Assembly (NCBI GenBank): GCA_963815455.1
Contig: CAWFGO010000001.1
Location: 448,001-512,000, forward strand
Direction of reading: 5' to 3'
Length of the DNA stretch: 64,000 nt
Source of the DNA: an uncultured Verrucomicrobiae bacterium
GTDB taxonomy: Bacteria > Verrucomicrobiota > Verrucomicrobiia > Chthoniobacterales > UBA10450
How positions within the stretch are numbered: position 1 is the first letter of the stretch; each line of letters starts with the position of its first letter. Positions 1 to 64,000 of the stretch are shown here, piece after piece. The notes below the pieces were generated by a model, which worked only from the letters and a program-made list of their open reading frames with translations, did no database searches and was not told the DNA's origin. A program made the position numbers and the translations under genes.

Positions 1-1258
1 CGTCATTGGCCCGATTACCCAAAGGCGCACCGTAGGCGCCCAGGCCCTGCGCCGCAAAAAGAATCCCGGTTTGTCCGAGCGGCCCGCCGCGATCACCGCC
101 GCGAGCGGCGGATGAATAATCGCGGATGCCCAGGAAAGCGTCGATGTAAACAACATCCTTACTTTCCGGAAGGGTAGTAGAGAGCTGCTGGAACAACAGC
201 ACACCCGTGCTAACGGCAGGCGTCTCGTGACCGAGTGCGACGGAACCGTTGACGCGTGTCGTGGAATTGATCAGACCAAAGCGCTGGATGTTGCCCAGGC
301 CGGCGTAGAAACCATCGCCGCCGGTCGCGGCCTCAGCTTTTACGTAAGCGAAATCGAGGTCGATGGTCCTGGCGGCGTAATCGGCGGTGTTGAAGAGTCC
401 GAACAATTTCGCGCTGCTTTCGCGGATATTGTTGTTCCGGTTCAACTCATTGAAGGCAAAAATGGCAGTGGTGCGCAATGAGGAAGCGCCCAGGAAGAAA
501 AGCGATGTCCGCGTTATGCCAACGGCGTCGATCACGTCCTCGTTGATCATGATGCCGTCCTGGAAACTGAGCGGCTGGCGGCCGACCGCGAAGCTGAAGT
601 CGAAGCTCTTCTTGTCGTCACGGTCGAGATTCGGGAAAAGCTCGCCAAAGTCCCCTTGAAAAAAAAGCGTGGTGACCGTTCCATTAACTTCGTCCGTGAT
701 CTTATGTTCGGGGTCGAAGCGGTAACCGCTGTAGGCGAGTCCATCGCGATCGAGGGGGCGAATGCCGACGAGCACGCGCTCGGTCGGCGTGAGATAGAGA
801 TTTCCGTAAATGTCGGCACGATTGGCCCATTCGGTGATCTGGCCGGCGCCTGAGCCATTGTCGAAAGTCTGGTAGGCGGTGCGGAGAGTGCCAAAAACGA
901 TGAAGACCGGTTGCCAGACCGCGCCGGTGGGGAGGTTAATGCCGGGAGCGATCGGGCCGCGGCCGAGAAATGGATTTTGGCCGATCTCGATGATGGGCTT
1001 GGGTCGATCAGGAAATCCTTCGAGCTTGAGCGGGACCGGGTTCTCGCTGAGAGCGCTGCCATGGTTCTGGGGCGTGCCTTGGAAGAGGCCGAAAAAACCG
1101 CTTTTCTTCTTTGGCGGAGCAGGCATTGCCATGCCGTCGGCCGTCGTCGTTGCGCTTGTAGTCGTCTCTTCTCCAGATGCGGTGTCCGCCGCCAGCGCAC
1201 TGGAGGCGCTTGTTAGGGCAAAACCGGCGGCGAAAACGGTGATCAGGATCGTGCGCAT
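1..1258 (-). CDS. Putative outer-membrane beta-barrel (porin-like) protein associated with multiheme cytochromes; 3' end lies beyond the window edge
   Basis: Translated by hand; not in the ORF track because it is open at the edge. ATG at 1258 gives MRTILITVFAAGFALTSASSALAA (Sec signal), then >400 codons with no stop to base 1, with alternating hydrophobic/aromatic strands (FDFSFAVGRQ, IDLDFAYV, VVYIDAFLG). Starts 10 bp after the stop of the pentaheme gene. Confidence 0.7.
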   Translation of the reverse strand, partial: MRTILITVFAAGFALTSASSALAADTASGEETTTSATTTADGMAMPAPPKKKSGFFGLFQGTPQNHGSALSENPVPLKLEGFPDRPKPIIEIGQNPFLGRGPIAPGINLPTGAVWQPVFIVFGTLRTAYQTFDNGSGAGQITEWANRADIYGNLYLTPTERVLVGIRPLDRDGLAYSGYRFDPEHKITDEVNGTVTTLFFQGDFGELFPNLDRDDKKSFDFSFAVGRQPLSFQDGIMINEDVIDAVGITRTSLFFLGASSLRTTAIFAFNELNRNNNIRESSAKLFGLFNTADYAARTIDLDFAYVKAEAATGGDGFYAGLGNIQRFGLINSTTRVNGSVALGHETPAVSTGVLLFQQLSTTLPESKDVVYIDAFLGIRDYSSAARGGDRGGPLGQTGILFAAQGLGAYGAPLGNRAND

Positions 1259-1268
1259 GGGCTCGCGA

Positions 1269-3512
1269 TCAATGTGGAGAAGGCGTTGCGGCCTCAGCCA
1301 CTTTTAGGGCCTGATGCGCGGCTTTTGATTCCGGCAGAAAAGGCTTTTCCGGTGGCGCCATGATTTCGTCCTCGGTCGGCTTGAGGCTAATGACCGTCGG
1401 AGCCGAAGGCAGAGTAATCGCCTTGTTCCAGAGTATTTGCGAGCGTTCGACTACACTGTCGGCAATGCCCTTGGGCGACATGTTGTAATCGAAGCCGACC
1501 TCAACGATGTCGCTGATCAGATTTACTGGAATCATCTGGGCGACGAATTTCACGTTCACTTTGTAAGGCCCCTGACCGGTCAGAAACTTGGCATCTACTT
1601 TGTAAGGCGCCCAACGATAGCCGCCCGGCGGCAATACAATGCTCTGTTTACGAGCGCCGTTCGGCCGTGCCAGCAGCGCGTCGGCGTTCGTCGCCGGCCG
1701 CACGTACGGGAGCGGATCGACGCTCTTGTTCGTGGGAAGCACCTGCACGCGCTCGCCGCCGCGGATCAGCGTGACTAAAAACTTCGATTGCAGGCTGAAG
1801 AGATATTTATCCAACGGCAACTTACGATCGTGAACGTAACTTGACTCCTCGTCGCGATAGTCGCCATTCGGATCGCGATCACCGGAAACGAAGATCACTT
1901 TGCCGCGCTGATCGGTAACCGTGACCTGGAGAAAATTGGCGCGTTCCGCATCGAAGCCGGTCGGCGTGCCGTGGCCGTCGGTGCCGTTTACCACCTTAAT
2001 CTTGAATTTGATCCCACGCGCATCGTTCCGTTGAAGGACAAAATCGTGCAATTGAAAGCCGCGCCGCAAAATTTGGTAACGCTGCAAGTTCGCCTCCTCC
2101 AGTTTCGCGAATTGATCGTCGAGAATGGCTCGCGCGTCGTATCGATCGTCGATCGATTGCCAGCGCGCCGGAAATTTGAAACCGGCCGGTGCGCTATTTT
2201 CAAAGGCATCCGTGCCCCAGCCGGCGCGATAATCGAATTGCAGCCATTCCCGCATCGTGGCGAGCGCCTGCGCCTTAACGTTAAAGGGGAACAATCCGGG
2301 ATGAATGACAGAGTAATCGGGGCCGGCAAAACGATGATCGGTCAATTTGCGCGATGGCGTGGGTTTATCGCCGACTGTGGCGGCGGGACCGAAAGCGTAA
2401 TCGGACTTCAGACCTGGGATTTTAGCCATATGACAATCCTGGCAGGTTTCGCCGCGCTTGTTAGCCTGCGAATTCTTGAATTGGGAAAATGCTTCTTCCA
2501 ACCGGAAACCGTTGAGCAAATTCACATCGTGGCAGGTGCCGCAGAAGCCCGATTTTTCCAAGGGATCGAACTTGACCACGTTCGTGTGGATAGCGCGGCC
2601 GACTTCGCCTCGTTTTGTCACGACCTGGAATTGATCGGGCTCGGAAATGACCTCTTTCAGAATCTTGTTTCCCTGCGGCCCATAGACCGGCTCGAAAAGG
2701 TCACCCTCTTGAATGGCGGTGCGCCCGCTGACCTTGCCGTAGTTGTTTTTCACCCGATGGCAGACGATGCAACTGATCCCTTCGCGGGATGTGGGATTGC
2801 GGTCCATGTTGCTGACGAAAATCGGCTCCTTTAATTGCATGCCGACCTGGGTGTGGCAACGGATGCAAAAGTCGCCGTTGCTTCCCGAGGTGCGTTTTTC
2901 GATCGTCGCCTGCATCGTGTTAAACACCGGGCTGATCTGCGCGTAGGCGTGTTGAGAAACCGACCATTGCCGGAACTGCGTGGGATGGCAGGTCGCGCAG
3001 GTCGAGGCTGATGGAAACTTGTTTTCCACGAGCAACTTTGCGTGCGCAGCAGCAGCATCTGCCGGTGGCGCGGCTGCGGTTGATCCTCCTGCCCTGGGAG
3101 GGAGCTTCAGTGGCTCCGGGGGCAGCAGGCTGTCGGGCTCGACGGGGATCTGCTCCTCGGTCCCTCCAGGCGCGAGCAGATCGTCATCCGATGAAGGCTT
3201 GGCTGCCGGGTTTGGTTTCTCAGGAACCAACAAATCGTCGTCAGATGATGAGCTTTGTCCTGGTGTTGGTGTTGCCGGTTCCAGCAAATCATCACTTGAT
3301 GTGGAAGCTGCCGCCGGACTCTCAACGGCTGAGGCCGATGGTGAACTCACCGGCGCAGGACTGGATGATTCTTCTGCCGTTTCACCCGATTTTTCCGACG
3401 TGGCTGCAGGCGTATTGGCCGCATCCTGCCCGAATGTGGTCCGGACAACCGCCGCCAGAAACAAACAGCAGCAGCAGCCGACCAAAACCGCGGTATGCCG
3501 TTGTGCGAGCAT
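1269..3512 (-). CDS. Exported pentaheme c-type cytochrome (c554-like heme domain plus C-terminal beta-rich domain)
   Basis: Five CxxCH motifs (CATCH, CIRCH, CIVCH, CGTCH, CQDCH); N-terminal signal peptide; long S/P/D-rich linker. Confidence 0.85.
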   Translation of the reverse strand: MLAQRHTAVLVGCCCCLFLAAVVRTTFGQDAANTPAATSEKSGETAEESSSPAPVSSPSASAVESPAAASTSSDDLLEPATPTPGQSSSSDDDLLVPEKPNPAAKPSSDDDLLAPGGTEEQIPVEPDSLLPPEPLKLPPRAGGSTAAAPPADAAAAHAKLLVENKFPSASTCATCHPTQFRQWSVSQHAYAQISPVFNTMQATIEKRTSGSNGDFCIRCHTQVGMQLKEPIFVSNMDRNPTSREGISCIVCHRVKNNYGKVSGRTAIQEGDLFEPVYGPQGNKILKEVISEPDQFQVVTKRGEVGRAIHTNVVKFDPLEKSGFCGTCHDVNLLNGFRLEEAFSQFKNSQANKRGETCQDCHMAKIPGLKSDYAFGPAATVGDKPTPSRKLTDHRFAGPDYSVIHPGLFPFNVKAQALATMREWLQFDYRAGWGTDAFENSAPAGFKFPARWQSIDDRYDARAILDDQFAKLEEANLQRYQILRRGFQLHDFVLQRNDARGIKFKIKVVNGTDGHGTPTGFDAERANFLQVTVTDQRGKVIFVSGDRDPNGDYRDEESSYVHDRKLPLDKYLFSLQSKFLVTLIRGGERVQVLPTNKSVDPLPYVRPATNADALLARPNGARKQSIVLPPGGYRWAPYKVDAKFLTGQGPYKVNVKFVAQMIPVNLISDIVEVGFDYNMSPKGIADSVVERSQILWNKAITLPSAPTVISLKPTEDEIMAPPEKPFLPESKAAHQALKVAEAATPSPH

Positions 3513-3665
3513 GGCCAGCCCATGATCAAGCTATCTTTCGCGACTCTGGTCAACTCGAAAATTCTTGATCGTCCAAGACAAGAAGCTTGCTCTTTAACAT
3601 CGATTGCATTACGCAGTTCTATCGCGGCAAATTGATCCTAAGAAAAAGGAGGAGGAGAATTCGTT

Positions 3666-4667
3666 ATGCATGTTCGAAGACTCAAACTCAGCGCAGCGTC
3701 GGTCGTGTTCGGGCTCGTATTGAGCAGCGGCGGCGCGTATGGCGGCCAAGTCCACGAAATTGATCCGGCAAAAGTGGTGGGCGCCACAAAATGCGGCGAG
3801 TGCCACAAATATGAAGTCGAAGCGTGGAAGCTCACTCCGCATTTCCAGACCTTCGATACCATGCATCGCAGCGCTGACGGCCAGAAAATCTCGACCGCCC
3901 TCGGGATCAAACGGATCAAATCGGAAAGCCTCTGCTTAACCTGCCATTACACTGTCCAGGCCAAGGGCGGCCAGGCAGAGCCGATCTCAGGAGTGTCTTG
4001 TGAATCGTGCCATGGCGCCGCGGCCGACTGGATTAATGTCCACAATGACAAGAAACTTTCGCGGGAGGAGCGCCGGACGAAGTCCGCCGCTGCGGGAATG
4101 ATTCGTCCCGACAATGTTGATGCGGTGGCGGCGAATTGTTATCAATGCCATCTCGTTCCTAACGAGAAATTAGTGAACACTGGTGGACACACCGCCGGCA
4201 CGCCCGGATTTGAACTGGTGGCCTGGTCGCAGGGGATGGTGCGGCACAATTTTCTCACCCCCGAGGGCGAGGAAGGCAAAACGAACAAGGAAGACGACGC
4301 CAACCGCAAACGCATGATGTTTGCCACCGGCGCGATTCTCGATCTTGAATACAGTCTCCGCGGCGTGGGCAGTGCCACCGAAAAAGCGACTTACGGCGTG
4401 ACCATGGCTCAGCGCGTTGCCGGACTAAAAAAGAAGGTCGAGGAGATCCAGAAGGCGGCACCCACTGACGAGATGGCGCAGATCATCACCACGGTCGGCG
4501 GTGTTGCCCTTAAGCTGAACAATAAGCAGCCGCTGGATGAAGCGGCGGACAAAGTGGCTGAGCTGGCCAAGAAGTTTTCGGAAAACGTGACCGGTGATAA
4601 ACTGGCGGGACTCGACCCCTTGTTACCGAAGCCAGGGCAGTATCGCGGGAAGCCGTATCAACCCTAA
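3666..4667 (+). CDS. Exported tetraheme c-type cytochrome (c554-like)
   Basis: Four CxxCH motifs (CGECH, CLTCH, CESCH, CYQCH); signal peptide; GGAGGAG SD upstream. Confidence 0.85.
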   Translation: MHVRRLKLSAASVVFGLVLSSGGAYGGQVHEIDPAKVVGATKCGECHKYEVEAWKLTPHFQTFDTMHRSADGQKISTALGIKRIKSESLCLTCHYTVQAKGGQAEPISGVSCESCHGAAADWINVHNDKKLSREERRTKSAAAGMIRPDNVDAVAANCYQCHLVPNEKLVNTGGHTAGTPGFELVAWSQGMVRHNFLTPEGEEGKTNKEDDANRKRMMFATGAILDLEYSLRGVGSATEKATYGVTMAQRVAGLKKKVEEIQKAAPTDEMAQIITTVGGVALKLNNKQPLDEAADKVAELAKKFSENVTGDKLAGLDPLLPKPGQYRGKPYQP

Positions 4668-4722
4668 ACAATTGACGGTCGCTGCTTGCCAGTTCGGGCG
4701 GCAATTGTTTCAATTGTAGATC

Positions 4723-6460
4723 GTGGCTGAATCCTTGACGCGAATCTCCCGTCCGCACCGGTGGGATGTTCCTTTCGGGGGAGCGATGTCGGATGCAGAT
4801 GTCGATCGTCTTCTCACGATTCCGCCATTTTCCACTACCGATGCCAGCCGTTTTCCGCCGGCCATTCCTCTGCACGGGGTTCTTCGCAACGACACCCGCA
4901 TTCGCAAATTCGAGCACGGTGACATTATTGTTCGTGAAGGCGATTATGGGAGCTCCGCGTTTTTTATTCTGAGCGGAGCGGTTCGAGTGGTGTTGGATTC
5001 GTTACCGGCCGAGTTGCTTGGCCGGCGCAAGCCCGAGAAAAAGAGTTTCTTTGGCTCACTGGCGCAGCTCTGGAACCGGCCCGTTTATCCCGAGGTGCGT
5101 GACTATTCGAGTAACCGAGCCGCCAGGGGCTCGGCCTCCGCCGCTGTGAAAGCCCGCCAGGCGGACGGCGAAGACATTCACATTTTTCTTCAAGATGTAC
5201 CCGGCGTATTGAAAAAGAATCGCACCGCACGAATAGGATCGGGTGAATTGTTTGGAGAGATAGCAGCTCTCAGCCGGACGCCGCGAACGGCGACTGTAAT
5301 CGCCGACGAACCGGCGGAATTACTGGAAATACGATGGCAGGGGCTACGCGAAATACGCCGTTATGCGCCGGAATGGAAAGAACATATCGATCGGCTGTAT
5401 CGGGAGCGAAGCCTCCTGGTCCATTTGCGCGAGACTCCGTTCCTGGCTGGCCTCTCGCCTGAAGCGCTTCAGGCCATCGCTGATCACACCATTTTCGAAG
5501 GTTTCGGCGACTTCGAATGGAACGTATCATACCGGACGGCTCGCGGTGGATCGGCTCAACAACGTCTTCAAAAGGAACCGATCGTGGCCCGGGAAGGTGA
5601 TTACCCCAATGGGTTAATTCTGATTCGCAGCGGCTTCGCGCGCCTCAGTCGAAAATACAATCATGGCGAACGCACGATCAGTTATCTGGGCAAGGGTGAT
5701 GTCTACGGTCTCTCGTCGCTGCTTTGCAATTCAAAGTATCCTGAACCAACCGGCCTGGAGTTCTCGCTGCGTGCCATCGGTCACGTTGACGTTCTCGTCA
5801 TCCCGACGCCCATCGTGGAAAAGTTCATCGCGCCGCGTTTTAGCGATGCCGAGGTCTCTGCTATCCGCGAGCGAACAAAGCGCCAGAGTGAGATCGACGT
5901 GGAACGCGACGCCATGGCCACCTTTGGACCGGAGATGATTGAGTTTTTAGTGGAAGAACGTTTCGTCAACGGGACGGCCACAATGTTGATCGATCTCGAT
6001 CGCTGCACGAGATGCGACGATTGCGTGCGGGCTTGCGCCGCGGCTCATGATAATAATCCGAAGTTTATCCGTCATGGCCACGCTAATAGCGGGATCATGG
6101 TAGCCAATGCCTGCATGCATTGTGTCGATCCAGTTTGCATGATCGGCTGTCCTACCGGGGCCATCCATCGTGAGTCGATCCAGGGCCAGGTTGTGATCAA
6201 TGACCTCACCTGCATCGGCTGCGCGACCTGCGCCAACAGTTGCCCGTACCGATAACATTCAAATGGTCGAGATCCGCGATCGAAACGGCAGGTTCTTTCT
6301 CGATGAAGCAACTCAGGCACCGATTTTAAAGGCGAGTAAGTGCGACCTGTGTGTGGATCAACTCGGGGGGCCGGCCTGTGTTCGGGCCTGCCCTCATGAC
6401 GCTCTGATCCGTGCCGACATGGGCGAGATCGACAAACTATCGAGGTGGATGAACCGGTGA
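4723..6460 (+). CDS. Tandem cyclic-nucleotide-binding domains fused to a DmsB/NrfC-type 4x[4Fe-4S] domain (one-base frameshift near 6250)
   Basis: IVREGDYG...FGEIAALSRTPRTATV (cNMP cassette); second degenerate cNMP domain (AREGDYPNGLILIRSG); CTRCDDCVRAC, CMHCVDPVCMIGCP, CIGCATCANSCP. After an extra C (TAC C GAT) the frame continues DNIQM...KCDLC...PACVRACP to TGA 6460. Confidence 0.8.
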
Positions 6461-7277
6461 GCCCGCTTGTTGCCCGCCGCACCGGCTTCATTGCCGGTCT
6501 CGCCGTTATCTCGGCTCTGACTCTTGCCGGATGGCAACTCCTGCGGACCGCGTTGCGACCGGATGCGACTTATACTGGCGTATCCTTCTGTTGCTGGTCC
6601 TAGCGCTCACTCTTTTCAACGCCCGGAAAAAACTGCCATTCTTGCCTCTGGTGAAGGCCGCGACCTGGCTTCAGATACATATCTACGCGGGTTGGTTCTG
6701 CCTCTTTGTTTTTCTGCTTCACATTCGTTTTCGCATCCCGACCGGAGTAATGGAAGTGACGCTGGCTGTGGTTTTTTGCGTTGTTGTTCTGAGCGGTATT
6801 TTCGGTCTCTACATTAGCCGCAATCTGCCGCCACGCATGACTGCTTCGGGCGAAGCGTTGCCTCACGAACGCATCCCTGCTTATCGCTTGCATATCCAGC
6901 ACAACGTCGAAGCCCTCATTCGCAAAGCCGAGTCCGAAACCGAATCATCGACCCTGGGCGATTTCTACGTGCAACGATTGCGCGATTTCTTCGCGCGAGT
7001 TCCGGCGGCGTTCTACGCTTTATCCGGCGCCGGCCGCGGTTTGCACACGCTATTGGCGGAGATGGAGGCCCTGGATCGATATCTAAACGAACAGGAAAAG
7101 ACCATCGCCCGTGATATTCGCGATTGGATCGAAACCAAACAGAACCTCGATTTCCAGTATGCGGCTCAGCGTTTACTGAGACTCTGGCTCTTTGTCCACA
7201 TCCCACTCACCTACAGCTTGATTTTACTCGGCGTGGCGCACGGAATTGTTGCTACGCTCTATGCGGGAAGGTTTTGA
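6457..7277 (+). CDS. Integral membrane protein with His-bearing helices (ferric-reductase/cytochrome b-like); frameshift near 6578
   Basis: GTG at 6457 overlaps the upstream TGA (GTGA). MSPLVARRTGFIAGLAVISALTLAGW joins the 6531-7277 frame. His in TM segments: WLQIHIYAG, FLLHIRF, WLFVHIPL, GVAHG. Confidence 0.7.
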
Positions 7278-7278
7278 A

Positions 7279-9570
7279 ATGCAGCGCCCGCTAGATCCGC
7301 TCGGTTTCAAACAAAATCGGTACGAGCGTCCGAACCAGGGTTGGATCTGTGGACGAGCGAGTGAAGGATCTCCTTGCCCGCTCGGACCGGACAAACACGG
7401 CAATTGTCGCGCTACGGGCCAATGTATACCCGCACGAAAGGGCGATCGATGGTTCTGCACCCGCTCCGAAGCCGATGGCGGGAAGTGCAGCGAAGGTCCG
7501 TTGCCACGCGGCGAGTGCTCGCATCCCATTCCTCCCTGCCAGCCGGTTCGCTCTCTGCGACGACTTCGGGCAGCCGGTGTTTGGATGGTCGTGGCCCTTA
7601 CGATCGGCGCGTTGTTGCTTCTCTTTAGCACTGCGTTTCGACGGGAATGGATGAATCCCGGTGAGCTTACTAATGCTCACGCCACCTCGGCGGCGAAATG
7701 CAGCGACTGTCACAGCGTCGATCTCAAAAATCATGCTTCGATCGCGGGGTTCGAAAAACGCGCGCTGGCCGATAGTGCGCTCTGTCTGAACTGCCACTCG
7801 CTGGGCGATCACCCGCTCAATCCCCATGGAGTCGTGCCTGCGTCGCTGGCTGCGCTCGATCAAAAGCTTCAACGGAATCCTGGCTCGGCCAAAGGTCCCG
7901 TTCTGCTCCAAGTCAGCCGAAGCGTCAGTGGACTCGATGCGCACTCAGGGGAAATGGCCTGCTCAACCTGCCATCAAGAACATCACGGCCGCACCTTTGA
8001 TTTAAAACGTCTTTCAAATGCGCAGTGTCAGACCTGCCATTCGGTCCAATTCGCAAGTTTCGAAAACGGACATCCGCAATTTTCCGATTATCCATATCGC
8101 CGGCGCACCCAAATCTTTTTCGATCACAATTCCCATCTGCAAAAGCACTTTGCAGAAATGAAAGAGAAAGCTCCCGGCTCGTGTCAGGTCTGTCATGCTC
8201 CAGATCCGTCCGGTCGATTTATGCAGGTGAAGAATTTCGAGGTCACCTGCGCTGGCTGCCATGGCTCGCAGATTCGTGGGGAAGGAATGACTACTAAAGG
8301 CATCGCATTTTTTACTGTCCCCGGTCTGGATATCGAAACCCTGGTGGCAAAAGGAATCAGCATTGGTCAGTGGCCAAAATTCGCCGACGGTAAAATCACG
8401 CCGTTCATGGAATTGCTGCTCAACCGCGAGCCAATAACTCGGAAGGCCTGGCAAGAACTGCAGGGAATCGATCTCCTGGACCTGAGCAAAGCCGGCTCCG
8501 GTCAAATCGCCGCCGCGGAACAGCTGGCGTGGGGTGTCAAAAGTCTCCTCTTCAATCTGATCGTCGAAGGCCAAGGCTACTTGCTGGAACAGATCAAATC
8601 GCAAATGGCACGGACCGACCAACCGGCGTTGGCCGGACTGGCCGGAGAAATTTCTCCGGCCGTCTTGCTCGCGGCGCAGAAGGATTGGATGCCTGATCTG
8701 CTTACCGAAGTCCCAAATTTTCGCAAAGGCATTAAACCGCCGCTCCCCAAACGCCCGGAACCAACTCCGAGGCCATCGCCGGTTTCGTCTCCGGCAAAAT
8801 CAGGCGGAGGAGATGAATCTCTCCTTGGGGGAGAAAGCCTCGCTTCCGGAGGCGATTTGTTAGCCGCGTCTCCCGCACCGTCCAAATCTGGATCCAAGGA
8901 TGAAGACCTTGCCGGGGGCGATCTTCTAGAGCCGGCGGCAGCAGCGAAGGCGACGCCGTCGCCTGCCGGTACGCCGCCGCCGATTGAACCGAAACAAGCG
9001 GAAGAATGGGCCGCGGCCGGCGGCTGGTATCGACCGCGCGATAGCTTCACCATTTTCTATCGTCCTTCCGGACACGCCGACGCTTTTGTGGTGGCGTGGC
9101 TGACGGCAGCGGCTCAACTCGACCGAACCACGCCGGAGGTGTTTCAAAAGCTCGCCGATCCGCAGACGCCTGGAGTCTGTATGAAGTGTCATACCGCAGA
9201 TCGGTCCGAGGAAGCCATTATGGTCAATTGGCTGCCGGCTCATCCCGAGCCTAATGCGCACTCCTTCACCATTTTCAAACACACGTCGCACTTTAGTTTG
9301 TTAGGCGATAAGGGATGCCAAACCTGCCACGGTCTCAATCCCAATTCCGGTTATCAGAAATATTTTACCGGCGGTTCCGGAGCCCCCCGCAATCCGCGCC
9401 AGTTTGAAAGTAATTTTAAGCCCATGTCCAAGGCGGTCTGTGCTGAATGCCACAGACCGCGAGTCGCCGGAGACAGATGCCTGCTCTGTCATCAATATCA
9501 TACCGGAACTTTCGCCGAAAAATTGGTCGGTGGCGCGAAAATCGAGAGCGTATCTATCAAGAGCAAGTGA
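7279..9570 (+). CDS. Membrane-anchored decaheme c-type cytochrome with an N-terminal 8-Cys domain
   Basis: Ten CxxCH motifs (CSDCH, CLNCH, CSTCH, CQTCH, CQVCH, CAGCH, CMKCH, CQTCH, CAECH, CLLCH); Cys-rich N-terminus, then a TM helix (GVWMVVALTIGALLLLF); ATG 1 bp after the previous stop. Confidence 0.85.
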   Translation: MQRPLDPLGFKQNRYERPNQGWICGRASEGSPCPLGPDKHGNCRATGQCIPARKGDRWFCTRSEADGGKCSEGPLPRGECSHPIPPCQPVRSLRRLRAAGVWMVVALTIGALLLLFSTAFRREWMNPGELTNAHATSAAKCSDCHSVDLKNHASIAGFEKRALADSALCLNCHSLGDHPLNPHGVVPASLAALDQKLQRNPGSAKGPVLLQVSRSVSGLDAHSGEMACSTCHQEHHGRTFDLKRLSNAQCQTCHSVQFASFENGHPQFSDYPYRRRTQIFFDHNSHLQKHFAEMKEKAPGSCQVCHAPDPSGRFMQVKNFEVTCAGCHGSQIRGEGMTTKGIAFFTVPGLDIETLVAKGISIGQWPKFADGKITPFMELLLNREPITRKAWQELQGIDLLDLSKAGSGQIAAAEQLAWGVKSLLFNLIVEGQGYLLEQIKSQMARTDQPALAGLAGEISPAVLLAAQKDWMPDLLTEVPNFRKGIKPPLPKRPEPTPRPSPVSSPAKSGGGDESLLGGESLASGGDLLAASPAPSKSGSKDEDLAGGDLLEPAAAAKATPSPAGTPPPIEPKQAEEWAAAGGWYRPRDSFTIFYRPSGHADAFVVAWLTAAAQLDRTTPEVFQKLADPQTPGVCMKCHTADRSEEAIMVNWLPAHPEPNAHSFTIFKHTSHFSLLGDKGCQTCHGLNPNSGYQKYFTGGSGAPRNPRQFESNFKPMSKAVCAECHRPRVAGDRCLLCHQYHTGTFAEKLVGGAKIESVSIKSK

Positions 9571-9610
9571 TTACATCCCTCGGTTACGCTGGGGGGATGA
9601 CGGGAATTTG

Positions 9611-11146
9611 CTAGACCCAAAGGGTGCGATCGAACGTGCGGTACTGGACCGCTTCGCTCACGTGCTCGGGTGCGATGTCGATCTTTGCGTCGAGATCGGC
9701 GATGGTGCGCGAGACTTTCAAGATCCGGTCGTAAGCGCGGGCGCTGAGATTTAGCTCCGTCATTGCCACCCGGATCAATTCCTGTGCGTCGGCGCTCAGT
9801 TTGCAATTTTGTTTAAGTTGCCGCGCGGCCATGCGCGCGTTGCAGCTGGTCTTTCGATCTTTCTGGAACCGGTCCCGCTGGATTTGCCGTGCCCGATTCA
9901 CCCGCTCGCGAATCACGGCTGAACTCTCCTCGGCCCGTTCGCTGGCCACGTCTCGATATTCCACCGCCGGCACTTCAATGTGAAGATCGATGCGATCGAG
10001 CAGCGGCCCGGAAATGCGTTGCCGATAACGCTGCACCTGCACCGGACCGCAACGGCATTCCCGTTTTAGATTGCCGAAATATCCGCACGGGCATGGATTC
10101 ATCGCCGCGACCAATATGAATTCGCAGGGAAACGTGAGGCTGCCGGCGGCTCGCGAAATGGTGACCTTTCCGTCCTCGATCGGCTGCCGCATTACTTCCA
10201 GGGCCGATCGTTTGAATTCCGGAAGCTCGTCTAGAAAAAGAACTCCGTTATGAGCAAGGCTCACCTCGCCCGGCGCAGGCGTGGCGGACCCGCCGAGCAA
10301 TCCGACATCGGAAATGGTGTGATGAGGCGAACGAAACGGACGCGTCGCCAGGAATGATCTGTCGCCGTGAAGCAATCCGGCCACGCTGTGAATCTTGGTC
10401 GCCTCGATCGCTTCCTCGATCGACATCGGCGGGATGATCGTGGGAATACGTTTTGCCAGCATCGATTTGCCGGAGCCGGGTGGGCCGATCATCAACATGT
10501 TATGACCGCCGGCCACAGCCACTTCGATCGCCCGCTTTACGTGGCCCTGACCTTTCACATCGCTAAAATCGACATCGTAATCTTGATGCGTGGCAAAAAA
10601 TTCGGTCAGATCGCCGCGCGTCGGCAACAACGGAATCTCGCCGCGCACAAATTGAAATGTTTGCCGAAGATTCTGCACGCCGTAGATGTCGATCTTATCG
10701 ACCATGGCGGCTTCGCGCGCGTTTGCTTCCGGAACGAACAAGGCGCGCTTGCCCCGGCGCCGGGCTTCAAGGGCAACGGGAAGAACACCTTTGACAGCGC
10801 GCACACTTCCATCCAATGCCAGTTCGCCTACGAAACTGAAATTCTCGAAAGCGGTTGTGTCGATCTCTTCGCTCACCGCGATCATTCCCAGCGCAATCGG
10901 CAGGTCGAAACTCGGGCCCTCTTTTTTCACGTCGGCGGGGGCGAGGTTTACGGTGGTGCGTCCGCGCGGCCAATGATAACCGCTATTTTGGATGGCCGTG
11001 GTCACGCGGTCCTTGCTTTCCTTCACCGCGGTGTCGGGCAGGCCGACCACCACGATTGCCGGCAGGCCGCCCGCCCCATTGACTTCGATCTCTACCTCGT
11101 AGGCGTCCACCCCGTAAACGGCAGCCGAATAAAATTTTGCCAACAT
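9611..11146 (-). CDS. comM: YifB/ComM family Mg-chelatase-like AAA+ ATPase
   Basis: [19 protein letters not shown]-like [13 protein letters not shown], Walker [36 protein letters not shown]. Start placed at MLAKFYS. Confidence 0.92.
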
Positions 11147-11469
11147 CGCGCGAATGAGGTTGTCAAAGAATGGGAGGGAGGAAAAGGGGCAATTAGGGAC
11201 TGACGGACCCAGAGACAGCCTGGCGCGGCCAGAGAATGAAAAATCGACCAAACGCGCGGCAAACAAACCAAATGGATAGCGTCTTACTTGCCGAAGATAG
11301 ATGGGGCCGGAAAAAGATTGAACAAGGCGGGACGGGCCCCTGTCAGAATTGCGAATATTTAACCTTGTTAAATACTTGGTAGATGTTTTTATAGGAGAGA
11401 TTTACGAGATCTCGGCGGGGCAACTCGCCGCGACCTTGTCAGTCCAACCCCCGACTCCCCCCACAATTC

Positions 11470-12339
11470 ATGAAACGAAGTTATATGGCCGCCGAAGATA
11501 GCGATACCGGAATAAAGATTTACCTGCGCGAGATCGGGCAAATCCCGCTCTTGACTCCTGACCAGGAGATCGAGCTCGCCGCTAAAATTAAACGAGGCGA
11601 CCGCGAGGCGCGTGCGCTCATGATCAGGTCGAACCTGCGACTGGTCGTGAAGATTGCGCACGACTACGCCAATCTCGGTCTGCCGCTGCTGGACCTGATC
11701 TCCGAAGGAAACATCGGCTTGATGAAAGCCGTCGAGCGTTTCGATCCGGCCAAGGGCGGTAAGCTCAGCACCTACGCCGCCTGGTGGATCAAACAGTCGA
11801 TCAAGCGCGCTTTGGCCAACCAGAGCAAGACCATCCGTCTGCCTGTTCATCTGGTCGATAAAATTTCCAAGATGCGCCGGGTCTCTTTGCAAATGAGCGA
11901 GGAACTTGGCCGCGAACCGACAGATGACGAGCTCGGCGACGAGATCGGCATCGCTGCCGGAAAAGTCTCCCAGCTCAAAACGGTGTCGATCCGCCCGGCC
12001 TCGCTCGACGCTCCCATCAGCGACGATGATTCGACCGAGTTCGGTGAGATCGTCGGCGACGAGGACGCCCAGACGCCGTTCGAACTTTTGCGCGACAAAA
12101 ACCTGCGCAACGAGGTTGGCGGATTGCTCGACGTTCTGGACGATCGAGAGAAGAAGATCATTTTCCAGCGCTTCGGCCTCGATGGCGGCAAACCAAAGAC
12201 GCTTGAGGAAGTCGGCAAGAAATTCGGCGTGACCCGCGAACGCATTCGTCAGCTGCAAAACATTGCCCTGTCGAAGCTCCGCCGCGCGCTCAGCAAGAAA
12301 GAGCGCCCGGTTGACGTCGAGTTGCCGGTCGAAGCGTAA
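11470..12339 (+). CDS. RNA polymerase sigma-70 factor, RpoD/RpoS-like, lacking region 1.1
   Basis: YLREIG (region 1.2), NLRLVVKIA, DLISEGNIGLMKAVERFD, STYAAWWIKQ, TLEEVG...VTRERIRQ (region 4). Confidence 0.93.
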   Translation: MKRSYMAAEDSDTGIKIYLREIGQIPLLTPDQEIELAAKIKRGDREARALMIRSNLRLVVKIAHDYANLGLPLLDLISEGNIGLMKAVERFDPAKGGKLSTYAAWWIKQSIKRALANQSKTIRLPVHLVDKISKMRRVSLQMSEELGREPTDDELGDEIGIAAGKVSQLKTVSIRPASLDAPISDDDSTEFGEIVGDEDAQTPFELLRDKNLRNEVGGLLDVLDDREKKIIFQRFGLDGGKPKTLEEVGKKFGVTRERIRQLQNIALSKLRRALSKKERPVDVELPVEA

Positions 12340-12341
12340 GC
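12303..12341 (+). repeat. Left copy of a 39-bp direct repeat (3' end of the sigma gene); att-like island boundary
   Basis: gcgcccggttgacgtcgagttgccggtcgaagcgtaagc matches 20864-20902 at 38/39 positions. Confidence 0.9.
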
Positions 12342-12350
12342 AGACTTCAA

Positions 12351-12409
12351 TGTGGGAGCAGCCTTAGTGCTGCGATCATCGATCATCGGGGCACTGAGGC
12401 CCCTCCTAC
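12351..12409. repeat. REP doublet (inverted palindromic pair)
   Basis: tgtgggagcagccttagtgc...gcactgaggcccctcctac imperfect inverted repeat with GTGG/GTAG ends. Confidence 0.65.
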
Positions 12410-12411
12410 TT

Positions 12412-12510
12412 TCATTTTGCCACGCGCAGCTGCACGCAATCGACCAGCGTCGCGCCCCATTGAATATCGGTGACGATCACCAGTAATTTCGACCGGTGAG
12501 GTGTCAGCCG
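12412..12510 (-). pseudogene. Diverged relic of the pyruvate kinase 3' end
   Basis: Translates to ...KLLVIVTDIQWGATLVDCVQLRVAK* versus pyk ...RLVVISDIQWGRTLVDCVQLRIAK*; 27-bp exact match 12425-12451 = 21073-21099. Confidence 0.85.
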
Positions 12511-12596
12511 GCGAAGAAGAAATCCCCCAAGCGAAAATTGTTGTTGACTTCCCTCGACCTGTTTCAGACAAACGCCGCCTAACGTGCAATCGCCAA

Positions 12597-12706
12597 TTCA
12601 GAGCTTCAGAGCTTCAGAGCTTCAGAGCTTCAGAGCTTCAGCTTCAGAGCTTCAGAGCTTCAGAGCTTCAGAGCTTCAGAGCTTCAGAGCTTCAGAGCTT
12701 CAGAGC
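12597..12706 (+). repeat. 8-bp tandem repeat (TTCAGAGC) x13 plus one 6-bp variant unit
   Basis: 5 perfect units, then TTCAGC (12637-12642), then 8 perfect units. Confidence 0.97.
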
Positions 12707-12871
12707 TCTCGGCACTCGCGCGAGTAAAGGCAAGCCTTCTTCCCAGCCCAGCTTTGGCAGCGCGACTCACAATTCGCCGAGCAACCTTGCTCGCCGCCAC
12801 TCCCCTCTCGAACCGCGCGACAGCGGACCGCTTCACAGAAAATTCACTCCACAACAAACCCAACTACACCG

Positions 12872-15178
12872 ATGAAAAAGACATCATTTAGCCTGCTATT
12901 TGGAATTCTGGTTGTCATCACAGCATCATTGTTATTGCGACCGCCAGTGTCAGTTGCCCAAAGCGTCCCTGAAGGTGTAACCAACGGGAACGACCCCGAT
13001 CGCATCACACCGTGCGATGAAATGGTGGGTGGAAACGGCCCGGGGTGCAACTGTGGTGGCGGGGGAAGTCCCGGGATGGCGCGCTACAGCGCGCACGCGA
13101 TGGATGTCAGCCTGAATATCGTGGATACGCCCCTGTTTTACACACCGCCTCGGGGGCCCGCGGTGAGTGTCACTGTGACATACAATCAACGGGACATGAG
13201 CCAACCATCAACGTTCACTTTTTCGAATTTGGGTCCGAAATGGACATTGAATTGGCTATCGTATCTGGAAGATACGCCTGGGACAACGGACAACATCAAG
13301 CTCTACGCTCAAGGCGGCGGGATGGAGACGTACACGTACGACTTCGCCGCTCAAAATTGGGTGCTTGTAAGCGGCGGCGGGTATAGCCACGCGTATATAG
13401 AAAGACTGACATCCGATCCCAACAAGTACAAGCGCCATTTGCCCGATGGATCAGAGGAGACGTTTGGGTATTATGTTGGGACAACGCCCGGCCGCAGAGT
13501 GTTTTTGACCAAGCTCGCCGATCCGGTTGATCATTCACTCACTTTTACCTACGCGAATTCCAACCTGACATCAGTGACTGACGACATCGGGCGGGTCACG
13601 ATTCTTCACTACGACGATCCAAGCGATAGCCATCGCCTAACGCGTATTGACGACCCATTCACGCCACATCGCTCCGCCACATTCGAGTATTACCCGGATG
13701 GGCACTTAAAGAAGATCACCGACATGGGTGGATTGACCTCGGAATTCACATATGGAACCACCCCTGAAAAGGTTGATTTTATCACTTCGCTGACGACGCC
13801 TTATGGCACGAGCAACTTTGATTTTGGTGAAAACACCGATCCGCAGGTGCAACAACGGTGGTTGGAGATGACCGATCCAAATATGGGAAAGGAGCGCGTG
13901 GAGTTTCGGCACAACGCACCGATCGATGACAGCGAAGAAGATTCTGGAACCCTGCCTGAGAATCTAACGATTACCAACCAGTATCTGAAGCATCGCAACA
14001 CATTCTACTGGAGCAAAAAGGCGATGGCCGTCGCTCCGGGCGATTACACGCAGGCGAAAATCACCCACTGGCTCCACACTACCGACAACAGGGCCTCCGG
14101 CATGAAAGAGAGCGAGAAGGCGCCAAATGAGAACCGGATTTGGTACACTTATGTTGGCCAATCCGCCACATACACAGTCGGCACGGAAAGCTATCCGCAG
14201 GTCGTGGCCCGCAGGTTGGAAACTGGTGTAGCCAATACGACGCAGCGGTACCAATATGTCTACAACAGCAAGGGAAATATCACCCAGCTGACAGATCCAT
14301 CAGGTCGCGTTACGAAGTACCGATACAAGGACAATGGCATTGATCTAGAAAGGGTGCTCCAGGTAAATGCGAGTGGGAATGACGACCTGCTGTCGGAATA
14401 CAATTACGAAGGCGCGCCGTCTCACATGCCGGCCTGGTACAAGGATGCCGCGGGCAAGCAAACAACATACGACTACTATCCTAGCCAGCGGCAACTGAAG
14501 ACCATCACGAATCCGAAGGGCGAGGCAACGAGATTCACATACGATCAAAACGACCGGTACTTAAAGACCATCACGGGCGATAATGGCACTGTGTTAAGCG
14601 CGCCGGTCGATTTCACCTACGACGCCTACGGTCGCGTACAAACGGTTACCGGCCCTCCCGACTCGAACAATGCGAGATACAATACGACCATCGAGTACAC
14701 CGACCTCAACCAAATCCGAAAGATCACTTACCCGGATAATACTTACGAGGAAATCACCTATAATCGGCTCGATCCGGAATGGGTTCGGGATCGCGCGGGA
14801 CGTATGACGCACAACACATTCGACGCCCTCCAGCATCTCCGATTCGTGGAGGACCCCGAACATCGAATTACCGAATATGTCTGGTGCAATTGCGGGCTCC
14901 TCGATTCGATTGTCGATGCGAACCATAACACAACCAGCTTTGATTATGATGGGCAGAGCCGGATGACCAAAAAGACGTACGCCAACAACTTGTTCGACCT
15001 CTACATTTATGAGGACGCAACCAACCGACTAAAATCGATGACCGATGCGCGGAATCAGTCGACAAATTACCGGTATTACGTGGACGACAACCTGAAGCAG
15101 GTCAGCTACTCCAATGCGCAAATGCCCACACCAACGGTGAATTATATCTACGACCCCAAATACAACCGGATCACCTAG
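12872..15178 (+). CDS. RHS/YD-repeat protein, N-terminal part with Sec signal peptide (in-frame TAG separates it from 15191-17311)
   Basis: MKKTSFSLLFGILVVITASLLL signal; many YD repeats (YNSKGNITQLTDPSGRVT, YDAYGRVQTVT, YDGQSRMTKKT). Confidence 0.85.
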   Translation: MKKTSFSLLFGILVVITASLLLRPPVSVAQSVPEGVTNGNDPDRITPCDEMVGGNGPGCNCGGGGSPGMARYSAHAMDVSLNIVDTPLFYTPPRGPAVSVTVTYNQRDMSQPSTFTFSNLGPKWTLNWLSYLEDTPGTTDNIKLYAQGGGMETYTYDFAAQNWVLVSGGGYSHAYIERLTSDPNKYKRHLPDGSEETFGYYVGTTPGRRVFLTKLADPVDHSLTFTYANSNLTSVTDDIGRVTILHYDDPSDSHRLTRIDDPFTPHRSATFEYYPDGHLKKITDMGGLTSEFTYGTTPEKVDFITSLTTPYGTSNFDFGENTDPQVQQRWLEMTDPNMGKERVEFRHNAPIDDSEEDSGTLPENLTITNQYLKHRNTFYWSKKAMAVAPGDYTQAKITHWLHTTDNRASGMKESEKAPNENRIWYTYVGQSATYTVGTESYPQVVARRLETGVANTTQRYQYVYNSKGNITQLTDPSGRVTKYRYKDNGIDLERVLQVNASGNDDLLSEYNYEGAPSHMPAWYKDAAGKQTTYDYYPSQRQLKTITNPKGEATRFTYDQNDRYLKTITGDNGTVLSAPVDFTYDAYGRVQTVTGPPDSNNARYNTTIEYTDLNQIRKITYPDNTYEEITYNRLDPEWVRDRAGRMTHNTFDALQHLRFVEDPEHRITEYVWCNCGLLDSIVDANHNTTSFDYDGQSRMTKKTYANNLFDLYIYEDATNRLKSMTDARNQSTNYRYYVDDNLKQVSYSNAQMPTPTVNYIYDPKYNRIT

Positions 15179-15190
15179 GGCGCCACCAGA

Positions 15191-17311
15191 TTGAAAACCG
15201 TGGGCGGAATCTGGGGGGGCGACACGATCACCTACGGTTATGACATGTTGGGGCAATTGAACAGTCAGTCGATTAACGGAATTAGTTCCTCGATTACGTT
15301 CGATGGCCTCGGCCGAGTGGATTCCTCTACCAATCCCCTGGGGTCGTTCACCCGCCTTTACGATGGCAAAACCCCACGGCTTAAGACGCTCGTTTATCCG
15401 ACCGCGACCGGCCTCACCGCGAATTACACCTATGCATCATATCCGGCCGATCCGAGGCTCCAGATTTTGGAGAATAAGAAATCACCCGATACCACCCTTT
15501 CTTTGTTTAACTACACGTATTACGCAGACGGCCAGATCGCGACTTTGATCAAGAATCTGGGCGGCTCCATTAACAACATATCGTTGGAATACGACGACTC
15601 GCAATGGCTGACTTCGGCCCTTCAGGACGATCACGAATTTTACTATGGGTACGACGACGCTGGAAACCGGCTGTCAGAGAGCATGTACTTCGCTGGCCAT
15701 AATCACGCTCATGAAAAGACGACGGCGTTCACGGCGAACATTCTTAATCAGCTCGATAGCGTGAAAGTGTTCTTTGGTTTAGGGCAATGGTCCCAACCTC
15801 TCCCACTCGTCTACGACGCCAACGGGAATTTGACTAATGATGGTGGGAAAACATATGAATGGGACGCCGCCAACCGACTCACCAGGATTGATTACACCGA
15901 CACCGGCTTTCGCACGGAATTTGCTTATGATGGGCTGGGGCGACGCGTGAGAATTATCGAATACGGTCCGGCCATGGTTGCCGATATTCAGCCAAAAGAC
16001 GGGGGATACACAGAGTTTACCACCGATCCCATTGATCTATCCGATGGCGAATACACCATCAAGATTGAGGGATTGAATCCCGACGGCGGCGAGAACACGG
16101 CGCTGATCGACTCAATAGCGCTCAACGGTTCACTGGTGGAGAATGGCGGGTTCGAGACGCCGGAGGTGACCGACTACGAAGTCGCGCCGGAAGAGAGCGG
16201 TTGGACTTGGACCGGCAGCGCCGGGATCGCGACCGACGGCGGCTTCATCGGCGACGGCCCGTCCGCGCCGGAAGGCAGGCAGGCGGCCTTTGTCACTAAC
16301 GATGGTTCGCTCTCGCAATCGGGAAGCGTCGAGCCCGGTTCTTACACGCTGAGTTTTCAAGCTGCGCAGCGGGCCAACGAAAACAAAAGCGCTCAGACCT
16401 TGCGAGTAACGGTCCGCTCCGTCAACAGCAATAAGACTTTCCTGTGGTCCGGCAACACCATCGCTGAGGAACGCAACAGCGCGGGTGCCACAGTAACGAA
16501 GCGCTTCTTCGCCGAAGGCCAGGCCAGCGTAAACGGGGCCACTACCACGAAATTCTTTTACACCCGCGATCATTTGGGCAGCATCCGCGAGGTGACCGAT
16601 TCAACCGGCACTGTTGTAGCGCGATACGACTACGACGCTTGGGGCAAGCAAGTGGCCACGTTGGGCTTGGTCACCGCATCCGATTTCGGTTACACCGGCC
16701 ACTATCTCCACGGGCCGAGCGGAATGAATTTGACGCGCACGCGGGAGTATAACCCCGTTCTCGCGCGGTGGATGAGCAGAGATCCGATACCAAGCCCGGA
16801 GTTAAAACAGGGCCCAAATCTGTACGGCTATGTGGCCAATGATCCAACAAGTAGCATTGATCCTCTCGGGTTGCTCTCGTATTTGATCACATTGGGTCCC
16901 GATGCGAAAGGAATTCCTCACACGGCGGTTTGGATCGTAGATTCCCGAGGAAGTACTTTCTACAGCTTTGATAGCGCGGGCCTTCATCGATACAATAATC
17001 CATCGTCGTTCCTGGTCGAGGAGGTAACTTTGCACAAGTTCGGGTATGTTGACCTACTTGATCCTTCTCGCGTGGACGATGAGGCTCTGCGAAGTTATTA
17101 CGATCGCCTAATCGAGCAAGATGTTATCTATCTGCGAAATGGAGTTTGTAATAGTCAAGCGAGAGACGCCATAGAATTTGCATCGCAGAGGGCGGATGCG
17201 CCGTATCAACCAACGGATTCTGCTTTTACGCCAGGGTTTCTTCGCATTGATCTCATCAGACAAGACTTTATTGATCCCAATAGAGGATTGCTTCTTGGGA
17301 AACGTCCATGA
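15191..17311 (+). CDS. RHS protein C-terminal part: YD repeats, inserted beta-sandwich, RHS core and toxin tip
   Basis: Same frame as 12872. YTRDHLGSIREVTD...YDYDAWG...FGYTGH...RWMSRDPI...NLYGYVANDP..DPLGL core, followed by a ~145 aa variable tip. Confidence 0.88.
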   Translation: MKTVGGIWGGDTITYGYDMLGQLNSQSINGISSSITFDGLGRVDSSTNPLGSFTRLYDGKTPRLKTLVYPTATGLTANYTYASYPADPRLQILENKKSPDTTLSLFNYTYYADGQIATLIKNLGGSINNISLEYDDSQWLTSALQDDHEFYYGYDDAGNRLSESMYFAGHNHAHEKTTAFTANILNQLDSVKVFFGLGQWSQPLPLVYDANGNLTNDGGKTYEWDAANRLTRIDYTDTGFRTEFAYDGLGRRVRIIEYGPAMVADIQPKDGGYTEFTTDPIDLSDGEYTIKIEGLNPDGGENTALIDSIALNGSLVENGGFETPEVTDYEVAPEESGWTWTGSAGIATDGGFIGDGPSAPEGRQAAFVTNDGSLSQSGSVEPGSYTLSFQAAQRANENKSAQTLRVTVRSVNSNKTFLWSGNTIAEERNSAGATVTKRFFAEGQASVNGATTTKFFYTRDHLGSIREVTDSTGTVVARYDYDAWGKQVATLGLVTASDFGYTGHYLHGPSGMNLTRTREYNPVLARWMSRDPIPSPELKQGPNLYGYVANDPTSSIDPLGLLSYLITLGPDAKGIPHTAVWIVDSRGSTFYSFDSAGLHRYNNPSSFLVEEVTLHKFGYVDLLDPSRVDDEALRSYYDRLIEQDVIYLRNGVCNSQARDAIEFASQRADAPYQPTDSAFTPGFLRIDLIRQDFIDPNRGLLLGKRP

Positions 17312-18180
17312 GAAAATGTGCGTGCTTTTTCGTCGCCATCGCCACTGGCGTCCTCAGCTTTGCCTCTCAGGCAGAGGTGCCAGGAGGAGTGACAGTAAAC
17401 AAAGACAGCCAGATCCGGCTGTCTCCGCAAATCGTACGTTTGTTGAACGTCCAAACACGCAGCCCGGACCGGGAGAAGTACATTGCGCAATACATCGATG
17501 CGCTCAACAGCGGAAATGATGCTGAACGCATTTGGGGCGTTATCGCGCTCGGGAATTTTCAAGCGGACTCGGCCATAAAAGCGCTGATTCGGCAAGCGCA
17601 GGTAGAGAAATCGAGTATAGTAATCGATCAACTATTTGATGAGCTTAACGGGATCTTTGAATTATTTGGTTTCCCACCATTGGAAGCAGCGACGGATGTT
17701 TCAGCTTCCATTCGCCAAGCGCGTATCCAGGAATTAGTCAAGGCGTACGAGAAGTTTGGCTATTTAAGTTTGTTCAAGCGTGGTTGGAACATGGCTCTAA
17801 AACGCGGTCCCGTTGGAGTTCAGCATTTCGTCTCGCAAGCAACAGCTCGCTATGATCCACGATTAACGCCATTCCTTCTCGACATACTGGATTCGCGTGA
17901 TGTGTCCGGAGCTAGAGATCAAATTGAAACTGCAGTTTTGTGTTGGTCCGGGTATGACTTGCGATTCGAAAAATCGTTGGATGTGAGAAAATCGCTCATG
18001 ACGCCCGATAACTTATCCAATGATAGAATTTGTGAACGATACCGTAAGTACTTTGAACGAATGGGCTATCATTCGGCTTCCGCCAGAGACGTTGCCCTCG
18101 CAGTTTTGTTCGGAGAAACCGACAAGAAAGCAGCTTACCGTCGTGAAATGGCTCTTCGTATGCTATTTTGCAGCCCTTGA
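17308..18180 (+). CDS. Exported helical/HEAT-like protein; candidate immunity protein for the first RHS tip
   Basis: ATGA overlap with the RHS stop; signal peptide; HEAT-like RIWGVIALGNFQADSAIKALI; AT-richer composition. Confidence 0.6.
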   Translation: MRKCACFFVAIATGVLSFASQAEVPGGVTVNKDSQIRLSPQIVRLLNVQTRSPDREKYIAQYIDALNSGNDAERIWGVIALGNFQADSAIKALIRQAQVEKSSIVIDQLFDELNGIFELFGFPPLEAATDVSASIRQARIQELVKAYEKFGYLSLFKRGWNMALKRGPVGVQHFVSQATARYDPRLTPFLLDILDSRDVSGARDQIETAVLCWSGYDLRFEKSLDVRKSLMTPDNLSNDRICERYRKYFERMGYHSASARDVALAVLFGETDKKAAYRREMALRMLFCSP

Positions 18181-18221
18181 TTTGTTTGCATAACAAGTAA
18201 TGGGACGCCGCCAACCGCCTG

Positions 18222-19641
18222 GTGGCCATCAACTACACCGCCACCGGCAATCGCACGGAATTTGCTTATGATGGACTGGGGCGACGCGTGAGAATCATTG
18301 AATACGGGTCGGCGATGGCAGCGGACATTGAGCCAAAAGATGGCGGGTTCACTGAATTTACGACCGATGCGATTGATCTGCCGGACGGCAACTACAAGAT
18401 TACGTTCGAAGGAGTTAACCCGAGTGGGGGCGAGAACACTGCGCTGATCGATCTGGTGGCGCTTAATGGCCAAATGGTCGAGAACGGTGGGTTTGAGACG
18501 CCGGAGGTGGAAGGGGACGAGCAGGCGCCCGAAGAGAGCGGTTGGAGCTGGACCGGCAGCGCCGGGATTTCTGGCACGGGCAGCGCGCTCATCGGTGACG
18601 GCCCGAGTGCTCCGCAAGGCAGTCAAACAGCGTTTATCACCAACAACGGTTCAGTTTCGCAAATGGGGTCTGTCGATCCGGGCACGTACACCTTGAGTTT
18701 TCAGGCAACGCAGGCGAGCGGAAATAAGAACACTCAAGTCGTGCGGGGGACAGTACAGGCAGCGGTAACCAAGACTTTCCTGTGGTCCGGCAACACCATC
18801 GCCGAGGAACGCGACAGCACCGGTGCGATAGTCAAGAAACGCTTTTTCGCCGAAGGCCAGGTGAATTACCCAACGCCATCGAATCCGGTGAAATTCTTTT
18901 ACACCCGCGACCATCTGGGGAGCATCCGCGAGGTGACCGATTCAACCGGCGCCGTCGTAGCCCGATACGATTATGATGCTTGGGGCAAGCAAGTGGCCAC
19001 GCTTGGCAACATCACGTCGTCCGATTTCGGTTACACCGGTCACTATGTCCACGGCCCGAGCGAAATGAATCTGACCCGGACGCGGGAATACAATCCAACG
19101 CTCGCCAGATGGATGAGTCGCGATCCGATCGGAGAAGGGGGAGCGGCAAACCTCTATCGATATGTCTCAAATGATCCTGTCGACCTTTGGGACCCGCTCG
19201 GGTTGAAGGATATTCTTATTGGCATTGCGCCGCGGTGGTTTACGCCAGGCCAGCTCGCGGAATATAACCGTGTATATCACGATGCGCTCACTGTTGACGC
19301 CAACGCCGCCGAAAACAACGGCAATGCTGTCGCGATTCTCTCAGCCATAGACGACTTCAAGAAAAATAATCCGCTGAGCGGGGACACCGTCGACATTGGG
19401 TTGATAACGTCGAAAGCCGACTTGGCATCGCGTTGCAAAAAGTACGACGAGATCATTCTTTTCGCTCACGGAAACACCGCTGGCCCAGTGCAAGGCGTCG
19501 CGCTGGGTTATGATCGGATCCCGACGAGTGAGCTTCCAGGAAACTGTTACTCCGTTCGGATGCACGATTGGTCACCCGCAATTCTTAGGAGACGTCATTG
19601 ATCAGATGCTCCAGCATCTCCGCAAGGACTTACGAAAATGA
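18222..19641 (+). CDS. Orphan RHS core plus alternative toxin tip (probable one-base frameshift near 19547)
   Basis: Homologous to 15858-16873 from 18199 onward; DPLGL at 19191-19205. Removing one base extends the tip to ...PFGCTIGH...DLRK* ending at 19641 in an ATGA overlap with the next gene. Confidence 0.75.
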
Positions 19642-20147
19642 AATTGTCGATCTTGATCATGTCTAGCGCACTTGTGATGGCGAGCAGCCTGATCGGTGAA
19701 CAAGAGAGTCCAAGTATCAAGGCTCCGCTGAATCAGGCTTTAGCGGAAACCCCCCGCGCAGCGAGCATTTCCCTTACACGAACAGGTCCAGCGGTGGACG
19801 GGGGCTCCGTTCTTAATGAGATTCGATTCTCTGATGGTCGCGTATATGTATTGAGCCTTGATTTTCCGTTCGACCTGATGAGCGACAAGCTTCTTCACTC
19901 GGAGCTCCACTTTACGATTTTCGCTCCCGGCAACAAAGCTTCCCACATCGAAACAATCGAGCACAACAGCGCCGCAGAGCGGCGGCTCATTAGGCTGCTT
20001 GAATCCTTGGTCGCTACAACCGTGAATCCGCATGAAAAGAAGAATGCATCCTCTCTCGTTACATTCTTGAGAGATCGACATCAGGCATTTCCGAGAGCAC
20101 GCGGAGGCAGCTGGGATATCACGCCTTGGTCCAGCCCGACCAAGTGA
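19638..20147 (+). CDS. Exported protein; candidate immunity protein for the second RHS tip
   Basis: Signal peptide MKLSILIMSSALVMASSLIG; directly coupled to the orphan toxin. Confidence 0.6.
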   Translation: MKLSILIMSSALVMASSLIGEQESPSIKAPLNQALAETPRAASISLTRTGPAVDGGSVLNEIRFSDGRVYVLSLDFPFDLMSDKLLHSELHFTIFAPGNKASHIETIEHNSAAERRLIRLLESLVATTVNPHEKKNASSLVTFLRDRHQAFPRARGGSWDITPWSSPTK

Positions 20148-20164
20148 AGCCAAATATACCATGT

Positions 20165-20455
20165 GGAGGAACGCCACACCGCTGGCGCGATTGTAAGAAG
20201 CGCTTCTTCGCCGAAGGCCAGGTGAATTACCCAACCCCGTCCAATCCGGTGAAATTCTTTTACACCCGCGATCACCTGGGAAGCATCCGCGAGGTGACCG
20301 ATTCAACCGGCACGGTTGTAGCCCGATACGACTACGATGCATGGGGCAAGCAAGTGGCCACGTTGGGCAACATCACCGCGTCGGATTTCGGTTACACCGG
20401 CCATCGCGCGCTGGTAACGGGGACTGGCGCAGACATTATTAAATGGACATTTTAG
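20165..20455 (+). pseudogene. Third RHS core fragment, toxin tip missing
   Basis: KRFFAEGQVNYPTPSNPVKFFYTRDHLGSIREVTD...FGYTGH nearly identical to 18804-19043; homology stops abruptly near 20405. Confidence 0.8.
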
Positions 20456-20742
20456 TTGGATGTTTGATCGGAGTGCTGGCGGGAGGTTTGTTGCTCCGTA
20501 TGAGCTTCGCTTTGAGACATCGTCGAGAACGCCTTGGGAAATGGCTCTTTTTGCTCCTATCCTACTTCCTGATCGCAGGAGTTGCTGTTGCGTGTATCAT
20601 CGTCAACCAATATATCATCGATGAAACTGCTTGGGGGAAAGGACACACTCTAACGGTTACGTGGATATTATTCTATTTTACCGCTTGCACGGTATTGGGT
20701 ATTCAAAACCTTCGAAACCAGCAGCGTGAAAAGCGCGAATAG
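20443..20742 (+). CDS. Small 3-TM membrane protein; candidate orphan immunity protein
   Basis: Three hydrophobic segments; follows the third RHS fragment. Confidence 0.55.
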   Translation: MDILVGCLIGVLAGGLLLRMSFALRHRRERLGKWLFLLLSYFLIAGVAVACIIVNQYIIDETAWGKGHTLTVTWILFYFTACTVLGIQNLRNQQREKRE

Positions 20743-20863
20743 AGATGAGCGATAAATTGGCGGTTTCGACTCATTTGGAACCATTTTGGAATCCTAGCGG
20801 GATGCACAGCCGTTCAGTCGGATTCTTCGACTTCGTTTCGCTGCGCTTAACGGAGCCTGTCCT

Positions 20864-20902
20864 GCGCCCGGTCGACGTCGAGTTGCCGGTCGAAGCGTAA
20901 GC
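20864..20902 (+). repeat. Right copy of the 39-bp sigma 3'-end direct repeat
   Basis: gcgcccggtcgacgtcgagttgccggtcgaagcgtaagc encodes RPVDVELPVEA*; preceded by a truncated REP arm (20820-20864). Confidence 0.9.
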
Positions 20903-20911
20903 TTCCACGCC

Positions 20912-21049
20912 GTCATCCCGAGCGAAGCGTAGCGGAGTCGAGGGATCCCGTTGCGCAAACTTTAAGCTCGTTCCCCGGGATCCTTCGACTTCGTTCCGCT
21001 ACGCTTCACGGAGCCTGTCCTGAGCGGAGTCGAAGGGCTCAGGATGACA
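20912..21049. repeat. GTCATCCCGAGC...GCTCAGGATGAC palindromic REP/MITE-like element
   Basis: Terminal inverted repeats; related copies at 24712-24837, 52903 (partial) and 20820 (partial). Confidence 0.8.
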
Positions 21050-21059
21050 GACTGCTTTG

Positions 21060-22460
21060 TTACTTCGCGATTCGCAGCTGCACGCAATCGACCAGCGTCC
21101 GGCCCCACTGGATATCGCTGATGACCACCAGCCGATTGCCCGGCGCAGACAATTTGTTCTTCTTCAGATATTTTTCCGCTGCGTCGATCGTCTCGTGTGG
21201 ATCGGTGAAGTCGATCCGGACCGGGACGGTTCCCCAGTAGAGCGCCAGTTGGCGATAGACCTCGTCGCTTTCGGTAAAGGCAAAAATCGGCGCCCGCGCC
21301 GGGCGCATGTTCGAGACGTAACGCGCCATTCTCCCGTGCCGGGTAAAGACGATCAGTTTCGAATCGCGCAACGAATTGGCCAGAACCACGGCCGAAGCGA
21401 CCGTCTTCTGGCGGTCGTCTTCGAGCAGCGCGTGTTCGGCGTAGCCGGCGCCGCCGCTGCGCTCAATTCGCGTCGCCACGCGATTCATTACTTCGACGCA
21501 CTCGACCGGGTAGCGTCCGATCGTTGTTTCGCCGCTGAGCATGATCGCGTCGGCCTGTTCGAACACGGCGTTAGCCACATCGGTGATCTCCGCCCGTGTC
21601 GGCAATGGGTTCTTAATCATCGATTCCAACAATTGCGTCGCCACGATCACCGGTTTGCCCAAACGAATACAACTCTTGACGATCCGCCGCTGAATAATTG
21701 GCAATTCTTCCATCGGGCATTCAATGCCGAGGTCGCCCCGCGCCACCATGATCGCATCCGCGGCGGCAATCATCTTGTCGATCGAACGGACGGCGAGTTG
21801 GTCTTCGATCTTGGCCACGATCAACGCTTTGCTCTTCTTCTTCACCAGGAGTTTGCGCAGTTCTTCGATGTCGCTCTTTTCGCGGACGAAACTGAGGGCT
21901 ACAAAATCGACTCCCATCGCCACACCAAGCCCAACATCGACAATGTCCTTTTTCGTTAACGGCGGAAGATTCACGTGCACCCCGGGCAGATTGATGTGTC
22001 GGCGCGAACCGAGGGCTGCGCGGGTCAGAACCTTGCAGCGCACCCGATTCTTTCCCTTTCCGAGCACGAGCATCTTGATCAGGCCGCTGTCTACCAGGAT
22101 CGTGTTGCCAACCGTCAGGTCATCGACAAACCCGTTGTAATTGACATCCACTGAGTAGCGCTCCTGGCTCTTCGCCTTGCGCACGGTGAACTCGAGAATG
22201 TCGCCCGGCTTCAAGTGAAGATTCGTCTTCACATCGCCGGTCCGAATGGCCGGGCCCTGGGTATCGAGCAGAATCGCAACCGAGCGCCCGATTTTCTGCG
22301 CCAGTCCACGAATTCGCGGCACGATATCGCGAACCCAGTCATGAGTAGCGTGGCTCATGTTCAGACGAAACACGTCCGCGCCTTCATCAATCAACTGGCG
22401 TATTACCTCCGTCTGTTCTGTAGCGGGCCCCAGCGTGCAGATGATTTTCGTCTTGCGCAT
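21060..22460 (-). CDS. pyk: Pyruvate kinase
   Basis: RKTKIICTLGPAT, RLNMSH, LDTQGPAIRTG, IVAKIE, IMVARGDLGIE, ATQLLESM, MLSGET. Confidence 0.97.
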   Translation of the reverse strand: MRKTKIICTLGPATEQTEVIRQLIDEGADVFRLNMSHATHDWVRDIVPRIRGLAQKIGRSVAILLDTQGPAIRTGDVKTNLHLKPGDILEFTVRKAKSQERYSVDVNYNGFVDDLTVGNTILVDSGLIKMLVLGKGKNRVRCKVLTRAALGSRRHINLPGVHVNLPPLTKKDIVDVGLGVAMGVDFVALSFVREKSDIEELRKLLVKKKSKALIVAKIEDQLAVRSIDKMIAAADAIMVARGDLGIECPMEELPIIQRRIVKSCIRLGKPVIVATQLLESMIKNPLPTRAEITDVANAVFEQADAIMLSGETTIGRYPVECVEVMNRVATRIERSGGAGYAEHALLEDDRQKTVASAVVLANSLRDSKLIVFTRHGRMARYVSNMRPARAPIFAFTESDEVYRQLALYWGTVPVRIDFTDPHETIDAAEKYLKKNKLSAPGNRLVVISDIQWGRTLVDCVQLRIAK

Positions 22461-22462
22461 GA

Positions 22463-22552
22463 TGGTGGATCGAGCTCTCCGAGCTCGATGCTAGATGCGA
22501 CGCGGCTCCGCCGCCATTAATTAACATCGCGCTCGGAGATCGCGATCCACCA
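22463..22552. repeat. REP doublet (REPIN-like)
   Basis: tggtggatcgagctctccgagctcgatg ... catcgcgctcggagatcgcgatccacca. Confidence 0.7.
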
Positions 22553-22604
22553 GAGAGCGCGGCTCGTCTCCATGGACGTGCCGCGCTTCGCCGTTCAGCG
22601 TTTC

Positions 22605-23174
22605 TTACTTCAGCTTGCCTTGAGTTTCCTTGGCCAGATTGAGGTGCTCTTCAATCATCTTGGCCCCTTTTTCCGCGAACGCCTTCAGGTCGGGATCGGT
22701 TCCCTCTTTTGCTTCTTCCTGAAATTCAGCCAGATCTTTCTCGTGGTCCTTCACCATCATGTCGATGTAGCTCTTATCCGAGGTCCACGTAGGAGTCTCT
22801 TTGGACTTCGGCATTTTCGCGCCCTTCTTAGCGGCGATAGCCTTGAGCTCGTCATTCGCATTTGAATGATCCGTGACCATTCGTTTGCCAAACGCTTTCA
22901 CGTCGTCGCTCTTGGCGTGCTCGGCCGCCATCTTTCCCAGCTCGACTTCCATCATCCCGCCCTTGGCCGCTTTCCTCATGAACTTCTTGTCCTTTTCATC
23001 CAAAGGACTCTTCGCCGTTGCTTCAGTCGTCGCCGCAAGCTGAGTCGCAGCGGAATCATCCTTCTTTTTCGATTCTGCCTGGCCGAAGGCCGCGCCGCTA
23101 AGGCAAAGGGCGCCAACCGTCAGGCCGATAATCGTAAGCCGTGTAAAAATGTTCGTTTGTTTTTTCATAATCAT
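22605..23174 (-). CDS. DUF4142 domain exported protein
   Basis: DKKFMRKAAKGGMMEVELG...VKAFGKRMVTDH...YIDMMVKDH; signal peptide. Confidence 0.85.
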   Translation of the reverse strand: MIMKKQTNIFTRLTIIGLTVGALCLSGAAFGQAESKKKDDSAATQLAATTEATAKSPLDEKDKKFMRKAAKGGMMEVELGKMAAEHAKSDDVKAFGKRMVTDHSNANDELKAIAAKKGAKMPKSKETPTWTSDKSYIDMMVKDHEKDLAEFQEEAKEGTDPDLKAFAEKGAKMIEEHLNLAKETQGKLK

Positions 23175-23270
23175 GTTCTTTTGAGGTGAGACATCTCGGA
23201 ATGCTCATCCATTCAAAAATCGCACGTTCACGACGCTTTGGATGTGAATACTTGTCGCCCCGGCTCTGCC

Positions 23271-24686
23271 CTACCTTTGCTGGGCGTTTTGCGTATAGGA
23301 AGTCTCGACCCGTTTGGCCACATCTTTATAGCCGTAGTCGGCCTCGTAAATCTGTTTCATGCAATTGAGCGATTTCTCGCCCTCACCCATTCGCTCGTAA
23401 ACAAGCCCCAGATTGTAAACGATCTCCTTTTTCATCGCGTCCATCGACAAAATCTCTTTCGAGGCCTCTTCAAATTGTTTCATCGCCAGATCGAACATTC
23501 CCAGCTCGCTGTGACAAAGCCCCAGCAGATTCATCGCCTTGAGACGCGCATTCGGATTTTGACGGGCCCGCTGCAGTTCCGGCAGGGCCTCGCGGAAATG
23601 TCCGGCGCCGGCCAGACGCTCACCCAGTTCGAACCGGAGCTGAAGATCGGTCGGGTTCCGATCGACCCGCTCGCGCGCGTCGGCGATCAGAACTTCCGCG
23701 TGCTTCAGCCTGGCCGCCTTCAATTTCTCGGCCCTCTTCCCATGCAATTCATGATCGCTCGGATGCGTGGCCAGAAACTCCTCGTGCTCGGCAATCTCGC
23801 GTTCCAAACCCTTGATTCTCAAATCGGAAACCTTTCGGATGAGTCCGGTATCGGCCCCCTTGGTTAGGTCGGCGGCATATTGATACCAGGCGATCGCCGA
23901 TTCGATATCTTCCTTCTCCTCGTTTAACACGCCCAGGCGTCGAGCAAGATCGACATTCTCCGGTTGGGCTTGATGGGCGGCATAGGTCTCGGCGATCTGT
24001 TGATCGATCGATTCGCCGGTCAACTTCATCCGGCTTTGTTGCTCCAGCGATACCGCCACCTCCTTGTCCTTGATCAGGTCCCGATAACTTTCCGCCTGCG
24101 TCCATCCGCCGCTTTTCATCGAAGCCCGGGCCGAAGCGTCTTTGCCCAGACGGAGGGCATCGGCATCGAGCGGATTGATCTCATTGATGCGGTTGTAAAT
24201 TTCGACCTCCTGATCGCTCTGGCCGAGATCGTGATGCAACCGGGCCAATTCGTGCAGAACTTTTTCGTCGCGCGGATTTTCTTCCAGCAAAGTCTGCAGC
24301 GCGAATACTCCAATCTCCGGCCAACCCGCAGCCACCGCCGCTTCCTTCAAGACGAGATTTCCCTGTTTATGATACGGCTCGTCCTCCAGGACTTTCTCGA
24401 TCATCTCCATCGCGTGCTTCGGATCCTTCTTCAATTCCCGTTGCGCTTTCATCACCGCAATCGGCGCTGTCGAAATGTTGAACATGCTTTTTTTGGCCGC
24501 CTTGTTCTTAGTTACTTCCGTCCGGCGCAACAATTGCCGGCCAGTCAGGAACTCCGGCTCCTGTTTCAAGATTCCCTGCAACAGCGAGATCGCGTATCCG
24601 AAATTGCGCATCTCGATCGCCGCTACCGCCTTCAGCCAGTGGGCGCGCTGCGTTTCACTCAATTCTTTTTCGGTCTTAAGGGGCAT
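23271..24686 (-). CDS. Tetratricopeptide repeat protein
   Basis: Multiple TPR-like helical pairs (AMNLLGLCHSELG, YNLGLVYERMG). Confidence 0.8.
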   Translation of the reverse strand: MPLKTEKELSETQRAHWLKAVAAIEMRNFGYAISLLQGILKQEPEFLTGRQLLRRTEVTKNKAAKKSMFNISTAPIAVMKAQRELKKDPKHAMEMIEKVLEDEPYHKQGNLVLKEAAVAAGWPEIGVFALQTLLEENPRDEKVLHELARLHHDLGQSDQEVEIYNRINEINPLDADALRLGKDASARASMKSGGWTQAESYRDLIKDKEVAVSLEQQSRMKLTGESIDQQIAETYAAHQAQPENVDLARRLGVLNEEKEDIESAIAWYQYAADLTKGADTGLIRKVSDLRIKGLEREIAEHEEFLATHPSDHELHGKRAEKLKAARLKHAEVLIADARERVDRNPTDLQLRFELGERLAGAGHFREALPELQRARQNPNARLKAMNLLGLCHSELGMFDLAMKQFEEASKEILSMDAMKKEIVYNLGLVYERMGEGEKSLNCMKQIYEADYGYKDVAKRVETSYTQNAQQR

Positions 24687-24711
24687 CGTCTAATCAAAGT
24701 ATACTAACGCT

Positions 24712-24837
24712 GTCATCCCGAGCGAAGTCGAGGGATCCATTGTGAATCCTTCACCCCAACCAACGGGATCCTTCCAGCCTTCGCATAAAGCTACGGCTTG
24801 GCAGGCGACCCCGAAAGCTTTCGGGGCTCAGGATGAC
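24712..24837. repeat. GTCATCCCGAGC-family REP/MITE-like element
   Basis: gtcatcccgagcgaagtcgagggatcc ... ccccgaaagctttcggggctcaggatgac. Confidence 0.75.
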
Positions 24838-24846
24838 TAAGGTCGT

Positions 24847-27357
24847 TCACAACAGATCCAATTGCGGTTTTTCCGGCGCCGTTTTCTTTCCTCCCGATCT
24901 CTTCTTTGTTTTCGGCGGGGCTTCGACCGCTCCGTTTGGTTTCTCCAAATGCGAAAGAATATCTTTGGCCCGGTCCAAAATTTCCTTGGGCAATCCGGCC
25001 AATCGCGCGACCTGGATGCCGTAACTTTTGTCCGCGCCGCCGGGCACTATCTTGCGCAGGAAGATGATCTGATCGTTCCATTCGCGGACCGCGACGTTAA
25101 AATTACACACGCCGCTCCGTTCCTCGGCCAGCTTGGTCAATTCGTGATAATGCGTGGCAAATAGAGTGCGCGCCTTGATCTTGTCATGGAGAAATTCGGC
25201 GACGCTCCAGGCAATCGAGAGTCCGTCGAATGTCGATGTACCGCGACCGATCTCGTCCAGGATAACGAGGCTGCGCTCGGTCGCGTTGTTTACGATGTTC
25301 GAGGTCTCGTTCATTTCCACCATGAACGTCGATTGACCGCGGGCCAGGTCATCGTTCGCCCCCACGCGCGTGAAGATGCGGTCGACCAAACCGATCTCCG
25401 CGTTCTCCGCTGGAACGAAGCTGCCGATCTGCGCCATCAAGACGATCAATGCGACCTGGCGAATGTATGTCGATTTCCCCGCCATGTTCGGTCCAGTGAT
25501 GATGGCCAGCCGCATGCTCTCTCCATCGAGCGTCGTGTCGTTGGGCACAAATTTCTCTTCCACCAGATTTTGATCGAGCACCGGGTGACGCCCGTCCCTG
25601 ATCACAAGCCGGAGCGTCTCGTTCAGGACCGGCCGGCAATAGCGGTACAACCGACCCGTTTCGGCCAGCGCACAGATAACATCGACAATCGCAATCGCCG
25701 CCGCCGTTTGCTGAATCGGCCCGAGCTCGAGCAGAGTTTCATCCCGCAACTTTTGAAAGAGTTGGTACTCCAGTTGTCGCGACCGCTCGTCCGCCCCGAG
25801 AATCTTTGCCTCAATTTCCTTCAACTCGGGAGTGATAAAACGTTCGCCTCCAACGGTCGTCTGTTTGCGGGTGTAATGCGCAGGGACACTCGCCAGATTC
25901 GATTTCGTCACCTCGATGAAATAACCGAACACCGAGTTGTAACGCACTTTGAGCGACTTGATCCCGCTGGCCTCGATCTCGCGTTCCTGCAATTGACTGA
26001 TCCAATCCTTCCCCTCGCGCGAAGCCCCGCGCAACGCATCAAGATCGACATCGTATCCATCCCGAAAGATTCCACCCTCTTTCAAAGCCAATGGCGGATC
26101 GTCCACCACGGCGCGCATCAACTTCTCCGCCAGAGAAGGCATCTCTTGAATTTCATTTTGCAAACGCTGGGCCAAATTCGACGGACGGCTCGGAGAGCCG
26201 TCCCTACCTGTGCCGAACGCGAGTCGCTCAAGCAGTTTTCCAAGCTCGCCCTTCAATTTCGGAATTTGTTGCAACGAAGTTTTCAGCGCCACCAGATCGC
26301 GGGCGTTACCCGAGGCCTGGCTCAAGCGCCCCGACGCGCGCTCAATGTCGCGAATCAATTTCAATTCGCCCCGAATCGACGCCAGCAAATCTGTCTCCTG
26401 CAGCAAATCGGAGATCATTTGCTGGCGGCATTCCAGTTCGGCAAGATTGCGGAGCGGTTGCAAGATCCAGTCCCGCAGTTTGCGTCCGCCCATCGGCGTG
26501 ACGGTGCGATCGAGGACGGCCAACAGGCTTGTATCCCGGACGCTGCGTGATTCGACCAGCTCCAGGTTTGTCTGTGTTGCAGCATCGAGCACAACGTAGT
26601 GCGCGGGTGCATCGCAGCGTAACGACGCAAGATGATCGATCTTGCGTCGAAGCTGGTGCTTCAAGTAATGCACAATTGCGCCGGCCGCGGCGATTGCCTG
26701 CGGCATTTGTCCGCAACCGAATCCATCAAGCGATTTGACCTTGAAATGCTCGCACAAGGTAAATGCCGCCTGCTCGGGCAAGAACGCGTAACTGTCGTAT
26801 CCCAGTGCGGCGGCGATCTCTGCGAACGCTTCCTTCTGCTCGTCGCTAACGAGAAGTTCCGTCGGCGAAACCCGCGCCAATTGATCAAGGAGCGATTGTC
26901 GATCCGGCAATTGCGTCAGACGAAACTCACCCGTGCTCAAATCGGCGTAGGCAAATCCGAACACGTTTCCATCGACATAAACCGCGCCGAGATAGTTCGC
27001 CCGCTTGGATTCGAGCAGGTCGAGATCGCTCACTGTTCCCGCGCTGATGATCTGAGTAATGTCGCGCGAAACGATCTTGCCCGGCTGCGGCTCGCTGGTC
27101 TGATCGCAAATCGCCACGCGTCGTCCGGCCTTGATCAGCTTTGCAATGTAAGTCGGCGCCGCGTGGTAGGGCACCCCGCACATCGGAACTTCGTTGCGCT
27201 TGGTCAACGCTACATTCAGCAACGCCGACGCCTCCTTCGCGTCCTCAAAAAACAGTTCGTAGAAATCGCCCAGCCGAAAGAGCAACAACGTGTCGGCCGG
27301 GATGCTGCTCCGCAGCCGCCGGTACTGCTGCATCATTGGAGTAAGCGCGTCGGCCAT
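24847..27357 (-). CDS. mutS: DNA mismatch repair protein MutS
   Basis: TPMMQQY, FRLGDFYELF, ITGPNMAGKSTY, STFMVEM, LDEIGRGTST, FATHYHEL. Confidence 0.97.
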   Translation of the reverse strand: MADALTPMMQQYRRLRSSIPADTLLLFRLGDFYELFFEDAKEASALLNVALTKRNEVPMCGVPYHAAPTYIAKLIKAGRRVAICDQTSEPQPGKIVSRDITQIISAGTVSDLDLLESKRANYLGAVYVDGNVFGFAYADLSTGEFRLTQLPDRQSLLDQLARVSPTELLVSDEQKEAFAEIAAALGYDSYAFLPEQAAFTLCEHFKVKSLDGFGCGQMPQAIAAAGAIVHYLKHQLRRKIDHLASLRCDAPAHYVVLDAATQTNLELVESRSVRDTSLLAVLDRTVTPMGGRKLRDWILQPLRNLAELECRQQMISDLLQETDLLASIRGELKLIRDIERASGRLSQASGNARDLVALKTSLQQIPKLKGELGKLLERLAFGTGRDGSPSRPSNLAQRLQNEIQEMPSLAEKLMRAVVDDPPLALKEGGIFRDGYDVDLDALRGASREGKDWISQLQEREIEASGIKSLKVRYNSVFGYFIEVTKSNLASVPAHYTRKQTTVGGERFITPELKEIEAKILGADERSRQLEYQLFQKLRDETLLELGPIQQTAAAIAIVDVICALAETGRLYRYCRPVLNETLRLVIRDGRHPVLDQNLVEEKFVPNDTTLDGESMRLAIITGPNMAGKSTYIRQVALIVLMAQIGSFVPAENAEIGLVDRIFTRVGANDDLARGQSTFMVEMNETSNIVNNATERSLVILDEIGRGTSTFDGLSIAWSVAEFLHDKIKARTLFATHYHELTKLAEERSGVCNFNVAVREWNDQIIFLRKIVPGGADKSYGIQVARLAGLPKEILDRAKDILSHLEKPNGAVEAPPKTKKRSGGKKTAPEKPQLDLL

Positions 27358-27853
27358 GACTCCAGAATGAAATCAGCGCGCTGGAATTGCGAGTTTGGAA
27401 TTTCCAATCCGGAGTATGCACGTCGCCGGCGAGCTTTCCAGTCGGCTTGGCGAAATGAGCTTCATTTTCAGTTCCCGAACGGCTGTTTTCTCTTTTTTGA
27501 ACCGGAAAATCGACCAGGATGAGAATTGCCCGGAAGAGAGCACAACGCGACGCGGCTCAAACAAATAAACTTACGTCCCTATCCTCACGGCGAGAGGCAC
27601 TTACGCGAGTACCCGACCGGGCCAGCTAGACAGGCATGGAAACGGCTGTAAATAGGTATGCAGATGAAAATGATCAACGCGTCAATCCACGCCACCCGCC
27701 GCAGCGGGCAGGCCGGATAAAGCGCGTCGGATCGCACCAAGTTGGAGGCCGCCTTTCGCGGCACCCCAGTGGTCGAACTTGAACCACCCCCGAAGAACTT
27801 CGGGGCGGTATCCCGACCGAAATTTCGGGAACAAACCCCAACAACAAACATTT

Positions 27854-28141
27854 ATGAAATCAACACTCCATGTAGGTCCCCCACCAAATCTTCAGCCAAA
27901 TTTTCCGCTGACCGATTACCATTACCAGTCTACCCTCGAAGCTTCGCGCGCGACTGTTGAGGAAACGCGCCGTGCTCACGACATTCGCGGTTTCTGGAAA
28001 TTGAGTGCCGACTTCATCGGCCTCGAAGGCAAGCTCTACTATGCGACCGAGCTTCTGCTATTCGGTGTTATCGTCGCCTTGTCGGGCATCCAGGTGGTTA
28101 CGATGCTCGTGGCCGTGATACGATTCCTCAGAGGTTACTAG
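27854..28141 (+). CDS. Small hypothetical protein with a C-terminal TM helix
   Basis: ATG after an A/C-rich leader; hydrophobic ELLLFGVIVALSGIQVVTMLVAVI. Confidence 0.55.
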   Translation: MKSTLHVGPPPNLQPNFPLTDYHYQSTLEASRATVEETRRAHDIRGFWKLSADFIGLEGKLYYATELLLFGVIVALSGIQVVTMLVAVIRFLRGY

Positions 28142-28273
28142 CGCGTTGTCGAAATTATTGGCCTCGAAGAGGTGTTCCCTGCCTTGAGGATTGCGGCCGG
28201 CACGGCCGCCACTACACCGAGGTGGCGATAGTGGTTGCTGCCTTGGAGTCGGTGAATAGTTTGCGTCACGAGT

Positions 28274-29929
28274 GTGAAAACGATGACCAAACTTTTCTAC
28301 GGATGCGTTGTCTGGTCGGCGCTGGCATTGACCGGCTTCGCTCGGGCGGCTGAGGAACCGTTCTACGACGGGCTCGGCTCATACACGCGCAGCATCACAA
28401 CCGGTTCAGAAAAGGCGCAGCGCTACTTCAATCAAGGCCTCGCCTTCGTTCACGGATTCAATCACAACGCGGCCATCCGCTCGTTTCAGCAGGCGGCGGA
28501 GATCGAGCCCGAATGCGCCATGGCGCATTGGGGCATCGCCCTCGCGTGTGGTCCGCACATTAATTTTACGCAGGTACCGCCGCCCGCCGCCGAGCTGGCC
28601 TGGAAAGAACTCGGGCTCGCGCAAAAAAATGCCGCTAAGGCCTCCCCGGTTGAGCGCGCATTGATCGAGGCGTTGAGCAAACGTTACGCGAATCCGCAAC
28701 CCGAAGATCGCGCCCCGCTCGATCTCGCCTATGCCAATGCCATGCGGGACGTTTGGAAAAAATATCCGAGCGATCAGGACGTGGGCGCGTTTTTCGCCGA
28801 AGCGATGATGGACCTGCACCCGTGGGATCAATGGGCTCCGGATGGAAAAGCGAATCCCGGCACCGACGAAATTCTGGCAACGCTGGATGCCGTTTTAAAA
28901 TTGAATCCGAAACATCCGTTCGCGAACCACCTTTACATTCACGCGGTGGAGGCTTCGCCGCATCCCGAACGCGCGGATGCGGCCGCGGAACGCCTGCGCA
29001 GTTTGCAACCTGGTCTGGCCCACAATGTCCACATGCCATCGCACATCGACATCCGCCGCGGCCGCTGGTTGCAAGCGATAGACACAAACGTGAACGCCGT
29101 AAAAGCGGACGCTGAGTATCGAAAAGTGTTCGGCGAACCGAAAGGATTTGTGCCGATCTATGCCGCCCATAACCGGCACATGCTCGCCTACGCCGCGATG
29201 ATGACCGGACAGCGCGCTCTGGCCATGAAACATATCCGGGCCATGATCGCGGAGTTTCCACCGGAACTTTTGAAAGAATACGCCATGCAGTCGGAGGGAT
29301 TTGGCGCCATGCCGCTCGAAGTCATGGTCCGCTTCGGGCTCTGGGACCAAATTCTGGCCGAGCCCGATCAATACGCCGATTACATGCCGTTTACCCGCGC
29401 GTTTCATCACGCCGCCCGCGCGCTCGCTTATGCGGCCAAGGGCGACATTGCCAACGCGCGAAAAGCGCAGGACACGTTCTTGGAACGCGCCAAGCTCGTG
29501 CTGAAGGAGGATTTTCTAGGCAACAACAGTTGCGAAACGATTCTCGATGTCGTGACTCCAATGGTCGAAGGCGAAATCCTGGTCGCGGAAAAGAAGATCG
29601 ATAAAGGGATCGAACAATTGCGCGTTGCCATTGAAAAGGAGGATGCGCTCAAATACGACGAGCCGCCCGGCTGGTTAATCCCGGTGCGGCATTCCCTCGG
29701 GGCCGTTCTGATGAATCACCGGCGCTTCGCCGAAGCGGAAAAAGTCTATCGCGAAGACCTGAAACAATTGCCTGATAACGGCTGGTCATTGCTAGGGCTC
29801 ACGCAGAGTCTGCGAGCACAAAAGAAGCACCCGAAAGAAGCTGCGCAAACCGAAGCGAAATTTCGGAATATTTGGGAAAAAGCCGATCTGAAGATCGAAA
29901 CGTCGTGTCTCTGTCAGCCGCGCGCGTGA
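28274..29929 (+). CDS. Exported TPR-containing protein with His-rich motifs
   Basis: Signal peptide; AQRYFNQGL...FNH; NHLYIH; HNVHMPSHI; YDEPPGW; TPR-like C-terminus. Confidence 0.8.
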   Translation: MKTMTKLFYGCVVWSALALTGFARAAEEPFYDGLGSYTRSITTGSEKAQRYFNQGLAFVHGFNHNAAIRSFQQAAEIEPECAMAHWGIALACGPHINFTQVPPPAAELAWKELGLAQKNAAKASPVERALIEALSKRYANPQPEDRAPLDLAYANAMRDVWKKYPSDQDVGAFFAEAMMDLHPWDQWAPDGKANPGTDEILATLDAVLKLNPKHPFANHLYIHAVEASPHPERADAAAERLRSLQPGLAHNVHMPSHIDIRRGRWLQAIDTNVNAVKADAEYRKVFGEPKGFVPIYAAHNRHMLAYAAMMTGQRALAMKHIRAMIAEFPPELLKEYAMQSEGFGAMPLEVMVRFGLWDQILAEPDQYADYMPFTRAFHHAARALAYAAKGDIANARKAQDTFLERAKLVLKEDFLGNNSCETILDVVTPMVEGEILVAEKKIDKGIEQLRVAIEKEDALKYDEPPGWLIPVRHSLGAVLMNHRRFAEAEKVYREDLKQLPDNGWSLLGLTQSLRAQKKHPKEAAQTEAKFRNIWEKADLKIETSCLCQPRA

Positions 29930-29999
29930 ACATGGTCGTCCCGCGCCCGTAAATTTTCTAAACAAGAGAAACTCGCCATTTTCCGCGCAATCTCTAAAG

Positions 30000-30628
30000 A
30001 TGGCGCTGCAAATGGCCGGATCTTCCCAAGCCCACGACATCTTCGCCTTGAAAGCGCCGGATCGGGCGCTCTGGACCCTTTATCTTATCCGAGCCGCGCT
30101 ATCGGGACCGGGACTGCTCGTGGCACTGCCGTATCTTTATTTCCGGTATCACACCCTGCGTTACACGTTTGATGATGAGGGAATCCATATGCGAGTGGGG
30201 CTTCTTTTCCGACGCGAGGTCAATCTTACTTACGCGCGCATCCAGGATATTCATTTGCGCTCCGGTCTCCTTCAGCGCTGGCTAGGTCTGGCCGATATTC
30301 AAATCCAGACCGCGTCCGGTTCGGCCGACGCGGAGCTGGTGATCGAAGGATTTAAGGAATACGAAGCGATTCGCGATTTTCTCTACACTCGGATGCGAGG
30401 GAGCCGGATGCCGGCAACGGCGGCTAAATCGACAACGCGCGAAATGGGAACGCTTGGCCAGAATGCGACGCCAGCGAGCCCGGCGGCAATCAAAATGCGG
30501 AGCTGGTATCGTTGCTTCGCACGATTCGTGACGAATTGAGACAGGCGCGCGAGATTCTCGAGCGGCGACAGGCGGCGTCGCCTCGACCGGACGCCTCGGG
30601 CAAACCGGATACGTCGGACGATGTTTAA
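30000..30628 (+). CDS. Bacterial PH domain (bPH_2/YdbS-like) membrane protein; frameshift near 30480
   Basis: YTFDDEGIHMRVGLLFRRE...RIQDI...QRWLGLADIQIQTASG; the other frame supplies ELVSLLRTIRDEL... to TAA 30628. Confidence 0.75.
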
Positions 30629-31379
30629 GCTCTTCCGAGATTGGTGCGAGCGCTGGTTGCGCATTCCGGGCGATCCGGAACCACCTCCGGGAGATGAAGC
30701 CTGCACGCAACGTTTCCGCGCTGCCCCGAACTTTTACAATTACCTGCTTTTCCTGTGGGGATTAAAAACGGCCGCAGTCCTGGGGATCGTCCTGATATCC
30801 GTTGTTGGACCGATCGTTGCGATCGTGGCGACCGAGCCCACGCCGCGGACCATCATCGAGATTGTCATCGTCCTTCTCCCACTCATTTTTGCGGTGGCAG
30901 TAGCGTTCCGCATCTTCGCCCTTGCGCTAGTTAGGTTGGACTTCGAGAAACGCTGGTATCTGCTCACTGATCGCAGTTTGCGCGTGCGCGAAGGCATACT
31001 AAATGTCCGCGAGATGACCATCACGTTTGCCAACATTCAAAACATCTCGATCTCGCAAGGCCCGCTCCAGCGCGCCATTGGGATCGCGGACCTGCGGGTG
31101 GATACAGCCGGCGGTGCCAGTTCCTCGCGGCATGAGAAAAGCCTGTCGCAAAATTTGCACACCGCATGGTTTCGCGGTGTCGATAATGCAAACGCCATTC
31201 GCGAGCTAATTCAGAAACGCCTGCACACCCTGAAGGATTCAGGCTTGGGCGATCCCGAGGAACGGGTGCACACAGTAGGATCCCAGGAGAGCGAGATTGC
31301 GAGCGGCGAAGTCATTGCCTGTTTGCGCGAAATCGCCGCTGAAGCGGCAGGGCTACGCTTTGCGCTTGTCGAAAGTTAA
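30621..31379 (+). CDS. Bacterial PH domain membrane protein
   Basis: Two TM helices, then YLLTDRSLRVREG...NIQNISISQGPLQRAIGIADLRVDTAGG. Confidence 0.8.
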   Translation: MFKLFRDWCERWLRIPGDPEPPPGDEACTQRFRAAPNFYNYLLFLWGLKTAAVLGIVLISVVGPIVAIVATEPTPRTIIEIVIVLLPLIFAVAVAFRIFALALVRLDFEKRWYLLTDRSLRVREGILNVREMTITFANIQNISISQGPLQRAIGIADLRVDTAGGASSSRHEKSLSQNLHTAWFRGVDNANAIRELIQKRLHTLKDSGLGDPEERVHTVGSQESEIASGEVIACLREIAAEAAGLRFALVES

Positions 31380-31402
31380 GCCGCGAATGTCGCGGTAGTT
31401 CA

Positions 31403-32305
31403 TTACCCGACGACCTGAATGCCTTCGCTTGCCGTGCGCTGCGCGTAAAGATCGCTTAGCCGCTTTGTCGTCGGGCCGATTTTCCCGTCGCCAATAACGC
31501 GGTTGTCGATTTTGACCACGCCCGCGAGCTCGCCCATCGTACCGGTGCAAAAGACCTCGTCGGCGGTGTAAACATCAACGGGAGACAAATCCGCTTCTAC
31601 GCAGCGGATTTTTTCGGCAGCGCAGATTTCCATCACGGTGGCGCGAGTGATTCCCTCCGGACAGGCAACAACCCGGCTAGTGGCGAGATCGCCTTTGCGT
31701 ACGATGAATATGTGGGTCGCGTTGGTTTCTGCGACAAGTCCACGGATGTCCAGCATGAGTGCGTCGTCCGCGCCGGCGTTGTTCGCCTCGATCTTGGCCA
31801 GGATCGAATTAAGGAGATTGGCATGATGAATCCGGGCATCGAGAACTTCAGGCGATGGCCGTCGCATTTTGCTCGTGATCAATGTGAGACCGTCTTTCGA
31901 GTAAACTGGAGCCTTGTGTTCGGCGAGGATGATCAGTGTCGGATCGCCCTGATTCAGGCGTGGATCCATTCCGGAAGTGATTTTCACTCCCCGCGTGAGC
32001 GTGAGCCGGATGTGAACGTCGTCGCGCATCTTGTTCGCGGCGAGTGTGCGCTTGATTTCGTCGATAATTTTTTCGCGTAGCGGAATTTCCTGGAATGACA
32101 AGGCCCGGGCCGATCGCTCGAGCCGGTCGAGATGTTCATGAAGCTTGAAAATGCGTCCGTCGTAAAGCCGCAGACCTTCCCAAACCGCGTCGCCGCCTTG
32201 CACCGCCGAATCGAACGGGCTCACTCCTGCCTTATCGCGATGCATGAGCCGTCCGTTGATGTTGACGATCAGGTCGCGGTTTTTTTCGTTAAATTGTTGA
32301 AGCAT
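31403..32305 (-). CDS. Class IV PLP-dependent aminotransferase (branched-chain/D-amino acid type)
   Basis: GDAVWEGLR, HLDRL, ALMLD...ETNATHIF, GITR, ADEVFCTGTMGE. Start placed at MLQQ because the longer ORF begins inside a REP. Confidence 0.88.
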   Translation of the reverse strand: MLQQFNEKNRDLIVNINGRLMHRDKAGVSPFDSAVQGGDAVWEGLRLYDGRIFKLHEHLDRLERSARALSFQEIPLREKIIDEIKRTLAANKMRDDVHIRLTLTRGVKITSGMDPRLNQGDPTLIILAEHKAPVYSKDGLTLITSKMRRPSPEVLDARIHHANLLNSILAKIEANNAGADDALMLDIRGLVAETNATHIFIVRKGDLATSRVVACPEGITRATVMEICAAEKIRCVEADLSPVDVYTADEVFCTGTMGELAGVVKIDNRVIGDGKIGPTTKRLSDLYAQRTASEGIQVVG

Positions 32306-32313
32306 TTTTCCAA

Positions 32314-32375
32314 CTGTAGCGGCGGTCTCTGACCGTCGCATCTATTCGTCCGACGCTCGGAGGGCGCCGCTACAG
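32314..32375. repeat. GTAG REP doublet that supplies the stop codon of the upstream gene
   Basis: ctgtagcggcggtctctgaccgtcg ... cgacgctcggagggcgccgctacag. Confidence 0.75.
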
Positions 32376-33104
32376 TAACCGATGTTGGTAAAGCTGTTCG
32401 TAACATTCCCGGCAACGCGCGTGAATCTCACTCAGATGCGGCGGCACTTCCGCGTTTTTCGCCCGATACTGTTGGAACGATGTCGATCTTGCCACGTCGT
32501 CGTACCAGTGTTTCGCCCAAATACCATCGGTGTCGCGCAATCCCGACGGCCAGGAAAGCATCGCCTCGGTGAACTCGACTCCGACCGCATTGCATAGCGA
32601 GCGCAAAACGTGCTCCGGATTTTGCAGCACATCCTTTGCATCGATTACTGGAGGAATCGATTTCGTTCGCGCACGAACAAAATCGAAAATCGCTGCTTGT
32701 TGAACGAACCCGAGATCCTCGGCCGTGGGATCTTCCCGCCTCTTCAAATAGGAGGTGATCACTTCCCCAGGATCGCGAATAAGAAAACAATTCGTCACCC
32801 CATCGAGCCATTGTCGATCCACCTCGGGCAACAAATGATGGGTCATTTGTTTCTGGAAAAAAATGCGCTTGCCGTTCGGAATCGGACCGGTCAAATGCGC
32901 GACTACGTTCCGCCAATCTGTCTGGCCGGTGGCGATAATCTCAATTGCGCCGGGATGCTGCTTGTCTGTCGCTGCCAAATAATAAGCGTAGAATGGCTCA
33001 TCAATCACAACCGTATCCGGGCGATTGCCCCACGCGCGCATCATCGCGGTTGAAATATTCCGCGGTCCTGACCACATCGCGATGCGGATTGGAAGCAGGG
33101 CCAT
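32370..33104 (-). CDS. Sulfotransferase-like P-loop protein (partner of the class IV aminotransferase)
   Basis: IAMWSGPRNISTAMMRAW, DEPFYA, FQKQMTHH, FLIRDP. Confidence 0.8.
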   Translation of the reverse strand: MALLPIRIAMWSGPRNISTAMMRAWGNRPDTVVIDEPFYAYYLAATDKQHPGAIEIIATGQTDWRNVVAHLTGPIPNGKRIFFQKQMTHHLLPEVDRQWLDGVTNCFLIRDPGEVITSYLKRREDPTAEDLGFVQQAAIFDFVRARTKSIPPVIDAKDVLQNPEHVLRSLCNAVGVEFTEAMLSWPSGLRDTDGIWAKHWYDDVARSTSFQQYRAKNAEVPPHLSEIHARCRECYEQLYQHRLL

Positions 33105-33126
33105 TCTCTAGATCGCTCGACGCGGC

Positions 33127-34623
33127 TCAGTTTTTCCCCAATTCATACAGATACTGCACGAACGACAGCACGGCTCCGTCCATTCCCTGAATCTTCAGGT
33201 TTGACGATTCGATCACGTAATATTCATCGGGGGCATGCGCGCCACTGCCGTGGCCCAGACCAAAATGGCCCGCCGCCAGCTTGAGCGGTTCATCGGTGAA
33301 AACGTAACCGGGATACGAACCGGCGTTCCAGGGCCACATCACCGGATCGATTCCGGCACTTTTCAAAACCGCGATCTGGGCCTGGATCAGTGGCGCGTCC
33401 GCCGGCGTTGTCGTTGGATCATAGCCTCCGGTCATGTTCACATCGACATCGCCGAAGCCGTGCTTGGCCAAATGCGCTTTCAATGCCGCCAGTGCATCCT
33501 TCGCTTTCATTCCGGGCACGAGCCGCAGATCCAGTTTTGCCTGCGCCTTGTGCGGCAGAACCGTCTTTCCACCCGGGCCAGTGTAACCGCCGACCAGTCC
33601 TTCGATGTTCACAGTCGGCTGCGATTCGAGCCGCTCCAACGCCTGCGGCCAGGGAAGATTGTCGATCCAGTGCGGCACGCTGAGCCGCTTCTTTTCCGCG
33701 TCTTCGCTGCGGCGTTTCGCTGCATCGGCAATCATCTTTTTTTCCGCAGCCGTCAGTGGTCGCGGCTTGGGATAATTATCAATGGTGATGTTGTTTCCGT
33801 CGGTCGACACCAGTGTGTTGAGCGCATGGATCAGATGCCACGAGGGACTATCGACCATCGCTTTCAGCGACGAGTGAATGTCTTTCGCCGGACCACGTCC
33901 CCATTTTTCCCCGCTCGAAGTTAGCTCGCATTCGATCACGCCTTTCGCGCCCAGACTTACCGTCACAACGCCGTTTGGATCCTGCATGGCCGACGGCATG
34001 AACACGCCGACACATTTCGATAACGCCGCCTGCACCTCGGGTTTGTGCGCGACCTGCTGGAAATGGGTCGAGCCGATTTCTTCTTCGCCCTCGGCGACCA
34101 AAACCAGATTTACCGGAATTTTCTTCCCCGCGCCGCGAATCGCATGCAACGCCGCCAGCATCGCGCTTTCCGGCCCTTTCTGATTCACCGCGCCGCGGCC
34201 GATGATCACCTTCCCAAAGTCAGGCTTGTCTACCAGCGCGGCTTCGGTCGGCGGCGAAGACCATTCCGACGGATCGAACTGCTTCACATCGTACATGAAA
34301 TAAAGCCCGACCGTTTTCTTCGCGCCGGCATTGAGCGTGGCAAACACGCCGGGTTTCCCGTCGGTCGGCACCTGGGTCACCTGATCGAACCCAGCTTCAG
34401 TGGCCAGCTTCATCATGTAATTCGCGCCGTCGGGATAACCGCGATCCTCGGCGGCGATCGACACCTGATGAATCCAATCCTGCAACCGCTTCACCGATTC
34501 ATCGTGGCGTTTGGCAATCTCTTTCTTGATATCGGCGAAACCGTCCACTGCTTGCGCATGAACGCCGCTGCCAAAGATTGCTGTCGATGTGATTGCTGCG
34601 AGAAAAAACCGTGTCCAGTTCAT
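33127..34623 (-). CDS. Exported M20/M25/M40 family metallohydrolase
   Basis: Signal peptide; YFMYDVK, GRGAVNQKG, AEGEEEIGS, AHAPDEY. Confidence 0.85.
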   Translation of the reverse strand: MNWTRFFLAAITSTAIFGSGVHAQAVDGFADIKKEIAKRHDESVKRLQDWIHQVSIAAEDRGYPDGANYMMKLATEAGFDQVTQVPTDGKPGVFATLNAGAKKTVGLYFMYDVKQFDPSEWSSPPTEAALVDKPDFGKVIIGRGAVNQKGPESAMLAALHAIRGAGKKIPVNLVLVAEGEEEIGSTHFQQVAHKPEVQAALSKCVGVFMPSAMQDPNGVVTVSLGAKGVIECELTSSGEKWGRGPAKDIHSSLKAMVDSPSWHLIHALNTLVSTDGNNITIDNYPKPRPLTAAEKKMIADAAKRRSEDAEKKRLSVPHWIDNLPWPQALERLESQPTVNIEGLVGGYTGPGGKTVLPHKAQAKLDLRLVPGMKAKDALAALKAHLAKHGFGDVDVNMTGGYDPTTTPADAPLIQAQIAVLKSAGIDPVMWPWNAGSYPGYVFTDEPLKLAAGHFGLGHGSGAHAPDEYYVIESSNLKIQGMDGAVLSFVQYLYELGKN

Positions 34624-34762
34624 GCCTCCTTAATGATCGCTCGCCTTATTTCTTGCAACCTCCGACTTTGTTCCTTCAAACATACTCCCCGCGCTTTCGT
34701 GGCACGGCTGATGTTTTGGGAATGTGGTGCTGTGTTCGCGTCGTCAGCGCGATCTGCAGCAC

Positions 34763-36694
34763 TTAGACCTCTACGCGCGCGCCGAGTTCTACCACCCCGT
34801 TCGGTGGCAGGCAGAAGTATGATGTCGCGTCCCCGGCGTTTCGGGTCATCCAGGCAAACACCGAGCCGCGCCAGGAGGAGAGACCCAGTTTGCGGGTGGC
34901 AAGGATTGTTTCCCGTCCGATAAAGTAGGTTACTCGCATGGCATCGAATTGAAGACCGGTTTCCTTCACGCTCGCCAGCGCCGCCGGAACATCAGGTTTT
35001 TCCATAAACCCAAAATGAAGTTGTATCCGCCAGAATCCCCCATCCAATTTTTCAATGGCAACCCGATCTCGGGCATTTACCAGATAAGGAACCTCCGCCG
35101 TTTGCACTGTAAGTAACACGACTTGTTGGTGGAGCACTTTGTTGTGCTTAAGATTGTGGAGCAAGGCCAGAGGCGTTCCATTGCGATTGCCCGACATATA
35201 GACGGCGGTTCCCGGAACCCGGCGGATGCTCGTTTTTAGTTCGGGCAGAAAGTCCTCCAGGGGAATACAGATCTCGCTAAGCCGGCTCCGAAGAACGCGG
35301 CGCCCTTTTCGCCACGTCAGCATGAAGAACAGAATCACAGCAGAAACGAGCAAAGGGAACCAACCGCCATGAGCGATCTTCAGCATGTTCGCGCCGAAGA
35401 ATGCGAGGTCGATCGCAATAAAGAACACGGCGATTGCAAACGCTGCCGGCGCGGGCCAGTGCCAGCGATAACGAGCCACGACATAAAACAAAATCGTGGT
35501 AATCAACATCGTGGTCGTGATCGCCACGCCGTAGGCAGCGGCGAGATTGCTCGAAGTGCGAAAACCGAGCACCAGCGCGATGCAGGAAAGCATCAGGCCC
35601 CAGTTCACCACCGGCACGTAGATTTGTCCGATGATGCGCTCGGAGGTGTAATTGACTTTGAGCCGCGGGCTATAACCGAGCTGGATCGCCTGCATCGTTA
35701 AAGAAAAAGCGCCGCTGATAATCGCCTGCGACGCAATGACGGCCGCGGCTGTCGCGAGCACCACCATGGGATACAGTGCCCATGAAGGCGCCATCCGAAA
35801 AAAGGGATTTACCGCAGACTCCGGCTCAACCAGGAGAAGCGCGCCCTGCCCAAAGTAATTCAATGTCAACGCCGGGAGAACAACAGCGAACCAGGTCAAT
35901 CGAATGGGCGCAGTGCCAAAATGACCGATGTCGGCGTAGAGCGCTTCGCCACCAGTAACAACCAGGAAAACCGCGCCCAGCACGACAAAACCCCGTCCAC
36001 CATTGTTCACAAAAAATTCGAAGCCATGCAACGGATTCACTGCCGCCAGCACTTCCGGCGCACGAACAATTTGGTGAAGCCCGAGGAAACTGATCGTCAC
36101 AAACCATAACATCGTGACAGGTCCAAATACCGTGCCGACTCCCGTTGTTCCGCGCGATTGAAAGAAAAAAAGCGCAATCAAAATCGCAATCGCAATCGGC
36201 ACGACATATGGATCAAACAGCGGCGTAGCGATATGCAGTCCTTCGACAGCTCCCATCACTGAGATTGCCGGGGTGATCATCCCATCGGCGTACAGCAGTG
36301 CAGCTCCAAACAATCCGAGCGGGAAGAGGTATTTTCCTCGCCTGGCTACATCGCTTACCAGCGTCGCCAGGGCAAGGATACCGCCTTCGCCTCGATTATC
36401 CGCCCGAAGAATCAGGGTCAGATACTTGAGGGAAATGACCAGGAGAAGAGACCAAAGGATGAGTGATAACACACCAAGCACATTGGCGTGGGTCGGGGGA
36501 ACAGAGTGTTGCCCATAAAAGCATTCGCGCAGAGCGTACAGCGGGCTGGTCCCGATATCGCCATAGACGATCCCCAAGCTGGCAATGCATAAAAAGAGAA
36601 GCCGATTCCTGTGCTTCGCGGAACCAATAAAAGCAGGCGCGTGTCGGCCCGCGCCAGCGACGGGGGGAGCTAAGGTTGGAGGCCCGGAATTCAA
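34763..36694 (-). CDS. kup: KUP/HAK/KT potassium transporter
   Basis: LGIVYGDIGTSPLY, ADNRGEGG, DGMITPAISV, TGGEALYADIGHF, GQIYVP. Confidence 0.96.
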   Translation of the reverse strand: MNSGPPTLAPPVAGAGRHAPAFIGSAKHRNRLLFLCIASLGIVYGDIGTSPLYALRECFYGQHSVPPTHANVLGVLSLILWSLLLVISLKYLTLILRADNRGEGGILALATLVSDVARRGKYLFPLGLFGAALLYADGMITPAISVMGAVEGLHIATPLFDPYVVPIAIAILIALFFFQSRGTTGVGTVFGPVTMLWFVTISFLGLHQIVRAPEVLAAVNPLHGFEFFVNNGGRGFVVLGAVFLVVTGGEALYADIGHFGTAPIRLTWFAVVLPALTLNYFGQGALLLVEPESAVNPFFRMAPSWALYPMVVLATAAAVIASQAIISGAFSLTMQAIQLGYSPRLKVNYTSERIIGQIYVPVVNWGLMLSCIALVLGFRTSSNLAAAYGVAITTTMLITTILFYVVARYRWHWPAPAAFAIAVFFIAIDLAFFGANMLKIAHGGWFPLLVSAVILFFMLTWRKGRRVLRSRLSEICIPLEDFLPELKTSIRRVPGTAVYMSGNRNGTPLALLHNLKHNKVLHQQVVLLTVQTAEVPYLVNARDRVAIEKLDGGFWRIQLHFGFMEKPDVPAALASVKETGLQFDAMRVTYFIGRETILATRKLGLSSWRGSVFAWMTRNAGDATSYFCLPPNGVVELGARVEV

Positions 36695-36733
36695 CGTTGT
36701 TGAGGAGCTTAGACTTGGCGGAAATCCAGAGTA

Positions 36734-36750
36734 GTTGAAATGGTATTAAA
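36734..36750 (-). promoter_or_regulatory. Putative KdpE box upstream of kup
   Basis: TTTAAT-N5-TTCAAC on the minus strand, same geometry as the site upstream of kdpF. Confidence 0.45.
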
Positions 36751-36781
36751 ATTCAAAGGCATCATTTCCCGTGAGAGTTGA

Positions 36782-37933
36782 ATGGGCTACTGTGCTCCCG
36801 TGCTGGAAACATCCAGTTCGCGCCGCATCGAGCGATTATCCCCTGGGGGGTTGTCCGGCCAAACGACCTTCGCTCCACTGAAAGAGTACGCCATTGCGGT
36901 CGCCGGCGTGGCTGCGCTCACCATCGCTTGTTGGCTGTTAACACCGCTAATCGGTTACGGGGCCATTTCTCTGATCTTTCTCCTGGGCGTCCTGCTTGCA
37001 GGAATGATTCTTAATCGAGGGCCGGTCCTGCTGATTGCAGCACTCAGTGCCCTCTCATGGAATTTCCTGTTCATTCCGCCGCTGTTTACCCTGCACATCG
37101 CGAAATTTGAGGATGCGTTGACCTTTGCGACCTACTTCATTGTCGCGATCGCTGTGGGAAGTTTGACTTCTCAACTGAAGGCGAGGGAGCATCTGGCAGC
37201 TCAGGTCCAGCTGGCCCAGGAATCCGAGCGGCTTCGCAAGACCTTGCTCGATTGCGTTTCACATGAACTGAAAACTCCCCTTGCCGCCATTGCCGCGGCC
37301 AGTCAGGAACTGGTCCGGCTCGCGCCAACGACCCACGACAAGGCGCCGGTCGAACAGCTGGCCCGCGAAATCCGCGACGCCTCCCGCAGGCTCAATCGCG
37401 TCGTCAACAATCTCCTCGATATGAATCGACTCGAGAGCGGAGTGATCCGGCCAGAACAAGAATGGTGCGAAGTCCATGAATTATTGCAATCGGCAGTGGA
37501 AATCGAGCGCGAATCAGTCAATGGCCGCGACGTTCGAGTCGATGTCGCGGAAAACACTCCGCTGGCCCTGGTCGATCACGCCTTGATTGAACAGGCTGTC
37601 GCGAAACTCATAGCCAATGCGGCGAGTCATGCCCCGGCCCGGGCGCCGATCGAGATCGATGCCGAGTATAGCGGAGAAGAGTTGCTCATCTCGGTCAGCG
37701 ATCGCGGGCCGGGACTTCCACCAGGCTCGTCTGACCGATTGTTCGAGAAATTCTACCGCGGCGACAACCGCAAAACCGGTGGCCTCGGGCTGGGATTATC
37801 GATCGCTCGAGGATTCGTCGAGGCGCATGGCGGCACACTGGTGGCTGAGAACCGGGATGGCGGCGGGGCGCGATTCACCATCCGTTTGCCGGTACGGATA
37901 ACAGATGCAGACGCATTGGAGTCTTCATCATGA
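36782..37933 (+). CDS. Short KdpD-like histidine kinase (4-TM DUF4118 + HisKA + HATPase only)
   Basis: WNFLFIPPLFT TM signature; SHELKTPL; DRGPG; GLGLGLSI. No N-terminal KdpD/USP domain. Confidence 0.85.
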   Translation: MGYCAPVLETSSSRRIERLSPGGLSGQTTFAPLKEYAIAVAGVAALTIACWLLTPLIGYGAISLIFLLGVLLAGMILNRGPVLLIAALSALSWNFLFIPPLFTLHIAKFEDALTFATYFIVAIAVGSLTSQLKAREHLAAQVQLAQESERLRKTLLDCVSHELKTPLAAIAAASQELVRLAPTTHDKAPVEQLAREIRDASRRLNRVVNNLLDMNRLESGVIRPEQEWCEVHELLQSAVEIERESVNGRDVRVDVAENTPLALVDHALIEQAVAKLIANAASHAPARAPIEIDAEYSGEELLISVSDRGPGLPPGSSDRLFEKFYRGDNRKTGGLGLGLSIARGFVEAHGGTLVAENRDGGGARFTIRLPVRITDADALESSS

Positions 37934-38613
37934 AAGCCGCTCATATTGCTCTAATCATTGATGACGAAAAACAAATCCGCCGGCTTCTTCGCGTCGCCCT
38001 GGAAGGAGCGGGTCATCAAGTCTACGAAGCGGAAACAGGAGAATCCGGTCTGACCGAAATAGTGCAGCGCCAACCGGACGTGGTTCTTCTCGACCTCGGT
38101 TTGCCCGACATGGAAGGTGTCAAAGTCCTGCAGCGTTTGCGCGAATGGTCGGATGTGCCGGTGCTGATTCTTTCAGTTCGGGACGACGCCGATGAAAAAG
38201 TCGCGGCGCTCGATGCCGGGGCGGATGATTACGTAACCAAGCCGTTCGACACGGCCGAGCTGCTGGCCCGCATTCGCGCGACTCAACGGCGATCCTTAAC
38301 AGAAACGGGCGACCCGGTCTTCAACTGCGCCGGACTCTCCGTCGATTTCTCGGCACGTCGGGTAACGCTCGATGGGGTTGAAGTTAAGCTTACCCCCACC
38401 GAGTACCCATTGCTCCGGGTGCTCGTTCAGAACGCCGGAAAAGTCGTAACCCACCGGCAGTTGCTTCGAAGCGTCTGGGGAGAGAAGGCCGAAACCCAGG
38501 CGCAATATCTGCGGGTTTACATCACCCATCTGCGAAGAAAACTCGAAACCAATCCGAACACGGCCAGGCTGATCAAAACGGAAGTCGGCATCGGCTATCG
38601 GCTTTCGCAGTAG
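37930..38613 (+). CDS. kdpE: KdpE-family response regulator
   Basis: LDLGLPD, KVAALDAGADDYVTKPF, YLRVYITHLRRKLE. Confidence 0.88.
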   Translation: MKAAHIALIIDDEKQIRRLLRVALEGAGHQVYEAETGESGLTEIVQRQPDVVLLDLGLPDMEGVKVLQRLREWSDVPVLILSVRDDADEKVAALDAGADDYVTKPFDTAELLARIRATQRRSLTETGDPVFNCAGLSVDFSARRVTLDGVEVKLTPTEYPLLRVLVQNAGKVVTHRQLLRSVWGEKAETQAQYLRVYITHLRRKLETNPNTARLIKTEVGIGYRLSQ

Positions 38614-38631
38614 AAGCTGCGAGCGCGTAGC

Positions 38632-38648
38632 ATTAACACTCTTTTAGC
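38632..38648 (+). promoter_or_regulatory. Putative KdpE box upstream of the 71-aa ORF
   Basis: ATTAAC-N5-TTTAGC. Confidence 0.35.
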
Positions 38649-38704
38649 ACCGCAGAGGCAGATTTTAATTAGCTGCTCCGCACCCGGCGGGACCACGGTT
38701 AGGT

Positions 38705-38920
38705 ATGAAAGCAATCGTGGTTGTATTCGCCCCCGAGCCTGACATCAGACCGTCAGGAGTGCAGGTCGAGCCCAGGCTGGAGATCGACGGCGCAGATTGG
38801 CACAGCGATCTGGATCAGAGCAAGGGCGACTCCCAACCCAAGCCGATGATGGGCAGAGAATCTGTAATTCCATTCTGGACCTGGTTCATTGAAAATCCAC
38901 GCCCAACGAGCTGTCATTAA
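38705..38920 (+). CDS. Small hypothetical protein, paralog of 43235-43471
   Basis: Shares MKxxVxxFxP start and FWTxFIENPRPxxxH* end with the 78-aa ORF in the kdp operon. Confidence 0.55.
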   Translation: MKAIVVVFAPEPDIRPSGVQVEPRLEIDGADWHSDLDQSKGDSQPKPMMGRESVIPFWTWFIENPRPTSCH

Positions 38921-39015
38921 ATTCACCCTTCGGGCAAGGATGGGAAAGGACTTTACACGGTCCCTGCCGTCGGAGACTCCATTGGCCCGCCGATGGCACG
39001 TCGATGGCACGTCGA

Positions 39016-39690
39016 TCATCCGAAACGATAACCGATTCCGGATTCGGTCTTGATCAGAGTTGACCTGGCCGGATCCGGTTCAATTTTCTGCCGCAGATGC
39101 GTGACGTAAACGCGCAAATATTGTCGATGCTCCTCGGATTTTGGGCCCCAAATCTCGCGTAGAATATAGCGGTGAGTGAGGATGCGGCCGGCATGCCGCA
39201 CAAATAGGCGAAGAAGTGCGTATTCGGTAGCGGTCAGCTTCACCTCCTTTCCAGCGCGGGTTACAACCCGCGTGGTCAGATCCACAACCAGGTCGCCGCG
39301 CTTAAACACGGAGGTTTCTTCTTCGGGTCGCGCCTTGCGTTGCGCGGCCCGAAGACGCGCCAGCAGTTCCGATGTGCCGAAGGGTTTGGTCACGTAATCG
39401 TCCGCGCCGGCATCGAGCGCAGCCACTTTGCCCGCTTCATCATCGCGCACCGAAAGAACAAGGACCGGCGCCTCGCTCCACTCGCGCAGCCGTTTCAAAA
39501 CTCCCAGCCCATCGATATCCGGCAGCCCAAGATCAAGCAGAATAACCGCCGGTTTGGAATTGGCGATCTCAACTAATCCGAGCTGCCCGGTCTCCGCTTC
39601 GCGGACCTGATAATTCTCCGCTTCCAGCGCGACGCGCAGGAGCCTGCGAATCTGGACCTCGTCATCGATGATCAGCGCGATCGGCTTCAT
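39016..39690 (-). CDS. kdpE: KdpE response regulator
   Basis: REC + winged helix; overlaps the kdpD stop. Confidence 0.92.
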   Translation of the reverse strand: MKPIALIIDDEVQIRRLLRVALEAENYQVREAETGQLGLVEIANSKPAVILLDLGLPDIDGLGVLKRLREWSEAPVLVLSVRDDEAGKVAALDAGADDYVTKPFGTSELLARLRAAQRKARPEEETSVFKRGDLVVDLTTRVVTRAGKEVKLTATEYALLRLFVRHAGRILTHRYILREIWGPKSEEHRQYLRVYVTHLRQKIEPDPARSTLIKTESGIGYRFG

Positions 39691-42314
39691 GCGGTCGCCG
39701 CTTCAGTCGGCAATCGCATCGCCTCGCCGATCGGCAAGCAAATCGAGAAACGGGCGCCACCGCCATCGCGATTTTGCGCGACGATCTGACCGCCGTGCGC
39801 TTCCACCAACTGGCGTGCGATCCAAAGTCCGAGGCCAAGGCCACCGGGCGCAGTGCCTGGACGGCGATAAAATTTTTCAAAAACCCTGTTCTCCTCGCCC
39901 GCCACGAGGCCAGGACCTCGATCGGCGACGGAAAAGACCATTATGGAGTTGTCACGCGCGACCCTGATCTCGATCGGCTCTTTGCTTGCTCCATGCAACG
40001 AAGCGTTAGCCAGTACGCAGATCAGTGCTTGTTCGATTAGGCGTGCGTCGACCGAGATCGCCGGCAAATCTGGAGCGATATTCACTGTGAATGCTTTTTC
40101 TTTCAGTCGCGCTCGTGCGATGGCATCACGCAACAATTCGCCCGGATCGCACCATTCGCGAACCGGTTGCAACAAACCCGACTCCAGCCGCGTTGCATCG
40201 AGCAAATGATCGACGGTGCGAGTGAGGCGTCCGACAGCTTGTTTCAATTCGGCCCGGTCCGGCTGCGGTTGTTGCAAGGCAGCGGAAATCGCCGCCAGCG
40301 GAGTCTTTAATTCGTGGGAAACGGAATCAAAAAGCGCGCGCTGCAATTTCTCCGATTGGCGGGCGAGCTGCGCGGCCCGGCGCTCTTCGAGGGCGCGCTC
40401 CTTGTAAACGAAAAGGGCAAGTTGCGCCGCAAAAGCGTCCATCAGTTCGCGCTGTTCGATCGTAGGCGTGCTGGTCAATCGCAGACTGAGCACGCCTTCG
40501 GAGCGATCGCCGGTAACGAGCGGAACATGGAGCGATTCGGCATCGGGCAATGTGTCGGTCGATCTTCCCGCGGCTTGTTTTTTCTGAAACGCCCACATCG
40601 CCACGCTCTCGTCTTTGGTCGAGCAGCGATACATGCTGGCCGGATGTTGCGACAGTCCGCCTTCGTCCCGTAACCAGATCCCAGGATCGGCTTGAAAAGA
40701 GTTTTTAATGAGCGCCAGAACTTTCGGCAGCGCTTCATCGAGATCGCGGCTGGCGGCAAGATCGCGCGTGAATCGATAGAGCGCAGTCGCCCGTTCTTCC
40801 CGGCGTCGCTCGGCTTGCTCGCGTTCGCGCAATTGAGTAGCGAGCTGGCCAATCACGATCGCGATTACGAAATACGCGCCGAACATCACGAAGTCCTGAA
40901 AGAGGCTGATGTAAAAAGTGAATCGCGGCGGAATGAACAAAAAATTCCAGAGCAATGCGCTCAGCGTCGCCAGAAACAATGTCGGCCACCGGCTCAAGCG
41001 CATTCCGGCAAGCACGACCGCGAGCAGATAAAACAGAGCAACCGCCCAGTAACCGGTGTAATCGAAAATCGCCAGCGATACGCCGGTCACTGCTCCGGCG
41101 ACGGCCAGCGCGACCACAAACTCGCGCCACGCTGTGCGCGCCAGACGCTCTTCCAATCGTTCCCGCCGGGGTCGCGCCCCTTCTTCGGCGGGGATCATAT
41201 GGATGTCGATGTTGCCGCTATTGCGCATGAGCCACCGAACCAGATCGCGCTTCCAAAAAGCCCAGGAAGGTCCGAGCGATTTGCCGACTACGATCTGCGT
41301 GACGTTATTCTCGCGAGCCAGGCGTAGCAGCGTTTCACTCACGTCGCGACCCGGCGTCGAGATGACCTCGGCGCCGAGTTGTCGCGCGAGCGCGAGATAG
41401 CGGGTTAGCCGCGCCTGTTCCTCTTTTGAAAGCGAGCGTGGCCCTTCGATGTTGGCGACGATCCACGATGCCTCCATCGACGATGCGAGTCGCCGGGTAT
41501 AACGAATCAATCTTTCCGAATACGGACTGGCGCTCACAGCCACGAGCAGCCGATCCGCCGTCTTCCACGGCCCGGCGATTTTTTGCTCCGACATAATGTC
41601 GCGCAAATCGCGATCGACATGTTCGGCCACGATCCGCAACGCCATCTCGCGCAAAGCTGTGAGATTGCTTTCCCGGAAAAAGTTTTCCGCAGCCGTAGCA
41701 GCGCGTTCGCCCATGTAAACTTTTCCTTCGGCCAAACGGGCCCGGAGTTGCTCCGGCGTAAGATCGACAAGCACGATTTCATTCGCCAGATCGAGAACCG
41801 AATCGGGCACGGTTTCGGTGACCGCAACTCCGCTGATTTGCCTAACCACATCACTGCGGCTGCCGACGTGCTGAACATTCAACGTCGTGTAAACGTCGAT
41901 GCCAGCATCGAGCAGCTCCAGCACATCTTGATACCGTTTCGGATGACGCGATGCCGGCGCGTTGGTGTGCGCGAGCTCATCGACAATCGCGAGCCCCGGA
42001 TGCCAGGTCAGGATGGCATCGAGGTCCATCTCCGTGAGCTTGGTGCCGCGATATTCGATCAGCGCGCGCGGGACGATCGGCATCCCTTCCGTCAACGCTT
42101 CGGTTTCTTTACGACCGTGCGTCTCAACAATTCCAACAACAACTTCGCACCCTTCCGCCTGTTTCTCTCGCGCGGCCAGTAACATGGCGTAGGTCTTGCC
42201 CACCCCCGGCGACATTCCGAAAAAAATATTGAGCTTCCCGCGCGTGGATTCCGCTTCTTCGCGCTTCAGTTGCGCGAGAAGGGCATCGGGATCAGGCCGT
42301 TCCGGCTCGGTCAT
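39687..42314 (-). CDS. kdpD: Sensor histidine kinase KdpD (full length)
   Basis: GVGKTYAML, VETHGR, VDELAHTN, USP domain, 4 TM, GAF, SHELKTPL. Confidence 0.96.
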   Translation of the reverse strand: MTEPERPDPDALLAQLKREEAESTRGKLNIFFGMSPGVGKTYAMLLAAREKQAEGCEVVVGIVETHGRKETEALTEGMPIVPRALIEYRGTKLTEMDLDAILTWHPGLAIVDELAHTNAPASRHPKRYQDVLELLDAGIDVYTTLNVQHVGSRSDVVRQISGVAVTETVPDSVLDLANEIVLVDLTPEQLRARLAEGKVYMGERAATAAENFFRESNLTALREMALRIVAEHVDRDLRDIMSEQKIAGPWKTADRLLVAVSASPYSERLIRYTRRLASSMEASWIVANIEGPRSLSKEEQARLTRYLALARQLGAEVISTPGRDVSETLLRLARENNVTQIVVGKSLGPSWAFWKRDLVRWLMRNSGNIDIHMIPAEEGARPRRERLEERLARTAWREFVVALAVAGAVTGVSLAIFDYTGYWAVALFYLLAVVLAGMRLSRWPTLFLATLSALLWNFLFIPPRFTFYISLFQDFVMFGAYFVIAIVIGQLATQLREREQAERRREERATALYRFTRDLAASRDLDEALPKVLALIKNSFQADPGIWLRDEGGLSQHPASMYRCSTKDESVAMWAFQKKQAAGRSTDTLPDAESLHVPLVTGDRSEGVLSLRLTSTPTIEQRELMDAFAAQLALFVYKERALEERRAAQLARQSEKLQRALFDSVSHELKTPLAAISAALQQPQPDRAELKQAVGRLTRTVDHLLDATRLESGLLQPVREWCDPGELLRDAIARARLKEKAFTVNIAPDLPAISVDARLIEQALICVLANASLHGASKEPIEIRVARDNSIMVFSVADRGPGLVAGEENRVFEKFYRRPGTAPGGLGLGLWIARQLVEAHGGQIVAQNRDGGGARFSICLPIGEAMRLPTEAATA

Positions 42315-42350
42315 CCGCCAATTCTACGCCGTTGCCACGTTGCCTGCATC

Positions 42351-43235
42351 TCAGAAGCGATGAGCGAACCCGACGAAGACGTTAACATCATCGGCGCTGC
42401 GCGTGAGCCCAATGTAGGAGTTGATGTCGATCGATGAATTAGGAGTGAGTTGATAGGTCAAACCGAAGTCGGCGGTCCCGATCCAAGGGTGATCGTGGCC
42501 GGAGCTGACTGCGTTGAAGAACTCGGCATAGCCGCTCAAGTTTCCGACGATCGTGCGCGACACACCCACAGGGTTGCTCCATTGCACGCGCATGTTGCTG
42601 CTCTGCGGTTCGTCGAGGATGTCGATCCTTGTTTGGCCAAACAAGGTAAAACCAGCCGGCAGCGAGTAGTTAACTGGCAGGCCAAAACCCGGTTCCCAAA
42701 CATGATTGCCAAGGTGATTCGTGTTTGTCGGAATTTTGAGCGAGGAGACGAGGCCAATCACGAGGTTGCCGCCGTCATTGCCGAGGAAGTTGATCTTTAG
42801 CCGGACCGTTGTGTCTCCAAAGCCATCTTGCTCCAGTGGTTTTCCAAAGTCCTTTCCGCTCGTGCGCCGGTTGACATAAAAATTTGGAATAACCTGAAAA
42901 TCCATCCAGTTCGTCAGGCCGAGTTTGAAATTTGTTTGCCCGATTACCCAGGTGCGAACGCGAATGTCGAGATGTTCGGGATTGCGATGATCGTAGATCC
43001 AATCGGCCGCCGTGGATTCAATTTGGAAAGCGCCAGCATCAATCGTGTAAGGGCTATCGGTGTTGCTGGAGCGATCCGTATTGTAAGGCCGGCGCAGGTT
43101 AATCGGGGTCGGATTGAAAATTGTGTATCGCGACTTGTCCGGCGGAGGCGTGCTGGCGGGCGCTGACGATTCTCCGTCGGCGAAGGCCGCGTGTGCGCAA
43201 ATGGTAATTGCCAGCGCAATAAGAGTCCGTTTCAT
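42351..43235 (-). CDS. Outer-membrane beta-barrel 'transporter' (Phenol_MetA_deg/COG4313-like)
   Basis: Signal peptide MKRTLIALAITICAHAAFA; TDR...SPYTIDAG.FQIE; GFGDTTVRLKINF; terminal aromatic ...VGFAHRF. Confidence 0.75.
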   Translation of the reverse strand: MKRTLIALAITICAHAAFADGESSAPASTPPPDKSRYTIFNPTPINLRRPYNTDRSSNTDSPYTIDAGAFQIESTAADWIYDHRNPEHLDIRVRTWVIGQTNFKLGLTNWMDFQVIPNFYVNRRTSGKDFGKPLEQDGFGDTTVRLKINFLGNDGGNLVIGLVSSLKIPTNTNHLGNHVWEPGFGLPVNYSLPAGFTLFGQTRIDILDEPQSSNMRVQWSNPVGVSRTIVGNLSGYAEFFNAVSSGHDHPWIGTADFGLTYQLTPNSSIDINSYIGLTRSADDVNVFVGFAHRF

Positions 43236-43471
43236 TAATGTTTCATTGGTGGCCGCGGGTTCTCGATGAACTGGGTCCAGAACGACAAATGCTGGGGAGC
43301 GCAGGCTGCTAGCCTGCTGTGCTCGGCAGCTTGCCGAGCACTCTTTTTCGATCCTTGAACGGCTGGAGCAATTTCGGAATGCGAAGAGCAAGCTGCTCTT
43401 CGCTGCAGGCTGGCAGCCTGCGCTCCCCAATCCGGCGAAACCGGAACGAAGATGGAGACGCACGTTTTCAT
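43235..43471 (-). CDS. Small hypothetical protein inside the kdp operon, paralog of 38705-38920
   Basis: Starts 11 bp after the kdpC stop; TAATG overlap with the barrel gene; shared terminal motifs. Confidence 0.55.
   Translation of the reverse strand: MKTCVSIFVPVSPDWGAQAASLQRRAACSSHSEIAPAVQGSKKSARQAAEHSRLAACAPQHLSFWTQFIENPRPPMKH
43293..43429. repeat. Long REPIN-like inverted repeat
   Basis: tggggagcgcaggctgctagcctgc ... gcaggctggcagcctgcgctcccca with internal hairpins. Confidence 0.75.
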
Positions 43472-43482
43472 TGTTAAACCGA

Positions 43483-44047
43483 TCAGCGAAGCGAATCGAG
43501 CGCGAGATTCAGCTCCAAAACGTTGACCAACCGATCGGGAGAGAGCGGGCCGCCGGGCGCAAAAGCGTGTTGCCTAACGAGTCCGTCGACTTGCGACTGC
43601 GGAACTCCGCGCGCGATTGCCACGCGCGCTGCCTGATACAAGGCTGCGTGCTCGGTGATGTGCGGATCGAGTCCGCCACCGGAGGTTGCGGCGAGTTCTG
43701 CCGGCAACGGTTTGTCAGCAGTCGCGCCATATTGTGCGATTATCGTTTTTGCGCGGTCGGTCAGATCGCTGCTGGTGGGAGATTTGTTGCTGCCGCTCGC
43801 GCTCGACGCGTCATAGCCGTCTTTCCCCGCTGCTGAGGGTCGCGGCCAGAAGTAACGCGGCTGGCTGAACTTCTGCGCAATTAAATGGCTGCCGATGATT
43901 TTTCCATCGGCGCTCTTGATCAAGGACCCATCGGCGGTGTCGGGGCTGAAAATCCTGGCGACCCCGAAAATCAGTGCGGCGTAGCCCGCCACACAGACAA
44001 CGCATGGTGACGATAACGAGGCGAATGCTGGCAATAAGTGATTTCAT
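43483..44047 (-). CDS. kdpC: K+-transporting ATPase subunit C (extra base near 44002)
   Basis: GSLI...IGSHLIAQKF...YFWPRPSA, SGGGLDPHI, VNVLELNLALD; N-terminus MKSLIASIRL in the adjacent frame. Confidence 0.88.
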
Positions 44048-44051
44048 ATAT

Positions 44052-45736
44052 CTACCTCATGAATTGCAGATGCTCGGCGATCGGGCCGAGCGCCGCGGCC
44101 GGGAAAAATGTGAGCGCGCCGACAAAAAGAATGGTCCCGAATAACATCACGCCGAAGGTGCCGTCTTCGACGCCGAGGGTTCCGGCCGATTGGCGACGTC
44201 CGCCGTTTCGCGGCGAGCGAGCCGGAGATGGCCAGCGGCAGAATAATGGGAATGAACCGCGCCAGCATCATCACAACGCCGGTGCCAACATTCCACGGAA
44301 TCGTGTTATCCCCGAGTCCTTCAAAACCGGAGCCGTTGTTCGCGTTTGCTGAGCTGTACTCGTAAAGCATTTCACTGAAGCCGTGCGGGCCGGTGTTATT
44401 CAACGTCTTGGCGCCCCAATCGGGGATGGCGGCAAAAAGCGCGGTGGGCGCAAGAACAAAGAGCGCATGCGCAAAGAGCGCGATGACAGCGAGCTTGACC
44501 TCGCGCGCCTCGATTCGTCTCCCGAGAAATTCCGGTGTCCGTCCCACCATCATTCCAGCCACGAAAACGGCGAGAACGATATAGAGAAACATGTTGATCA
44601 TGCCGACACCGACGCCGCCGAAAGTCGTATTCAACCACATGCCGATCATCGGCATCAGGCCGGTCATGGGGTTCAGACTGTCATGCATCGCGTTGACCGA
44701 GCCGTTGCTCGTGCATGTTGTGAGCACGGCCCACAATGGTCCGGCCGTCGTCCCGAAGCGCAGTTCTTTGCCTTCAAGGTTGCCGACAGTTTGTTCGATC
44801 GGCAATCGATCAAAGGCCTGGGTTGGCGCTTGTTCAAACCAGACCGCGCCGCTGATTTTCCCGACCAGGAATACGAACATCACGGCGAAGATCACTGCTG
44901 CATGGCGCATGCGCCCGACAATGCGACCAAACATCCAGACGCACGCCATCGGAATCAGGATGATCGACACGGATGCGAGGATGTTGGTCCAGAAGGTTGG
45001 GTTCTCGAACGGATGCGTACAGTTAGGCCCGAAGAATCCGCCGCCGTTGGTCCCGAGTTGTTTAATCGTCAGGAAGGCAGCCACCGGGCCGCGCGCGATG
45101 GTTTGTTGGATACCCTCCAGGGTGCTGGCATGGGCTGCGCCGAGAAATGTCATCGGCATGCCACCGAAAACCATCAGTGACGCCACGATGATCGCGATCG
45201 GCAGCAGCACCAGAAACGTCGCGCGCTGAAGATCGCAAAAGAAATTGCCCATCTCTTTGCGACCGGCGAGGCCGCGCGCCATCGCGGCAAGCGCGGCGAT
45301 GCCAGTTGCGGCGGAAACGAATTGCAGCCACATCAGGGCGCAAAGTTGCGAGAGATAACTCATCGACACCTCACCCGAATAGTGTTGGAGATTGGTATTC
45401 GTCATGAACGACGCCGCGGTGTTGAAGATGCAATCGATGTTGATCGCTCCTTTGCCGTCGGGGTTGAGCGGCAGGTGCTGTTGAAATGCCATCAACCCGA
45501 AGCTGACGGAAAACATAAGGACATTGAAAACGAGCATCGAAACCACGTATTGCTTCCAATTCTGCTGCTGCGGCGCTGAACTGCCCGCCAAAGAATTGAA
45601 ACAGCCGGTCGAGCTTTCTCGCGCTTGAGCTGCGAGATAGATCCGGGTCCATGGCCCATTTCATGTAACGGCCGAGCGGCCAGGAAAGGATGGCGGTGCC
45701 GCCGACGATGAGTGCGATGAAAAGAATTGCGTTCAT
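44052..45736 (-). CDS. kdpA: K+-transporting ATPase subunit A (frameshifts near 45580 and 44190)
   Basis: Filter motifs [31 protein letters not shown]-terminus [14 protein letters not shown] in a shifted frame, ending TAG at 44052. Confidence 0.9.
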
Positions 45737-45741
45737 AAAGT

Positions 45742-45822
45742 TCAGTCCTCCCAACGCGCGATCGCTTCAGTCAACGCGAACAGGAGCGCGAAAATGATGA
45801 GACCGAGAATGAAGTAGATCAT
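45742..45822 (-). CDS. 26-aa hydrophobic peptide (KdpF-like accessory)
   Basis: MIYFILGLIIFALLFALTEAIARWED*, filling the kdpB-kdpA gap. Confidence 0.6.
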   Translation of the reverse strand: MIYFILGLIIFALLFALTEAIARWED

Positions 45823-45834
45823 AGAATCGTTAGG

Positions 45835-47899
45835 TTAAATGAGGTGCAAAGCAGGCAGAAGCATGTCGATCAACTTGATGCCGATGAACGGCGCGATGAC
45901 TCCGCCAAGACCGTAGATCAGCAGGTTGCGGCGAAGGATCGCGGCCGCGCCAATCGGTCGATAGGCGATGCCGCGCAACGCGAGCGGAATAAGCGCGATA
46001 ATGATGAGCGCGTTGAAAATAACGGCGCTAAGAATGGCCGATTGCGGCGAATGCAGCCGCATGATGTCGAGCGCGGCGAGTGGACCTCTCTGTCCCGGTG
46101 TTGCCACATAAGTCGCGGCAAACATGGCCGGCAAAATCGCAAAATATTTCGCGACATCATTGGCAAGACTGAAAGTGGTCAGCGCACCGCGCGTCATGAT
46201 CAGTTGCTTCCCGATCTCGACGATGTCGATCAACTTGGTCGGGTTGCTGTCGAGATCGACCATGTTACCCGCTTCGCGGGCGGCTTGCGTGCCGGTGTTC
46301 ATGGCAACGCCAACGTCGGCTTGCGCGAGTGCCGGTGCGTCATTTGTTCCGTCGCCGGTCATGGCGACCAGCCGGCCTTGCGCTTGTTCCTCGCGAATCC
46401 GCTTCAGTTTGTCTTCCGGCGTGGCTTGCGCCATGAAATCGTCCACGCCCGCTTCGGCTGCAATCGAGCCTGCCGTCAGCGGATTGTCGCCGGTTACCAT
46501 TACTGTGCGAATGCCCATTTTGCGCAGATGGGCGAAGCGCTCTTTGATTCCACCTTTGACCACGTCTTTCAATTCCACGACGCCGAGGATCATCATTTCC
46601 GAAGCGACCACCAGTGGGGTTCCGCCGCGATGTGAAATCTCATCGACAGTTTTCGTTACCGACTGTGGAAAAACGCCACCAGCTGATTCAACAAACGTCC
46701 GGACGGCCTCGGCGGCGCCCTTGCGCACCCGCATGGTCGGCTGCGTGTTGCTGGCGTGCAGATCGATACCGCTCATGCGCGTTTGGGCCGTGAACGGAAT
46801 GAACGTGGCGTGGAGCTCGTGCATTTCCCGCCCGCGCAGTCCGAATTTTTCCTTTGCCAATACGACGATCGAACGGCCTTCCGGCGTTTCATCGGCGAGC
46901 GAGCTGAGCTGCGCAGAAGCGGCCAGGTCGTTAGGCGCAATTCCTGGCGCGGGATGAAACGCCACCGCCATGCGGTTGCCAAGCGTGATCGTGCCTGTCT
47001 TGTCGAGAAGGAGAACGTCAATGTCACCCGAGGCTTCGACCGCGCGTCCGCTCATCGCCAGGACATTGCGTTGGAGGACGCGGTCCATTCCGGCGATACC
47101 GATCGCGCTGAGCAGTCCGCCGATCGTTGTTGGAATCAAACAGACGAGCAGCGCGACGAGCACCGGCACGGAAAAAACGGCCGACGCGTAGACACCGAAC
47201 GGTTTCAACGTTACGCAAACCAGCAGAAAAATCAGTGTCAGTGCGGCGAGCAAAATCGTCAGCGCAATCTCGTTAGGCGTTTTTTGCCGTCGTGCTCCTT
47301 CGACAAGCGCGATCATGCGATCGAGAAAACCCTGGCCTTTTTCCATCGTCACGCGAATGACGATGCGATCGCTCAAGCACACGCGTGCCGCCGGTCACGG
47401 CGCTGCGGTCACCGCCACTTTCCCGAATAACCGGCGCAGATTCGCCGGTGATCGCGGCTTCATCGACGCTCGCGATTCCTTCGATCACATCGCCATCGGC
47501 CGGAATGATGTCGCCCGTTTCGCAAACAACGATGTCGCCCTTCTGCAAGATCGGCGCTGGGAACGTTTTCTTCACTGCCATTACGCAACCGGCGCGCCAT
47601 CGTTTCCGTGCGCGATCTGGCGCAATGCCGCGGCCTGCGCTTTGCCGCGTCCTTCCGCAACGGCTTCGGCGAAATTGGCAAACAAGACCGTAAACCAAAG
47701 CCAGATCGACAGGTGCGCAACAAATCCGCGCTCGCCGGTTGACGTGAAAATGCCGACCGTCGTCAAAATCGCGCCAACCATCGTGACAAACATGACTGGG
47801 TTCTTGATCATCAGCCGCGGGTTCAAGCTTTTTGAAAGCGTCGCCGATCGCGGGGCCGACGATGCTCCAATCAAATAAAGAACGAGGTTTCTGACTCAT
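45835..47899 (-). CDS. kdpB: K+-transporting ATPase subunit B (four one-base frameshifts in the 5' 550 bp)
   Basis: [50 protein letters not shown]. Confidence 0.92.
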
Positions 47900-47909
47900 A
47901 CGCGAGTCG

Positions 47910-47993
47910 TCAAAACTTTTCCGGACGAATCACGGCCACGAACAGGTAGATAAAGAGCAACAGCGCGATGATGCCGACGATGATTGTTTCCAT
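47910..47993 (-). CDS. kdpF: K+-transporting ATPase subunit F
   Basis: [35 protein letters not shown] upstream. Confidence 0.88.
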
Positions 47994-48003
47994 GGCGATC
48001 CTC

Positions 48004-48085
48004 CTAAAGCTGGTCGCAAAAGCCACATAAAGAGCGCTGACGATGAAGAATCACGAGACGATCCCAGCAAAATTAAGTCGCTCAT
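48004..48085 (-). CDS. Small hydrophobic peptide upstream of kdpF (indel-disrupted)
   Basis: Pieces read MSDLILLG / FFIVSALYVAF / DQL*; the 82-bp span is not a multiple of 3. Confidence 0.4.
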
Positions 48086-48143
48086 AACCGATCCACAATA
48101 AGCGAACTTCCGGGCGTGCGATAATTAAACGATGCGCCAAACC

Positions 48144-48160
48144 GTTAAAAATTCGTTAAA
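48144..48160 (-). promoter_or_regulatory. KdpE-box-like direct repeat upstream of the kdp operon
   Basis: TTTAAC-N5-TTTAAC; resembles the E. coli KdpE site TTTATA-N5-TTTACA. Confidence 0.6.
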
Positions 48161-48264
48161 GCCGACGAAGGCGAGTAGAAAGTCTCCAAACTCCCTTCCC
48201 GAAGAAATCGATTTCCTCGTTTACGCGTGATTGCTCATCCTCCTTCCCAACTCCTCGACTTCCT

Positions 48265-49284
48265 CTACCCGCGCACCGCTTTCATTCCCTGCCGAATGAT
48301 CCGGTCGATCATTTGCGGATAAGCCAGGCCCATTTTACCCGCCGCGAGCGCGAAGTCTTCGTCCTCCGCCAGATGCGGATTCGGATTCGCTTCGATGAAA
48401 TAAACGTGATTGTCCGCTGTCAGTCGCAGATCGATTCGGGCGTAACCGTCGATCGTGAGCAAACGATAGATTCGTTTGCAGGTCTCCTCGATGTGATCGA
48501 CCAGCGCCGCATCGAGCCCTTCGGGAAACTGGTTCTCCAAGCCCCAGCGTTTCCGATATTCCTCATCCCATTTCGCCTTGTAAGTCGCGATCTTCGGCTC
48601 GTTCGGCGGCACTTCGCGAAATACCATCTCGCGGATCGGAAACACGGTCAGCTTCACGTTGCCCATGATGCTGACGTAAAGTTCCCGGCCATCGATATAT
48701 TCCTCCGCGATCGCGTCGCTGTTGTATTTTTCGTGGATAAAACCGATCCGTTCGCGGAAATCGTCGTCGGTCTCGACGAATGATGCCCGGGAAATTCCGT
48801 AGGACGCTTCCTCCTTTACCGGTTTGACCAGGATCGGAAACTTGAGCTGTTTGGGGCGCCCGATCCGTTGGCCGCGTGGAATAACGACGAAATGGGGCAC
48901 ATGGATCCCGTGATAATGCAGAATTTTTTTCGAGATCCCCTTGTGCTTGCAAAGGGTCAGCCCGGTCGAACCGCATCCGGTAAAGGGCAGGCCTTGCATT
49001 TCAAAAAATGAAACGATGTTCTGATCGAACCCGGGATTGTTCTTAAACTGCTCGACCAGGTTGAAAAGAACGTCCGGCGCGAACGTCTCCAGTTTTTGCC
49101 GGAGAAGATCGACATCGTCGTAGATGGCGAGATGCTCGGCGGTGTGACCGAGCGTGCTCAGCGCGGCCATCACGTTCGCCTCGGTCTTCCAATCCGGCGT
49201 TTTCATTTCCTTGGAAAAATCCTGGTCGAGCGTGGTCGGGCTCGTGCCGTCGAACAGGACCAGAACTTTGAGTTTCTTTTTCAC
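48265..49284 (-). CDS. D-Ala-D-Ala ligase-like ATP-grasp enzyme
   Basis: PFTGCG, FPILVKP...ASYGI, EEYIDGRE, GYARIDLR, FIEANPNP. Confidence 0.85.
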   Translation of the reverse strand: MKKKLKVLVLFDGTSPTTLDQDFSKEMKTPDWKTEANVMAALSTLGHTAEHLAIYDDVDLLRQKLETFAPDVLFNLVEQFKNNPGFDQNIVSFFEMQGLPFTGCGSTGLTLCKHKGISKKILHYHGIHVPHFVVIPRGQRIGRPKQLKFPILVKPVKEEASYGISRASFVETDDDFRERIGFIHEKYNSDAIAEEYIDGRELYVSIMGNVKLTVFPIREMVFREVPPNEPKIATYKAKWDEEYRKRWGLENQFPEGLDAALVDHIEETCKRIYRLLTIDGYARIDLRLTADNHVYFIEANPNPHLAEDEDFALAAGKMGLAYPQMIDRIIRQGMKAVRG

Positions 49285-49303
49285 AAAAAAATCGGTTTCG
49301 TTC

Positions 49304-50317
49304 TTATTTCGTGCGCTTGAACTTGCCGGTATGAAGATAATTCATCACCAGCGTGGTGATGAAAGCCGAGACGCGAAAATCCTGCTGCGGATCGTCATTT
49401 AGAACATGCAGTTCGAGTTGATCGCACCGGTCGATCAACCGGGCGAGGAGTTTGTTTACCCGAAATTTTTTCTCGTTCGTCCACTGGCAGACTGAGTTCA
49501 GCAATCGCCGCCGGGTGCGGCGCAGATACGAGCTCGCTTTGATCCGCCCCGGGCCGGCTTGCGCAGCGAAAAGCTGGCGAAGATCGACATCGTAGAAATC
49601 CGGATACGTATCTTCAAAGAGTTTCCGTTTCCGCGCGTAATACGTCTTGAGTTTGACGTTCAGGCAATCGTAATCGGCCACCCGATATTTCGGCGCGTGA
49701 ACTGGCGGTTTTCCTGCAAGCGAACGCATCAGCTCATCGATGTATTCCAGCTTTCGGAGCGCCCGCCAACCAGCGTAACGCTCGCGCCAGTCCAGCCCAG
49801 GCGTCAGCCAGATCGCGAATGTCTCGGCGAAATCTTCGTCCGGGTGCGCTTGCGCGTACCAATCGTCGAGATGCATGACATAACTTCGGCTAAACGGCCG
49901 GGGCCGATAAAAACTGGGGGTGGATTCGCGCGACGTTCTCCCGAAAAACTTCTGCCACTTTTTTTTCCGCTGAAGTTGATAAGCATAGCTATAGGCATGG
50001 GCCGCCTCGTGCCGCATCAGTTTCATGAACCATTCGGCTGTCTCGCCCTCGACCTCGAGCATCATCGTCCGCTCCAGCGCCCGGAGCCGATCGTGGACGA
50101 GGAAAAACGGCACAAAAATCGCCGGAATACCGATCGGCACGAACCACTCATCGCCGATGTGAGTTGGCGGATGAAACGTAAGTCCCCTGGCCGAAAGCTC
50201 GTCGTAAAGCTGCTTGATCAGCGGTTCGAGCGGTGTCCCCTCCAACCGCAACCCGAGCGTCGAAATGCGGCGCTCGAGTAATTGTTCGTCGGTTAGGTTT
50301 GGCCAATCCGCATCCAT
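49304..50317 (-). CDS. Putative zinc-binding metallopeptidase (zincin)
   Basis: RHEAAH (HExxH) and YAQAHPDEDFAETFA. Confidence 0.8.
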   Translation of the reverse strand: MDADWPNLTDEQLLERRISTLGLRLEGTPLEPLIKQLYDELSARGLTFHPPTHIGDEWFVPIGIPAIFVPFFLVHDRLRALERTMMLEVEGETAEWFMKLMRHEAAHAYSYAYQLQRKKKWQKFFGRTSRESTPSFYRPRPFSRSYVMHLDDWYAQAHPDEDFAETFAIWLTPGLDWRERYAGWRALRKLEYIDELMRSLAGKPPVHAPKYRVADYDCLNVKLKTYYARKRKLFEDTYPDFYDVDLRQLFAAQAGPGRIKASSYLRRTRRRLLNSVCQWTNEKKFRVNKLLARLIDRCDQLELHVLNDDPQQDFRVSAFITTLVMNYLHTGKFKRTK

Positions 50318-50486
50318 TCAGCGCACCGTATCAGTCCGCGCGAGCGTCGCAAATCACGTTGAACATCGAACGTTAAACATTGAACGTCTTATTTGATGTC
50401 GAACTCTTTTCAAATCCGCTTCACGCTTCGAACGAAGGACGCCCGCTCTGCCAACGGCTCGGATTCATCGCGGACTTTTTTTTGGA

Positions 50487-50954
50487 TCAGATCAATGCCT
50501 GAACCGCTTTCAAATCGGGATCTTTTTTGGCGAGATCGCGAAAGGAAGAGTCCATATCGAAACTGGTTTGGAGATGAACCTTGGCGTCGCGGACATTCCC
50601 GAGCAGCGCATCGTAACAGCCCATGTTGTAGTAGTAGATCGGTTCGTTGAGCAAAGCGGCGGGTCCTTTGAGCAAAGTTTTCTTCGCTTCGGCGGTTTTC
50701 CCCAGTTCGTGCAGACAAAAACCGGCATGGAGGAATCCGGTGCTGCATTCGGGCGCGATGCGAATCAATCTCCGGCTCACTCGTAACGCGTGGAACCAGC
50801 ATTTCTTGCGCATCAGATTATGCAAGCGCAGCTGTAAAACTTCCGGGCGATCCTGGAACTCGTCCTCAATGGCGTTGAGTTCGACCATGGATTCCCGGAT
50901 CATGTCCAGTTCCGCGTAGCCGCAGGCTGCTACCAGATGACGTTCGAAGCTCAC
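50487..50954 (-). CDS. TPR protein
   Basis: YYNMGCYDALLG, AKKDPDL TPR-end motif. Confidence 0.75.
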   Translation of the reverse strand: MSFERHLVAACGYAELDMIRESMVELNAIEDEFQDRPEVLQLRLHNLMRKKCWFHALRVSRRLIRIAPECSTGFLHAGFCLHELGKTAEAKKTLLKGPAALLNEPIYYYNMGCYDALLGNVRDAKVHLQTSFDMDSSFRDLAKKDPDLKAVQALI

Positions 50955-50984
50955 GGAACACTCCCTTAAGCAAAGACCTTGCCA

Positions 50985-51053
50985 TGTAGCCGCGGGCGCT
51001 GACCGCGGCTCCCCCGCGCTTTCGACAACCGGGGTCAGCGCCCCCGGCTACAG
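50985..51053. repeat. GTAG REP doublet, same family as the one in rarA; supplies the pepF stop codon
   Basis: tgtagccgcgggcgctgaccgcgg ... ccggggtcagcgcccccggctacag. Confidence 0.8.
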
Positions 51054-52856
51054 TAGCAGCTCTTCCAGTTCGGCGATCCGCCGGTCGAACAATTGCAACG
51101 TGCTCTCGATCGGCGCGGAGGTTGCCATGTCTACCCCGGCCGTTTTCAACGTTTCCAGCGGGAACTTCGATCCGCCGGAACGCAGGAAATCAAGATATGC
51201 ATCCACGCTCCCCCGCTCGCCGGCCAGAACGCGCTGGGAAAGGGTCACCGCGGCGGAAATTCCGGTGGCATATTTATAAACGTAGAACGCATGATAAAAA
51301 TGCGGGATGCGCAGGCATTCCAGGTCGAGCTGCGGATCGAGGACGAAGTTTTCGGCAAAATAGGCTTCGAGGAGCTTGTGATACTCCGATTTGAAAACGT
51401 CGAGAGTGAGCGCGTCGCCGCTTTCTTCAATCGCGTGGATGATTTTCTCAAACTCGGCGAACATAGTCTGCCGAAAAAGTGTGCCGCGAATGTCGTCGAT
51501 CTGCCGGTTGATGATGTAAGCGCGCATCTTGGGATCCTTGGTCTGATCGAGGAGATGATGCGTGAGCAGCTCTTCGTTAAACGTCGACGCCACTTCGGCC
51601 AGAAAAATCGGGTAATCGTAATCTTGAAATAGCTGCGTCCTTTTCGCGAACCAACTGTGCATGGAATGCCCGGCCTCGTGCGCGAGCGTGTAAACATCGG
51701 AGAAAACATCCTCCTTGTAATTCATGAGGATGTAAGGCGGCGCTTCGTAGCTGCCGGATGAAAATGCGCCGCTTCTTTTTCCTTTCGTCTCGTAGCGATC
51801 GCACCAGCGGTTGCGCAAACCCTCGGCCAGAACATCGACATATTCTTTCCCCAGCGGGGCCAGCGCGCCCAGGACCATTTCGATTGCCTCACCGAAACTG
51901 GTGTAGGTCTCGATCTCGGGGACCAGCGGGACGTAAGTGTCGTAATGATGCAGCTCGGGCAAACCAAGGACGCGCCGGCGCAAGTCGAAATAGCGAAACA
52001 GCGGCTGCAAATTCGCACGAACCGATTTGATCAACCCGTTGTAAACCGACACCGGGACGTCGTCGGGGAAAAGCGCTTCCTCCAGCGCAGACGGGTAATG
52101 CCGGGCGCGTGCCTCGAAAATGTCGCCCTTAACCGAGTAAGCCAAAGCGGCTGCGAGCGTGTACTGATGATCTTGAAACTCGGCGTAGAACTGATGAAAC
52201 GCGCGTTTGCGCAAATCGTGATCGCGTTTGACCAGGAACGAGCTGAACGAACTTTGGGTGAGTGCTTTTTCACGCCCGGTCTCGTCGATAAGAACACCAA
52301 ACTTCATATCGACATCGGTGAGCTGCGAAAAGGTATCGTCGTACCCGCTGAGCGCGACGCTTCCGAGCGCGAGAATGCGTTCCTCCGGCTCGGAGAGGAC
52401 GTGCGGTTTCATCCGGCGGATCTTCTGCAACCTGATCCGCCAATCTTTCAGCGCAGGATCGATAACGAACTTGGCAAACTTCTCATCCTCGATCGCCTGA
52501 ATCTCGGGAACGACGAAAGCCGATGTCTCGCCGATTTTGGTCAGCAAATTCTGCATCTGACCGACACGCGCGAGGTAATCGTTGTTGGCGCTATCTTCCG
52601 CGAGTTGAAGCGAGGCAAAGTGATAGAGCCGCTCAATTTTCAGCTCGAGCGATTTCTCGAACTCGAGGCAGTCCGCCAGATCCTTGGCTGATGCGCCGAG
52701 CTTGCCTTTCCATTCCGTGATCCGCGGATAGGTCTGCTGAACCCAGGCAAAATCTTCCTGCCATTTCCCGACGTTAGCGAAAAGGAGGGCCAGGTCCCAC
52801 TTGTCGGAATCGGGGATATCGGCGCGGCTCGGTGTTTGGCTGGAAGACATTGGCAA
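51048..52856 (-). CDS. pepF: Oligoendopeptidase F (M3B)
   Basis: KRSGAFS, TLAHEAGHSMH, FLAEVAST, RIPHFY, YVYKYATG. Confidence 0.95.
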   Translation of the reverse strand: MPMSSSQTPSRADIPDSDKWDLALLFANVGKWQEDFAWVQQTYPRITEWKGKLGASAKDLADCLEFEKSLELKIERLYHFASLQLAEDSANNDYLARVGQMQNLLTKIGETSAFVVPEIQAIEDEKFAKFVIDPALKDWRIRLQKIRRMKPHVLSEPEERILALGSVALSGYDDTFSQLTDVDMKFGVLIDETGREKALTQSSFSSFLVKRDHDLRKRAFHQFYAEFQDHQYTLAAALAYSVKGDIFEARARHYPSALEEALFPDDVPVSVYNGLIKSVRANLQPLFRYFDLRRRVLGLPELHHYDTYVPLVPEIETYTSFGEAIEMVLGALAPLGKEYVDVLAEGLRNRWCDRYETKGKRSGAFSSGSYEAPPYILMNYKEDVFSDVYTLAHEAGHSMHSWFAKRTQLFQDYDYPIFLAEVASTFNEELLTHHLLDQTKDPKMRAYIINRQIDDIRGTLFRQTMFAEFEKIIHAIEESGDALTLDVFKSEYHKLLEAYFAENFVLDPQLDLECLRIPHFYHAFYVYKYATGISAAVTLSQRVLAGERGSVDAYLDFLRSGGSKFPLETLKTAGVDMATSAPIESTLQLFDRRIAELEELLL

Positions 52857-52894
52857 CTTTCAACGCTCAACGTCCAACGCTCAACGTTCAATTT
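52854..52894. repeat. Heptamer tandem repeat (CAACGYY); related arrays at 60904-60930 and 50361-50388
   Basis: caacttt caacgct caacgtc caacgct caacgtt caattt. Confidence 0.75.
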
Positions 52895-52903
52895 CCATCC
52901 CCG

Positions 52904-53569
52904 TCATCCCGAGCGCAGTCGAGGGATCCCGCGATGTGACCTTGAAGCTGATGCCGCGAGATTCTTCATCGCCGGATGTCGCGCAATGCTACGCAGCGCT
53001 TTCTCGAGCAATTCTTTTCCGGGCGAAATCTTATGCCAGGGCGACGCGCCGGAGGGATGCGGCAACGGAATTAGATCGACATCGACATTCGCGCGCTCGA
53101 TCCGGAATGCGCGGCCAATGATTTTATCCAGCTTACGGCAATCAATAAACTGAGTGATCGCCAGGCGGCCCACCGGAATCACGAGGCGCGGTTTCAAGAT
53201 CGCGAATTCTTCATTCATCCATGAGGAACAATTTAGAATTTCGTCGGGAGCGGGCACCCGATCGCTTCCACCGGAGTTTTTTCCTGGGAAACACCGGCAG
53301 ACCGCGGCGAAGTAGATGGTCGATCGCACGGTTGCTTCGTTCATTCCGCAGAATTCTTCAAACCAACGGAACAGAGTCTTGCCGGCGGTATGGGCAAATG
53401 GCCGTTGCAACACTGGTTCACGTGGCCCGGGCGCCTGACCGATGATCATGACGTCGCTCACGACCGCGCCGCCTGAGACAGGCGTGGATCTCATTCGCGG
53501 GCAGCGGCGGCACTTCACGAGTTGCGCTACGTGCCGACGGAGCTGGATTTGTCGGGGCGACGCCGCCAT
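52904..53569 (-). CDS. Uracil-DNA glycosylase superfamily protein (Fe-S type)
   Basis: CRRC, IGQAPG, CRCFPG...C, PLPHPSG. Confidence 0.85.
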   Translation of the reverse strand: MAASPRQIQLRRHVAQLVKCRRCPRMRSTPVSGGAVVSDVMIIGQAPGPREPVLQRPFAHTAGKTLFRWFEEFCGMNEATVRSTIYFAAVCRCFPGKNSGGSDRVPAPDEILNCSSWMNEEFAILKPRLVIPVGRLAITQFIDCRKLDKIIGRAFRIERANVDVDLIPLPHPSGASPWHKISPGKELLEKALRSIARHPAMKNLAASASRSHRGIPRLRSG

Positions 53570-53781
53570 CAGCGTCGGAAGATCGACAACAGCAAGCTGA
53601 GCAGGATGCTGATGATAATACAGGTGACGATTGGGAAATAGAACGCGGAGTGTTCGCGCTCGATTCGGATGTCGCCGGGCAAACGCCCCAGCCATCCCGG
53701 CGCGAAACCGCTCCAGAGCATTAGACCGACCAACGTCATGATCACGCCGATAACGACGATAAATTTACCGACCTCGCGCAT
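53569..53781 (-). CDS. DUF2905 small membrane protein
   Basis: LGRLPGDIRIE...FYFPIVTCIIIS. Confidence 0.85.
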   Translation of the reverse strand: MREVGKFIVVIGVIMTLVGLMLWSGFAPGWLGRLPGDIRIEREHSAFYFPIVTCIIISILLSLLLSIFRR

Positions 53782-53831
53782 TTGATGGAGAAGGTTGCGC
53801 GAATCGAACGGAGGCACAAGGTTGAGACCCG

Positions 53832-54795
53832 ATGGCGGTGCAGTTTAGAGATTATTACGAAACCCTGGGCGTGAAGAAGACGGCCAGTGACGATGAGATT
53901 CGCAGCGCGTTTCGCAAGCTGGCGCGCAAGTATCATCCCGACGTGGCCAAGGACAAAAAAGCCGCGGAGGAGAAATTTAAGGAAATCAACGAGGCCTACG
54001 AAGTACTAAGCGATAAGGAAAAGCGCCAGAAAGTACGATCAGCTCGGGGCGAACTGGAACCAGCCCGGCGGATTTCAACCCCCGCCCGGTTGGGGAGCAC
54101 AGCAGCCCGGGGGCGGCTTTCGTCAATACGAATGGCGCGGCGGAGATAATGGTGGGGTTGAGTTCGAGTTTGGGGGCACAGGTTTCAGCGATTTTTTTGA
54201 AGCGTTCTTCGGCGGTGGCCGCGGGCAATCGGCTTTCGGCGGATTCGGCAGGCAACAGGCCACGGCCGAGCGCGGAGCCGACGTGGAAGCGGACATCATG
54301 GTCACGCTCGAGGAGGCATTCCATGGATCGACCCGAACGATCTCGCTGCGGCGGGCCGGTTCGAACAAGGTTGAAAACTATCAGGTTAAGATTCCGCGCG
54401 GCGTTCATGAAGGCCAGCGCATCCGTCTGGCTGGTCAAGGCGAAGCTGGCTCCCGCGGCGGAAAGAGTGGCGATCTATTTCTGCGTGTTCGTCTGGCCCG
54501 ACATCCTGATTTCACGGTCGAAGGCAGCGATCTCATTCACGAAGAGAAGATCGCGCCGTGGCAAGCAGTGCTCGGGACTGAAATTGAAGTCCCAACTCTC
54601 GAAGGAACCGTGCGCCTGAAAATTCCGCCCGGCACACAGGGCGGGCAACGCTTCCGTTTGCGCGAGCGCGGTTTGGCCGGAGTCTCAGGAACGCGGGGCA
54701 ATCTCTATGTCGATGTTCAAATCGACGTGCCAAAGAAACTCACGGAGCGCGAGCGCAAGGCCTGGGACGAATTGGCAAAATTGCATGATGGTTAA
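53832..54795 (+). CDS. cbpA: DnaJ/CbpA-family J-domain chaperone (extra A near 54030)
   Basis: J-domain with HPD, G/F-rich region, DnaJ C-terminal domains; no Zn finger. Confidence 0.85.
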
Positions 54796-54849
54796 GATCG
54801 ACATCTTTCTCGACAAACGGCCGCGTGTGTAATCTAACAAGATGATTAC

Positions 54850-55281
54850 ATGAAGATTTCGCTCGGTACAGATCACGCTGGTTTTCGTTACAAGGAAAAG
54901 GTAAAGGAATTGCTCAACTCGCTCGGGCACGAAGTGAAGGACTTCGGAACTTTTAACGAGGAGCCGGTTGATTATCCGGTCTTCATCCGGCCGGCGGCGG
55001 AAGCGGTTGCGCGGGGCGAATGCGAGAGAGGGATCGTTTTCGGCGGATCAGGGAACGGCGAAGCGATGACTGCTAACAAGGTGCACGGTGTGCGTTGCGC
55101 GCTTTGCTGGAACGAAGAGAGCGCCCGGCTTTCACGTCAGCACAATGACGCCAACGTGCTTTCCCTCGGTCAACGAATGGTCCCGGAGGATTTGGCACTC
55201 CAGATCGTGCGGGTCTGGTTGGAAACGCCTTTCGAAGGCGGACGCCACGTAAAACGGGTCGAACAGCTCAACGCCATGTAG
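54850..55281 (+). CDS. rpiB: Ribose-5-phosphate isomerase B
   Basis: GTDHAG, DYP, GGSGNGE, ANKVHG, HNDANVL, FEGGRH. Confidence 0.95.
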   Translation: MKISLGTDHAGFRYKEKVKELLNSLGHEVKDFGTFNEEPVDYPVFIRPAAEAVARGECERGIVFGGSGNGEAMTANKVHGVRCALCWNEESARLSRQHNDANVLSLGQRMVPEDLALQIVRVWLETPFEGGRHVKRVEQLNAM

Positions 55282-55296
55282 GGAGCGGTTCAGCGC

Positions 55297-56187
55297 CTAC
55301 CTGAACAATCGATCCAGACACACCGCCAGCAGGAAAACCGCGCTAACGAAGGCGTTGCTCTGAAAAAAAGCGCGATTGATCCCGGCCAGATCAAGCTTTG
55401 TGGTCTTATGCTCGTAAAATAGCGCCGCCGCGACCAACGGCATCGCGCAATAATAAACGAGGCCGAGGTTCGCGGCGAAGCCGAACGCAATCAGCGTTCC
55501 AAACAGGACCAGATGCAGCAATTGTGCGAGCCGAAGGCTGCGAGCAATTCCAAGCTTCACTACCAACGATCGAATATTCTCGCGGCGATCGAAATCGTAG
55601 TCTTGCGTCGCGTAGATCAGGTCGAATCCGGCAACCCAACAAATCACCCCGGCTGCCAGCACAATTGGCGCAAGATCGACATGTCCGGTTTGCGCGATCC
55701 AGGCGCCGACGGGAGCAATCCCCAGCGCGAGGCCGAGGAAAAAATGGGTCGCGCTGGTGAAACGCTTGGTCAGCGAGTAGGAAAAAATGATGACCAACGC
55801 GAGCGGCGAGAGCAAAAAAGTCAACCGGTTGATGGCGGCCGCGGCAGTGAGGAACCCGGCTGAACTGATCGCGAGCCAAGCGATCGCGGCCGATCTTGAA
55901 AGCAGCAAATGGCGAGATGCCGTACGCGGGTTGCGCTGATCGAGCGACCAATCAACGATCCGGTTGAAGAGCATCGCGGCCGTCCGAGCGAATATCATGC
56001 AGACGAGCACGAGCAGGAATATTCGTAGCGAAGGCCAGCCGTCTGACGCCACAATCAGTGCGCCCACGGCGAACGGGAGCGCGAAAATTGTATGTGAAAA
56101 ACGGATCAGCCGGAGGAAACGAACCGGCGCGCTGCCGGACGCAGTTTCACTGTGCGATTGTCGATGTTGCAATTCGGTGGTCTTCAT
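55297..56187 (-). CDS. UbiA-family prenyltransferase (UbiA/MqnP-like)
   Basis: HTIFALPF, NRIVDWSLDQRNPRTASR, YSLTKRF, AGFDLIYATQDYDFD. Confidence 0.88.
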   Translation of the reverse strand: MKTTELQHRQSHSETASGSAPVRFLRLIRFSHTIFALPFAVGALIVASDGWPSLRIFLLVLVCMIFARTAAMLFNRIVDWSLDQRNPRTASRHLLLSRSAAIAWLAISSAGFLTAAAAINRLTFLLSPLALVIIFSYSLTKRFTSATHFFLGLALGIAPVGAWIAQTGHVDLAPIVLAAGVICWVAGFDLIYATQDYDFDRRENIRSLVVKLGIARSLRLAQLLHLVLFGTLIAFGFAANLGLVYYCAMPLVAAALFYEHKTTKLDLAGINRAFFQSNAFVSAVFLLAVCLDRLFR

Positions 56188-56798
56188 TACAGATCGACGT
56201 CCAGCAAGCGCTGCAGGCGCTCGCCGGCCCGGGATAGGATCGGCGGTCCGTGGGCGAAAAGCATTCGCTCCGCCTTGTAACCGAGAAGTTTTCGCAATGA
56301 GCGCCGCATTTCTTTCTGGCTAACGCAGTACTTGGCCGGCAGCAAAGTGAAGCCGTAAGGCTCGAAGTTGATCAGCGCGTCGCCGACGATCAATGCTCCA
56401 CCGCTTGGCGCATGGAAGAGAGCAATCTCGCCCGCTACGGCACCGTCGATCTCGATGACCTGCAGCTCGTCGCTTATCTTGTCGCCATCGGCCACGGCCT
56501 CGAAATTGACCGGCCCCTCACCCGGAAGCGACCCGGCCCGGGCCAAAATCGGAACCGAAAACTTCTCGGCAAATTGGGCGACGGCGCGGCAATGATTGGA
56601 GTTGGTGACAATGATGCCGGTCACGGTTCCCGGAAGCTCGGCAAGGGCGGCATCGGCCAGCGGAATTGGATCCACCAAGTAGATCCCGCTGGCTGTGGCA
56701 ATCGCACTGGAGAAAAGGTCGGCCTTGACGGCCGGATCGTAGGCTTGCCAGAGGAAAAGAGAAGGGGGCAGCTGAACCAGTTCGGCGGCGGCGACCAT
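56187..56798 (-). CDS. Metallo-beta-lactamase-fold protein with a degenerate metal motif
   Basis: LVDP, IVTNSNHCR, IVGDAL, FAHG. Confidence 0.7.
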   Translation of the reverse strand: MVAAAELVQLPPSLFLWQAYDPAVKADLFSSAIATASGIYLVDPIPLADAALAELPGTVTGIIVTNSNHCRAVAQFAEKFSVPILARAGSLPGEGPVNFEAVADGDKISDELQVIEIDGAVAGEIALFHAPSGGALIVGDALINFEPYGFTLLPAKYCVSQKEMRRSLRKLLGYKAERMLFAHGPPILSRAGERLQRLLDVDL

Positions 56799-56910
56799 GG
56801 CGTTGGGAGTGTCGTTGATCGGGTTAGGCGAAACAAGCGATGACGCCTCGTGACGCGAGGGGAAACAGCCGTGGCATTATAGCTGCTATACAGCTTATAA
56901 TTACTAGAAT

Positions 56911-58134
56911 ATGACTACCTTCTCCTACCAAGCACGAGACGCCTCCGGGCGGATCATCTCCGGCGTCCACGACGCCCTGAACGAAGATAACGCAATTACC
57001 AGTCTCATGAGTCGCGGACTCATGGTGCTCTCACTGCAACAAAAGGCCGTCGCCACCAAGGCGCACAAACGCATTTGGTCGGTAAAAGAAACCGATCTCG
57101 TTCTGTTTACTCGCCAGCTTTCGACCATGGTCGAGGCCGGCATTTCGCTCGTCCAGGCGTTGACCGCTCTTTACGAGCAATGCGATCCGAAACGGCAGCG
57201 CAGCCTTAGGGCAGTCATCACCGACGTGACGACCCGGGTGCAAGGCGGCGAAACTTTTTACGAATCGATCTCGAAACATCCCCGCGTTTTCAACCGGTTG
57301 TTCGTTAGCATGGTGAAAGCGGGCGAAGCCGGCGGTTTGCTTGCCGAAATTCTCGACCGCCTGGCCGGCTTCCTCGAAGCCAACGCGCGGCTCCGCAAGA
57401 AAGTGAAATCAGCGATGACCTATCCGGTGATCGTGATCTGCATCGCCTTTGCCATTACCACGTTCCTGATTGTGCGCGTAGTCCCGATTTTTGGCGAAAT
57501 CTTCAAGGATTTCGGCGCGAAATTGCCCGCTCCCACTCAGTTCCTGATCGATGTGAGCGATTTCGTTCGCGGCGAATGGTACTTCCTCGTCCTGGGAATC
57601 GGTGCGGCGATCTTTGGCAGCCGCGCGTTCCTGCGCTCGAAGCGCGGCAAGCAGTGGAGCGATCGTTACAAACTCAAGCTCCCCATCTTCGGACCTCTCA
57701 TCCACAAGATTTGCATGTCCAGATTTGCCCGCACGTTCGCTCAGCTCATTCGCAGCGGCGTGCCAATCCTCGAAGTGCTCGACATCGTCGGCGGCACGTC
57801 GGGCAACCATGTGATCGAGACCGACATCAAGTCGGTGAGCATAGACGTTGAAAAGGGAGACAACCTTTCCACCGCTCTTTCCAAGAAGAAGATTTTCCCG
57901 CCAATGTTGCTACGAATGGTCGCTGCCGGTGAGGCCACCGGCAAGATCGACAGCATGCTCGAAAAGATGGCCGATTTCTGGGATGAAGAAATCGAGGCCA
58001 TGCTCGATGCCCTGACCTCGTTGATCGAGCCGTTGCTCATCGTCTTTCTCGGGGTCATCGTCGGCGGAATCGTCATCGCCATGTTCCTGCCGATCTTCAA
58101 ATTGAACGAAGTAGTTTCGCAGAGCAAAAGCTAG
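56911..58134 (+). CDS. pilC: Type IV pilus/T2SS inner-membrane platform protein (PilC/GspF)
   Basis: FTRQLSTMVEAG, MVKAGEAGG, SAMTYP, MVAAGEATG, LIEP...AMFLPIF. Confidence 0.9.
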   Translation: MTTFSYQARDASGRIISGVHDALNEDNAITSLMSRGLMVLSLQQKAVATKAHKRIWSVKETDLVLFTRQLSTMVEAGISLVQALTALYEQCDPKRQRSLRAVITDVTTRVQGGETFYESISKHPRVFNRLFVSMVKAGEAGGLLAEILDRLAGFLEANARLRKKVKSAMTYPVIVICIAFAITTFLIVRVVPIFGEIFKDFGAKLPAPTQFLIDVSDFVRGEWYFLVLGIGAAIFGSRAFLRSKRGKQWSDRYKLKLPIFGPLIHKICMSRFARTFAQLIRSGVPILEVLDIVGGTSGNHVIETDIKSVSIDVEKGDNLSTALSKKKIFPPMLLRMVAAGEATGKIDSMLEKMADFWDEEIEAMLDALTSLIEPLLIVFLGVIVGGIVIAMFLPIFKLNEVVSQSKS

Positions 58135-58155
58135 GAGAAGCTGCTCGTGGACAGG

Positions 58156-58186
58156 AAGGGGGCGGATCGAAAGGTCCGCCCCTTTT
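58156..58186 (+). terminator. Intrinsic terminator after pilC
   Basis: GGGCGGATC-GAAA-GGTCCGCCC followed by TTTTT. Confidence 0.8.
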
Positions 58187-58217
58187 TGTCATTTCGGCCG
58201 GACCCTATGTTCGGACC

Positions 58218-59468
58218 CTATGTTTCTGGATTCATTGGAAAATGTTTGTTCTTGAGACGCTCCGGAACGCGCTTCGTTTGTTCCCTCTCGATCTTCTCGG
58301 TGGCTTCATTGAGCGCATCGTAGGCTTCGCGGCTTTTCTTTGCCCGGCACATGTAGGCGGTAGCGTGCGCGAGAGGAATTCGCGCTTCGGGCAGACCGAC
58401 GAATTCGACGGCTTGTTGAGTCGCGATGGCCAGAGGCAATGCTTCCGGATCGGCCAGGCCGACGTCCTCGCTGGCGAAGATCACAATCCGCCTCGCGATG
58501 AAGCGAAAATCTTCTCCCGCGTGCAGCATTTTCGCCAGCCAGTATATCGCGTTTTTTTCATCCGACGCGCGCATGCTCTTAATGAATGCGCTGATCGTGT
58601 CGTAGTGCGCGTCGCCGGCGCGATCGTAAACGACCGCTTTTTGCTGAATGCTTTCTTCGGCAACCGCGATGGTGAAATGAATCGCGCCTTTGCTGTAGCC
58701 GGGGGCGTTGACCCCGGCTTGCCGAGCCTCTCTTTCACGCCGAGCCCGGCCGGGGTCAGCGCCCCCGGCTACAGTTGGCGGCGTCGTGAGCACGCCGATT
58801 TCTAAGGCGTTCAAGCATTTGCGGGCGTCGCCGTCGCTTAGCTTGGCCAGATGACGACGCGCGTCCTTGTCGATGTTCACATTGTAGTTTCCGAGGCCAC
58901 GTTCCTTATCGCCCAAAGCGCGATCGATTAATGCCTCGAGCTGCTCGACCCGGAGCGGCTCGAGTTGGAAAACTTGCGAGCGGGAGACGAGCGCGCTGTT
59001 CACGTAGAAAAACGGATTGTAGGTCGTCGCGCCGATCAGCCGCAGATTTCCCGCTTCGACATCGGGCAAGAGAATGTCCTGCTGCGCCTTGTTGAAGTGA
59101 TGAATCTCATCAATGAACAAGATCGTTTTCTGCCCGGACGTCTTCAGACGGTTAGCAGCCGATGCAATCACGCGCCGCATCTCGGCGACGTTGCTTTCCA
59201 CTCCACTCAAGCGAATGAATTTTGAGTTCGTCATTTCCGCGATGACGTAGGCCAGCGTCGTCTTGCCCGTGCCGGGCGGACCGGAAAAAATCACGGATGG
59301 GAGGCGATCGGCTTCAATGGCGCGGCGAAGGAGCTTTCCAGGCGCGAGAATGTGTTCCTGGCCCACAAATTCATCCAGGGACCGCGGCCGCATCCGTGCG
59401 GCCAAAGGTGCAGCGGCATCGACCTTCTTTGCGGTCTCGCTTTCCTCGGTTGTGAACAGGTCGTTCAC
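58218..59468 (-). CDS. rarA: Replication-associated recombination protein A (MgsA/RarA) with an in-frame REP insertion
   Basis: PLAARMRP, GPPGTGKTT, IDEIHHFNKAQQD, HYDTISAFIKS, ASEDVGLAD. Confidence 0.93.
   Translation of the reverse strand: MNDLFTTEESETAKKVDAAAPLAARMRPRSLDEFVGQEHILAPGKLLRRAIEADRLPSVIFSGPPGTGKTTLAYVIAEMTNSKFIRLSGVESNVAEMRRVIASAANRLKTSGQKTILFIDEIHHFNKAQQDILLPDVEAGNLRLIGATTYNPFFYVNSALVSRSQVFQLEPLRVEQLEALIDRALGDKERGLGNYNVNIDKDARRHLAKLSDGDARKCLNALEIGVLTTPPTVAGGADPGRARREREARQAGVNAPGYSKGAIHFTIAVAEESIQQKAVVYDRAGDAHYDTISAFIKSMRASDEKNAIYWLAKMLHAGEDFRFIARRIVIFASEDVGLADPEALPLAIATQQAVEFVGLPEARIPLAHATAYMCRAKKSREAYDALNEATEKIEREQTKRVPERLKNKHFPMNPET
58693..58774. repeat. GTAG REP doublet inside rarA
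   Basis: ctgtagccgggggcgttgaccccggc ... gccggggtcagcgcccccggctacag. Confidence 0.85.
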
Positions 59469-59480
59469 GGGAATCTGCCA

Positions 59481-60877
59481 TCAAAATTCTGCGCTACCCG
59501 GGGTTCGCGCGAAGGGAATCACGTCGCGAATATTCGACACGCCAGTGACGAACATAAGCATCCGCTCAAAACCCAGGCCGAACCCCGCATGCGGCACCGT
59601 GCCGTAACGGCGAAGATCGAGATACCACTTGTAATCTGCCGGATCCATTTTGTGCCGGCGCATGTTTTCCTCGAGCACATCCAGCCGCTCCTCGCGCTGG
59701 CTGCCACCGACGATTTCGCCGATTCCTGGCACTAACAAATCCATCGCGGTAACCGTTTTGTTGTCGTCGTTCAATCGCATGTAGAACGGCTTGATCTCCT
59801 TGGGATAATTAAAAACCGTGATCGGACACTTGAAATGCTTTTCGGTTAGCCAGCGCTCGTGCTCCGATTGCAAGTTCAGGCCGTATTCAATCGGGAATTC
59901 AAATTTTTCTCCGCTTTTCTTCAAGAAGATCGACAGCGTCGGTGTAAGGGATCCGTTGAAATGGCCGGTCAACGACGAAGTCGAGCCGCGCCATCAAATC
60001 TTTGTCCACGAACTTGGCGAACAACTCCATTTCCTCGCCGCAATTTTCGCGAATATCGCGGATCAGATATTTCACAATCTCTTCCGCCAGATCCATGTCG
60101 CCATTCAAATCGCAAAAAGCCATCTCCGGCTCGATCATCCAGAATTCGCTCGCGTGCCGCGTTGTGTTTGAATTCTCGGCCCGAAAAGTCGGGCCAAACG
60201 TGTAGACCTTCGACAAGCGCGCAGGCGAACGCCTCCGCTTCGAGCTGGCCGCTCACAGTGAGATAAGTCTGACGCGCGAAAAAATCCTTCGCGTAATCGA
60301 TCTCGCCATCCTTTGTCCGGGGCGGATTTTTCGTATCGACTGTCGTCACGCGAAACAATTCACCCGCGCCTTCGCAATCGCTTCCAGTAATGATCGGTGT
60401 GTGGACGTAAACGAATCCACGTTCCTGAAAAAATTTGTGAATAGCGAAGGCGAGCCGGCTCCGGACACGAAAAACGCAGCCGAACAGATTCGAGCGCGGG
60501 CGCAGATGCGCGATTTCGCGCAAAAACTCCGGCGTGTGCCCCTTTTTTTGGAGCGGATAGGAATCATCCGAAGCGCCGACGATGTCGATCCTGTCCGCGA
60601 CCAACTCCCATTTCTGTCCTTTACCCTGCGATGCCACCAGCGCGCCGCCGACCTGAATCGAAGCGCCGGTAATCAGCCGTTGAACATCGGCGTAGTTCGG
60701 TAGCGAGTTTCGGGCGATAATCTGAAGATTCTTCAGCGACGAACCGTCGTTCAGCTCGATGAAGGAAAAATCCTTCGAATCGCGCCGAGTCCGGACCCAG
60801 CCCCGGACCTGGATGGAATCCATCGGCACGGCGCTGTGGAGCGCGTCTCTTACGGAAGTTGAACAAAGTTGCGCCAT
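59481..60877 (-). CDS. asnS: Asparagine--tRNA ligase (frameshifts near 60215 and 59925)
   Basis: [63 protein letters not shown] spread over three frames. Confidence 0.92.
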
Positions 60878-61058
60878 CTTTTCGTGCGACAAGGCTCCAT
60901 GTTCAACGCTCAACGTTCAACGTCGAATTTCAGAGCCACTGTAAACCGTCTCTGTGAGACGGCGACCGAAAATCGATGTTCGCCGCTGAAAACCTGACCA
61001 TGAACACCAAGTCACCATTGTTTCACTTCGCCACTTTGTGGTAATTCTCGGTGCGCGA

Positions 61059-62471
61059 ATGAACTGGCGGCTCTTAACTGCAATCAACGCGGCAATCGCA
61101 TTAGTAACGGTTGGCGCGGTAATTTTTGACCTCACGCGAGCACGAACCGGGCAATCGCGCCGTGAACGTCAGCCAACTACGTTTCAAGCGAATTCCGCAA
61201 GTAATCACCATCAGCCCGAGGAGCGGGCCGATAAGGTTCGCATCGAGTCTGTGGATGATCTCGCCAATGCCCGGGTCGATGATTTGGGCTCAGTGCCTGC
61301 CGCGGAACTCACGGAACTGATGCGCCGCTTGACTCCCGAGCAGCTGGCGGCCATGGCGTTCAGATTCAACGAAGCACCGACCGACGCGCGCACTTTTGGA
61401 GGCATGGGGGTGTTTTTTCAGGCCTGGGCGGAACTCGATCCGCAAGCTGCGGTGGTCGGAGCATTTCGAATCAACGACGTGGCCATGCGAGAAGTGGCGG
61501 CAAGAACTGTCGTGAATTCGGTGTCACCTTACGCCGCACCGGAACTGATTGCTTTTCTCACCGACCACCCGGACAAGGACCTTATTGATACGTGCAAGAG
61601 CGAGTTCTTGGGGGACCTCCTCTCCAGTTGGTCCCACCTCGATCCCGAGGCAGCATCGAGATTCATCGATCAACTGGGCAATCCAAAAAAAGGCCTGGAT
61701 TACAATCTGAGTTACAGAGCAAGAGGAGACATAGCGTACAATTGGGCCACACTCGATCCGTCGGCAGCGCTCCAATGGGCCGCAAAGCAGAAAGAAAAGG
61801 ATTCTGCCTATGCGCCTTCATTGTTCAACAACGTGATCAGGGGGTGGTGCCGCAAGGATATCAACGCCGCATCAGCTTACGTCGCGCAGCACCTCGATGA
61901 TCCAAACGTGGCAGGGACCGCGTCCTCAGTTGTCGCCGCGATGTTCGATCACGATGTGGACGAGGCAACAGGCTGGGTGAATCACATGCCAGCCGGAGAT
62001 CCGCGTAATCAAGCCGAATATACCATCGTTTCCATGTGGTCGGCGAAAGACCCCTCATCCGCAGCGAAATGGGTGGCCACACTTCCTCCAAACGAACAGA
62101 CAGCGACTGCAAGCACCATTGCAAGCAATTGGATGGATACCAATTGGCCGGACGCTTCGCGTTGGATCGCCACGTTAACCGGTGACGTTCGCGATGAAGC
62201 CGTTGCTACCGCCGTGCACCGCGAAGGGGCAACACAGTCCGAATCGCTTGCACTCGCGCTGTCGATCGGAAACGAAGAAATGCGAAACAAAGCAACCGAA
62301 GAGGTCATCCGCAATTGGGCCGCGACCGAGCCAGAAGCAGCTGAAAGGTGGATCAAAGGAAGCCCACTTTCCAGCGAACAACAAGATCAGTTGCGTTCCG
62401 TTATTGCCGAGACGCAACAATCCGCCGAGGTGGAACGGGTGATCGTACCAAGCCGAAATGACAACGAGTAG
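61059..62471 (+). CDS. Membrane-anchored helical repeat protein (WAxxDPxAAxxW repeats)
   Basis: N-terminal TM; repeats WAELDPQAA, WSHLDPEAA, WATLDPSAA, WSAKDPSSA, WAATEPEAA. Confidence 0.75.
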   Translation: MNWRLLTAINAAIALVTVGAVIFDLTRARTGQSRRERQPTTFQANSASNHHQPEERADKVRIESVDDLANARVDDLGSVPAAELTELMRRLTPEQLAAMAFRFNEAPTDARTFGGMGVFFQAWAELDPQAAVVGAFRINDVAMREVAARTVVNSVSPYAAPELIAFLTDHPDKDLIDTCKSEFLGDLLSSWSHLDPEAASRFIDQLGNPKKGLDYNLSYRARGDIAYNWATLDPSAALQWAAKQKEKDSAYAPSLFNNVIRGWCRKDINAASAYVAQHLDDPNVAGTASSVVAAMFDHDVDEATGWVNHMPAGDPRNQAEYTIVSMWSAKDPSSAAKWVATLPPNEQTATASTIASNWMDTNWPDASRWIATLTGDVRDEAVATAVHREGATQSESLALALSIGNEEMRNKATEEVIRNWAATEPEAAERWIKGSPLSSEQQDQLRSVIAETQQSAEVERVIVPSRNDNE

Positions 62472-62484
62472 GCAAGACGAGCCC

Positions 62485-63402
62485 TTATTTCATTGTATCG
62501 GCGACTTGCTTAACGAGTTGATTAATCAGACTCGCGTAACTGTCCGTTCCGGGCATCCCGCCGGGAAATTGGGAGACTTCAACCAACTTCGCCTCGGCCG
62601 AGCGCGCCACTTTTTCGGCGATGCGCCGATCCTGATACGGCTCCACCAGAATCAATTTAACGTGATCCCGTTTCATTTTCAGAATGAAATCGGACAACTG
62701 TGACGCCGTTGGCGGAGTTCCGGGACTTGGTTCCAAAAAGATGTCGATCTTCAAACCGAAACGTCGCGCAAAGTAGGGCCAGGAATCATGGTAAGCCGCC
62801 ACATGCTGATCTTGCAGGTGCTGCAGAGCGCCGCGCCACCATTGTAATTTTCTGTTGATTGAGGTTTCGAATTTTTTGTAGTTCGCGTCGTAGAACGCCG
62901 CGTTCGATGGATCGATCGCCATGAACGATTTGGCGATGCGTTGCGCGATCACTTTGGCGATCACTGGATCGAGGATAAAATGCGGATTGCCGTTCGGATG
63001 CGTGTCGCTAGTGGCAGACGTTACGTTAGTCGGGATATTCATCAGACGAATTCCTTGCGACGCCTGGACGCGTCCCGGTTCGCCGAGGCCAAGCTTCGAA
63101 TTGCGCGCCTTTTTCAAGAGCGGCGGCAACCAGCCCGCCTCAAGGCCCGCGCCGTTGTCAATCAAAACGTCCGCATTGCGCAACGAGGCGACGAAACTCG
63201 GCTGCGGATCGACAAAGTGCGGATCGTCCTTCGGTTTCCCAAGGACCACGATCTCGATCTTGTCTTTGCCAATTTCGCGGGCGAGCGAGCCAAGATCCGG
63301 GAGAGTGGCAACGACGTTTATTTTTGCCTGGCCGACGAGCGGGCAGAGCAGGATTGCTGGAATGACGTACCGGAGCAGGGTTGCTTGGCGGTTCTTGCTC
63401 AT
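62485..63402 (-). CDS. Metal ABC transporter substrate-binding protein (ZnuA/TroA family)
   Basis: DPHFVDP, GAGLEAGW, NPHFILDP, YHDSWPYF. Confidence 0.88.
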   Translation of the reverse strand: MSKNRQATLLRYVIPAILLCPLVGQAKINVVATLPDLGSLAREIGKDKIEIVVLGKPKDDPHFVDPQPSFVASLRNADVLIDNGAGLEAGWLPPLLKKARNSKLGLGEPGRVQASQGIRLMNIPTNVTSATSDTHPNGNPHFILDPVIAKVIAQRIAKSFMAIDPSNAAFYDANYKKFETSINRKLQWWRGALQHLQDQHVAAYHDSWPYFARRFGLKIDIFLEPSPGTPPTASQLSDFILKMKRDHVKLILVEPYQDRRIAEKVARSAEAKLVEVSQFPGGMPGTDSYASLINQLVKQVADTMK

Positions 63403-63469
63403 TCGTGTGATTGACTAATTCGCGCGCGATTTGGCTCAGAATGACACGCGACCGCGGACATGAAAGAAA

Positions 63470-64000
63470 TCAACTCAACGGCAGCCAATTGCCAGGTTGC
63501 TGAGACGGCTTGGTTCCGTTTAGGGAAAGATAGGTGTATTCCTGGAGGAGACGCTCGTAATCGGCAAGAAGTCGCATGGCGTCGTTCGGTTTGAGGAAAT
63601 CGGTTTTGATGGCGGCGTCGACCTGGGTCTTTAACAAGCGCATCAATTCGACCTTGTCCCATTGAGTCATGGCCAGGACTTCGCCAATGGTGCTGCCTTC
63701 AATTACTTCCTCGATGTACCAACCCGATTCTTCGTCGGGATCGAGGAAGACGTGCACTTCGGTCACCCGACCGAAAAGATTGTGCAGATCGCCCATGATG
63801 TCCTGGTAAGCGCCGACCATGAATACGCCGAGATAGTACATTTCCCCCGGCGTAATTCGGTGGAGCGGCAATGTTTCCCGGACGTCTTGAAGATCGGTAA
63901 ACTTCGAGACTTTGCCGTCGGAATCGCAGGTGATATCCACGATGGTGCCGTGGCGATCGGGCGCGGTGGTGAGCCGATGGATCGGCATGATCGGGAACAA
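63470..64000 (-). CDS. speA: Biosynthetic arginine decarboxylase, C-terminal part (5' end beyond the window)
   Basis: FPIMPIHRL, DITCDSDG, VGAYQDIMGDLHNLFG, YTYL. Confidence 0.92.
   Translation of the reverse strand: MFPIMPIHRLTTAPDRHGTIVDITCDSDGKVSKFTDLQDVRETLPLHRITPGEMYYLGVFMVGAYQDIMGDLHNLFGRVTEVHVFLDPDEESGWYIEEVIEGSTIGEVLAMTQWDKVELMRLLKTQVDAAIKTDFLKPNDAMRLLADYERLLQEYTYLSLNGTKPSQQPGNWLPLS

What the first reader, a model, noticed from the sequence alone, without database searches (positions are those of the whole stretch)
1..9570. Candidate cyclic-nucleotide-gated trans-envelope electron conduit: porin + 19 hemes + cytochrome b-like protein + cNMP-[4Fe-4S] protein
Seen: two divergent, tightly packed units encode a predicted OM beta-barrel, 5-, 4- and 10-CxxCH cytochromes, a membrane protein with four His-bearing helices, and a signal-less protein with two cNMP-binding domains fused to four [4Fe-4S] motifs. 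Known: porin + multiheme pairs (MtrAB-type) and DmsB/NrfC-type Fe-S subunits with membrane partners move electrons across membranes. Inference: a complete cytoplasm-to-surface wire whose cytoplasmic end is controlled by cAMP/cGMP. I see no catalytic molybdopterin or flavin subunit in the window and do not recognise this as a characterised system.
Basis: partly seen in the sequence, partly recalled or inferred. Interest (0 to 1): 0.85.

Follow-up and report, generated by a model that had tools for sequence, protein, structure and literature searches.

The report
Ptd/PCC4 pore-capping multiheme electron chain
These genes are a copy of an already named but untested seven-gene set (Ptd/PCC4) that likely carries electrons from NAD(P)H across the inner membrane to a five-heme protein predicted to cap the inner mouth of a narrow outer-membrane pore, where it would reduce a small incoming molecule rather than wire electrons to the cell surface.

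Summary
The genes are real, but the system is already described: PCC4 (PMC5566968) = ptdABCDEFG (bioRxiv 2023.11.21.568154), function untested. This scan has met it before in other genomes. The 'missing' flavin subunit (ptdC: membrane anchor, FAD/NAD, 2Fe-2S) lies 280 bases outside the window. All seven genes occur in 31 of 48 well-flanked related loci. Frameshifts in ptdE and ptdF are probably assembly errors: 27 of 152 control genes are split too. Against an MtrAB-type wire: PtdB models as a barrel of about 18 strands like OprD/MOMP/AlgE, against 26 in MtrB. PtdA is predicted to bind it (score 0.92, best control 0.00; mark reached by 116/157 solved, 2/215 mismatched pairs), with heme-free loops in the lumen and the heme-2 region at the mouth. 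PtdA has the fold of c552 and the polysulfide reductase MccSep, but no catalytic Cys/Sec; a near-invariant Glu stands there. Best reading: an outward NAD(P)H-fed chain ending in a porin-fed periplasmic reductase of unknown substrate. One cNMP site is intact (78/78), so binding is likely; gating is unshown.

The parts
1..1258 (-). ptdB, outer-membrane beta-barrel of about 18 strands, 502 aa; continues 250 bases past the window's left edge (L001:9750-11258) and ends in Phe. It is followed 30 bases on, wholly outside the window, by the seventh gene ptdC (G000:C1:446470-447720; L001:8470-9720, - strand): 416 aa, N-terminal membrane helix + FAD + NAD + 2Fe-2S reductase, likely the NAD(P)H entry point
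   Evidence: ptdB: model pLDDT 89.5; best folds OpdQ Z 26.4 (rmsd 3.0, 320 aligned), MOMP Z 26.0 (3.1, 335), AlgE Z 23.4 (3.2, 330); no Pfam or NCBIfam family. ptdC; 2Fe-2S motif in 60 of 61 and N-terminal hydrophobic segment in 60 of 61 full-length homologs
1269..3512 (-). ptdA, exported pentaheme cytochrome c with C-terminal Ig-like domain (747 aa); c552/MccSep fold
   Evidence: (5ZE8 Z 21.5, rmsd 3.9, 353 aligned)
2853..2867 (-). PtdA heme-2 motif (CIRCH, residues 216-220); its flanks contact PtdB in the predicted complex
   Evidence: 19 interface residues within 12 residues of this motif, 0 near heme 1
2496..2498 (-). PtdA Glu339, at or next to the position of the heme-2 Cys ligand of MccSep
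   Evidence: Glu in 115 of 116 aligned rows; Cys between motifs 4 and 5 in 0 of 116
1620..1778 (-). PtdA heme-free loops (residues 579-631) predicted to insert into the PtdB lumen
   Evidence: contact lists; lumen and side assignment inferred from the strand pattern
3513..3665 (.). divergent intergenic region with two conserved elements (GTCAA at 3549, CTTGC at 3586) resembling back-to-back -35 boxes
   Evidence: alignment of 12 loci, sequence; promoter role is inference
3666..4667 (+). ptdD, tetraheme cytochrome of the c554 Pfam family (333 aa)
4723..6460 (+). ptdE, two cNMP-binding domains + four [4Fe-4S] motifs, no signal peptide; one extra base near 6250 splits it in this assembly
5251..5298 (+). 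intact phosphate-binding cassette of cNMP domain A (G178, E179, R188)
   Evidence: G, E and R in 78 of 78 homologs that cover the region; 2 of 80 are fragments
5704..5775 (+). degenerate cassette of cNMP domain B (no G-E...R pattern)
6457..7277 (+). ptdF, five-helix inner-membrane protein with two W-x3-H-x13-H motifs and SGxxG, predicted diheme b; one base missing near 6583 in this assembly
   Evidence: both motifs in 76 of 79 homologs, SGxxG in 73 of 79
7279..9570 (+). ptdG, inner-membrane-anchored decaheme cytochrome c; ten conserved distal His, so likely an all bis-His wire
7348..7539 (+). PtdG N-terminal domain with 8 Cys in two repeats, before the membrane helix (predicted cytoplasmic; possible metal or Fe-S site)
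   Evidence: all 8 Cys in 67 of 67 aligned rows; no family found

Best explanation
The seven genes encode a redox chain that likely runs outward: PtdC would take electrons from NAD(P)H, PtdE would relay them through four Fe-S clusters under likely cAMP/cGMP influence, PtdF would carry them across the inner membrane on two predicted b hemes, and PtdG and PtdD would pass them to PtdA, which is predicted to cap the periplasmic mouth of the narrow barrel PtdB and would reduce a small soluble substrate arriving through it. Shown: domains, motifs, conservation and linkage. Predicted: both folds and the PtdA-PtdB contact. Inferred: direction of flow, order of carriers, catalysis at PtdA heme 2, and any effect of cyclic nucleotide. 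The substrate is not identified. My guess is a small oxidant such as an N, S or Se oxyanion, a metal chelate or a quinone shuttle.
For: PtdC has FAD, NAD and 2Fe-2S domains. Its top NCBIfam matches, all below cut-off, are flavohemoprotein, PaaE and BenC, reductases that pass electrons from NAD(P)H onward (recalled). PtdF carries the two HX13H motifs that PMC5566968 links to ferric-reductase/NOX diheme domains. C, E, F and G are the most constant genes: 45, 48, 47 and 47 of 48 well-flanked loci. A and B occur together in 31 of those 48 and never singly. PtdB resembles small-solute channels. PtdA-PtdB complex: score 0.92, best of 3 controls 0.00, runs agreeing in at least 95% of contacts, partner pLDDT at least 90; the mark was reached by 116 of 157 solved and 2 of 215 mismatched pairs. 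The heme-2 region touches the barrel and heme 1 does not. In the homolog MccSep, heme 2 is the active site and heme 1 the proposed electron entry. MccSep is periplasmic and encoded near the porin ExtI, whose loss lowers selenite/tellurite reduction. For signalling control: intact cassette A, 13 cyclase-domain matches over the cut-off in this genome, and FHA domains fused to PtdC in 5 of 7 long homologs scanned and to PtdE in 9 of 27 longer homologs.
Against: No experiment exists in what I could read. PtdA lacks MccSep's Cys and Sec and has two extra conserved His (His157, His404) that could make heme 2 bis-His and non-catalytic. The PtdA-MccSep match is weak by sequence (E 4e-4), and the Cys-to-Glu equivalence is uncertain by one residue. 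66 of 116 interface residues come from PtdA's heme-free domain and reach the lumen, so the pore may be plugged rather than open. Interface residues are not more conserved than the rest of PtdA (0.62 against 0.67). The models carry no hemes and I could not inspect coordinates. PtdF matched no solved structure by profile. PCC4 subgroup I lacks the Fe-S gene, so PtdE is not obligatory. The published PCC4 model runs inward.
Confidence: 0.5

Rival explanations
1. MtrAB-like outward conduit: a cytochrome threads PtdB and delivers electrons to solids or humic material at the cell surface.
For: Porin beside multihemes; 19 hemes; both papers raise extracellular electron transfer. PtdA binds PtdB in the model. 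PHC-family hemes superimpose on an archaeal nanowire cytochrome.
Against: About 18 strands against 26 in MtrB, whose roughly 30 A aperture is what admits MtrA. Only heme-free loops appear to enter the lumen. PCC4 has no extracellular cytochrome. The genome has a separate DmsE-like cytochrome beside a 787-aa heme-free gene (no PF11854 match).
Confidence: 0.17
2. Inward chain: PtdA oxidises an external donor such as Fe(II), Mn(II) or a sulfur species, and electrons go to the quinone pool or to NAD+ (the PCC4 model of PMC5566968).
For: PCC4 occurs in Zetaproteobacteria and Hyphomicrobium; PtdF resembles cytochrome b.
Against: The linked cytoplasmic partner is an NAD(P)H-type reductase, and no energy-coupling subunit for reverse flow was seen among conserved neighbours. 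Carriers span many lineages not known for metal oxidation (physiology recalled).
Confidence: 0.13
3. Mainly a signalling or redox-poising device: low flux, with PtdE (cNMP, sometimes FHA) and the PtdG Cys domain reporting periplasmic redox state, and PtdB only anchoring PtdA.
For: Repeated FHA fusions; a lumen possibly filled by PtdA loops; CEFG pairs with other outer modules.
Against: No output domain (DNA-binding, kinase, cyclase) among the seven genes; 19 hemes are costly for a sensor; ptdAB are highly transcribed in marine MAGs.
Confidence: 0.12
4. This copy is decaying: ptdE and ptdF are true pseudogenes.
For: Two frameshifts. The cluster is patchy: multi-kb DNA matches in 6 of 60 relatives, none in the one same-genus genome; PtdB profile in 2 of 200 phylum genomes. 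A first, less sensitive control found 0 splits in 20 rows outside the cluster.
Against: 27 of 152 control genes are split, among them DnaE, two tRNA ligases, CarB and PlsX; about 1.7 breaks are expected in 10.9 kb, 2 seen. All cofactor ligands are retained.
Confidence: 0.08

Closest known systems
ptdABCDEFG operon (bioRxiv 10.1101/2023.11.21.568154; passages read)
   Same: Same seven products: pentaheme with beta-sandwich, porin, FAD/NAD(P) oxidoreductase, tetraheme, cNMP-Fe-S protein, ferric-reductase-like membrane protein, decaheme; same PtdA homolog (T. tepidum c552). The order ABCDEFG occurs in 10 of 48 well-flanked loci.
   Different: Here ptdABC is inverted and divergent, as in 13 of 48 loci, all Verrucomicrobiota by record title. 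PtdE has four cluster motifs (78 of 80 homologs), not the two stated in the preprint. The passages read give no mechanism.
PCC4 subgroup II (He et al. 2017, PMC5566968; passages and part 5 of 9 read)
   Same: Porin + 4-, 5- and 10-heme cytochromes + five-helix IMP with two WX3HX13H motifs and SGXXG + pfam13247 Fe-S gene upstream of the IMP.
   Different: The paper models inward Fe(II)-to-quinone flow through an MtoAB-like conduit and does not mention the cNMP domains in the passages read. My models argue against a cytochrome-filled barrel.
MccSep (ExtKL) polysulfide reductase with porin ExtI of Geobacter sulfurreducens (10.1101/2025.11.18.688581, passages; PMC5877670, abstract; PMC11976967, passages)
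   Same: Pentaheme + Ig-like fold, periplasmic, encoded near a porin: the best 'works like' model.
   Different: PtdA has no Cys ligand segment and Phe at the Sec position; no rhodanese in the cluster; electrons likely come from NAD(P)H. No ExtI-PtdB homology was tested.
Penta-heme cytochrome c552 of Thermochromatium tepidum (PDB 5ZE8)
   Same: Only clear structural match of PtdA (Foldseek E 1e-13; Z 21.5, rmsd 3.9, 353 aligned).
   Different: 15-20% identity; function unassigned; PtdA has large extra loops that contact PtdB.
MtrAB/MtoAB/PioAB conduits (PMC7198977, passages)
   Same: Barrel plus multiheme partner at the outer membrane.
   Different: 26-strand sheath around a decaheme wire, against an OprD-class barrel capped by a globular pentaheme. 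The decaheme here is anchored in the inner membrane.
Fre/MsrQ, ferric reductase and NOX diheme systems (recalled; FRD comparison from PMC5566968)
   Same: NAD(P)H flavoreductase feeding a five-helix diheme membrane protein.
   Different: Added cNMP-4x[4Fe-4S] subunit and multiheme acceptors; no profile match of PtdF to solved structures.

Membership tests
PCC4 / ptdABCDEFG | Porin gene with three multiheme cytochromes of 5, 4 and 10 hemes | tested here: met
PCC4 / ptdABCDEFG | IMP with five helices, two WX3HX13H motifs and SGXXG | tested here: met
   motifs present in the window ORF; five helices in homolog L005; first helix split off here by a frameshift
PCC4 / ptdABCDEFG | [quoted passage not shown] | tested here: met
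   L001:8470-9720, just outside the window
PCC4 / ptdABCDEFG | cNMP-domain Fe-S protein (pfam13247) directly upstream of the IMP | tested here: met
PCC4 / ptdABCDEFG | Direct sequence homology to the proteins listed in the two papers | not testable with these tools
   PCC4 supplementary Table 5 held no rows as text; bioRxiv supplements are closed. Indirect link: shared PtdA homolog 5ZE8 and the same taxa among my loci
MtrAB-type porin-cytochrome conduit | 26-strand barrel wide enough to sheathe a cytochrome | tested here: not met
   502-aa protein with about 18 membrane strands by my count of the model's DSSP; MtrB figures
MtrAB-type porin-cytochrome conduit | MtrA/DmsE-type periplasmic decaheme as the porin's partner | tested here: not met
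   the gene tied to the porin is the pentaheme; PtdG has a membrane anchor and no TIGR03508 match
MtrAB-type porin-cytochrome conduit | Heme chain crossing the outer membrane | tested here: inconclusive
   contacts suggest only heme-free loops enter; models lack hemes; PtdD and PtdG were not docked to PtdB
MccSep/ExtKL polysulfide reductases | Pentaheme + C-terminal Ig-like fold | tested here: met
MccSep/ExtKL polysulfide reductases | Cys distal ligand of heme 2 and Sec/Cys in the D-G-U-P loop | tested here: not met
   0 of 116 rows have Cys between motifs 4 and 5; Phe (108) or Leu (8) at the Sec position; NF040886 score 32.5 against cut-off 250
Ligand-binding cNMP domain (CRP/PKA type) | Phosphate-binding cassette G-E-x-A-L...R (motif recalled) | tested here: met
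   domain A: 78 of 78; domain B lacks it
Ligand-binding cNMP domain (CRP/PKA type) | Measured cAMP/cGMP binding and allosteric effect | not testable with these tools
   needs experiment
Ferric-reductase-like diheme b domain | Four His in two HX13H motifs on helices 3 and 5 | tested here: met
Ferric-reductase-like diheme b domain | Profile or structural match to PF01794/MsrQ/NOX | tested here: inconclusive
   only weak DUF4405 and cytochrome b561 hits; no PDB profile hit; PtdF was not folded

The most novel reading that the evidence does not exclude
PtdAB is a new kind of porin-coupled enzyme: a pentaheme with a Glu-lined heme-2 site docked on the inner mouth of its own substrate channel. It is fed from cytoplasmic NAD(P)H without quinones through a ferredoxin whose electron flow is switched directly by cAMP or cGMP.
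Probability: 0.18. Interest if true: 0.82.

Novelty: new member of a known kind. Interest (0 to 1): 0.45.

Why it matters
The cluster is widespread (421 relatives of PtdE in the GTDB species collection) and has been filed as a candidate extracellular-electron-transfer conduit since 2017, with no test found in my searches. If PtdA caps rather than threads its barrel, counting PCC4/ptd genes as markers of metal respiration or oxidation would be misleading, and the question becomes which small substrate it reduces. An intact cNMP pocket on an Fe-S subunit offers a simple test of direct second-messenger control of electron transfer. This particular copy adds little beyond another Verrucomicrobia-type member from an error-prone assembly.

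Tried and rejected
No sequencing run was listed for 3600-9600, so the frameshifts and expression could not be checked on reads. The first frameshift control (0 of 20 rows outside the cluster) also missed the ptdF break and was replaced by the larger control; 16 of its 27 split genes were scanned against Pfam. The Verrucomicrobia porin-octaheme cluster of PMC5615132 (passages) was considered and rejected: at least 20 strands and an 8-heme neighbour do not fit. PMC6344600 (part 1 of 4 and passages) added nothing specific. PtdB has no Pfam, NCBIfam or PDB sequence match; Atlas neighbours were unnamed apart from one cluster with 31% Alginate_exp. MtrB was not among the listed fold matches, which does not exclude it. 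The PtdG Cys domain gave no usable hit. The c552 paper (PubMed 29691716) is not held. Literature searches: 'ptdABCDEFG' gave 1 paper; PCC4 + porin + cytochrome gave 2, of which PMC13264449 was seen as a listing only; the cNMP/Fe-S searches gave 0, 1 and 1, the one being the ptd preprint. I found no experimental study in this library, which lacks most subscription journals. NADH versus NADPH preference of PtdC was not determined.
Full report
What is there. The six ORFs lie at the stated places, with 5, 4 and 10 CxxCH motifs, far above shuffled controls. The window edge cuts the barrel gene: it is 502 aa, and 30 bases downstream lies a 416-aa gene with FAD-binding, NAD-binding and 2Fe-2S domains and an N-terminal hydrophobic helix. 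The cNMP-Fe-S gene has one extra base near 6250 and the membrane gene lacks one near 6583; 79 of 80 homologs of the former are one ORF. The assembly is error-prone: 27 of 152 control genes from two relatives hit split frames in this genome, including DnaE, two tRNA ligases, CarB and PlsX. That rate predicts about 1.7 breaks in the cluster. A smaller, less sensitive control had found 0 in 20 rows, and no reads were listed, so assembly error is likely, not proven.

Conservation. A scan of GTDB species genomes found 421 relatives of the cNMP-Fe-S protein; the best 80 loci were fetched and span Verrucomicrobiota, Planctomycetota, Alpha- and Gammaproteobacteria, Nitrospirales, SAR324, Myxococcota and others. 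Of the 80, 48 had at least 7 kb upstream and 4 kb downstream. Of these, 31 hold all seven genes: 13 in the window's divergent arrangement and 10 in one direction. The pentaheme and barrel genes always occur together in these 48; the 6 of 80 loci with only one of them have under 3.6 kb upstream. The set is patchy near this genome: multi-kb DNA matches in 6 of 60 relatives, and a barrel match in 2 of 200 phylum genomes.

What it is. My paper search listed bioRxiv 10.1101/2023.11.21.568154, and earlier scan notes named it as the match. Its passages describe ptdABCDEFG with exactly these seven products and call the function completely unknown. PMC5566968 described the same content in 2017 as PCC4: porin, 4-, 5- and 10-heme cytochromes, and a five-helix membrane protein with two WX3HX13H motifs and SGXXG. 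Those motifs are present here and in 76 and 73 of 79 homologs. Membership rests on gene content and motifs.

Outer end. PtdB folds confidently (pLDDT 89.5) into a barrel of about 18 membrane strands by my count. Its best matches are OprD/Occ channels, Campylobacter MOMP and AlgE, with Z 23-26 over 320-335 residues. MtrB has 26 strands and a roughly 30 A aperture to hold MtrA. PtdA matches only the pentaheme c552 5ZE8 clearly and, weakly by profile, MccSep, a periplasmic polysulfide reductase whose heme 2 is the His/Cys active site beside a Sec. PtdA has no Cys in that segment (0 of 116), a Glu in 115 of 116, and Phe or Leu at the Sec position. The PtdA-PtdB complex scored 0.92 against a best control of 0.00, with runs agreeing in at least 95% of contacts and partner pLDDT at least 90; that mark was reached by 116 of 157 solved and 2 of 215 mismatched pairs, counts that hold only roughly with my own alignments. 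This supports binding; it does not show it. PtdB has no PDB sequence match, so recall of a solved complex is not evident. The contacts on PtdB are its N-terminal arm, the short turns and alternating strand residues up to the C-terminus, which I read as the periplasmic mouth and lumen, since barrel termini face the periplasm (general knowledge). On PtdA, 66 of 116 contact residues belong to the heme-free domain; 19 flank the heme-2 motif and none flank heme 1. So PtdA appears to cap the pore with the MccSep-equivalent catalytic heme nearest to it. Against this reading: the lumen may be plugged, two extra conserved His could saturate heme 2, the interface is no more conserved than the rest of PtdA, and the models have no hemes.

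Inner end. PtdC resembles NAD(P)H-oxidising reductase subunits (all below cut-off). PtdE has four cluster motifs in 78 of 80 homologs, and its Fe-S part resembles HycB and NrfC subunits. PtdF has ferric-reductase-like His motifs but no match to solved structures. PtdG has ten conserved distal His, a membrane anchor and eight invariant N-terminal Cys of no known family. Outward flow from NAD(P)H is therefore my inference; the PCC4 paper drew inward flow. On gating: cassette A keeps G178, E179 and R188 in 78 of 78 covering homologs while cassette B is degenerate, the genome has 13 cyclase-domain matches over the cut-off among 14, and FHA domains are fused to PtdC (5 of 7 long homologs scanned) or PtdE (9 of 27 longer homologs). 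Binding of a cyclic nucleotide is likely. Control of electron flow is untested, and PCC4 subgroup I lacks this gene.

Verdict. A real, conserved, already named and untested system; this is a new member of it. Interest 0.45.

Noticed in passing
G000:C1:963301-967862 (L109:802-5360): A second cNMP-[4Fe-4S] protein (874 aa) with an N-terminal 2Fe-2S/4Fe-4S region and two cassettes that both look canonical by eye. It follows a fused NuoE/NuoF-like FMN gene and lies beside nuo-like genes: a cNMP-ferredoxin with a different NADH input.
   Followed up: partly
G000:C1:1245978-1248493 (L111): A stand-alone PtdF-like membrane gene plus decaheme, with no porin gene seen beside it.
   Followed up: partly
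G000:C1:1565152-1580985 (partly L110): DmsE-like 7-motif cytochrome next to a 787-aa heme-free gene ending in Phe (possible large barrel; no PF11854 match), further 6- and 9-heme genes, a CcsA match and oxidase-like genes: a second candidate porin-cytochrome locus.
   Followed up: partly
L077:6616-19456 and five similar loci (L042, L061, L062, L071, L082): ptdCEFG with a shorter decaheme and no ptdAB. In L077 it is followed by an HbpS-like gene, an 809-aa barrel-like gene and a large multiheme, so the inner module may pair with another outer module.
   Followed up: partly
L032, L036, L038, L040, L043 (ptdC) and L035 (ptdE): FHA domains inserted at different positions of the reductase or the cNMP-Fe-S protein.
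   Followed up: partly
window:12597-12707: An 8-base tandem repeat (TTCAGAGC, 14 copies) between a sigma-factor-like gene and an RHS-like gene.
   Followed up: no
window:12872-19601 and L001:439-5246: RHS/YD-repeat-like genes (label by eye) in pieces on both sides of the cluster, some probably split by assembly errors.
   Followed up: no
whole assembly G000: About one frameshift per 6 kb of coding sequence, so any pseudogene call in this genome is suspect.
   Followed up: yes
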